Source: a virus
Lineage: Duplodnaviria > Heunggongvirae > Uroviricota > Caudoviricetes
Length of the DNA: 12,343 nucleotides
Virus record (IMG/VR): IMGVR_UViG_2563366949_000005
Direction: 5' to 3' (one strand)
Below are positions 1-12,343 of the stretch, one piece after another. The translations under genes and the position numbers were made by a program. The notes below the pieces were generated by a model that had not been told where the DNA came from, ran no database searches, and saw only the letters and a list, made by a program, of their open reading frames with translations. How positions within the stretch are numbered: position 1 is the first letter of the stretch; the number at the start of each line of letters is the position of its first letter.

Positions 1-996
1 GCACAGGAGAAATCCCTGCTGGCGCATAAAGATGAGACGCTGGAGTACAAACGCCAGCTGGCTGCACTTGGCGACAAGGTTACGTATCAGGAGCGCCTGA
101 ACGCGCTGGCGCAGCAGGCGGATAAATTCGCACAGCAGCAACGGGCAAAACGGGCCGCCATTGATGCGAAAAGCCGGGGGCTGACTGACCGGCAGGCAGA
201 ACGGGAAGCCACGGAACAGCGCCTGAAGGAACAGTATGGCGATAATCCGCTGGCGCTGAATAACGTTATGTCAGAGCAGAAAAAGACCTGGGCGGCTGAA
301 GACCAGCTTCGCGGGAGCTGGATGGCAGGCCTGAAGTCCGGCTGGAGTGAGTGGGAAGAGAGCGCCACGGACAGTATGTCGCAGGTAAAAAGTGCAGCCA
401 CGCAGACCTTTGATGGTATTGCACAGAATATGGCGGCGATGCTGACCGGCAGTGAGCAGAACTGGCGCAGCTTCACCCGTTCCGTGCTGTCCATGATGAC
501 AGAAATTCTGCTTAAGCAGGCAATGGTGGGGATTGTCGGGAGTATCGGCAGCGCCATTGGCGGGGCTGTTGGTGGCGGCGCATCCGCGTCAGGCGGTACA
601 GCCATTCAGGCCGCTGCGGCGAAATTCCATTTTGCGACCGGAGGATTTACGGGAACCGGCGGCAAATATGAGCCAGCGGGGATTGTTCATCGTGGTGAAT
701 TTGTCTTCACGAAGGAGGCAACCAGCCGGATTGGTGTCGGCAACCTGTACCGCCTGATGCGGGGCTATGCGGAAGGTGGTTATGTGGGCGGTGCCGGAAG
801 TCCGGCGCAGATGCGGCGGGCTGAAGGCATTAATTTTAATCAGAACAATCACGTGGTGATTCAGAACGACGGTACGAATGGTCTGCCAGGTCCACAGATG
901 CTGAAGGCAGTGTATGACATGGCCCGCAAGGGTGCCCGTGATGAAATTCAGGCACAGATGCGCGATGGTGGTCTGTTCTCCGGAGGTGGACGATGA
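1..996 (+). CDS. H: Tail tape measure protein (lambda gpH-like), C-terminal portion; 5' end lies outside the window
   Basis: Frame 1 is open from nt 1 to the TGA at 994-996, so the 242-aa ORF in the track (268..996) is only the part after the first in-window Met. Translation is Q/A/R-rich at the start, then Gly-rich (GSIGSAIGGAVGGGASASGG). The stop overlaps the M start codon (ATGA), and the gene sits immediately upstream of M-L-K-I-J. Confidence 0.85.
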   Translation, partial: AQEKSLLAHKDETLEYKRQLAALGDKVTYQERLNALAQQADKFAQQQRAKRAAIDAKSRGLTDRQAEREATEQRLKEQYGDNPLALNNVMSEQKKTWAAEDQLRGSWMAGLKSGWSEWEESATDSMSQVKSAATQTFDGIAQNMAAMLTGSEQNWRSFTRSVLSMMTEILLKQAMVGIVGSIGSAIGGAVGGGASASGGTAIQAAAAKFHFATGGFTGTGGKYEPAGIVHRGEFVFTKEATSRIGVGNLYRLMRGYAEGGYVGGAGSPAQMRRAEGINFNQNNHVVIQNDGTNGLPGPQMLKAVYDMARKGARDEIQAQMRDGGLFSGGGR

Positions 997-1322
997 AGAC
1001 CTTCCGCTGGAAAGTGAAACCCGGTATGGATGTGGCTTCGGCCCCTTCCGTCAGGAAAGTGCGCTTTGGTGATGGCTATTCCCAGCGAGCGCCTGCCGGG
1101 CTGAATGCCGACCTGAAAACGTACAGCGTGACGCTTTCTGTTCCCCGTTGGGAGGCCACGGCGCTGGAGTCGTTTCTGGCTGAGCACGGGGGCTGGAAAG
1201 CCTTTCTGTGGACGCCGCCTTATGAGTGGCGGCAGATAAAGGTGACCTGCGCAAAATGGTCGTCGCGGGTCAGTATGCTGCGTGTTGAGTTCAGCGCAGA
1301 GTTTGAACAGGTGGTGAACTGA
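993..1322 (+). CDS. M: Tail tip protein M (lambda gpM-like), 109 aa
   Basis: ATG at 993 overlaps the H stop, and the TGA at 1320-1322 overlaps the L start. Length and sequence (MKTFRWKVKPGMDVAS...RVEFSAEFEQVVN) match my recollection of lambda gpM almost residue for residue. Confidence 0.9.
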   Translation: MKTFRWKVKPGMDVASAPSVRKVRFGDGYSQRAPAGLNADLKTYSVTLSVPRWEATALESFLAEHGGWKAFLWTPPYEWRQIKVTCAKWSSRVSMLRVEFSAEFEQVVN

Positions 1323-2020
1323 TGCAGAATATCCGGCAGGAAACGCTGAATGAATGCATTCGTGCGGAGCAGTCGGCCAGCGTGGTGCTCTGGGAAATCG
1401 ACCTGACCGAGGTAGGCGGGGATCGCTACTTTTTCTGCAATGAGCAGAACGAGAAAGGAGAGTCTGTCACCTGGCAGAGTCGGCAGTATCAGGCCTATCC
1501 CATTCAGGGGAGTGGATTTGAGATGAACGGCAAAGGTGCCAGTGCAAGGCCAACGCTGAAAGTCTCTAATCTGCACGGCATGGTCACCGGGATGGCGGAA
1601 GACCTGCAGAGTCTGGTCGGCGGAACGGTGGTCAGGCGTAAGGTTTACGCCCGTTTTCTGGATGCGGTGAACTTCGTCAACGGAAACAGCGACGCCGATC
1701 CGGAGCAGGAGGTGATCAGTCGCTGGCGCATCGAGCAGTGCAGCGAACTGAGCGCGGTCAGTGCCTCCTTTGTACTGTCCACGCCGACGGAAACGGACGG
1801 CGCTGTTTTTCCGGGACGTATCATGCTGGCCAACACCTGCACCTGGACCTATCGCGGCGATGAGTGCGGTTATAGCGGTCCGGCGGTCGCGGATGAATAT
1901 GATCAGCCGACGTCCGATATCACGAAGGATAAATGCAGCAAATGCCTGAGTGGCTGTAAGTTCCGCAATAACGTCGGCAACTTTGGCGGCTTCCTTTCCA
2001 TTAACAAACTTTCGCAGTAA
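1322..2020 (+). CDS. L: Tail tip protein L (lambda gpL-like), 232 aa, with C-terminal Cys cluster
   Basis: ATG at 1322 overlaps the M stop. The 232-aa length equals lambda gpL. The C-terminal region carries clustered cysteines (CTWTYRGDECGYSG...CSKCLSGC), consistent with the Fe-S cluster reported for gpL. Confidence 0.9.
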   Translation: MQNIRQETLNECIRAEQSASVVLWEIDLTEVGGDRYFFCNEQNEKGESVTWQSRQYQAYPIQGSGFEMNGKGASARPTLKVSNLHGMVTGMAEDLQSLVGGTVVRRKVYARFLDAVNFVNGNSDADPEQEVISRWRIEQCSELSAVSASFVLSTPTETDGAVFPGRIMLANTCTWTYRGDECGYSGPAVADEYDQPTSDITKDKCSKCLSGCKFRNNVGNFGGFLSINKLSQ

Positions 2021-2025
2021 ATCCC

Positions 2026-2769
2026 ATGACAGAGACAGAATCAGCGATTCTGGCGCACGCCCGGCGATGCGCGCCAGCGGAGTCGTGCGGCTTCGTGGTG
2101 AGAACGCCGGAGGGGGAAAGATATTTTCCCTGCGTGAATATCTCCGGTGAGCCGGAGGCGTATTTCCGTATGTCGCCGGAAGACTGGCTGCAGGCAGAAA
2201 TGCAGGGTGAGATTGTGGCGCTGGTCCACAGCCACCCCGGTGGTCTGCCCTGGCTGAGTGAGGCCGACAGGCGGCTGCAGGTGCAGAGTGATTTGCCGTG
2301 GTGGCTGGTCTGCCGGGGGACGATTCATAAGTTCCGCTGTGTGCCGCATCTCACCGGGCGGCGCTTTGAGCACGGGGTGACGGACTGTTACACGCTGTTC
2401 CGGGATGCTTATCATCTGGCGGGGATTGAGATGCCGGATTTTCATCGCGGGGATGACTGGTGGCGTCACGGTCAGAATCTCTATCTGGATAATCTGGAGG
2501 CCACAGGGCTGTATCAGGTGCCGTTGTCATCAGCACAACCGGGCGATGTGCTGCTGTGCTGTTTTGGTTCATCGGTGCCGAATCATGCCGCCATTTACTG
2601 CGGCGACGGTGAGCTGCTGCACCATATTCCTGAACAACTGAGTAAACGAGAGAGGTATACCGACAAATGGCAGCGACGCACACACTCCCTCTGGCGTCAC
2701 CGGGAATGGCACGCATCTGCCTTTACGGGGATTTGCAACGATTTGGCCGCCGCATCGACCTTCGTGTGA
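2026..2769 (+). CDS. K: Tail tip assembly protein K (lambda gpK-like); JAB/MPN metalloprotease-like N-domain plus NlpC/P60-like C-domain
   Basis: ORF of 247 aa from the ATG at 2026. A JAMM-type motif HSHPGGLPWLSEAD (H-x-H-x7-S-x2-D) is present with an upstream Glu in AESCGF; the C-half has Cys (VTDCYTLF) and His (PNHAAIY) typical of NlpC/P60. An alternative internal start at ATG 2170 would give 199 aa, the length I recall for annotated lambda K. Confidence 0.85.
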   Translation: MTETESAILAHARRCAPAESCGFVVRTPEGERYFPCVNISGEPEAYFRMSPEDWLQAEMQGEIVALVHSHPGGLPWLSEADRRLQVQSDLPWWLVCRGTIHKFRCVPHLTGRRFEHGVTDCYTLFRDAYHLAGIEMPDFHRGDDWWRHGQNLYLDNLEATGLYQVPLSSAQPGDVLLCCFGSSVPNHAAIYCGDGELLHHIPEQLSKRERYTDKWQRRTHSLWRHREWHASAFTGICNDLAAASTFV

Positions 2770-3338
2770 AAACGGGGGCTGAAGCCATCCGCGCACTGGC
2801 CACACAGCTCCCGGCGTTTCGTCAGAAACTGAGCGACGGCTGGTATCAGGTACGGATTGCCGGGCGGGATGTCAGCACGTCCGGATTAACGGCGCAGTTA
2901 CATGAGACTCTGCCTGATGGCGCTGTGATTCATATTGTTCCCAGAGTCGCCGGGGCCAAGTCAGGTGGTGTATTCCAGATTGTCCTGGGAGCAGCCGCCA
3001 TTGCCGGATCATTCTTTACCGCCGGAGCCACCCTTGCAGCATGGGGGGCAGCCATTGGGGCCGGTGGTATGACCGGCATCCTGTTTTCTCTCGGTGCCAG
3101 TATGGTGCTCGGTGGTGTGGCGCAGATGCTGGCACCGAAAGCCCGGACGCCCACAGCGACCAGCACGGATAACGGTAAGCAGAACACGTATTTCTCTTCA
3201 CTGGATAACATGGTTGCCCAGGGCAATGTTCTGCCTGTTCTGTACGGTGAAATGCGCGTGGGGTCACGCGTGGTTTCTCAGGAGATCAGCACGGCAGACG
3301 AAGGGGATGGTGGTCAGGTTGTGGTGATTGGTCGCTGA
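2667..3338 (+). CDS. I: Tail tip assembly protein I (lambda gpI-like), 223 aa
   Basis: ATG at 2667 lies inside the 3' end of K in a different frame. The 223-aa length equals lambda gpI. A hydrophobic Gly/Ala-rich central segment and position between K and J fit gpI. Confidence 0.85.
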   Translation: MAATHTLPLASPGMARICLYGDLQRFGRRIDLRVKTGAEAIRALATQLPAFRQKLSDGWYQVRIAGRDVSTSGLTAQLHETLPDGAVIHIVPRVAGAKSGGVFQIVLGAAAIAGSFFTAGATLAAWGAAIGAGGMTGILFSLGASMVLGGVAQMLAPKARTPTATSTDNGKQNTYFSSLDNMVAQGNVLPVLYGEMRVGSRVVSQEISTADEGDGGQVVVIGR

Positions 3339-3356
3339 TGCAAAATGTTTTATGTG

Positions 3357-3386
3357 AAACCGCCTCCGGGCGGTTTTGTCGTTTAT
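3357..3386 (+). terminator. Stem-loop in the I-J intergenic spacer (possible attenuator or RNA-stability element)
   Basis: Perfect 8-bp inverted repeat AAACCGCC / GGCGGTTT (3357-3364 and 3369-3376) with a 4-nt loop TCCG, followed by the T-rich TGTCGTTTAT. It lies 20 nt after the I stop and just upstream of the J ribosome-binding site. Confidence 0.3.
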
Positions 3387-3398
3387 GGAGCGTGAGGA

Positions 3399-6300
3399 AT
3401 GGGTAAAGGCAGCAGTAAGGGGCATACCCCGCGCGAAGCGAAGGACAACCTGAAGTCCACGCAGCTGCTGAGTGTGATCGATGCCATCAGTGAAGGGCCG
3501 ATTGAAGGTCCGGTGGATGGATTAAAAAGCGTGCTGCTGAACAGTACGCCGGTGCTGGACAGTGAGGGGAATACCAATATATCCGGCGTCACGGTGGTGT
3601 TCCGGGCAGGTGAGCAGGAGCAGACACCGCCGGAGGGGTTTGAATCCTCCGGCTCCGAGACGGTGCTGGGTACGGAAGTGAAATATGACACGCCGATCAC
3701 CCGGACCATCACGTCGGCAAACATCGACCGTCTGCGCTTTACCTTCGGTGTGCAGGCACTGGTGGAAACCACTTCAAAGGGGGACCGGAATCCGTCGGAA
3801 GTCCGCCTGCTGGTTCAGATACAGCGTAACGGTGGCTGGGTGACGGAAAAAGACATCACCATTAAGGGCAAAACCACCTCGCAGTATCTGGCCTCGGTGG
3901 TGGTGGATAACCTGCCTCCGCGCCCGTTCAATATCCGGATGCGCAGGATGACACCGGACAGCACTACAGACCAGCTGCAGAACAAAACGCTCTGGTCGTC
4001 ATACACCGAAATCATCGATGTGAAACAGTGCTACCCGAACACGGCACTGGTCGGCGTACAGGTGGACTCGGAGCAGTTCGGCAGCCAGCAGGTGAGCCGT
4101 AATTATCATCTTCGCGGGCGCATTCTGCAGGTTCCGTCGAACTATAACCCGCAGACGCGACAATACAGCGGTATCTGGGACGGAACGTTTAAGCCGGCAT
4201 ACAGCAACAACATGGCCTGGTGTCTGTGGGATATGCTGACCCACCCGCGCTACGGCATGGGGAAACGTCTTGATGCGGCGGATGTGGACAAATGGGCGCT
4301 GTATGTCATCGGCCAGAATTGCGACCAGTCGGTGCCGGACGGCTTTGGCGGCACGGAGCCGCGCATCACCTGTAACGCTTACCTGACCACACAACGTAAG
4401 GCGTGGGATGTGCTCAGTGATTTCTGCTCGGCGATGCGCTGTATGCCGGTATGGAACGGGCAGACGCTGACGTTCGTGCAGGACCGACCGTCGGATAAGG
4501 TGTGGACCTATAACCGCAGTAATGTGGTGATGCCGGATGATGGCGCGCCGTTCCGCTACAGCTTCAGCGCCCTGAAGGACCGCCATAATGCCGTTGAGGT
4601 GAACTGGATTGACCCGAATAACGGCTGGGAAACGGCAACAGAGCTTGTGGAGGACACGCAGGCCATTGCCCGTTACGGTCGTAACGTCACGAAGATGGAT
4701 GCCTTTGGCTGTACCAGCCGGGGGCAGGCACACCGCGCCGGGCTGTGGCTGATTAAAACGGAACTGCTGGAAACGCAGACCGTGGACTTCAGCGTGGGTG
4801 CAGAAGGGCTTCGCCATGTCCCGGGTGATGTCATTGAAATCTGTGATGATGACTATGCGGGCATCAGCATCGGCGGGCGCGTGCTGGCGGTGAACAGCCA
4901 GACGCGGACACTGACGCTCGACCGTGAAATCATGCTGCCATCCTCCGGTACCACGCTGATAAGCCTGGTTGACGGTCAGGGTAATCCGGTCAGCGTGGAG
5001 GTCCAGTCCGTCACCGACGGCGTGAAGGTGAAAGTGAGCCGTGTTCCTGACGGCGTTGCCGGATACAGCGTGTGGGGGCTGAAGTTGCCGACGTTGCGCC
5101 AGCGCCTGTTCCGCTGCGTGAGTATCCGTGAGAACGACGACGGCACGTATGCCATCACCGCCGTGCAGCATGTACCCGAAAAAGAAGCCATCGTGGATAA
5201 CGGGGCGCACTTTGACGGCGACCTGAGCAGCACGGTGAATGGCGTCACGCCGCCCGCGGTGCAGCACCTGACTGCCGAAGTCACCGCAGACAGCGGGGAA
5301 TATCAGGTGCTGGCGCGCTGGGACACGCCGAAGGTGGTGAAGGGGGGGAGCTTTATGCTTCGCCTGACCGTGGCAGCGGATGACGGCAGTGAGCGGCTGG
5401 TCAGCACGGCCAGGACGACGGAAACCACATACCGCTTCAGGCAACTGGCGCTGGGGAACTACAAGCTGACAGTCCGGGCGGTAAATGCGTGGGGGCAGCA
5501 GGGGGATCCGGCGTCAGTATCGTTCCGGATTGCCGCACCGGCAGCGCCATTGCGGATTGAGCTGACGCCGGGCTATTTTCAGATAACCGCCACGCCGCAT
5601 CTTGCCGTTTATGACCCGACGGTACAGTTTGAGTTCTGGTTCTCGGAAAAGCGGATTACCGATATCAGGCAGGTTGAAACCACAGCCCGCTATCTTGGTA
5701 CGGCGCTGTACTGGATAGCCGCCAGTATCAATATCAAACCGGGCCATGATTATTACTTTTATATCCGCAGTGTGAACACCGTTGGCAAATCGGCATTCGT
5801 GGAGGGCGTCGGTCGGGCGAGCGATGATGCGGAAGGTTACCTGGATTTTTTCAAAGGCAAGATAACCGAATCCCATCTCGGTAAAGAGCTGCTGGAAAAA
5901 GTTGATTTGACGGAGGATAACGCCAGCAGACTGGATGAGTTTTCGAAAGAGTGGAAGGACGCTAACGATAAATGGAATGCCATGTGGGGCGTCAAAATTG
6001 AGCAGACCAAAGACGGCAAACATTATGTCGCGGGTATTGGCCTCAGCATGGAGGACACGGAGGAAGGCAAGCTGAGCCAGTTTCTGGTTGCCGCTAACCG
6101 TATCGCGTTTATTGACCCGGCAAACGGGAATGAAACGCCGATGTTTGTGGCGCAGGGCAACCAGATATTCATGAACGACGTGTTCCTGAAGCGCCTGACA
6201 GCCCCCACCATTACCAGCGGTGGCAGTCCTCCGGTATTTTCCCTGACATCAGACGGAAAGCTGACCGCTAAAAATGCGGATATCAGTGGTAGTGTGAATG

Positions 6301-6812
6301 CGAACTCCGGGACGCTCAATAATGTCACGGTAAATGAAAACTGTACGATTAAGGGCATGCTGGAGGCGAACCAGGTCAGAGGTGACTTCGTTAAAACTGT
6401 ATCCAAATCATTCCCGAAAAAGGCTGGTACGTGGGGTAACACGGAAACACCAAACGGGACGGTTACAGTCACCATTTACGATGATCATAACTTTGACCGC
6501 CAAATCATTATTCCGCCCATTATTTTTAACGGTGTGGCGTATGACGATCCGGGGAGCGGTAATAACCCGGGAGGTACGCGATACACGGGTTATGGTTTTG
6601 AAGTTCGCAAAAATGGCGTATTAATCGCATCCAGAGAAACTAAAGGAGCCATTCCCGGTAGTTACAGTGCGGTTATTGATATGCCGAGTGGTGGTGGTAA
6701 CGTCACTCTGGAGTTTAAGATTTTCCAGAAAGGCAATCAGGGCGCAGGTAACATCACAGACTGTACGGTGATTGTGACCAAAAAAGCTGCTTCCGGTATC
6801 AGTATCCGTTGA
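3399..6812 (+). CDS. J: Host specificity / tip attachment protein J (central tail fibre), 1137 aa
   Basis: Very long ORF with a GAGGAA Shine-Dalgarno 5-6 nt upstream of ATG 3399. Size is close to lambda gpJ (about 1132 aa) and it follows I in canonical order. The large antisense ORF 3999..5444 is a GC-content artefact. Confidence 0.95.
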
Positions 6813-6832
6813 AATATTTATAACCCCAATAC

Positions 6833-6860
6833 GGGTGCCAGAAATGGCGCCTTTTTTATT
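6833..6860 (+). terminator. Putative rho-independent terminator downstream of J
   Basis: A 6-bp stem GGTGCC / GGCGCC (one G-U pair) with loop AGAAAT is followed by TTTTTTATTT. It sits between the J stop (6812) and the stf ribosome-binding site. Confidence 0.45.
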
Positions 6861-6872
6861 TGTGGAGTGAGT

Positions 6873-9245
6873 ATGGCAGTACAGATTTCAGGTGTGCTGA
6901 AAGACGGCACAGGAAAACCGGTACAGAACTGCACAATCCAGCTGAAAGCAAAACGTAACAGTACCACGGTACTGGTGAACACGGTGGCCTCTGAAAATCC
7001 GGATGAAGCCGGGCGTTACAGCATGGATGTTGAGTATGGCCAGTACAGCGTTATCCTGCTTGTTGAAGGTTTTCCGCCTTCACATGCCGGAACCATTACC
7101 GTCTATGAAGGTTCCAGACCAGGTACGCTGAATGATTTTCTCGGTGCCATGACGGAAGATGATGTCATGCCGGAGGCATTGCGTCGTTTTGAGGAAATGG
7201 TGGAAGAAGCGGCACGCAACGCTGAAGCCGCCTCTCAGAGCGCAGCGGCGGCAAAGAAATCCGAAACTGCAGCGGCATCATCGAAGAACGCGGCGAAAAC
7301 CTCAGAAACGAATGCAGCTAACAGCGCACAGGCGGCAGCGGCCTCGCAGACTGCATCGGCAAACTCCGCAACAGCAGCTAAAAAATCAGAAACCAACGCG
7401 AAAAATAGCGAGACAGCCGCAAAGACGAGCGAAACCAACGCAAAGTCCAGCCAGACGGCAGCGAAGACCAGCGAAACGAATGCTAAAGCCAGTGAAACTG
7501 CAGCAAAAAACAGCCAGGTTGCAGCAGCCCAAAGCGAGAGCGCGGCAGCCGGTTCTGCGACTTCAGCAGCTGGATCAGCAACTGCTGCGGCTAACAGCCA
7601 GAAAGCTGCGAAGACGAGTGAAACTAACGCAAAGTCCAGCCAGACGGCAGCGAAGACCAGCGAAACGAATGCCAAAGCCAGTGAAACTGCGGCGAAAAGC
7701 AGTCAGGATGCAGCGGCCCAAAGCGAGAGTGCCGCAGCCAGTTCTGCAAGCGCGGCGGCTGCTTCTGCTACTGCATCAGCTAACAGTCAAAAAGCAGCAA
7801 AAACCAGTGAAACCAACGCAAAGGTGAGCGAAACAGCGGCTGCGAACTCAGCGAAAGCATCGGCAGCAAGCCAGACGGCAGCTAAAGCAAGCGAAGATGC
7901 AGCCAGAGAGTACGCAAGCCAGGCTGCGGAGCCGTATAAATATGTCTTACAGCCGCTGCCTGATGTGTGGATACCATTTAACGATTCGCTGGATATGATT
8001 ACGGGCTTTTCGCCATCATATAAAAAAATTGTTATTGGTGACGATGAAATAACGATGCCTGGCGACAAGATTGTTAAGTTTAAACGTGCATCGAAAGCAA
8101 CCTATATTAACAAATCTGGTGTGCTGACAGAGGCTGCCATTGACGAGCCACGATTTGAACGTGATGGCCTGCTTATTGAGGGGCAAAGAACAAACTACAT
8201 GCTCAATTCGGAAAGCCCTGCCAGTTGGGGGCGATCGTCAAATATGGATGTGCCCGAAACAGGGACGGATAATTTTGGTTTTACCTATGGAAAGTTTGTC
8301 TGCAACGATTCTCTGATTGGGCAAACCTCAGCCATTAATATGGCATCAATTGCTGCAACAAAGTCAGTTGATGTCTCAGGCGATAATAAACACGTGACAA
8401 CCTCATGTCGTTTTAAAACAGAACTGCAGGTAAGGTTGCGTATCCGGTTTGATAAATATGACGGTAGCGCAACAACTTTTCTTGGTGATGCGTATATTGA
8501 TACACAAACGCTTGAAATTAATATGACAGGCGGTGCTGCCTCAAGAATTACAGCGAGAGTCAGAAAGGACGAAGCTACCGGATGGATTTTTGCAGAGGCA
8601 ACAATTCAGGCAATTGATGGGGAGTTAAAAATAGGCTCTCAGATACAGTATTCTCCTAAGCAGAGCGGGGCAACCGTATCTGGTGACTATATTTATCTGG
8701 CCACCCCACAAGTAGAAGATGGGCCTTGTGTATCATCTTTTATTATATCAGGAGCGACGGCGGCGACCCGCGCAAGCGATATAGTTACAGTTCCAATTAA
8801 GAATAATCTTTATAATCTTCCTTTTACGGTTCTTTGTGAGGTACATAAGAACTGGTATAAAACGCCAAATGCAGCGCCACGTGTTTTTGATACCGGCGGT
8901 CATCAAACCGGAGCGGCTATTATTCTTGGCTTCGGTCGTTCAACAGATTACGACGGATTTCCTTATTGCGATATTGGAGGAGCTAACAGACGGGTAAACG
9001 AAAACGCATCGCTTGAAAAAATGGTTATGGGGATGCGTGTAAAGTCAGAGCAGTCTACGTGCTCAGTAAGTAACGGGCATATATCCAGCGAAACAAAAAC
9101 CACATGGTCCTGTATTCAGAACACCGCAATTATCCGTATTGGAGGCCAGACTACAGCCGGGTTACGTCATTTATTTGGTCATGTCAGGAATTTCAGAATA
9201 TGGCACAAGGCATTGACTGATGCTCAGGTGGGGGAGTCAATCTAA
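6873..9245 (+). CDS. stf: Side tail fibre protein (Stf-like): conserved N-terminal anchor, Ala/Ser/Thr-rich repeat shaft, divergent AT-rich C-terminal domain
   Basis: N-terminus MAVQISGVLKDGTGKPVQNCTIQLKA...GFPPSHAGTITVYEGS matches the conserved N-terminal domain of lambdoid Stf proteins as I recall it. The ORF track starts at GTG 6867, but ATG 6873 with GGAG 5 nt upstream is the more likely start. The central part has 63-aa tandem repeats (AAKTSETNAKSSQTAAK...). The C-terminal part, about 440 aa, is encoded by visibly AT-richer DNA. Confidence 0.85.
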   Translation: MAVQISGVLKDGTGKPVQNCTIQLKAKRNSTTVLVNTVASENPDEAGRYSMDVEYGQYSVILLVEGFPPSHAGTITVYEGSRPGTLNDFLGAMTEDDVMPEALRRFEEMVEEAARNAEAASQSAAAAKKSETAAASSKNAAKTSETNAANSAQAAAASQTASANSATAAKKSETNAKNSETAAKTSETNAKSSQTAAKTSETNAKASETAAKNSQVAAAQSESAAAGSATSAAGSATAAANSQKAAKTSETNAKSSQTAAKTSETNAKASETAAKSSQDAAAQSESAAASSASAAAASATASANSQKAAKTSETNAKVSETAAANSAKASAASQTAAKASEDAAREYASQAAEPYKYVLQPLPDVWIPFNDSLDMITGFSPSYKKIVIGDDEITMPGDKIVKFKRASKATYINKSGVLTEAAIDEPRFERDGLLIEGQRTNYMLNSESPASWGRSSNMDVPETGTDNFGFTYGKFVCNDSLIGQTSAINMASIAATKSVDVSGDNKHVTTSCRFKTELQVRLRIRFDKYDGSATTFLGDAYIDTQTLEINMTGGAASRITARVRKDEATGWIFAEATIQAIDGELKIGSQIQYSPKQSGATVSGDYIYLATPQVEDGPCVSSFIISGATAATRASDIVTVPIKNNLYNLPFTVLCEVHKNWYKTPNAAPRVFDTGGHQTGAAIILGFGRSTDYDGFPYCDIGGANRRVNENASLEKMVMGMRVKSEQSTCSVSNGHISSETKTTWSCIQNTAIIRIGGQTTAGLRHLFGHVRNFRIWHKALTDAQVGESI
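7422..7800 (+). repeat. Tandem direct repeat of about 189 bp (two near-identical copies, partial third) inside stf
   Basis: Copy 1 begins aagacgagcgaaaccaacgcaaagtccagccagacggcagcgaagaccagcgaaacgaatgc at about 7422. Copy 2 begins aagacgagtgaaactaacgcaaagtccagccagacggcagcgaagaccagcgaaacgaatgc at about 7611. The period is 189 bp (63 codons) and the protein repeats are TNAKSSQTAAKTSETNAKASETAAK. Confidence 0.75.
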
Positions 9246-9526
9246 TGAAAGATTTAACACTCAAATTTGCCGACAGGGCCGACTTTTCGGCCTTTATGGA
9301 GAGTATTGGCTATTATGATGACGAGTCGATGCAGGATGATATTCTTATTGACGTGATAGGTAACGCGTACAAAGAAACCGGAGAACTGACTGAAGATGGC
9401 GAACCGGTATGTGTTAAGGAAGACGGATATTTTGTAAACGTGCGCATCATTAATGATTCGCAAATATCGTCATTATTCGATGAATACGTGGTTGCTGTTG
9501 AGCATCAACTTCGTGGCTGGATGTGA
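9245..9526 (+). CDS. Hypothetical small acidic protein (93 aa), translationally coupled to stf
   Basis: ATG at 9245 overlaps the stf stop (TAATG). The protein is strongly acidic (many D/E, few K/R). It shares low GC with the stf 3' half and the downstream gene. It does not resemble lambda Tfa as far as I can judge. Confidence 0.6.
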   Translation: MKDLTLKFADRADFSAFMESIGYYDDESMQDDILIDVIGNAYKETGELTEDGEPVCVKEDGYFVNVRIINDSQISSLFDEYVVAVEHQLRGWM

Positions 9527-9535
9527 GGAAGAAAA

Positions 9536-10576
9536 ATGGCTACATCGACAGTAATTCCTGATGACATCAAAACGCTAAAATCCGACGTTAGCAAATTAAA
9601 AAACGATCAAGGAAGCTACGCAACAAAATTATATGTTGACAGCAAAGATGAAATCGTTGGTGACTGGTCTGCTTCATGGTATCAGCAGGTATTGCCAACT
9701 AGCGGAGCTATATTTGGGAGAAAACTCCGCTCAACTCACAGGACGGCAGGTGTTGAGGATGCGTATTGCGAGCTATACCTCAAAAAATGGATAGACAGCC
9801 CAGGTAACGCAATGGCGCGCCTTAACCTGAACGATAACGGGACAAACATTTGCTGGGACTTTACCAACCTTTATGGCGGTACGATGATTTTTCCCGGTGA
9901 CAGCGGATACCTCAAAATGGGTAACTGCCTTATGTCATACAGCAAGCGTGGAAGTAACGCGCTTATTAAATTTGATTACACCGACACATTACAGATCAAA
10001 TATGCCAATCATGGGTCAACCATGACATTAAACACACAGGGAACCGCTTATGCTGGTGTTACTGCTCAATTGTGGGGCAACTCCAGCCGTCCTGTTGTTT
10101 ATGAAGTCGGTGTTGATGGTGGCGCTTATATGTTCTATGCGCAGAAAAATACCGATAACACCTATATGTTAAGCGTTAATGGTGCATGTCATGCCACCGC
10201 ATTTAACCAGCATTCCGACCGGGATCTGAAAGACAACATTCAGGTGATCGATAATGCAACCGACCGCATCCGTAAAATGAACGGCTACACATACACGCTT
10301 AAAGAAAACGGTATGCCCTATGCTGGTGTCATTGCACAGGAAGCTCTGGAAGCAATCCCAGAAGTTGTAGGTTCCGCAATGAAATATCAGGACGGTGCGA
10401 GCGGATCGGAAGGTGAAGAAGGTGAACGTTATTACACAGTAGATTATTCTGGTGTTACTGGCTTGCTTGTTCAGGTAGCCAGAGAGTCAGACGACAGAAT
10501 AACAGCACTGGAAGAAGAAAACGCAGAATTAAGACAAAGATTATCTGCAATTGATGCGGCGCTTGCGTCTAAATAA
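9536..10576 (+). CDS. Tail fibre / receptor-binding tip protein with C-terminal peptidase-S74 intramolecular chaperone (autoproteolytic) domain, 346 aa
   Basis: GAGGAAG Shine-Dalgarno 5 nt upstream of ATG 9536, 9 nt after the orf93 stop. The C-terminal ~120 aa carry the S74/endosialidase-chaperone signature: HSDRDLKDNI ... GYTYTLKENG ... YAGVIAQEALEAIPEVV ... YTVDYSGVTGLLVQVARE, then a heptad-like tail (ITALEEENAELRQRLSAIDAALASK). A terminator-like hairpin follows the stop. Confidence 0.75.
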   Translation: MATSTVIPDDIKTLKSDVSKLKNDQGSYATKLYVDSKDEIVGDWSASWYQQVLPTSGAIFGRKLRSTHRTAGVEDAYCELYLKKWIDSPGNAMARLNLNDNGTNICWDFTNLYGGTMIFPGDSGYLKMGNCLMSYSKRGSNALIKFDYTDTLQIKYANHGSTMTLNTQGTAYAGVTAQLWGNSSRPVVYEVGVDGGAYMFYAQKNTDNTYMLSVNGACHATAFNQHSDRDLKDNIQVIDNATDRIRKMNGYTYTLKENGMPYAGVIAQEALEAIPEVVGSAMKYQDGASGSEGEEGERYYTVDYSGVTGLLVQVARESDDRITALEEENAELRQRLSAIDAALASK

Positions 10577-10582
10577 TATTAA

Positions 10583-10605
10583 GGGGCCGAGCGCCCCGTT
10601 TTATT
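10583..10605 (+). terminator. Putative rho-independent terminator after the 346-aa fibre gene
   Basis: A GC-rich 5-bp stem GGGGC / GCCCC with loop CGAGC is followed by GTTTTATT, 7 nt after the stop at 10576. Confidence 0.5.
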
Positions 10606-10618
10606 GGGTAGGATGAAA

Positions 10619-10912
10619 ATGGATATAACACCTTTCCTTCATGCGCTTTGTGCTGTGGCTGCGCAGCTACTGATTGGTCTTTTTACCGGGAACTGGGCTT
10701 ACGGGGCGATAGCCGGTTGTACGTTCTTCATTGCGCGTGAACACACCCAGGCAGAATATCGCTGGATCGAAATGTTCGGGCATGGCAAGCGAATGAATAT
10801 GCCGTGGTGGGGCGGTTTTGATACACGTGCATGGGATGTGGCAAGCCTGATGGATTTTGCTGTGCCGGTGGTGGCGTGTCTGCTGGTCTGGCTGTTGGTT
10901 AATCGTGGGTGA
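10619..10912 (+). CDS. Small predicted integral membrane protein (about 97 aa, 2-3 hydrophobic segments), function unknown
   Basis: The ORF track begins at TTG 10604. In-frame ATGs at 10613 and 10619 are more plausible, with AGGA at 10610-10613. Hydrophobic stretches are FLHALCAVAAQLLIGLF, AYGAIAGCTFFIA and FAVPVVACLLVWLLV. The exact start is uncertain. Confidence 0.55.
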   Translation: MDITPFLHALCAVAAQLLIGLFTGNWAYGAIAGCTFFIAREHTQAEYRWIEMFGHGKRMNMPWWGGFDTRAWDVASLMDFAVPVVACLLVWLLVNRG

Positions 10913-11139
10913 AAAAAGGTGAGCTGTATATGCAACGGAGGAAGAAAACTCGTTGATGGAAGCCTGGAAGAAGTATCGGGTGTTGCTGAACCGTGTTGAT
11001 ACATCAACTGCACAGGATATTGAATGGCCAGCACTGCCGTAGGGTAAAACATATAAATTCTATAATTAGATGTATCTTTCCATTTACGGCAAGGAAGGGG
11101 GCTTGGAAGACGTAAAGCATCTCACACCAAGATTATTTT

Positions 11140-11730
11140 TTATATGTCAGGTGTCTGAAGTTTTGCTTTGGCTCTTAAAATGGTTTGCCGCGAGGTTTTG
11201 AATTCCCGGGCAATGGCACTTATACTTACACCTGACTTAATTCGTTCGAATACCACCTGTTTCTGTTCTTCATTTAACACAGGTGGTCGACCAAAACGTT
11301 TCCCTGCGCCCCGGGCTCTTACTATCCCGGAATGAGTGCGTTCAAGTAAAAGGTCTCGTTCAAATTCAGCGACTGCTGAAATTACTTGCATCATCATTTT
11401 TCCTGTTGGACTGGTCAGGTCAATGCCCCCCAATGCTAAGCAATGCACTCTGATACCTGTTTCGGTCAGTTGTTCCACTGTTTTCCTGATATCCATTGCA
11501 TTACAACCAAGGCGATCCAGTTTTGTCACAATCAATTGATCACCACATTTCAGGCGAGCAAGCAACCGGTTAAAACCAGGACGCTCACTGGTTGCTGCTG
11601 AGCCGCTAATGTGTTCTTCGATTATTTGCTGAGGTTTGATTTTAAAACCTGCACTTTCGATTTCCCGGCGTTGATTTTCGGTGGTCTGATCCAGCGTTGA
11701 TATCCGACAGTAAGCAAAAATTCGAGACAT
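11140..11730 (-). CDS. Small serine recombinase (resolvase/invertase family), 196 aa
   Basis: The N-terminus [15 protein letters not shown] contains the catalytic Ser/Arg motif of serine recombinases. A KLDRLGC motif and a C-terminal helix-turn-helix ([21 protein letters not shown]) are present. The start is an ATG (complement of CAT at 11728-11730) and the stop is TAA at 11140-11142. Confidence 0.9.
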
Positions 11731-12109
11731 AGTGAGACTCTATACGAAATTGGTGTACATATCATAATGCATATCCAAAAATTATTTCGTTTATTATTGT
11801 ACATATTTGTATGTATACGTTCGAAAATAAACGAATTCGGATGCAGTCCCGTAATTTTGGTGTAACCAAAAATCGATTTTTTGAAAAATGGCTTTAACTC
11901 GGTTTGTTTTTCGAACTCCGGGCGGACTCGAGGAAGACGAATAATAGTGTTGTATGTTATTTCAACCAGATTTTAAGTTGTTTGGTCGTGGAAAAGTGGA
12001 GCAAAATGTTGTTAAAGTGGAAAAATGGTAAAAAAAGTAGGTTGTTGCGGAATAACGTAGTTGTTGATATTTTTTTAATGCATTGAAAAATTATTTTTCA
12101 GGGGGGGCA
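11731..12109 (-). promoter_or_regulatory. AT-rich non-coding region upstream of the recombinase: probable promoter/operator region, possibly including a recombination site
   Basis: About 380 bp without a credible ORF. The 9-mer TGTACATAT occurs twice (11755-11763 and 11799-11807). An inverted repeat TACATA-N3-TATGTA lies at 11801-11815. A direct repeat AAAGTGGA is at 11993 and 12014, 21 bp apart. A palindrome TGAAAAA-TTA-TTTTTCA lies at 12084-12100. Confidence 0.4.
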
Positions 12110-12343
12110 TTACACTTTACCATTTAAATTTTGGTTGTCTTTAAGAACTGATATCGCTGTTTGTAATAATTCTTTGTTATCCAGCCATGACTTTTTCTTT
12201 ATGTTTCCTTCAATGTAATCAAGCAATGTTCTGGTATTGATAGGTCTTCCCTGTTTTGCTACTTCCACGACAGCATCTCCCAGGATAATTCTGACTTCAG
12301 GAAGCTGCGCAGGGAACCACTTTAGGGTGTCTTTTGATTTCAT
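12110..12343 (-). CDS. Hypothetical small protein (at least 77 aa); its ATG coincides with the window edge, so the true 5' end may lie outside
   Basis: Open minus-strand frame from 12343 to the TAA at 12110-12112, in AT-rich DNA. No recognisable motif. Its extent cannot be decided from this window. Confidence 0.45.
   Translation of the reverse strand: MKSKDTLKWFPAQLPEVRIILGDAVVEVAKQGRPINTRTLLDYIEGNIKKKSWLDNKELLQTAISVLKDNQNLNGKV

Follow-up and report, generated by a model that had tools for sequence, protein, structure and literature searches.

One described counterpart of the locus analysed here is the side tail fibre of phage lambda (Stf; orf-401/orf-314), which the present Stf resembles in its N-terminal 328 residues, in the position of its gene after J, in the role of an accessory adsorption fibre and in having a Pin-type invertase as neighbour. 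It differs from lambda in that the whole distal receptor-binding part and Tfa are replaced, with only 36 tfa codons left. A second counterpart is the head-spike fibre Rcc01080 (GhsB) of the Rhodobacter capsulatus gene transfer agent (RcGTA), which PMC7296036 (citing Westbye 2016) and PMC10218006 place at the end of a flexible appendage and describe as binding the capsular polysaccharide of R. capsulatus. This protein (PDB 6tb9) is similar to the first of two distal domains of Stf, D1, over about 230 residues (profile E = 2.5e-40) and shares with it the frame motifs FxRAS.ATY, EPRFE..GLLIEG.TN and Q.E....SS.I......TRA.D, although the two share little identity and a search with one sequence reaches only E = 1e-7. 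Unlike Stf, it is a single subunit of 325 aa on the capsid vertex, without the second distal domain (D2), the coiled-coil shaft or the Stf anchor. In the RcGTA structure the head fibre is resolved only at residues 2–10 (PMC7296036), which leaves no experimental binding site to map.

The same C-terminal module, at 35–88% identity and followed by the same small gene, is carried by lateral tail fibres of Drexlerviridae, Dhillonvirus, T5-like, rV5-like and JenP-like phages (e.g. rolling, tinuso, VogelGryff, EdH4, NBEco002). These fibres have other virion-attachment domains and shafts, and in the one such locus that was read, that of phage rolling, no second S74 fibre gene follows the small gene. 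Dhillonvirus fibre tips have been described as carbohydrate-binding domains (PMC12309495). Finally, D2 shares its fold and terminal-strand motif with Laminin_G_3 (PF13385), pentraxins and CBM40; most of its relatives pass as Laminin_G_3, while the sequence studied here falls below the family threshold.

Results

The window, i.e. the whole stretch of 12,343 nucleotides that was analysed, is 99.67% identical in DNA to PhiR63_1, a phage with a deposited genome, for which the record gives E. coli ECOR13 as the host; a literature search on PhiR63_1 and ECOR prophages returned nothing. The features of the window are collected in Table 1. The stf reading frame opens at GTG 6867, while the ATG at 6873 agrees with RefSeq gene models, and the frame lies directly downstream of J (3399–6812, with all gpJ Pfam domains), as for a lambda-type Stf in a lambdoid tail operon; in related genomes lom lies between the two. 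The frame ending at 9245, on which the preliminary description of this DNA was built, is real, and the strings quoted there (AAEPYKYVLQPLPDVWIPF, GLLIEGQRTNYMLNSE and GHVRNFRIWHKALTDAQV) are all present. Over the distal 441 aa, the protein matches the PhiR63_1 Stf at 100% identity, and the near-identity of the window to that phage would count in favour of stf encoding a working fibre. Identical proteins are named 'phage head spike fiber domain-containing protein' in RefSeq.

Table 1. Positions of stf, its domains and the genes downstream in the window
Feature	Start	End	Strand	Evidence
stf, mosaic side tail fibre, 790 aa	6873	9245	+	PHROG 1419 match over full length
Virion-attachment domain, lambda Stf type, residues 1–131	6873	7265	+	PF08400, E = 6.9e-68
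Ala/Ser/Thr-rich heptad-repeat shaft	7266	7919	+	7-residue periodicity and tandem repeats
Left edge of module and neck	7950	8060	+	Module-only DNA matches begin at 7950–7959; conservation map
D1, ConA-like beta-sandwich, GTA head-spike fibre homologue	8061	8759	+	NF048003; PDB profile match
Exchangeable D1 core cassette	8210	8765	+	Allele identity 54–55% between flanks at 98–100%
D2, Laminin_G_3/pentraxin-like jelly-roll, C-terminal end GHVRNFRIWHKALTDAQ	8763	9242	+	
Acidic 93-aa protein, pI 4.05	9245	9526	+	PHROG 1361
Second fibre protein, 346 aa, C-terminal intramolecular chaperone domain	9536	10576	+	PF13884 Peptidase_S74, E = 4.8e-14; PHROG 4563
tfa remnant, last 36 codons	10932	11042	+	PF02413 Caudo_TAP positions 95–130 of 131, E = 1.3e-15
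Pin-type serine invertase	11140	11730	-	PF00239 and HTH_7; PinQ/PinR-type annotation in PhiR63_1

The first ~350 residues had been described as a conserved anchor followed by an Ala/Ser/Thr-rich repeat shaft, and this holds: the protein starts with the N-terminal prophage tail fibre domain typical of lambda-type Stf, and lambda orf-401 aligns with residues 1–328 at 58.8% identity (E = 1.5e-74). Residues 132–349 consist of 36% Ala, 20% Ser and 12% Thr and follow a strict 7-residue periodicity, with a self-identity of 0.52 at lags of 7, 14, 21 and 28 compared to ~0.13 at other lags, so that the heptad-repeat shaft presumably forms a trimeric coiled coil. The underlying DNA contains tandem repeats of 21, 42 and 189 nt at 7389–7823 (TRF), and the length of the shaft differs among alleles, which span 684 to 793 aa.

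The proposal that a distal module had been grafted onto a lambdoid Stf was borne out by the alignment to lambda proteins that had been suggested as a check, since residues 352–790 showed no similarity to lambda stf, orf-314 or tfa, and by the presence of the same module on other scaffolds. When proteins with four different N-terminal scaffolds are compared, identity does not exceed 50% up to residue ~350 but is 90% or more from ~361 onwards, and DNA matches from other alleles start at the positions given for the module edge in Table 1; by these sequence comparisons, the scaffold/module junction is near nt 7950. The suggested analysis of GC and codon usage gave a more nuanced picture. GC falls from 0.56 in the shaft to 0.444 in 7920–9242, and GC3, which is 0.487 over the first 349 codons, drops to 0.383 over the following 441 (z = 2.9), but GC at codon position 2 falls from 0.69 to 0.46, making up about half or more of the raw drop and thereby reflecting amino-acid composition. 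The AT-richness claimed for the distal DNA is hence real, with about half of it owed to the amino-acid composition of the Ala-rich shaft. GC3 also stays low in the two genes that follow (0.44 and 0.43), and its largest step in the window lies within J, where it goes from 0.74 to about 0.58 near nt 5400.

The distal part consists of a neck and two ConA-like domains. The neck comprises a PLPDVWxPxxDSL motif and a beta-hairpin. D1 has frame strands that are conserved at both ends and a hypervariable core; DNA homology between alleles stops at 8209 and restarts at 8766. Residues 434–634 of Stf belong to NCBIfam NF048003 (GTA_spike_fiber; 50.5 bits, above the curated cut-off of 36), and besides Rcc01080 the D1 profile matches the phage fibre or baseplate proteins 9occ, 8env and 9b45 at about 1e-16. 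The GLLIEGQ segment that had been placed at the start of the distal part does occur in it, but ~83 residues in. D2 was recognized through its relatives: on the window protein itself, Laminin_G_3 reached only E = 0.0061 (17.1 bits, below the gathering score of 27.6) and covered the last third of the profile (positions 98–150 of 151, distal residues 385–437), while 23 of 24 diverse family members matched it, the best at 6.5e-12. Over the same region, a family profile matched 4qvs, an S-layer protein of LamG-like type (3e-5), as well as C-reactive protein (0.02), and the domain has a jelly-roll fold. A divergent type of D2 also occurs (L076, 48% identical).

Structure prediction, likewise suggested at the outset, found a ConA-like fold for the distal part. 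An AlphaFold run on 25 close relatives (77–100% identical) gave a mean pLDDT of 49.8, with confidence in the D1 core only, and was set aside; with 24 trimmed, diverse representatives, pLDDT in D1 was mostly 67–94. The strongest fold matches of the module were carbohydrate-binding modules, and three tail fibres from BFVD, those of phages rolling, EdH4 and NBEco002, superposed on it at TM 0.87–0.90. The preliminary description was thus right that the terminal motif is LamG/ConA-like, as it corresponds to the last strand of Pfam Laminin_G_3, a family matched by the relatives. Its picture of a LamG/ConA-like tip stands as regards the fold, but there are two such domains rather than one, and D1 is the better-defined homologue.

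The module was found in 219 phage records, covering lambdoid, Drexlerviridae, Dhillonvirus, T5-like, rV5-like and JenP-like phages, and at E ≤ 1e-3 its relatives amount to 2055 cluster representatives; among the best 150 of these, 121 match the module from end to end, in every case at the C-terminus. At 90% identity or more, it sits on four unrelated scaffolds (lambda-Stf, P2-type (PF03406/PF12571), T1/Dhillon-type, and others), and as far as sequences tell, the distal module is portable among the lateral fibres of unrelated coliphages by recombination. A second homologue search, with a diverse profile, yielded hardly anything but the E. coli alleles found before and no further diversity. DNA matching the junction-spanning segment 7500–8400 is present in 1779 of 5426 complete E. 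coli genomes, about a third.

Directly after stf, with a start overlapping its stop (TAATG), lies a translationally coupled gene for a 93-aa protein. The protein (9245–9523) matched nothing in Pfam or NCBIfam, PF02413 and PF16778 included, gave only chance-level matches to PDB sequences, and belongs to a PHROG that carries no assigned function. Its homologues occur in 181 phage records, and the homologue in phage VogelGryff is annotated 'putative lateral tail fiber chaperone'. The gene directly follows the module gene in all ten records with coordinates in both lists and in 78 of 80 IMG/VR loci, the contigs of the other two ending before it. Its type co-varies with that of the neck and first D1 strands (to about nt 8165): a neck at 0.71 goes with a partner at 0.43 and a neck at ≥0.98 with one at ≥0.88, independently of D1 (0.54 with partner 0.97) and of the adjacent D2 (0.48 with partner 0.90), a pattern that rests on few independent recombination events. 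The protein is not a Tfa by sequence, though it may act in a chaperone-like manner, and it is a candidate for a factor dedicated to the module, with an assembly or accessory role.

A second fibre gene follows, found only together with one neck/93-aa type, and its variants are alike only in their first ~32 residues. Stf lacks the canonical distal region (lambda orf-314/T4 gp37-like), and no intact Tfa (Caudo_TAP) chaperone gene lies immediately downstream of it. That no recognisable Tfa gene follows is correct for an intact gene, but a C-terminal remnant persists, near-identical to the end of lambda Tfa and flagged as an incomplete pseudogene by RefSeq in related genomes. Nor is the module plainly without a chaperone, given the conserved coupled gene behind it and the Tfa scar further downstream. 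Canonical stf/tfa variable cassettes usually have a Pin-type invertase next to them; the lack of similarity to lambda distal Stf and Tfa, together with the remnant beside the Pin invertase, indicates that the canonical tip was replaced. A Pin-served invertible segment was also sought, but the repeats flanking 7900–11100 (three 18-nt pairs, 83–89%) were not convincing as inverted repeats, and a crossover-site pattern, possibly inexact, had no match, which is a weak negative.

Discussion

The results describe an E. coli prophage Stf made of a lambda-type anchor, a coiled-coil shaft and a portable tip with two lectin-like domains. We consider it probable, at roughly 0.72, that this is a recombinant Stf whose distal ~440 residues form a self-contained, recombining receptor-binding module, with glycan recognition set by D1 and with the 93-aa protein as partner. 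The tip probably binds sugars on the host surface. The lambda-type N-terminal domain would plug into the tail tip, with the shaft pointing outward and ending in a conserved neck, a cassette-swapped D1 of the GTA head-spike-fibre family and a conserved Laminin_G_3-like D2. Three copies per fibre would allow weak, multivalent binding of a surface polysaccharide (O-antigen or capsule) and so a reversible first adsorption before irreversible binding by J. The D1 core cassette is likely to be the specificity determinant, deciding which glycan is recognised. The module would have displaced the canonical lambda-type distal Stf and Tfa and arrived with its own coupled partner, which probably aids folding or assembly of the neck region.

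A literature search found no receptor experiment on the module in any coliphage, and it is not the subject of the papers on lambda STF engineering and on Gifsy-1 Stf. The lateral fibre of the O16-dependent BASEL phage JakobBernoulli, considered as a link to a known O-antigen binder, has no similarity to the module, nor does the gene downstream of it resemble that of the 93-aa protein.

The conservation of D2 next to a variable D1 could also mean that D2, and possibly the neck, is a structural or docking platform, for instance for the 93-aa protein or the second fibre, giving a branched fibre in which only D1 and the second fibre touch the host. This is unlikely, though it accounts for several features of the lambdoid loci, where a second fibre gene follows whose product is conserved over ~32 residues at the N-terminus and varies distally, and which is restricted to one neck/93-aa type; branched LtfA/LtfB fibres are known from DT57C (PMC10713586), in the structure of which LtfA is resolved at the N-terminus only. 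In phage rolling, however, the module and the 93-aa gene are not followed by a second fibre gene, so that D2 cannot serve solely to mount a second fibre, and the divergent D2 type also speaks against such a platform.

Less likely still is binding to an outer-membrane protein, with the D1 core then tracking variation in porin loops; a receptor of this kind, OmpC, has been reported for the (Ur-)lambda Stf (PMC11338833, PMC11990801). The ConA-like LNS and LG domains, present among the Foldseek matches, do bind proteins, and the hypervariability of D1 suits either type of receptor, but the best fold matches are carbohydrate-binding modules, the sole functionally tested homologue binds capsule (PMC10218006), and lateral fibres of T5-like, T1-like and Dhillon phages, for which targeting of O-antigen has been proposed (PMC8594841), commonly carry the module. 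That the distal module is an enzyme, a glycanase or lyase from the ConA-like glucanase superfamily degrading O-antigen or capsule, appears very improbable. The idea that there was no graft, that the compositional change comes only from the amino acids of the shaft and that the distal part is the ancestral tip of this Stf lineage, draws on the position of most of the raw GC drop at codon position 2, but can practically be dismissed in view of a GC3 that still falls by 0.10, near-identical modules on unrelated scaffolds with sharp DNA breakpoints, and the Tfa scar marking a former cassette.

Within the preferred reading of a recombined glycan-binding module, a more speculative extension, which we regard as doubtful, is that the 93-aa protein represents an undescribed class of fibre accessory factor, one that evolves together with the neck hairpin and takes the place of Tfa. 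It might also, in lambdoid prophages with this type of neck, help to mount the second, exchangeable S74 fibre by the conserved 32-residue N-terminus of that fibre, resulting in a branched fibre with two independently swappable specificities.

The Stf protein had been annotated before, and its tip is a catalogued one that many coliphages share, which makes the finding correct but ordinary. Its practical value is modest and lies in the boundaries it provides for engineering the host range of lambda-type particles, namely the junction and the D1 cassette; the 93-aa partner gene would probably have to be moved along with the neck type. A GC drop beside an Ala-rich repeat overstates foreignness, and the locus adds one more case to the modular exchange already known for the receptor-binding tips of phages.

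An imported tip on a lambda-type anchor and shaft

The side tail fibre protein (Stf) opens with the prophage tail fibre N-terminal domain (PF08400, residues 1-131, E=6.9e-68). Residues 132-349, encoded by tandem repeats of 21, 42 and 189 nt, consist of 36% Ala, 20% Ser and 12% Thr with strict heptad periodicity, and are predicted to form a coiled-coil shaft of allele-dependent length. The preliminary description had likewise proposed an anchor and an Ala/Ser/Thr-rich repeat shaft over the first ~350 residues, and the peptide strings that it quoted were all found in the Stf reading frame. Homology to lambda orf-401 (58.8% identity) ended at residue 328, while residues 352-790, the distal module, gave no match to, and no colinearity with, lambda stf, orf-314 or tfa. 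Among database proteins, a near-identical distal part was found on at least four different N-terminal scaffolds, namely the lambda Stf type, the P2 type (PF12571/PF03406), the T1/Dhillon type 'MAIYRQGQ...' and the type 'MAVTTKIIVQQ...'. Such proteins shared no more than 50% identity with the window Stf up to residue ~350 and 90% or more from ~361 on, and the proposal of a tip grafted onto a lambdoid Stf scaffold thus holds. The junction, previously placed at 7920, was good to about 30 nt, since DNA matches from other-scaffold alleles begin at 7950-7959.

A shift to AT-rich DNA from about 7920 had also been reported. Both GC (0.56 in the shaft, 0.444 in 7920-9242) and GC3 (from 0.487 to 0.383 across the shaft/distal boundary, z=2.9) fall, and the discontinuity is real, yet raw GC exaggerates its size, because codon position 2 takes the largest share of the drop (0.69 to 0.46, the shaft using GCN, TCN and ACN codons), reduced GC3 extends over the next two genes, and the sharpest GC3 step of the window lies within J near nt 5400, not at the stf junction.

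The tip contains two ConA-like domains

In a Pfam scan of the window Stf, the distal ~440 residues had no match above threshold; Laminin_G_3 (PF13385) reached E=0.0061 and 17.1 bits, under the 27.6-bit gathering score, at distal residues 385-437 (profile positions 98-150 of 151), corresponding to the GHVRNFRIWHKALTDAQ strand. The NCBIfam model GTA_spike_fiber (NF048003) matched residues 434-634 at 50.5 bits (cut-off 36), and a single-sequence PDB search retrieved the RcGTA head spike fibre Rcc01080 (E=1e-7). An exhaustive search covering 1.84 billion cluster representatives yielded 2055 relatives at E<=1e-3; 121 of the best 150 covered the module entirely, in each case at the very C-terminal end of a protein of 340-1480 aa.

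A profile was built from a diverse set of 24 trimmed representatives that share 25-34% identity with the window. Against the PDB, it matched Rcc01080 (E=2.5e-40, profile positions 48-278) and the phage fibre/baseplate proteins 9occ gp17, E217 gp45 and Pa193 gp46 (about 1e-16), and its positions 287-427 matched the LamG-like S-layer protein 4qvs (3e-5), 4dqa (6.5e-3), C-reactive protein (0.02) and a trans-sialidase lectin domain (0.47). Laminin_G_3 was present in 23 of the 24 members (best E=6.5e-12), which bears out the earlier reading of the C-terminal motif as LamG-like. Foldseek was concordant and also matched the laminin LG4-5 domain pair, and in BFVD the two-domain module superposed on tail fibres of phages rolling, EdH4 and NBEco002 (TM 0.87-0.90), as well as on many proteins of uncultured phages that carry a ConA-like lectin/glucanase superfamily annotation. 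The Pfam, PDB profile, Foldseek and BFVD results thus agree on the LamG/ConA-like fold that had been suspected, but the tip holds two such domains (D1 and D2) rather than one.

Features of the window and of the stf module
Feature	Coordinates	Strand	Remarks
Tape-measure gene, then M/L/K/I-type tail genes	upstream of J		tape-measure gene, 3' end only
J	3399-6812		every gpJ Pfam domain present
Stf-like gene	6873-9245	+	790 aa
Neck	7950-8060
D1	8061-8759		first ConA-like domain
D1 core cassette	8210-8765
D2	8763-9242		Laminin_G_3-like
93-aa ORF	9245-9526	+
Fibre protein, 346 aa	9536-10576	+	C-terminal Peptidase_S74 intramolecular chaperone domain
Small predicted membrane protein, 97 aa	10619-10912	+	PHROG 1443, unknown function
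Tfa (Caudo_TAP) remnant, 36 codons	10932-11042	+	PF02413
Pin-type serine recombinase	11140-11730	-	intact
Partial ORF, off window end	12110-12343	-	ydfK/ynaE-type cold-shock gene at same place in related prophages; markedly AT-rich (GC 0.33-0.34)

Cassette exchange within the tip

Four regions are conserved across the family: the neck, with the motif PLPDVWxPxxDSL; the opening strands of D1 (FxRAS.ATY...EPRFE..GLLIEGQ.TN); its closing strands (Q.E....SS.I.....TRA.D); and the terminal strand of D2. The core of D1 is variable, and so is much of D2. In a set of 80 close IMG/VR loci, one allele class keeps 98-100% identity over the neck and 93-99% over D2, whereas its D1 is only 54-55% identical, with DNA homology stopping at 8209 and restarting at 8766. 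Given these near-identical flanks and sharp breaks, the D1 core is swapped as a cassette within a constant frame, the pattern that would be expected of a specificity-determining surface. At another locus (L076) it is D2 that diverges (48%).

A partner gene, a second fibre and a Tfa scar

The start of the 93-aa ORF overlaps the stf stop (TAATG), a layout that predicts translational coupling. Its product is very acidic (pI 4.05) and had no family or structure match in Pfam, NCBIfam or PDB chains; in the BASEL phage VogelGryff a homologue is annotated 'putative lateral tail fiber chaperone'. Homologues occur in 181 phage records; the gene starts 0-21 nt past the module gene in all ten phage records listing both coordinates, and lies directly 3' of it in 78 of the 80 IMG/VR loci, the other two contigs ending earlier. 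Where the neck and first D1 strands are 71% identical, the 93-aa protein is 43% identical, and where that segment reaches at least 98%, the protein reaches at least 88%. Its type tracks neither D1 (54%, partner 97%) nor the adjacent D2 (48%, partner 90%). Such tracking, seen over few independent events, suggests functional coupling with the non-adjacent neck.

The best match of the second fibre protein was limited to its first ~32 residues (MATSTVIPxDIxTLKxDVSK...) in 12 related loci; in the one locus read (L031, 5117-5821) the corresponding gene encodes a protein of 234 aa whose distal part is different, and loci of the other neck/93-aa type yielded no comparable gene. A retained N-terminus, differing distal parts and this restriction suggest a docking segment and a possibly branched fibre. 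In nearly every related locus, whatever its fibre alleles, a conserved gene for the 97-aa predicted membrane protein lies 3' of the fibre genes.

The absence of a recognisable Tfa gene had been noted. No intact Caudo_TAP gene lies 3' of stf in the window, but the last 36 Tfa residues persist (PF02413 profile positions 95-130 of 131, E=1.3e-15), almost identical to the lambda Tfa C-terminus, adjoining the Pin invertase and labelled an incomplete pseudogene in RefSeq genomes. This remnant is the scar left by a canonical stf-distal/tfa cassette displaced by the present module. The invertase appears orphaned, as neither inverted repeats flanking 7900-11100 nor crossover sites were detected.

Distribution and genomic setting

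The window represents the tail-tip end of an Escherichia coli lambdoid prophage. Over nt 2918-12343 it is 99.67% identical to, and has the same gene order as, Escherichia phage PhiR63_1 (host ECOR13). Genomes carrying at least 80% of 6867-10600 numbered 373 in the complete E. coli collection, LF82 and NRG857c among them, and the junction-spanning stretch 7500-8400 matched 1779 of 5426 complete E. coli genomes. A 600-nt Ail/Lom gene separates J and stf in the closest complete genomes; it is absent from PhiR63_1, as in the window, where stf directly follows J without lom (6813-6872). Within J, GC3 drops, being 0.74 over the first 2 kb and about 0.58 over the last 1.4 kb, and only parts of the 3' region are common to related loci, at 83-95% identity; the receptor-binding end of J is hence probably also mosaic.

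The module is present in 219 phage records. Together with its 93-aa partner, this E. coli-type module also occurs, at up to 88% identity, in records labelled Campylobacter or Listeria phages (MG065692, Campylobacter phage C13; MG065676; MG065654; MG065635; OR847733, Listeria phage LM 4-11-1). These host labels look doubtful, because the record sizes fit T5-like or rV5-like coliphages.

A probable glycan-binding tip

The RcGTA head spike fibre, the sole tested homologue, binds capsular polysaccharide (PMC7296036, PMC10218006); in the RcGTA map the fibre is resolved at residues 2-10 only (PMC7296036). The nearest folds to the module are carbohydrate-binding modules, O-antigen is the presumed first receptor of phage groups bearing it on lateral fibres (PMC8594841), and the fibre tips of Dhillonvirus have been called carbohydrate-binding (PMC12309495). 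From these analogies and the hypervariable D1 core, we infer that the module fairly probably binds polysaccharide. The same fold also serves protein binding and catalysis, and in Pa193 gp46 it has a structural role (PMC11456595). An attempted link between the module and JakobBernoulli, a phage that recognises O16, was unsuccessful.

The architecture of the fibre, its homologies, its mosaic boundaries and the gene linkage are shown. The description of architecture and mosaicism carries high confidence, and the full reading, polysaccharide binding included, is given a probability of roughly 0.7. The preliminary observation was confirmed and its interpretation supported with corrections, for a feature that is already known: deposited proteins match the distal 441 aa at 100% identity, RefSeq names these 'prophage tail fiber N-terminal domain-containing protein' or 'phage head spike fiber domain-containing protein', and PHROG 1419 matches Stf over its full length. 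The protein agrees with lambda Stf in anchor and gene position and differs in its distal domain and Tfa. No paper was found on where the D1 cassette begins and ends or on how the 93-aa gene co-varies; both points refine a known kind of mosaic receptor-binding protein and do not define a new one.

Follow-up and report, generated by a model that had tools for sequence, protein, structure and literature searches.

Anchored tail fibres that carry a second receptor-binding protein have already been described. In the branched, L-shaped fibres of DT57C and DT571/2, the S74-bearing protein LtfB, which has no anchor of its own, is carried by LtfA via its N-terminus through a 45-aa docking segment related to phiEco32 gp15, the docking region on LtfA being related to phiEco32 gp14; LtfA and LtfB each recognise a different O-antigen, and LtfB is dispensable on some hosts (PMC4728585, PMC10713586). 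In the AlphaFold-Multimer models of BASEL-II, Gp24 of IrisVonRoten (Bas32, Tequintavirus) is carried by the proximal fibre Gp22, and a protruding galectin-like domain at the C-terminus of Gp22 was suggested as a possible extra binding domain; the small protein Gp23 is not discussed in that paper (PMC11990801).

The window analyzed here, a stretch of 12,343 nt, is the tail region of an Escherichia coli lambdoid phage (100% identity to PhiR63_1) and carries stf, orf93, and orf346 in succession on the plus strand, on which all features given below also lie. These three genes constitute a side (lateral) tail-fibre cassette that is widespread and partly described already. IrisVonRoten Gp22/Gp23/Gp24 form a homologous cassette with the same gene order: the Gp22 head and the Stf head of the window are about 65 to 70% identical, orf93 and Gp23 are 39% identical, and the alignment of orf346 with Gp24 is limited to residues 1 to 17 (10/17 identical) and to the S74 region. 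The two cassettes differ in their tail anchor, of T5 pb1 type in IrisVonRoten versus lambda Stf type in the window, and in their third protein, Gp24 being a 574-aa "T-shaped" protein with a gp12-like RBD1 and a T5-like RBD2, whereas orf346 has 346 aa and a single unrelated tip. The proximal-plus-distal fibre was thus already proposed for IrisVonRoten Gp22/Gp24, and the window locus adds another such cassette. By description, this putative arrangement of an anchorless S74 second receptor-binding protein on an anchored fibre can also be likened to LtfA/LtfB; however, LtfA ends in its own S74 domain, in contrast to the lectin head of Stf, and no small intervening gene comparable to orf93 is described for LtfA/LtfB.

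We favor, with modest confidence, a model combining the Stf head, a dedicated orf93, and an optional, docked orf346 tip. Stf would be the proximal fibre, with an N-terminal tail anchor, a long trimeric Ala-rich rod, and a lectin-like head at each chain end. The orf93 protein, made in step with Stf via TAATG coupling, would be the dedicated partner of this head. The orf346 protein would be an optional and exchangeable second receptor-binding protein, the S74 C-terminal domain of which would drive trimer folding and then cut itself off. It would attach via its ~17-residue N-terminal peptide to the distal part of Stf, at either the head region or the complex of head and orf93, and the fibre would carry two distinct binding sites, with O-antigen or capsule as the probable ligands. 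Taken by its parts, the cassette would on balance comprise a long fibre with a sugar-binding head, a small helper accompanying this head, and an optional, swappable S74 tip.

The stf gene (6867-9245) matches phrog_1419 over its full length. Its ORF begins with GTG at 6867, but the true start is likely the ATG at 6873, given the annotation of Tritos, in which stf is called a lambda stf homologue, and the PF08400 match from residue 3. Residues 3 to 133 are the lambda-type N-terminal tail anchor (Pfam PF08400, E=6.9e-68), an Ala/Ser/Thr-rich repeat rod spans about residues 100 to 353, and the C-terminal lectin-like head of roughly 430 aa occupies residues 354 to 792 (7926-9242). The start of the head (aa 374 to 453) is conserved and leads into a variable, carbohydrate-binding module (CBM)-like beta-sandwich; the end (aa ~634 to 792), terminating in ...GHVRNFRIWHKALTDAQVGESI, is again conserved and putatively LamG-like. 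AF2 models the head confidently over aa 448 to 619, with a core resembling carbohydrate-binding modules, and gives no confident model for the LamG-like end. With PF13385 (Concanavalin A-like/LamG), this end scores 19.5 bits in the window Stf (gathering score, 27.6), and 34.7 bits in L090 B, which aligns end to end with the Stf head (E=2e-46).

The variable beta-sandwich is homologous to Rcc01080, the head-spike fibre of RcGTA (phmmer with the Stf head, E=1e-7), and NF048003, the NCBIfam GTA head-spike-fibre domain, matches Stf aa 436 to 636 with 50.5 bits (cut-off, 36). Rcc01080 (PDB 6tb9) recognises capsular polysaccharide and is held in place by a short peptide at its N-terminus (PMC7296036, PMC10218006). 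It differs from the Stf head in being a single-chain decoration of the capsid vertex rather than the end of a trimeric tail fibre, in lacking most of the LamG-like end, and in that no orf93-like partner has been reported for it. Judging from homology and the predicted fold, the Stf head is itself slightly more probably than otherwise a glycan-binding domain. Since Stf has a lectin-like head of its own, it is plausible that the fibre combines two specificities; O-antigen or capsule would probably be the ligands.

The coupling described by the sequence-only reading is present: the stf TAA (9243-9245) overlaps the orf93 ATG (9245-9247) in a TAATG, and 9 nt separate the orf93 TGA from the orf346 ATG, with a GAGGAAG ribosome-binding site (9525-9531) that overlaps the orf93 stop codon. 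Both orf93 (9245-9526; 93 aa) and orf346 (9536-10576; 346 aa) are real genes, as each is matched over its full length, by phrog_1361 (E=1.2e-45) and phrog_4563 (E=2.5e-220), respectively. The orf93 product, an acidic accessory protein of the Stf-type head (pI 4.05; 21 Asp/Glu versus 7 Lys/Arg), is a small protein without a characterised relative, and searches gave no Pfam, NCBIfam, or PDB match. Its AF2 model (pLDDT 86.7) is a small alpha/beta fold with an exposed long beta-hairpin, and the motifs MKDLxLKF, DxIG, GYFVNxRI, and PxRxWA are conserved in the family, which is narrow (49 clusters among 1.84 billion representatives). Of 133 small genes, 130 come after an Stf-type (A-type) head, mostly with the start codon overlapping the stop codon of the head gene, the exceptions being two heads with a divergent end motif and one rearranged locus. 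On contig L090, two head-bearing genes in succession each have their own small gene.

That orf93 and orf346 form an obligate pair, as first supposed, was refuted by the co-occurrence check: no orf346-type gene accompanies the head and small gene in PhiR40_1 (a phage record propagated on ECOR13), in the rV5-like EmilHeitz, or in five IMG/VR contigs. The coupling that matters is therefore that of the Stf head to orf93, and the obligate partner of orf93, as judged from gene content, is the ~430-aa lectin-like head, not orf346. Lambda (Tfa), Mu (U), P2 (G), and T4 (gp38) each encode, right after a fibre gene, a protein devoted to tail-fibre assembly, with one helper per receptor-binding domain that co-varies with that domain. 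The orf93 protein resembles them in position, in one-per-head pairing, and in co-variation with the Stf head; however, it has no sequence or fold similarity to Tfa, U, G, or gp38 and no Pfam match, it is half as large, and it would serve a globular, lectin-like head instead of a trimeric tip. We infer that orf93 most likely helps the Stf head to fold or assemble, or else remains bound to it as a small subunit. The RcGTA relative of the head has been made in E. coli with no counterpart of orf93 present (PMC10218006), so the head as a whole does not require a folding helper; this relative is missing most of the LamG-like end.

At the C-terminus of orf346, the profile search bore out the proposed S74 intramolecular chaperone (10214-10576, with Ser227, Lys232, and a C-terminal coiled coil): PF13884 (Peptidase_S74) matches aa 227 to 278 with E=4.8e-14 and 52.8 bits (cut-off, 22), and the alternative allele of 234 aa is also above the cut-off (27.2 bits). 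The motif SDRDLKDNI opens at Ser227, where the Pfam match starts, with Lys232 at +5, and SDRDLK aligns to SDRRIK in the C-terminal part of S16 gp37 (6f45). In T5 pb1, the corresponding pair is Ser1264/Lys1269 and the cut falls between Thr1263 and Ser1264 (PMC4690869). By this precedent, orf346 would cleave itself between His226 and Ser227. The earlier placement of the site just before the Ser was thus correct, while the predicted mature part, given as about 224 aa, is corrected to 226 aa (24.9 kDa; 9536-10213), and the C-terminal fragment is predicted at about 13 kDa. Like T5 pb1 and endosialidase chaperones, orf346 has the Pfam domain and the Ser/Lys pair at a C-terminal position after the distal tip, and release would be expected to expose the binding site (PMC4690869). 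The two differ in that pb1 is a single anchored fibre of 1396 aa, whereas orf346 is the tip part alone, encoded by a separate gene; the orf346 and pb1 tips showed no sequence match.

The predicted mature orf346 comprises, in order, a putative docking peptide, a short heptad stretch, and a beta-rich distal tip. Residues 92 to 342 match the C-terminal ends of long tail fibres (phrog_5668 and phrog_6578), and since one end of phrog_6578, a family of 1210-aa fibres, matches the N-terminal part of Stf and the other orf346 aa 132 to 342, the orf346 body is a genuine distal tip of Stf-type fibres. No match to the PF08400 tail anchor was obtained by Pfam search in orf346 or in orf93, in line with the view that orf346 lacks a recognisable anchor. 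The conserved N-terminal peptide (MATSTVIPDDIKTLKSD; 9536-9586) is common to the 346-aa and 234-aa lambdoid alleles and is 10 to 14/17 identical in the orf346-type proteins of JenP1, KurtStettler, SIA3lw, IrisVonRoten, swan01, and PhiR47_1, the bodies of which differ. These proteins, up to 580 aa long in other phages and with mature parts of 98 to 470 aa, have in common only this ~17-aa peptide and the S74 domain, their bodies being swapped. That the first ~17 residues are kept on unrelated bodies, in the same position and with different tails, is the signature of a docking peptide and suggests that orf346 docks onto Stf or orf93.

The three-gene cassette is found in lambdoid, T1-like, Dhillonvirus, Queuovirinae, and T5-like phages, and its first two genes only in rV5-like phages. 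It recurs behind different tail anchors in lambdoid phages (Tritos and PhiR63_1), Nonagvirus (ESCO3 and JenP1), Seuratvirus (VogelGryff and KurtStettler), Tequintavirus (SIA3lw and IrisVonRoten), and Drexlerviridae (swan01). The 9-nt spacing between the small gene and the orf346-type gene is kept in almost all of 85 related loci. DNA homology to other phages starts ~21 nt upstream of the orf346 ATG, which makes the junction between orf93 and orf346 a cassette boundary; in PhiR47_1 and PhiR11_1, the Stf-type gene and the small protein diverge jointly, and the orf346-type gene is ~85% identical in DNA. Orf346-type genes are dispensable.

Other readings of orf93 have to be weighed against that of a partner of the head. 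It could be a structural connector that stays on the Stf head as the socket for the orf346 N-terminal peptide, which we regard as rather unlikely. The peptide might be taken up by, for instance, beta-strand addition, and orf93 would then be the joint of the branched fibre. The exact position of orf93 between both fibre genes at a fixed spacing would suit such a connector, as would the exposed beta-hairpin of its predicted fold and the fact that a given orf93 type keeps its orf346 N-terminal peptide when the 346-aa and 234-aa bodies are exchanged. Moreover, a base protein in RcGTA has pockets that hold the head-spike fibre by a 9-residue peptide at its N-terminus (PMC7296036), so the protein family of the Stf head does include peptide-in-socket joints. 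Small-protein identity also correlates more closely with identity in the N-terminal 17 aa of the orf346-type protein (rho 0.78) than with identity in the C-terminal 17 aa of Stf (rho 0.60), but among the 67 loci compared, 60 share one small-protein type and both segments adjoin the small gene, so that simple linkage explains the difference. Against the connector, orf93 homologues are retained without an orf346-type gene in the phages and five contigs cited above, as is the second small gene of L090, which argues for a family role independent of the orf346-type protein. In addition, the invariant residues of orf93 are shared by groups with differing orf346-type N-termini (MATSTVIP... versus MAxRKD...), and it is the head end motif, unlike these N-termini, that is conserved in all groups. 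The suggestion of a moron unrelated to the fibre, for instance an anti-restriction protein that mimics DNA, has only the acidity and absent annotation of orf93 in its favor, and we consider it highly improbable: the family is seen only in fibre modules (133 cases examined; 181 phage records), in strict synteny and with start-stop overlap to the fibre gene, whether the phage is temperate or virulent. Its narrowness, the Pfam search, which returned no family for orf93, anti-restriction families included, and the predicted small alpha/beta sandwich, rather than an elongated DNA-like surface, likewise argue against a moron.

For orf346, the corresponding alternative is a short fibre in its own right, attached to the tail tip at another site and not via Stf or orf93, or a free or remnant protein, its gene order reflecting co-transfer of host-range genes. 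Phages without an orf346-type gene or with a frameshifted one (PhiR40_1 and PhiR47_1) are propagated collection isolates, and several prophage copies are truncated or IS-interrupted, as such a protein might allow. However, the same N-terminal peptide occurs across lambda-like, T1-like, 9g-like, and T5-like tails, in which the only component shared beside the orf346-type gene is the head with its small protein, and in the loci examined this gene was never seen without them. Together with the missing Pfam anchor domain and with 79/86 orf346-type genes with an E. coli-type N-terminus being intact and keeping the S74 domain, this makes an independent protein improbable.

At the 3' end, the sequence-only reading had the transcription unit closed by a terminator-like hairpin. 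A short G+C hairpin does exist at 10583-10597 (GGGGCCGAGCGCCCC, then GTTTTATT), but closure by it is the weakest part of that observation, since the stem has 5 bp, the terminator scan gave 8 terminator-like sites versus 5.8 expected by chance, and in PhiR40_1 the coupling runs straight from the orf93 homologue into the next gene. This gene, which begins ~22 nt past the hairpin, encodes a small conserved membrane protein (10619-10912; phrog_1443, E=3.3e-58, match from residue 6), its start likely being the ATG at 10619 within the listed ORF 10604-10912. It travels with the cassette in Tritos, PhiR40_1, PhiR47_1, PhiR11_1, and the distant contig L090.

The 12.3-kb segment under study belongs to the late tail region of an Escherichia coli lambdoid phage, in which the 3' end of the tape-measure gene precedes homologues of M, L, K, and I, then J (3399-6812), stf (6867-9245), the two short genes orf93 (9245-9526) and orf346 (9536-10576), a small membrane-protein gene, and a serine recombinase gene. 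In DNA comparison, the interval 9000-10700 is 100% identical to PhiR63_1 and ~99% identical to Tritos, 2G7b, and HannyBb. As described in the sequence-only reading, the stf stop overlaps the orf93 start in a TAATG at 9243-9247, and a 9-nt spacer leads from the TGA of orf93 (9524-9526) to the orf346 start at 9536, with GAGGAAG at 9525-9531. The terminator-like hairpin thought to close this unit does exist (10583-10597), but it is weak, and the membrane-protein gene behind it probably belongs to the same transcription unit.

Our survey covered 133 orf93-type genes in 132 loci, drawn from close and distant IMG/VR relatives and from annotated phages. In 130 of the 133 cases, the preceding protein carries the end motif of the Stf head (the lectin-like C-terminal part, aa 354-792), and the stop codon of its gene usually overlaps the start codon of the small gene; the three others comprise two divergent forms of the motif and one rearranged locus. 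The gene expected downstream, encoding an orf346-type fiber, is less constant. It is absent from 8 of the 111 cases with a readable downstream gene, among them PhiR40_1, where the membrane-protein gene directly follows the small gene with the same 9-nt spacing, the rV5-like EmilHeitz, and five contigs with a Mu/P2-type tail gene in this place. Moreover, PhiR47_1 and PhiR11_1 have strongly diverged large fibers and small proteins, yet their third gene is ~85% identical in DNA to orf346. Altogether, the synteny, the loci lacking the third gene, and these two phages indicate that the small protein is tied to the head and that the orf346-type fiber is optional; thus, the co-occurrence of orf93 and orf346 is not obligate. 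To what was already known of such fibers, our study adds a lambdoid form of the cassette in which the distal protein is short and has only one tip, the strict association of head and small protein, the dispensability and cassette-like behavior of the distal fiber, and a chained arrangement in a distant contig.

The Stf head matches NCBIfam NF048003 (GTA_spike_fiber) above cut-off and the RcGTA head-spike fiber Rcc01080 with an E value of 1e-7, the latter being a single chain that binds capsular polysaccharide and whose residues 2-10 are held in its base (PMC7296036, PMC10218006). Its C-terminal end is LamG-like, falling below the PF13385 threshold in the window sequence and above it in a homologue with an end-to-end alignment. 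Together, these matches make it plausible that Stf carries its own predicted glycan-binding domain, with no need for a Tfa-type gene. Among relatives, the variable part of the head is the beta-sandwich, and residues 374-453, 634-673, and 754-792 are conserved; an AF2 model of the whole head is confident for aa 448-619 only, because every sequence in its alignment shared at least 77% identity with the query. The rod (7170-7925) consists of repeated KTSETNAK-type units rich in Ala, Ser, and Thr, and Stf length varies between about 650 and 757 aa among close homologues, suggesting gain and loss of repeat units.

The acidic orf93 product (10.7 kDa, pI 4.05) matches phrog_1361 over its full length, and no relatives were found in Pfam, NCBIfam, or PDB. 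At 50% identity it makes up 49 clusters among 1.84 billion representatives, which marks a narrow family. Its predicted structure is a small alpha/beta domain (pLDDT 86.7) for which no informative structural neighbors were found, and neither the rV5 nor the 9g paper mentions the small protein in its virion proteomics.

The orf346 product, which matches phrog_4563 over its full length, ends in the S74 chaperone already suspected (PF13884, aa 227-278, E=4.8e-14). The Ser227 and Lys232 of its SDRDLK motif fall in the place of Ser1264 and Lys1269 of T5 pb1, which is cleaved between Thr1263 and Ser1264 (PMC4690869). This likeness supports the proposed cleavage before the Ser of SDRDLKDNI and would leave a mature protein of 226 aa (24.9 kDa), rather than the ~224 aa first estimated. 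Proteins of this type have in common only the first ~17 residues (MATSTVIPDDIKTLKSD or MVTKT[VI]IPTDIT.LK..) and the C-terminal S74 domain, while their bodies vary, with predicted mature lengths of 98 to 470 aa. An N terminus of the E. coli type occurs in 86 of the 111 readable cases, 79 of these 86 having S74; 17 have another N terminus (MAxRKD...), some with S74 and others with a Phage_tail_C_2 tip. The two main lambdoid alleles encode 346 aa (37 loci) and 234 aa (24 loci; S74 from residue 116). DNA homology of other phages to the window begins ~21 nt 5' of the orf346 ATG, which points to a recombination junction. Moreover, the 1210-aa fibers of phrog_6578 match the N-terminal part of Stf at one end and aa 132-342 of orf346 at the other, which confirms the body of orf346 as a true distal tip of fibers of the Stf type. 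Since the short N-terminal peptide is kept on exchangeable proteins beside the same head and small protein on unrelated tails, it is best read as a predicted docking peptide. A protein-collection search with aa 1-50 of orf346 for other bodies bearing this peptide returned short fragments only. Many prophage copies of orf346 are truncated or frameshifted, to 90, 189, 227, 294, or 323 aa, and IS2 or IS3-family elements interrupt the region in some genomes (cases in loci L048, L027, L077, L011, and L088 and in E. coli hits H31 and H42), as would fit a dispensable distal protein.

The three-gene cassette is mobile and present in many phage groups. The same order is found in Nonagvirus (ESCO3, JenP1), Seuratvirus (VogelGryff, KurtStettler), T5-like phages (SIA3lw, IrisVonRoten), and the T1-like phage swan01. 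The N-terminal anchor of the large fiber differs from group to group, and its C-terminal ~430 aa, from QPLPDVWIPFNDSLDMITGF to GHVRNFRIWHKALTD..ESI, are the same region in all. The cassette is also common: 1322 of 5426 complete E. coli genomes match the 9000-10700 interval at least partially. The small protein on its own can be recognized in 181 phage records, with Dhillonvirus, rV5-like myoviruses, and BASEL model phages among them. In the distant contig L090 (IMGVR_UViG_3300011762_000002; 3815-7903), a 728-aa fiber with a Stf-type head and a 94-aa small gene are followed by a gene for a 441-aa protein, in which a 14-aa N-terminal peptide leads straight into another such head (PF13385 above cut-off); this gene has a second small gene of its own. 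Heads of this type also occur on proteins with P2/Mu-type fiber N-terminal parts (PF03406, PF12571; P0247, P0248, P0310, and P0314), suggesting that the head moves between siphovirus and myovirus fibers.

Stf, orf93, and orf346 are homologous to Gp22, Gp23, and Gp24 of IrisVonRoten, respectively. In the BASEL-II study, Gp24 is modeled as a distal protein on the proximal fiber Gp22, whose galectin-like C-terminal domain is a possible extra binding domain, and Gp23 is not discussed (PMC11990801). Genetic proof comes from LtfA/LtfB of DT57C, where an anchorless second S74 protein rides on the anchored lateral fiber and adds a second O-antigen specificity (PMC4728585, PMC10713586). With these precedents and with Stf's own head, the branched or dual-specificity fiber imagined from the sequence is plausible, though not new.

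We therefore propose, with slightly better than even confidence, a model in which Stf would form a trimeric rod that bears three lectin heads at its end, orf93 would be a helper dedicated to the head or a subunit bound to it, and orf346 would fold by itself as a trimer, release its chaperone at His226/Ser227, and use its N-terminal peptide to dock on the distal end of Stf. The self-cleavage, the contacts between proteins, and the ligands in this model are inferred. The main rival, a less likely arrangement, would make orf93 the socket for the N-terminal peptide of orf346. Small-protein identity does follow that of the orf346-type N terminus (rho 0.78) more closely than that of the Stf end (rho 0.60), but one type of small protein accounts for 60 of the 67 loci compared and both segments are tightly linked to the small gene, so that genetic linkage explains the pattern. 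Attachment of orf346 independently, elsewhere on the tail, is unlikely, and the suggestion that orf93 is an unrelated DNA-mimic moron is very improbable in view of its position after the head motif in nearly every locus. In a more novel and likewise less likely reading, the orf93 family could be a universal joint of lectin-headed phage fibers not recognized before, binding the LamG-like head end and capturing the short peptide at the N terminus of the next receptor-binding protein. If so, phages of at least five groups could plug in, swap, and chain binding modules, as exemplified by L090 with its head-bearing fiber, small gene, peptide-head fusion, and second small gene.

Side fibers determine the O-antigen or capsule types that a phage can penetrate. 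Here, a self-contained gene encodes the distal tip and can be exchanged at a defined junction, ~20 nt before the start codon and after ~17 codons, thus offering a site for rational host-range engineering. Production or transplantation of the lectin head should include coexpression of the small protein that belongs to it, and the role of this protein is directly testable in tractable phages.

Several features surround the cassette. A strong terminator-like hairpin (6833-6852; 8-bp stem, then TTTTTATTT) lies between J and stf, so stf expression would require its own promoter or read-through; lom is absent from this interval in the window and present there in PhiR40_1 and PhiR47_1. On the minus strand, 11140-11730 encodes a 196-aa serine recombinase (Resolvase and HTH_7; annotated PinR in Tritos) near the fiber genes. 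No convincing inverted repeats bracketing the fiber genes were found within the window, and an invertible host-range switch driven by this recombinase was rejected for it. The membrane-protein gene (10604-10912, likely start 10619) encodes a phrog_1443 protein of unknown function with the motif FIAREHTQAEYRWI; it lies downstream of the fiber cassette in Tritos, PhiR40_1, PhiR47_1, and PhiR11_1 as well, has a homologue 3' of the cassette in L090 (7903-8301), and seems to travel with the fiber genes. That it acts in superinfection exclusion or masks a receptor is only a guess. Finally, the S74 protein of KurtStettler (Bas22; 4531-6063) runs ~210 aa past its chaperone domain. The added part includes a Gly-rich stretch (GIGGAIGGLIGSWIGNGWGGNGGWGGRG), and its tail is rich in Cys and Gln and finishes with CC; S74 domains are normally protein-terminal, and this extension is therefore unusual.

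What the first reader, a model, noticed from the sequence alone, without database searches (positions are those of the whole stretch)
10583..10912. Stand-alone small membrane protein gene in a moron-like position after the fibre genes
The gene follows its own upstream terminator, and its end is convergent with the recombinase gene. The region between late tail-fibre genes and the recombination module is where lambdoid phages carry lysogenic-conversion or superinfection-exclusion genes (lom, bor, cor-type). A 2-3 TM protein here is a candidate for such a function. I cannot assign a family from sequence alone.
Basis: inference. Interest (0 to 1): 0.45.

Follow-up and report, generated by a model that had tools for sequence, protein, structure and literature searches.

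The report
Small membrane gene after tail fibres
This is a real, very common but uncharacterised 97-residue membrane-protein gene that rides behind phage receptor-binding genes; in this phage it has no promoter of its own and sits behind a terminator, so it looks like a late-lytic gene, not a lysogen-expressed conversion gene.

Summary
Window 10619-10912 (+) encodes a 97-aa, three-helix membrane protein. A GC hairpin with a U-tract (10583-10605) lies upstream, and a Pin-type serine recombinase gene (11140-11730, -) converges on it. The gene is under purifying selection (dN/dS 0.12-0.22). It belongs to PHROG 1443, function unknown, and occurs in 38% of complete E. coli genomes. Its central loop is almost invariant (REHTQAEYRWI...MPWWGGFD). 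It matches no Pfam, NCBIfam, PADLOC or PDB family and no informative fold.

In phages it lies directly after receptor-binding genes of unrelated types: lambda-type Stf, S74 fibre, P22-type tailspike, P2-type fibre/Tfa, J, and a DGR target. It often overlaps the upstream gene. Chromosomal copies also exist, some abutting ligA.

The moron reading is only partly supported. Just 13 nt separate the U-tract from the ATG, so there is no room for a promoter, and there is no downstream terminator. Published RNA-seq covers the Tritos prophage of LF82, which has an identical intergenic region and differs by 1 aa. There the gene is silent in five conditions, even when the fibre genes upstream are strongly induced. 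Paralogues without the hairpin (Perceval) or with a promoter-like site of their own (Gally) are transcribed.

Most likely it is the last gene of the Q-antiterminated late operon, acting at the inner membrane. Its function remains unknown.

The parts
9245..9526 (+). 93-aa acidic protein gene (PHROG 1361/18574). It overlaps the stf stop and often travels between the fibre gene and the membrane-protein gene.
   Evidence: Homologues sit directly upstream of the membrane-protein gene in phage 21, Perceval, PhiR41_1, E. ruysiae, Comamonas and Pantoea.
9536..10576 (+). Second tail-fibre gene (346 aa) with a C-terminal Peptidase_S74 intramolecular chaperone domain.
   Evidence: Pfam PF13884 E=4.8e-14 and PHROG 4563 E=2.5e-220.
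10583..10605 (+). Intrinsic-terminator-like element: 5-bp all-GC stem, 5-nt loop, then GUUUUAUU.
   Evidence: It is conserved in the hairpin class of junctions. In LF82 Tritos, read density in macrophages falls about 20-fold across it.
10610..10613 (+). Shine-Dalgarno-like AGGA, 5 nt before the ATG. This is also where the gene's homology block begins in other phages.
   Evidence: Sequence. BLAST block starts at 10610 in phage 21, PhiR41_1 and E. ruysiae.
10619..10912 (+). Gene for a 97-aa three-helix integral membrane protein (PHROG 1443; WP_000355602-like).
10932..11042 (+). 3' remnant of a tail-fibre assembly gene (tfa) pseudogene. Homology to Stf-Tfa-Pin phages resumes here.
   Evidence: RefSeq pseudogene annotation. 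The window from 10931 onward is 99.4% identical to phage 2H10 starting inside its tfa.
11140..11730 (-). PinQ/PinR-type serine recombinase gene, convergent with the membrane-protein gene. No invertible segment was detected.
   Evidence: Pfam Resolvase E=2.5e-36 and HTH_7; PHROG 125. Only short, chance-level inverted repeats.

Best explanation
Window 10619-10912 is a genuine gene for a 97-residue protein with three hydrophobic helices. I call it T here. T belongs to a widespread, uncharacterised family, PHROG 1443.

What it is. T is a compact, mobile cassette. In phages it attaches to the 3' end of receptor-binding-protein genes of many unrelated kinds.

How it is expressed in this phage. The phage is a PhiR63_1/Tritos-type lambdoid, and T is the last gene on the late strand.
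- T has no promoter of its own.
- T lies 13 nt behind an intrinsic terminator that closes the S74 fibre gene.
- RNA polymerase that has not been antiterminated therefore stops before T. T would be made only when Q-modified polymerase reads through the whole late operon, that is, late in lytic growth.
- So in this genome T is not a lysogen-expressed conversion gene, even though it occupies a moron-like slot.

What is shown and what is inferred.
- Shown: gene reality, family membership, gene contexts, and silence in lysogens. The last rests on a near-identical prophage used as proxy.
- Inferred from established lambda Q biology: read-through expression in the late phase.
- Predicted: inner-membrane location, with the Arg/Trp-rich, near-invariant loop (residues 39-73) on the cytoplasmic face in the E. 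coli members.
- Guessed, about 25% likely: that the loop binds a conserved envelope component and blocks secondary DNA entry or otherwise protects the infected cell or its progeny.
For: Gene and family:
- PHROG 1443 matches at E=3e-58. There are 453 homologues and 423 clusters at 50% identity, all about 90-115 aa.
- Invariant residues include D2, H8, Q16, the run R40 to I50, R58, the M61 to D68 block (all but W63 invariant), W72 and D79.
- dN/dS is 0.12-0.22.
- AF2 gives pLDDT 93 and three helices.
- The gene is in 2068 of 5426 complete E. coli genomes, with a median of 2 copies.

Linkage to receptor-binding genes:
- After Stf and a 92/93-aa gene in phage 21, Perceval and PhiR41_1.
- After the S74 fibre here and in Tritos.
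- Overlapping a P22-type tailspike by 4 nt in JEP4.
- Overlapping a P2-type fibre in an Aeromonas prophage and tfa in phiHAP-1.
- After J in Comamonas.
- Between the variable repeat of a DGR target gene and avd in Comamonas nitrativorans.
- Tail families dominate the upstream neighbours.

Regulation:
- No promoter-like site lies near the gene, and the only terminator-like site is the upstream hairpin.
- The phage carries Q and a complete S/R/Rz lysis cassette elsewhere.
- Tritos is identical over the 66-nt intergenic stretch.
- In LF82 RNA-seq, TRITO_22 has 1-17 raw reads in every sample and log2FC 0.21 in macrophages (q=0.22). The fibre gene and the 93-aa gene just upstream rise by log2FC 6.2 and 7.9.
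- TRITO_22 is not in the moron table.
- Perceval's copy has no hairpin, a 12-nt gap and an AGGAGG site. It is co-induced with its upstream gene, log2FC 3.0.
Against: - No late-phase transcriptome was examined, so read-through by Q-modified polymerase is inferred, not seen.
- The hairpin is short (5 bp) and does not stand out statistically. The drop in reads could partly reflect RNA stability.
- Family members elsewhere behave like autonomous units. In Gally a 9-bp terminator and a promoter-like site precede the gene, and its transcript exceeds that of the tailspike.
- The family also occurs in lytic jumbo phages away from tail genes. It occurs in chromosomes beside ligA, pnp and other housekeeping genes. 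Linkage to receptor-binding genes is therefore not universal.
- Nothing identifies the biochemical function.
- The positive-inside rule gives conflicting topologies for members with basic C-terminal tails.
Confidence: 0.5

Rival explanations
1. Classical moron. The gene is expressed from the prophage. It gives the lysogen superinfection exclusion or another conversion phenotype by acting in the inner membrane.
For: - The gene sits in slots that hold conversion or exclusion genes in other phages. These are between tailspike and int, beside OafA in 611R6, and between tfa and the sheath gene in phiHAP-1.
- Its base composition differs from its neighbours.
- Gally's copy has a terminator-promoter-gene layout. 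It reaches log2(fpkm+5) of 8-8.7 in macrophages while the structural genes stay silent.
- Perceval's copy is induced about 8-fold in macrophages without J.
Against: - This allele has no promoter and no room for one.
- The Tritos orthologue is silent in all five conditions and is not among the LF82 morons. Perceval's and Gally's copies are also below the authors' 5-fold threshold in LB.
- There is no PADLOC hit.
- The sequence is highly conserved whatever the receptor-binding protein, unlike receptor-matched exclusion proteins.
- Homologues exist in lytic jumbo phages and in bacterial chromosomes.
Confidence: 0.2
2. Lysis-related membrane protein: a holin-, antiholin- or channel-like oligomer that alters membrane permeability or lysis timing late in infection.
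For: - Three hydrophobic helices in about 100 aa.
- GxxxG motifs at G20-G24 and G29-G33, and conserved polar residues on the helix faces (H8, Q16, S76, D79).
- Inferred late expression.
- An ATG-AAA-ATG double start in this allele.
Against: - The phage already has holin S, lysozyme R and Rz in the usual place.
- No holin family matches in Pfam or PHROGs, and fold hits to holins have E>3.
- The most conserved part is the hydrophilic loop, not the helices.
- This allele has no charged C-terminal tail.
- The double start is absent from the other junction classes.
- Up to 8 copies per genome, and chromosomal copies, are tolerated.
Confidence: 0.1
3. Tail-fibre-linked function: the protein assists assembly, maturation or use of the receptor-binding protein encoded just upstream.
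For: - The gene lies immediately downstream of receptor-binding genes or their chaperones in sipho-, podo- and myovirus prophages and in a DGR cassette.
- It often overlaps the upstream gene by 1-4 nt.
- It occupies the slot where tfa would be, and a tfa remnant lies next to it.
Against: - The upstream receptor-binding proteins are structurally unrelated, yet T is about 60% identical across genera.
- An integral membrane protein is an unlikely fibre chaperone.
- S74 fibres carry their own chaperone domain.
- Copies exist far from any tail gene.
Confidence: 0.08
4. A general bacterial small membrane protein that phages have captured. It has a housekeeping or stress role, for example as a modulator of a conserved membrane complex. 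It persists at the edges of receptor-binding modules mainly because those are recombination hot spots.
For: - Single chromosomal copies occur in Leclercia, Aeromonas, Sphingomonas-type and other Proteobacteria, between housekeeping genes. Some overlap or abut ligA.
- The gene serves as a recombination joint. The 611R6 allele is an intragenic hybrid, and homology blocks begin at the gene's edge.
Against: - Strong purifying selection inside phage contexts.
- Very high prevalence in prophages.
- No conserved chromosomal operon partner that would suggest a pathway.
Confidence: 0.12

Closest known systems
PHROG 1443 (phage protein family of unknown function); phage 21 CPT_21_24 'putative membrane protein'
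   Same: Full-length match at E=3e-58. 94.8% identical to the phage 21 protein, which also lies after the side tail fibre and a 92-aa gene.
   Different: Nothing differs; this is the family it belongs to. No member has a tested function.
HK97 gp15 superinfection-exclusion moron (Cumby et al. 2012, from my own knowledge)
   Same: A small inner-membrane protein encoded among the tail genes of a lambdoid phage, and a plausible way to act at the DNA-entry step.
   Different: As I recall, gp15 is an autonomous unit with its own promoter and terminator and is expressed from the prophage. T here has neither, and its orthologue is silent in lysogens. The PHROG and PADLOC scans show no link to any annotated exclusion family. 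A direct sequence comparison was not run.
Receptor-linked exclusion proteins next to receptor-binding genes: Cor (phi80/N15/T1) and T5 Llp (from my own knowledge)
   Same: Small envelope proteins encoded beside the receptor-binding gene and inherited together with it.
   Different: Those are outer-membrane lipoproteins matched to one receptor, FhuA. T has no lipobox, is predicted to sit in the inner membrane, and keeps the same sequence behind six unrelated types of receptor-binding gene.
P2 Z/fun and the conversion genes of P22-like phages (gtrABC, oac) as occupants of the same slots (from my own knowledge)
   Same: The same genomic slots: between tfa and the sheath gene in phiHAP-1, and between tailspike and int in JEP4, Gally and 611R6.
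   Different: No homology was found to any annotated family. T is often translationally coupled to the late gene upstream rather than separately transcribed.
Class I holins such as lambda S105
   Same: About 100 aa, three hydrophobic helices, probably late expression, and an MKM start in this allele.
   Different: T is not in the lysis cassette, which is complete elsewhere. No holin family matches. T has a long invariant hydrophilic loop and no charged C-terminal tail.

Membership tests
PHROG 1443 | Significant full-length match to the family profile | tested here: met
   E=3e-58, residues 3-98 against profile positions 1-96 of 97.
Moron (independent transcription unit added to a phage genome; definition in PMC3594210) | A discrete insertion, present or absent between otherwise related genomes | tested here: met
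   The homology block begins at about 10610 in other phages. 2H10-type phages lack it and resume at 10931. GC is 53% against 42-45% for the neighbours.
Moron (independent transcription unit added to a phage genome; definition in PMC3594210) | Its own promoter | tested here: not met
   No sigma-70-like site lies between 10256 and 10618. Only 13 nt separate the U-tract from the ATG. This is a consensus scan only.
Moron (independent transcription unit added to a phage genome; definition in PMC3594210) | Its own downstream terminator | tested here: not met
   No terminator-like site lies between 10912 and 11140 on either strand.
Moron (independent transcription unit added to a phage genome; definition in PMC3594210) | Transcribed in the lysogen independently of the lytic programme | tested here: not met
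   Published RNA-seq of the Tritos orthologue (identical upstream region) shows 1-17 reads per sample. The gene is not in the moron list. This is a proxy strain under five conditions only.
Inner-membrane superinfection-exclusion proteins (HK97 gp15, P22 SieA, T4 Imm) | Sequence or profile similarity to a characterised member or a defence model | tested here: not met
   No PADLOC hit. PHROG 1443 carries no annotation. No Pfam or NCBIfam match.
Inner-membrane superinfection-exclusion proteins (HK97 gp15, P22 SieA, T4 Imm) | Integral inner-membrane location | tested here: inconclusive
   Three predicted hydrophobic helices and a basic central loop. This is a prediction only.
Inner-membrane superinfection-exclusion proteins (HK97 gp15, P22 SieA, T4 Imm) | Blocks infection by other phages when expressed | not testable with these tools
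   Requires plating and DNA-injection assays.
Class I holin | Encoded in the lysis cassette beside an endolysin | tested here: not met
   Holin S, lysozyme R and Rz lie about 26 kb upstream in PhiR63_1.
Class I holin | Three transmembrane domains with a charged cytoplasmic C-terminal tail, and a match to a holin family | tested here: not met
   Three helices are present, but the C-terminus is only NRG, and no holin family matches.
Tail-fibre assembly protein (Tfa) | Homology to Tfa or Caudo_TAP families | tested here: not met
   T has no such match. The only tfa sequence nearby is the separate remnant at 10932-11042.

The most novel reading that the evidence does not exclude
PHROG 1443 could be a new class of small inner-membrane effector linked to receptor-binding genes. 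Its invariant juxtamembrane loop would engage a universally conserved envelope component. It would act as a receptor-independent block to genome entry, or as a membrane switch, and would be passed between sipho-, podo- and myoviruses together with host-range modules. In some genomes a terminator would gate its expression so that only antiterminated late transcription reaches it.
Probability: 0.25. Interest if true: 0.65.

Novelty: new member of a known kind. Interest (0 to 1): 0.4.

Why it matters
The gene is one of the commonest unannotated prophage genes in E. coli. It is in 38% of complete genomes, with up to 8 copies. It is conserved from Escherichia to Comamonas, Aeromonas and alphaproteobacteria, and it sits beside the genes that set host range. 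Learning its function would annotate thousands of 'hypothetical proteins'. It could also reveal a conserved membrane step that phages exploit or protect.

The terminator-without-promoter layout shows that one cassette can be wired in different ways in different phages: late-only here, co-transcribed with fibre genes in Perceval, and apparently autonomous in Gally. That is a caution against reading 'moron' from position alone.

Tried and rejected
- Invertible segment driven by the Pin recombinase: only short, chance-level inverted repeats, so rejected.
- Antisense ORF 10699-11052: no family match and it conflicts with conservation on the + strand, so rejected.
- Chromosomal neighbours as a clue to function: they vary (ligA, pnp, AMP nucleosidase, pirin, an ABC transporter, lipid A acyltransferases), and no conserved partner was found.
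- Tai tail-assembly-interference systems were considered and rejected. They lie upstream of the packaging module and the paper does not describe them as membrane proteins.
- The SNIPE paper and two literature searches by phage name added nothing about this gene.
- The IMG/VR scan returned only near-identical E. coli loci. It was useful for junction classes but not for diversity.

Full report
WHAT THE WINDOW IS. The window is the tail end of the late region of a lambdoid E. coli phage. Bases 9200-12343 are 100% identical to Escherichia phage PhiR63_1 and 98% identical to the LF82 prophage Tritos. The gene order is as follows:
- J, 3399-6812.
- A side tail fibre, Stf, 6867-9245 (phage_tail_N domain).
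- A 93-aa acidic protein, 9245-9526 (PHROG 1361).
- A second fibre, 9536-10576, with a Peptidase_S74 chaperone domain.
- The small gene in question.
- A Pin-type serine recombinase on the opposite strand, 11140-11730.

The complete phage map shows antiterminator Q and a full holin/lysozyme/Rz cassette far upstream. The small gene is therefore the last gene on the late strand.

CHECK OF THE OBSERVATION. The gene is real.
- The ORF listing gives 10604-10912 (TTG start). Homologue alignment and three independent annotations start it at ATG 10619, giving 97 aa, with AGGA 5 nt upstream.
- It matches PHROG 1443 over its full length at E=3e-58. It has 453 homologues in the 90%-clustered database and 423 clusters at 50% identity, nearly all about 90-115 aa.
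- dN/dS against E. coli paralogues is 0.12-0.22. Among alleles sharing this junction there are 31 synonymous and 11 non-synonymous codon variants and no stop codons.
- AlphaFold2 predicts three helices (4-23, 26-53, 74-96) at mean pLDDT 93. Hydropathy supports two strong hydrophobic segments and one weaker one.
- The hairpin GGGGC-CGAGC-GCCCC (10583-10597) followed by GUUUUAUU begins 7 nt after the fibre gene's stop. Its free energy is about -9 to -10 kcal/mol.
- As a bare pattern the hairpin is not beyond chance. It is conserved in all 35 IMG/VR loci with this junction, and one variant keeps a G.U pair.
- The gene does converge with the recombinase gene. That gene is a PinQ/PinR-type invertase homologue, not a Red-type recombination module, and I found no invertible segment.
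- A 111-nt 3' remnant of tfa lies between the two genes.

THE FAMILY. The central part is almost invariant from Escherichia to Aeromonas, Comamonas and Leclercia: R40-E-H-T-Q-A-E-Y-R-W-I50, G56, R58, M61-P-W-W-G-G-F-D68, W72 and D79, plus D2, H8 and Q16 in helix 1. More distant members replace H42 (REQT, REIT), so that histidine is not essential.
- Nothing matches in Pfam, NCBIfam, PADLOC or PDB sequences.
- By the positive-inside rule the central loop carries 5.4 K+R on average, against less than 0.5 elsewhere. That puts it in the cytoplasm for most members, though members with basic C-terminal tails are ambiguous.
- The gene is in 2068 of 5426 complete E. coli genomes, with a median of two copies and up to eight. 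It is always annotated 'hypothetical'.

WHERE IT LIVES. In phages it sits immediately after the receptor-binding gene or that gene's chaperone, whatever the type:
- Stf plus a 92/93-aa gene in phage 21, Perceval, the phage-plasmid PhiR41_1 and E. ruysiae.
- The S74 fibre here and in Tritos.
- A P22-type tailspike, overlapped by 4 nt, in JEP4. In 611R6 it follows tailspike, an OafA O-acetylase and an S74 remnant.
- A P2-type fibre, overlapped by 4 nt, in an Aeromonas prophage, and tfa in phiHAP-1, just before the sheath gene.
- J in Comamonas.
- Inside a diversity-generating retroelement in Comamonas nitrativorans. There it lies between the variable repeat of the target gene and avd plus the template repeat. 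11 of 13 mismatches fall on template adenines.

Tail families dominate the upstream neighbours in species-level genomes. The link is not universal, however.
- A lytic Aeromonas jumbo phage has a copy after a helicase/terminase gene.
- Leclercia, Aeromonas and several alpha- and betaproteobacterial genomes have single chromosomal copies among housekeeping genes. Two of these overlap or abut ligA.

A MOBILE CASSETTE. Homology to other phages starts at about 10610, right at the ribosome-binding site. In phage 21 and E. ruysiae it runs past the stop codon into the tfa remnant. Homology to Stf-Tfa-Pin phages such as 2H10 resumes at 10931. GC content is 53%, against 42-45% for the fibre cassette and the pin gene. 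The 611R6 allele is a hybrid of two subtypes, so the gene also acts as a recombination joint.

Three upstream junctions occur among the 80 E. coli IMG/VR loci fetched:
- The hairpin class, as here: 35 loci.
- A 234-aa fibre variant with a strong AGGAGG site and a 10-nt gap: 39 loci.
- The 92-aa gene with AGGAGG and a 12-nt gap: 6 loci.

REGULATION, THE CRUX. A moron is an independent transcription unit (PMC3594210). Here only 13 nt lie between the U-tract and the ATG, no promoter-like site is nearby, and no terminator follows the gene. The hairpin therefore does not make the gene autonomous. It isolates the gene from any transcription that has not been antiterminated.

Published RNA-seq of E. 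coli LF82 (PMC9928086) tests this. Tritos has the same 66-nt intergenic sequence, and its protein differs at one residue.
- TRITO_22 has 1-17 raw reads in each of ten samples. These cover LB, two further in-vitro bacterial conditions (B1, B6) and macrophages at two times.
- Its log2FC in macrophages is 0.21 (q=0.22), and it is not in the authors' moron list.
- In the same macrophage samples the 93-aa gene and the S74 fibre gene just upstream rise by log2FC 7.9 and 6.2. Read density therefore falls about 20-fold across the hairpin.
- Perceval's copy has no hairpin. It is co-induced with its upstream gene, log2FC 3.0.
- Gally's copy is preceded by a 9-bp terminator and then a promoter-like site. 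It is transcribed above the tailspike gene, log2FC 4.9.

So the family shows three wirings. The one in this window is the silent-in-lysogen kind.

From the known behaviour of lambda-type Q, whose modified polymerase reads through terminators, I infer that the gene is expressed only late in lytic growth. No induced transcriptome was available to confirm this.

FUNCTION. None can be assigned.
- Strong conservation regardless of the adjacent receptor-binding protein argues against a receptor-matched blocker such as Cor or Llp.
- The complete lysis cassette elsewhere, the missing C-terminal tail and the invariant hydrophilic loop argue against a holin. The GxxxG motifs and the polar helix faces leave room for oligomerisation.
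- A chaperone role is unlikely for an integral membrane protein placed behind unrelated fibres.
- My best guess, at about 25%, is an accessory inner-membrane protein whose loop binds a conserved envelope component. It would act in infected cells, for example against secondary genome entry.

VERDICT. The gene is an ordinary member of a known but uncharacterised phage family. It is notable for its prevalence, its invariant motif and its persistent linkage to host-range genes. Interest is moderate.

Noticed in passing
window 9245-10576 (the 93-aa gene and the S74 fibre gene): In LF82 RNA-seq the Tritos equivalents of these two genes are induced in macrophages by log2FC 7.9 and 6.2, while J is not. 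This implies an internal promoter in the AT-rich 3' part of stf (GC 42-45%), possibly through relief of silencing.
   Followed up: partly
window 10932-11042: A 3' remnant of a tail-fibre assembly gene. It marks where a fibre cassette replaced the end of stf and most of tfa. The same remnant follows the small gene in phage 21 and E. ruysiae.
   Followed up: yes
window 11140-11730: A PinQ/PinR-type serine recombinase with no flanking inverted repeats. It appears to be an orphan invertase with no segment to invert.
   Followed up: partly
L114 5810-6815 (Comamonas nitrativorans): A family member sits inside a diversity-generating retroelement. The order is variable repeat 5810-5928, the small gene 6001-6300, avd 6305-6691, and template repeat 6697-6815. 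11 of 13 mismatches are at template adenines.
   Followed up: yes
L132 3881-6225; L131 72-1176; L098 and L099: Chromosomal family members overlap or abut the 3' end of the NAD-dependent DNA ligase gene in two metagenome-assembled genomes, and lie downstream of ligA in Leclercia. The link is unexplained.
   Followed up: partly
L146 2789-3288 (phage Gally): Here the same gene follows a 9-bp terminator and a promoter-like site, and it is transcribed above the tailspike gene. So it looks like an autonomous unit in this phage, unlike in the window.
   Followed up: partly
window 10613-10621: ATG-AAA-ATG gives a Met-Lys-Met start like the dual start of lambda holin S. It occurs only in the hairpin class of junctions, so it is probably chance.
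   Followed up: partly
L144 3001-3288 (phage vB_EcoP-611R6): This allele is an intragenic recombinant. Its N-terminal part resembles the window's gene and its C-terminal part resembles the P22-like subtype. It is preceded by a 114-bp remnant of the S74 fibre gene that still carries the hairpin.
   Followed up: yes
window 3399-6812: J is one continuous 1137-aa ORF in the window. The PhiR63_1 record annotates it as two overlapping CDS, which suggests a frameshift or an annotation artefact in that record.
   Followed up: no
window 7159-8068, both strands: Long ORFs inside and antisense to stf overlie its Ala/Ser/Thr/Lys-rich repeat region. They are most likely artefacts of the repetitive composition.
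   Followed up: no

Follow-up and report, generated by a model that had tools for sequence, protein, structure and literature searches.

What do the recurring short sequences in front of the phage recombinase gene pinR stand for? In the stretch of DNA analysed here (the window, 12,343 nucleotides), a pinR-type serine recombinase is encoded on the minus strand (11140-11730; 196 aa, Pfam Resolvase and HTH_7), and between its start and ydfK, the upstream neighbour on the same strand, lies a spacer of 379 bp (11731-12109). The original prediction had taken the repeats of this spacer for operator or accessory sites of the recombinase or for sites of another DNA-binding protein, and had allowed for a small RNA. 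Judging from sequence comparison, we consider it probable that the spacer consists for the most part of remnants of a small transposon of the Tn3 family, namely its res site and a terminal repeat, and that the rest corresponds to the end of the ydfK transcript, rich in C and poor in G. The spacer is a composite of three mutually unrelated parts, at 11731-11843, 11844-11930 and 11936-12109.

Repeats in the spacer and their chance occurrence

The spacer is AT-rich, as had been described, with a G+C content of 0.33 over 11731-12109. Two copies, and no more, of the nine-nucleotide word TGTACATAT were likewise found in the 12.3 kb of the window. They span 11754-11762 and 11798-11806, are offset by 44 bp and lie 24-76 bp away from position 11730, where the recombinase starts; 0.06 copies are expected by chance, and none of 200 shuffles reached two. 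The palindrome attributed to the second copy is present at 11800-11815, but its arms are separated by four nucleotides rather than three (TACATA-TTTG-TATGTA). Further from the gene, AAAGTGGA does recur at 11993 and 12014, 21 bp apart, whereas the 16-nt extension proposed for it, AAAGTGGA(G/A)(C/A)AAAATG, misfits the second copy, shorter by 2 nt (AAAGTGGAAAAATG); two copies of AAAGTGGA are only marginally unusual window-wide (0.40 expected; 14 of 200 shuffles reach two). The claimed recurrence of GTTGTT needs correction in its positions: exact copies lie at 11977, 12008, 12041 and 12060, the sequence at 11947 is GTGTTGTA, and 12007 is one off. This word is not enriched in the window (9 observed, 7.96 expected), and the four copies are clustered within 90 bp on a single strand. 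The string CTTTAAC-TC-GGTTTGT is present, starting at 11892.

With 1000 dinucleotide shuffles as the chance control, directly repeated 6-, 7- and 8-mers exceeded the shuffled sequences over the whole spacer (P = 0.000, 0.003 and 0.003, respectively). The sub-regions alone were marginal, the res part giving P ~0.03-0.15 and the distal part being significant for 6-mers only (P = 0.01). These internal repeat statistics are suggestive only, and it is the comparison with related elements that settles the case.

That the spacer encodes a small RNA or a small protein, the repeats being a reflection of that gene, is very improbable. It is true that 379 bp is long for a same-strand gene pair, that automated phage annotations put small ORFs in the spacer, and that 60-aa ORFs exist at 11904-12086 (plus strand) and 11622-11804 (minus strand); neither ORF, however, has a Pfam match, and RefSeq annotates nothing in the spacer in thousands of genomes, K-12 included. 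Rfam searched at a permissive threshold returned only a chance-level microRNA match in the spacer (E = 4) and a partial match to IS009 outside it, no intrinsic terminator was predicted in the spacer, and the fold z-scores of the transcribed strand were not significant, at -0.84 for the distal part and -1.92 for the proximal part, where the pairing is explained by the inverted repeats of res. The small RNA that had been allowed for thus lacks a relevant Rfam match, a terminator and an unusual fold.

The probable res site and a candidate promoter of pinR

The recombinase is 100% identical to PinR of K-12 and 84% identical to TnpR of a complete Tn3-family transposon on the Escherichia albertii plasmid pEA16-3_1. 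There the recombinase stands opposite a transposase of the Tn3 family (994 aa), with a spacer of 160 bp between them; inverted repeats (52 nt, 96% complementary) and a clean 5-bp duplication, TATAT, enclose the unit. A like unit is found in Shewanella glacialipiscicola, with a transposase 84% identical to that of E. albertii; in both, the 160-bp spacer separates divergent tnpR and tnpA genes, and the match to the NCBIfam model transpos_Tn3 scores 1199 bits. Plasmid pAPEC-O1-ColBM carries an 852-bp version that lacks the transposase and has both terminal repeats, but no target-site duplication. The nearest relatives of PinR (77-84% identity) are transposon and plasmid recombinases.

The upstream regions of these recombinase homologues were compared, and the 80-130 bp in front of the start codon proved 77-80% identical to the plasmid copies. 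By this comparison 11731-11843 is a degenerate res site, with three predicted subsites, of a small Tn3-family transposon. The res-like reading thus holds for the 113 bp adjoining the recombinase gene, in which the three-subsite res kept upstream of PinR-family recombinases can be recognized, and not for the rest of the spacer. The subsites and the spacers between them measure 26/14/32/12/~22 bp, a layout common to the res sites upstream of PinR-like recombinases on plasmids and in the two intact transposons (E. albertii and Shewanella), and this spacing is alike across the aligned relatives, to within 1 bp in some. They are built from the half-site TGT(C/A)CGAAA, which we take to resemble the left half of Tn3 site I (CGTTCGAAA), and the array (11741-11843) stands immediately upstream of the small serine recombinase gene with its start at 11730.

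Site III, nearest the gene (11741-11762, minus strand), reads ATATGTACA-CCAA-TTTCGTATA and agrees with the family consensus at 19 of 22 positions (1.52 bits per column among 12 relatives); it reads as a direct rather than an inverted repeat, which is atypical for Tn3. Site II, of 32 bp (11772-11803, minus strand; TGTACAATA...TTTTGGATA), matches the relatives' TGTCCGAAAGT-N10-ATTTCGGACA in length and position; of its 32 positions, 22 agree with the consensus (1.44 bits per column). The first copy of TGTACATAT lies in site III and the core of the second in site II, and both are predicted resolvase half-sites, forming the distal half of site III and the left half of site II; to this extent the suggestion that they are binding sites of the recombinase stands. 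Together with the left half of site II, the 14-bp spacer between sites I and II (11804-11817) forms the TACATA/TATGTA palindrome; this spacer is little conserved in the family (0.50 bits per column), and the palindrome is confined to the prophage copies of E. coli. Site I, the presumed crossover site (26 bp; 11818-11843, minus strand), is degenerate: relatives carry TGTCCGAAA-N8-TTTCGGACA at this position (1.55 bits per column), whereas the window has CATCCGAAT-N8-TTTCGAACG and agrees at only 15 of 26 positions. Over the set of 12 relatives, the conservation of the subsites amounts to 1.44-1.55 bits per column, and that of the I-II spacer and the stretch beyond site I to 0.46-0.50.

A half-site matrix built from the relatives only was used to scan 24,666 positions of the window. 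The best of these is the site III half-site TATACGAAATT; the half-sites of site I rank 16 and 27, those of site II rank 10 and 62, with an internal repeat of site II ranking 3, and all six predicted half-sites fall within the best 224, two of them without the CG core. Of the 16 matches scoring at least 6 bits, 4 fall in the 120 bp of res, where ~0.16 would be expected.

The recombinase promoter would lie within res, its candidate -10 hexamer TATGAT (11761-11766, minus strand) being situated between sites II and III and conserved in the family, with TATAAT, TATGAT or TATCAT at this position in 14 of 14 aligned members. A good -35 element was not found for this hexamer, and a generic promoter scan predicted nothing within res on the strand of the recombinase. 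In vitro, the corresponding spacers of K-12 are bound by RNA polymerase holoenzyme, and the study reporting this proposed other hexamers, TGTACA-16-AATAAT, which also lie within res (PMC3946193). In Tn3, the promoters are within res and are repressed by the resolvase, with site III adjoining tnpR (PMC7157771). Given a promoter embedded in res, PinR bound there should repress pinR, as TnpR does in Tn3; this autoregulation is plausible, and we infer it to be likely from the arrangement.

The element around pinR and the fate of its recombinase

Comparison with the same relatives indicates that pinR sits in a transposase-less Tn3-family mini-transposon of ~834 bp, bounded by inverted repeats and an AGGAA duplication. 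The left terminal repeat (IR-L, 11097-11131, plus strand), with a 3-bp deletion near its tip, agrees at 37 of 45 aligned positions (manual count) with its counterparts in the elements of E. albertii, Shewanella and pAPEC, and homology to these elements begins at IR-L; the best match of the family repeat in the whole window is at 11101-11141, with a score of 42 against a shuffle maximum of 26. For the right repeat (IR-R, 11893-11930, minus strand), the best window-wide match of its pAPEC counterpart lies at minus-strand positions 11884-11919, as expected in both place and orientation; since its score barely exceeds that of the best of 40 shuffles (32 against 30, mean 21.5), the assignment leans on position and orientation. 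Counted manually, IR-R is identical to pAPEC IR-R at 33 of 48 and to the family consensus at 30 of 48 positions (63-69%). By these alignments IR-L is a strong and IR-R a moderate match to the ~38-bp GGGG...TAAG terminal repeats, that of the Tn3-family transposon being GGGGTCCGCTTGGAAAACGGAAAATATCCCACGCTAAG. The terminal repeats of this element family presumably resemble those of the Tn21 subgroup.

Directly outside both repeats stands AGGAA (11092-11096 and 11931-11935), a 5-bp direct repeat and candidate target-site duplication, and the junctions are identical in the Rac and Qin prophages of K-12 and in other E. coli copies; because both repeats are degenerate, their exact tips are slightly uncertain, and AGGAA might be a chance match. 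Between res and IR-R lies a junction segment of 49 bp (11844-11892), the site of tnpA in the intact relatives. It partly aligns with its counterpart in the pAPEC-O1-ColBM mini-element (TCCCGyMATTyTGGyG), and it matches neither end of the E. albertii tnpA. A tblastn search with E. albertii TnpA found nothing in the window and, as there is no DDE transposase TnpA, the element is a non-autonomous derivative rather than a transposon. We propose a single insertion of the element into an ancestral lambdoid phage, at a point between its tail-fibre genes and ydfK. An empty site, made by joining the left and right flanks with one AGGAA, was covered in none of 5,426 complete E. coli genomes, and the insertion event is therefore not directly demonstrable. 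The flanks of the pAPEC and window elements show some similarity, too short for interpretation.

The gene itself would, from its relatives, have begun as a transposon resolvase and not as a Pin-type invertase. That the spacer instead holds gix- or hix-type crossover or accessory sites for a Hin/Gin/Pin-type invertase flipping a nearby tail-fibre segment deserves almost no credence, even though annotations name the gene, which adjoins tail-fibre genes, pinR or "DNA invertase", the protein matches Gin (E 2.7e-29) slightly better than gamma-delta resolvase (E 2.4e-22), and PinQ, reportedly 38% identical to PinE, is reported to increase inversion of the e14 P segment when overproduced (PMC12529663). 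A motif search of both strands of the 12.3 kb gave no match to the crossover core AAACCNNGGTTT with two or fewer mismatches, where 5.6 are expected by chance. The gix/hix-like half-site that had been proposed at 11892-11913 has three mismatches to the 10 specified bases of that core, as do 73 further scored matches in the window on both strands, and its CTTTAAC-TC-GGTTTGT string is instead the inner end of the Tn3-type terminal repeat IR-R. Moreover, it is the 3' end of the gene, not its 5' end, that faces the tail-fibre genes, and the gene and its upstream region also occur in Tn3-family transposons and plasmids with no tail-fibre genes nearby.

The resolvase reading leaves the question of what PinR still does. 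At Cys76 the protein departs from the conserved and essential catalytic arginine (equivalent to Arg71), which its relatives keep, the cysteine being found in this prophage lineage only. Mutants R71A and R71K of Tn3 resolvase lose recombination, and mutations of catalytic residues, R71 included, did not strongly inhibit its binding to site I (PMC2794168). The cysteine suggests that PinR has little catalytic activity and, because there is also no transposase and site I has drifted, the recombination function is probably vestigial. Set against this is the reported rise in e14 P-segment inversion on overproduction of PinQ (PMC12529663).

Decay may have gone further, leaving a dead fossil that descends from a res site, is no longer bound by PinR or used in regulation, and makes the spacer only a weak AT-rich promoter region; we regard this as possible, though less likely than not by a clear margin of judgement. 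It would fit with the poor consensus match of site I, the half-sites lacking a CG core, the missing transposase, the cysteine at a position where substitution abolishes recombination in Tn3, and a divergence from K-12 that amounts to 15 in 120 positions for res and to 3 in 591 for pinR. Yet site III, at 19 of 22, and the -10 hexamer remain near consensus, and the uneven divergence is partly due to recombination between copies rather than to decay; since R71-type mutations do not greatly impair site I binding in Tn3 resolvase, repression could outlive catalysis.

The K-12 genes pinR and pinQ occur in roughly half of the complete E. coli genomes (2,878 of 5,426). In the phage-defence model of a 2025 paper, PinQ inverts DNA in another prophage, and the origin of the gene and its own target are not considered (PMC12529663). 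One might imagine PinR and PinQ as a domesticated, catalytically crippled transposon resolvase whose native target is the adjacent, decaying res, and which works by binding DNA as a regulator or by partnering PinE without catalysis of its own, in which case the PinQ-dependent inversion in e14 would be indirect; we put this forward as a rather unlikely, speculative extension.

The tract downstream of ydfK

The distal repeats lie outside the transposon, in phage DNA (11936-12109, minus strand) downstream of the stop codon of ydfK (12110-12343, minus strand), which belongs to the cold-shock protein YdfK/YnaE family according to the annotation of matching genomes and to Pfam (YnaE). On the ydfK-sense strand, 11931-12109 contains 26% C and 6% G; C/G ratios of 4-9 are reached in 78-nt stretches beginning just past the stop codon, and the strongest 78-nt excess of C over G on either strand of the window is at 11970-12047 (23 C and 2 G). 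The AAAGTGGA and GTTGTT words are the complements of this most C-rich, G-poor tract, and the strand composition of the ydfK transcript explains them better than the earlier suggestion that they are recombinase sites. Folding of the distal tract gave -12.7 kcal/mol for 185 nt, and the tract was found only in E. coli lambdoid prophages.

Loading of Rho calls for ~78 nt of RNA that is untranslated, richer in C than in G and only slightly structured (PMC6407284). We tentatively suggest that the untranslated, unstructured and C-rich tract is a Rho-loading site, its base composition being the whole basis of the proposal. As the least certain step of the mechanism inferred here, the tail of the ydfK transcript would probably load Rho and so shield pinR from read-through. 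A search of a limited literature collection for ydfK or ynaE together with Rho gave no linking paper among its 12 best-ranked matches.

It is improbable, if less so than a small gene, that the distal AAAGTGGA and GTTGTT words are sites for another DNA-binding protein, a phage regulator or a nucleoid protein, instead of by-products of a Rho tract. In its favour, two helical turns separate the AAAGTGGA copies, 11936-12109 is enriched in 6-mer repeats, the distal stretch diverges less from K-12 than res does (7 mismatches over ~11939-12042), and H-NS has been flagged at the ydfK-pinQ spacer of K-12 (PMC3946193). On the other hand, repeats of at least 7 nt are not enriched (P = 0.17-1.0), as many as 14 of 200 shuffles match the doubling of AAAGTGGA, the extended repeat is 2 nt out of register, and an excess of 23 C over 2 G on one strand explains recurring G/T-rich words on the opposite one. 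The known copies are all in near-identical prophages, so their conservation says little.

Comparison with known systems

As to kind, there is nothing out of the ordinary in the element of the window, either as a res site or as a transposon relic. A full-text search of a limited collection of papers, for the terminal-repeat sequence or for pinR or pinQ in combination with Tn3 or resolvase, turned up none that draws the connection. The genes have long been labelled Pin-like invertases, and the findings bear on the recent work on PinQ in anti-phage defence: a mini-transposon setting, an adjacent res of its own and a cysteine at the catalytic arginine change which experiments make sense. They also counsel caution in annotation, as "recombinase upstream repeats" and a "gix-like half-site" turned out to be parts of a transposon, and a serine recombinase adjoining tail-fibre genes is not necessarily an invertase.

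With the Hin, Gin, Cin and Pin systems the window shares a small serine recombinase beside phage tail-fibre genes and a name derived from Pin. It differs from them in having no AAACC-NN-GGTTT crossover sites, in an orientation of pinR that is wrong for a Gin- or Pin-type arrangement, and in the nearest relatives of pinR being transposon and plasmid resolvases.

Tn5403, which is common on Klebsiella plasmids, is likewise a transposon of the Tn3 family; its tnpA and tnpR are divergent, and it carries no passenger genes. Taken from pKPN-068 and tried as the parent transposon, it was rejected: identity is 34% for TnpR and 35% for TnpA, its inverted repeats are unrelated and its spacer measures 94 bp. 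One paper draws "Tn5403-pinR", and "pinR" beside Tn5403.

In Tn3 and gamma-delta, as in the window, res immediately precedes the gene for a small serine recombinase and has three subsites built on one repeated half-site motif. Site III adjoins tnpR, site I lies tnpA-ward (in the case of this family, in the intact relatives), a promoter (in the window a candidate one) lies within res, and the gene order in this element family is Tn3-like; 38-bp-type inverted repeats that start with GGGG and end with TAAG, and 5-bp duplications, are likewise shared. The subsites of Tn3 and gamma-delta measure 28/34/25 bp. Those of the window measure 26/32/~22 bp, with spacers of 14 and 12 bp and a site III that is direct-repeat-like; furthermore, PinR is at least as close to Gin as to gamma-delta resolvase, tnpA is absent and res is degenerate.

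Transposase-less Tn3 derivatives, namely mobile insertion cassettes and miniature elements, resemble the window in having Tn3-type inverted repeats round a short segment that is movable only by an outside transposase. Such cassettes have been mentioned in Xanthomonas (PMC7157771). The cassettes described carry passenger genes or nothing, whereas the element in the window carries a resolution module, tnpR and res, and its mobility is putative.

The closest comparison is with the E. albertii and Shewanella transposon and the pAPEC copy, which are direct homologues with shared inverted repeats, the same res layout and recombinases 77-84% identical to PinR. The pAPEC copy has the same order of repeat, tnpR, res and repeat, also with no transposase, but it is devoid of a duplication, whereas the window element is flanked by AGGAA. 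Unlike these relatives, the element in the window occupies a site in a lambdoid prophage, its inverted repeats and res have drifted further, and its recombinase carries Cys76.

Repeated motifs and the res site upstream of pinR

The window corresponds to the right arm of a lambdoid prophage, with tail protein J (3399-6812), tail-fibre genes (6867-10576), a serine recombinase of 196 aa (pinR; 11140-11730, minus strand) and ydfK (12110-12343, minus strand). Given this layout and that of K-12, where the equivalents are pinR-ynaE in Rac and pinQ-ydfK in Qin, the region 11731-12109 is, on the minus strand, the spacer from the ydfK stop to the pinR start; the K-12 Rac and Qin spacers carry no annotated feature. 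E. coli CEA212U and phage PhiR63_1 are 100% identical to the window over the 1.2 kb around the spacer, and 2,878 of 5,426 complete E. coli genomes match this stretch. Most E. coli genomes carry a K-12-type spacer, 80-90% identical to that of the window, and the window type is found in only ~100 records. In CEA212U, the best-matching genome (L001 5810-7261), a small gene is split by an IS3-family element; its window counterpart (9245-9526) is uninterrupted, so the window derives from a relative without the insertion, for example a PhiR63_1-like phage.

The original prediction suggested that the repeated motifs of this spacer are binding sites for the recombinase, res-like and with a gix/hix-like half-site, or for another DNA-binding protein. 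It is partly confirmed: the repeats are mostly real, and the interpretation is supported in its res-like part, not in its gix-like part. Relative to 1000 dinucleotide shuffles, 6- to 8-mer repeats were enriched over the whole region (P <= 0.003), the sub-regions being marginal when taken singly. The duplicated TGTACATAT has exactly two copies in the window (11754 and 11798; 0.06 expected; none of 200 shuffles reached two), and AAAGTGGA lies at 11993 and 12014 as claimed (0.40 expected; 14 of 200 shuffles reached two), the proposed extension of this repeat being out of register by 2 nt. Exact GTTGTT clusters at 11977, 12008, 12041 and 12060, is absent at 11947, where it had also been reported, and shows no window-wide enrichment. 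The TACATA/TATGTA palindrome is present with a spacer of 4 nt, not 3 nt; it falls in a non-conserved spacer and is confined to the E. coli copies. The window sequence by itself is thus suggestive, and it is related sequences that give the decisive evidence.

With the spacer alone as query, a sensitive search matched its first 80 bases (11731-11810) to ~140 plasmids at 77-80% identity, in hosts that include E. coli, Salmonella, Klebsiella, Proteus and Arsenophonus; a PinR homologue lies directly downstream of the match at every examined plasmid locus with an annotated recombinase gene. Alignment of the 143 nt preceding the gene in 14 PinR-family members revealed a common res layout. Towards the start codon this comprises site I (26 bp, TGTCCGAAA-N8-TTTCGGACA), a 14-bp spacer, site II (32 bp, TGTCCGAAAGT-N10-ATTTCGGACA), 12 bp with a conserved TATAAT, site III (~22 bp, ..TTCGTACA-N5-TTTCGTACA) and a leader of 10 to 12 nt. 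Across the 12 relatives that do not come from E. coli prophages, conservation is 1.44-1.55 bits/column in subsites I-III, 0.50 in the I-II spacer and 0.46 beyond site I. The window has site III at 11741-11762, a -10 hexamer TATGAT at 11761-11766 between sites II and III, site II at 11772-11803 and site I at 11818-11843. The proximal part of the spacer (11731-11843) is homologous to the res spacers of PinR-family relatives, the subsites and the -10 hexamer being conserved, which bears out the res-like reading there. Of the two TGTACATAT copies, one forms the distal half of site III and the other the left half of site II, and their 44-bp spacing arises because site II and the following segment measure 32 + 12 bp.

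Across the whole window, a half-site matrix built from the relatives only scores highest in site III; of its 16 matches of at least 6 bits, four fall within the 120 bp of res (~0.16 expected), and the six predicted half-sites rank 1, 10, 16, 27, 62 and 224 among 24,666 positions. The second-best match, TGACCGAAACA (11458-11468, minus strand), lies inside the pinR coding sequence over L-T-E-T codons, where the E. albertii gene reads TGACCGAATCT; it is probably a coding coincidence.

The ynaE-pinR and ydfK-pinQ spacers are bound by RNA polymerase holoenzyme in vitro, and TGTACA-16-AATAAT has been proposed as the promoter (PMC3946193); this sequence, too, lies within res. By analogy with Tn3, PinR dimers bound at sites II and III would block the promoter, and we infer that PinR may regulate its own gene through res.

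The mini-transposon around pinR

Recombinases closely related to PinR (60-85% identical; 1,858 plasmid records) belong to plasmids and transposons. On E. albertii pEA16-3_1, a PinR homologue (84% identical) lies opposite a 994-aa Tn3-family transposase (1199 bits, NCBIfam transpos_Tn3), with a 160-bp spacer between them; the 3.8-kb unit has inverted repeats of 52 nt, 96% complementary and starting GGGGTCCGCTTGG, and is flanked by a 5-bp TATAT duplication. Shewanella glacialipiscicola carries a unit of the same type, the two transposases being 84% identical. In Tn3-family elements with divergent tnpR and tnpA, the intergenic spacer is res, with resolvase-repressed promoters inside it and site III adjoining tnpR (PMC7157771). 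Plasmid pAPEC-O1-ColBM carries an 852-bp transposase-less version in the order repeat, tnpR, res, ~50 bp, repeat, without target duplication. In Erwinia oleae (L023 1864-2068), two divergent genes of the PinR family (72-78% identity to PinR) are separated by 203 bp and apparently have one central site I in common, with their own sites II and III on each side, a symmetric double res.

Homology to the plasmid and transposon copies starts exactly at the terminal repeat downstream of pinR. The best window match to the family terminal repeat is 11101-11141 (score 42 versus a shuffle maximum of 26), and that to the pAPEC right repeat is 11884-11919 on the minus strand (score 32; shuffle mean 21.5, maximum 30), just past res and in the required orientation. 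In our own position counts from an eight-sequence repeat alignment, the left repeat (IR-L) agrees with the consensus at 37 of 45 positions and has a 3-bp deletion at its tip; the degenerate right repeat (IR-R, 11893-11930) has 33 of 48 positions in common with that of pAPEC. Immediately outside both repeats lies a direct AGGAA (11092-11096 and 11931-11935), with junctions identical in K-12 and the other E. coli copies examined. The direct repeat, the terminal repeats and the common junctions point to a single ancestral insertion of a non-autonomous element of ~834 bp; no unoccupied site was found in 5,426 E. coli genomes searched.

An invertase system of the Hin/Gin/Cin/Pin type was considered and rejected: a search for hix/gix-type crossover cores (AAACC-NN-GGTTT) found nothing at up to two mismatches in the whole window, and pinR has its 3' rather than its 5' end towards the tail-fibre genes. 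PinR itself scores about as well against Gin (E 2.7e-29) as against gamma-delta resolvase (E 2.4e-22). The supposed gix/hix-like half-site, CTTTAAC-TC-GGTTTGT, is one of 74 scored three-mismatch core matches, and is instead the inner end of IR-R.

Several further observations concern the element and its flanks. The 8-mer AGGAAGAC lies directly outside IR-R of the window (11931-11939) and, read outward, outside the pAPEC IR-L (L005 2349-2363); the pAPEC left flank GATGTAGTCTTCCTT resembles the window's GATGTATCTTTCCATT (within 11066-11096), 12 nt farther from the repeat. These likenesses could reflect an ancestral flank common to both mini-elements, and are too short to interpret. A mosaic copy in E. 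coli GCA_910593615 (L040 2614-3690; in the same prophage setting, at prfC) resembles the window from ydfK through IR-R and site I to half of site II, the pAPEC plasmid from within site II to near the recombinase 3' end, with Arg76, and the window again thereafter; plasmid-borne and prophage-borne copies thus evidently recombine, with one crossover inside res. Immediately left of the mini-transposon, a remnant tail-fibre-assembly gene holds a partial match (10910-11008, plus strand; 66 bits versus a gathering score of 117, E 2e-14) to Rfam IS009, a candidate E. coli small RNA family.

The distal tract downstream of ydfK

The distal part of the spacer (11936-12109) lies outside the transposon and is known only from E. 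coli lambdoid prophages; immediately after the ydfK stop, a segment of ~60 bp (within 12043-12108) is missing from K-12 Rac and Qin. Read in the sense of ydfK, 11931-12109 contains 26% C and 6% G, and 11970-12047 (23 C, 2 G) is the most extreme 78-nt C-over-G stretch of the window on either strand. Both AAAGTGGA and GTTGTT sit exactly in this stretch, where the transcript reads TCCACTTT and AACAAC. The distal RNA is essentially unstructured (-12.7 kcal/mol, 185 nt, z -0.84), and a terminator scan predicted no intrinsic terminator after ydfK. The recognised Rho-loading signature is an untranslated, unstructured tract of ~78 nt with C in excess of G, predicted Rho sites in E. coli having a mean C/G ratio of 1.6 (PMC6407284). 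On these features we propose, from base composition alone and with a little less than even confidence, a candidate Rho-dependent terminator, which would end ydfK transcription and bar read-through to pinR. On the minus strand, some 78-nt stretches starting at ~10800-11000 also have a C/G ratio of at least 3.

Probable decay of recombination and comparison with known systems

PinR has Cys76 (codon TGT at 11503-11505, minus strand; motif LDRLG-C), a single CGT-to-TGT change at the position of the essential catalytic Arg71 of Tn3 resolvase. Arg occupies it in all 14 aligned relatives of 55-85% identity, in the more distant Tn5403 TnpR, and in 112 of the 120 representatives of homologue clusters, some of them 91-93% identical; Cys76 is confined to clusters with 99-100% identity to PinR/PinQ of E. 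coli prophages, plus one variant at 85%. In Tn3 resolvase, R71A and R71K abolish recombination and slow cleavage ~1000-fold, and no mutation tested there greatly weakened binding to site I (PMC2794168). In a comparison of the window with K-12, res has mismatches at 15 of 120 positions and pinR at 3 of 591; where relatives decide, the ancestral state is in the window eight times and in K-12 three times. Recombination by PinR at res is probably vestigial, because there is no transposase and hence no cointegrates for resolution, site I has drifted (15 of 26 positions as the consensus), res has changed far more than pinR, and Cys76 replaces the catalytic Arg. Cys76 sits awkwardly with a 2025 report that PinQ overproduction raises inversion of the e14 P-segment, a pinE mutant being locked in one orientation; Tn3, res and catalytic residues are undiscussed there (PMC12529663).

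The res described here is of Tn3-family type and lies within a non-autonomous Tn3-family derivative, both well-known categories. Tn5403, taken up as a relative from one paper's gene map, proved unrelated (34-35% protein identity, different repeats). A link of pinR/pinQ with Tn3 and res appears to go unmentioned in the searchable literature, where absence is no proof of absence elsewhere; what appears to be new is the placing of K-12 pinR/pinQ in such an element, their own adjacent res and the Arg-to-Cys change. The pinR-family res is unlike that of Tn3/gamma-delta in subsite lengths and spacing, and is further set apart by a site III resembling a direct repeat; the element combines repeats like those of Tn21 with a divergent gene order like that of Tn3.
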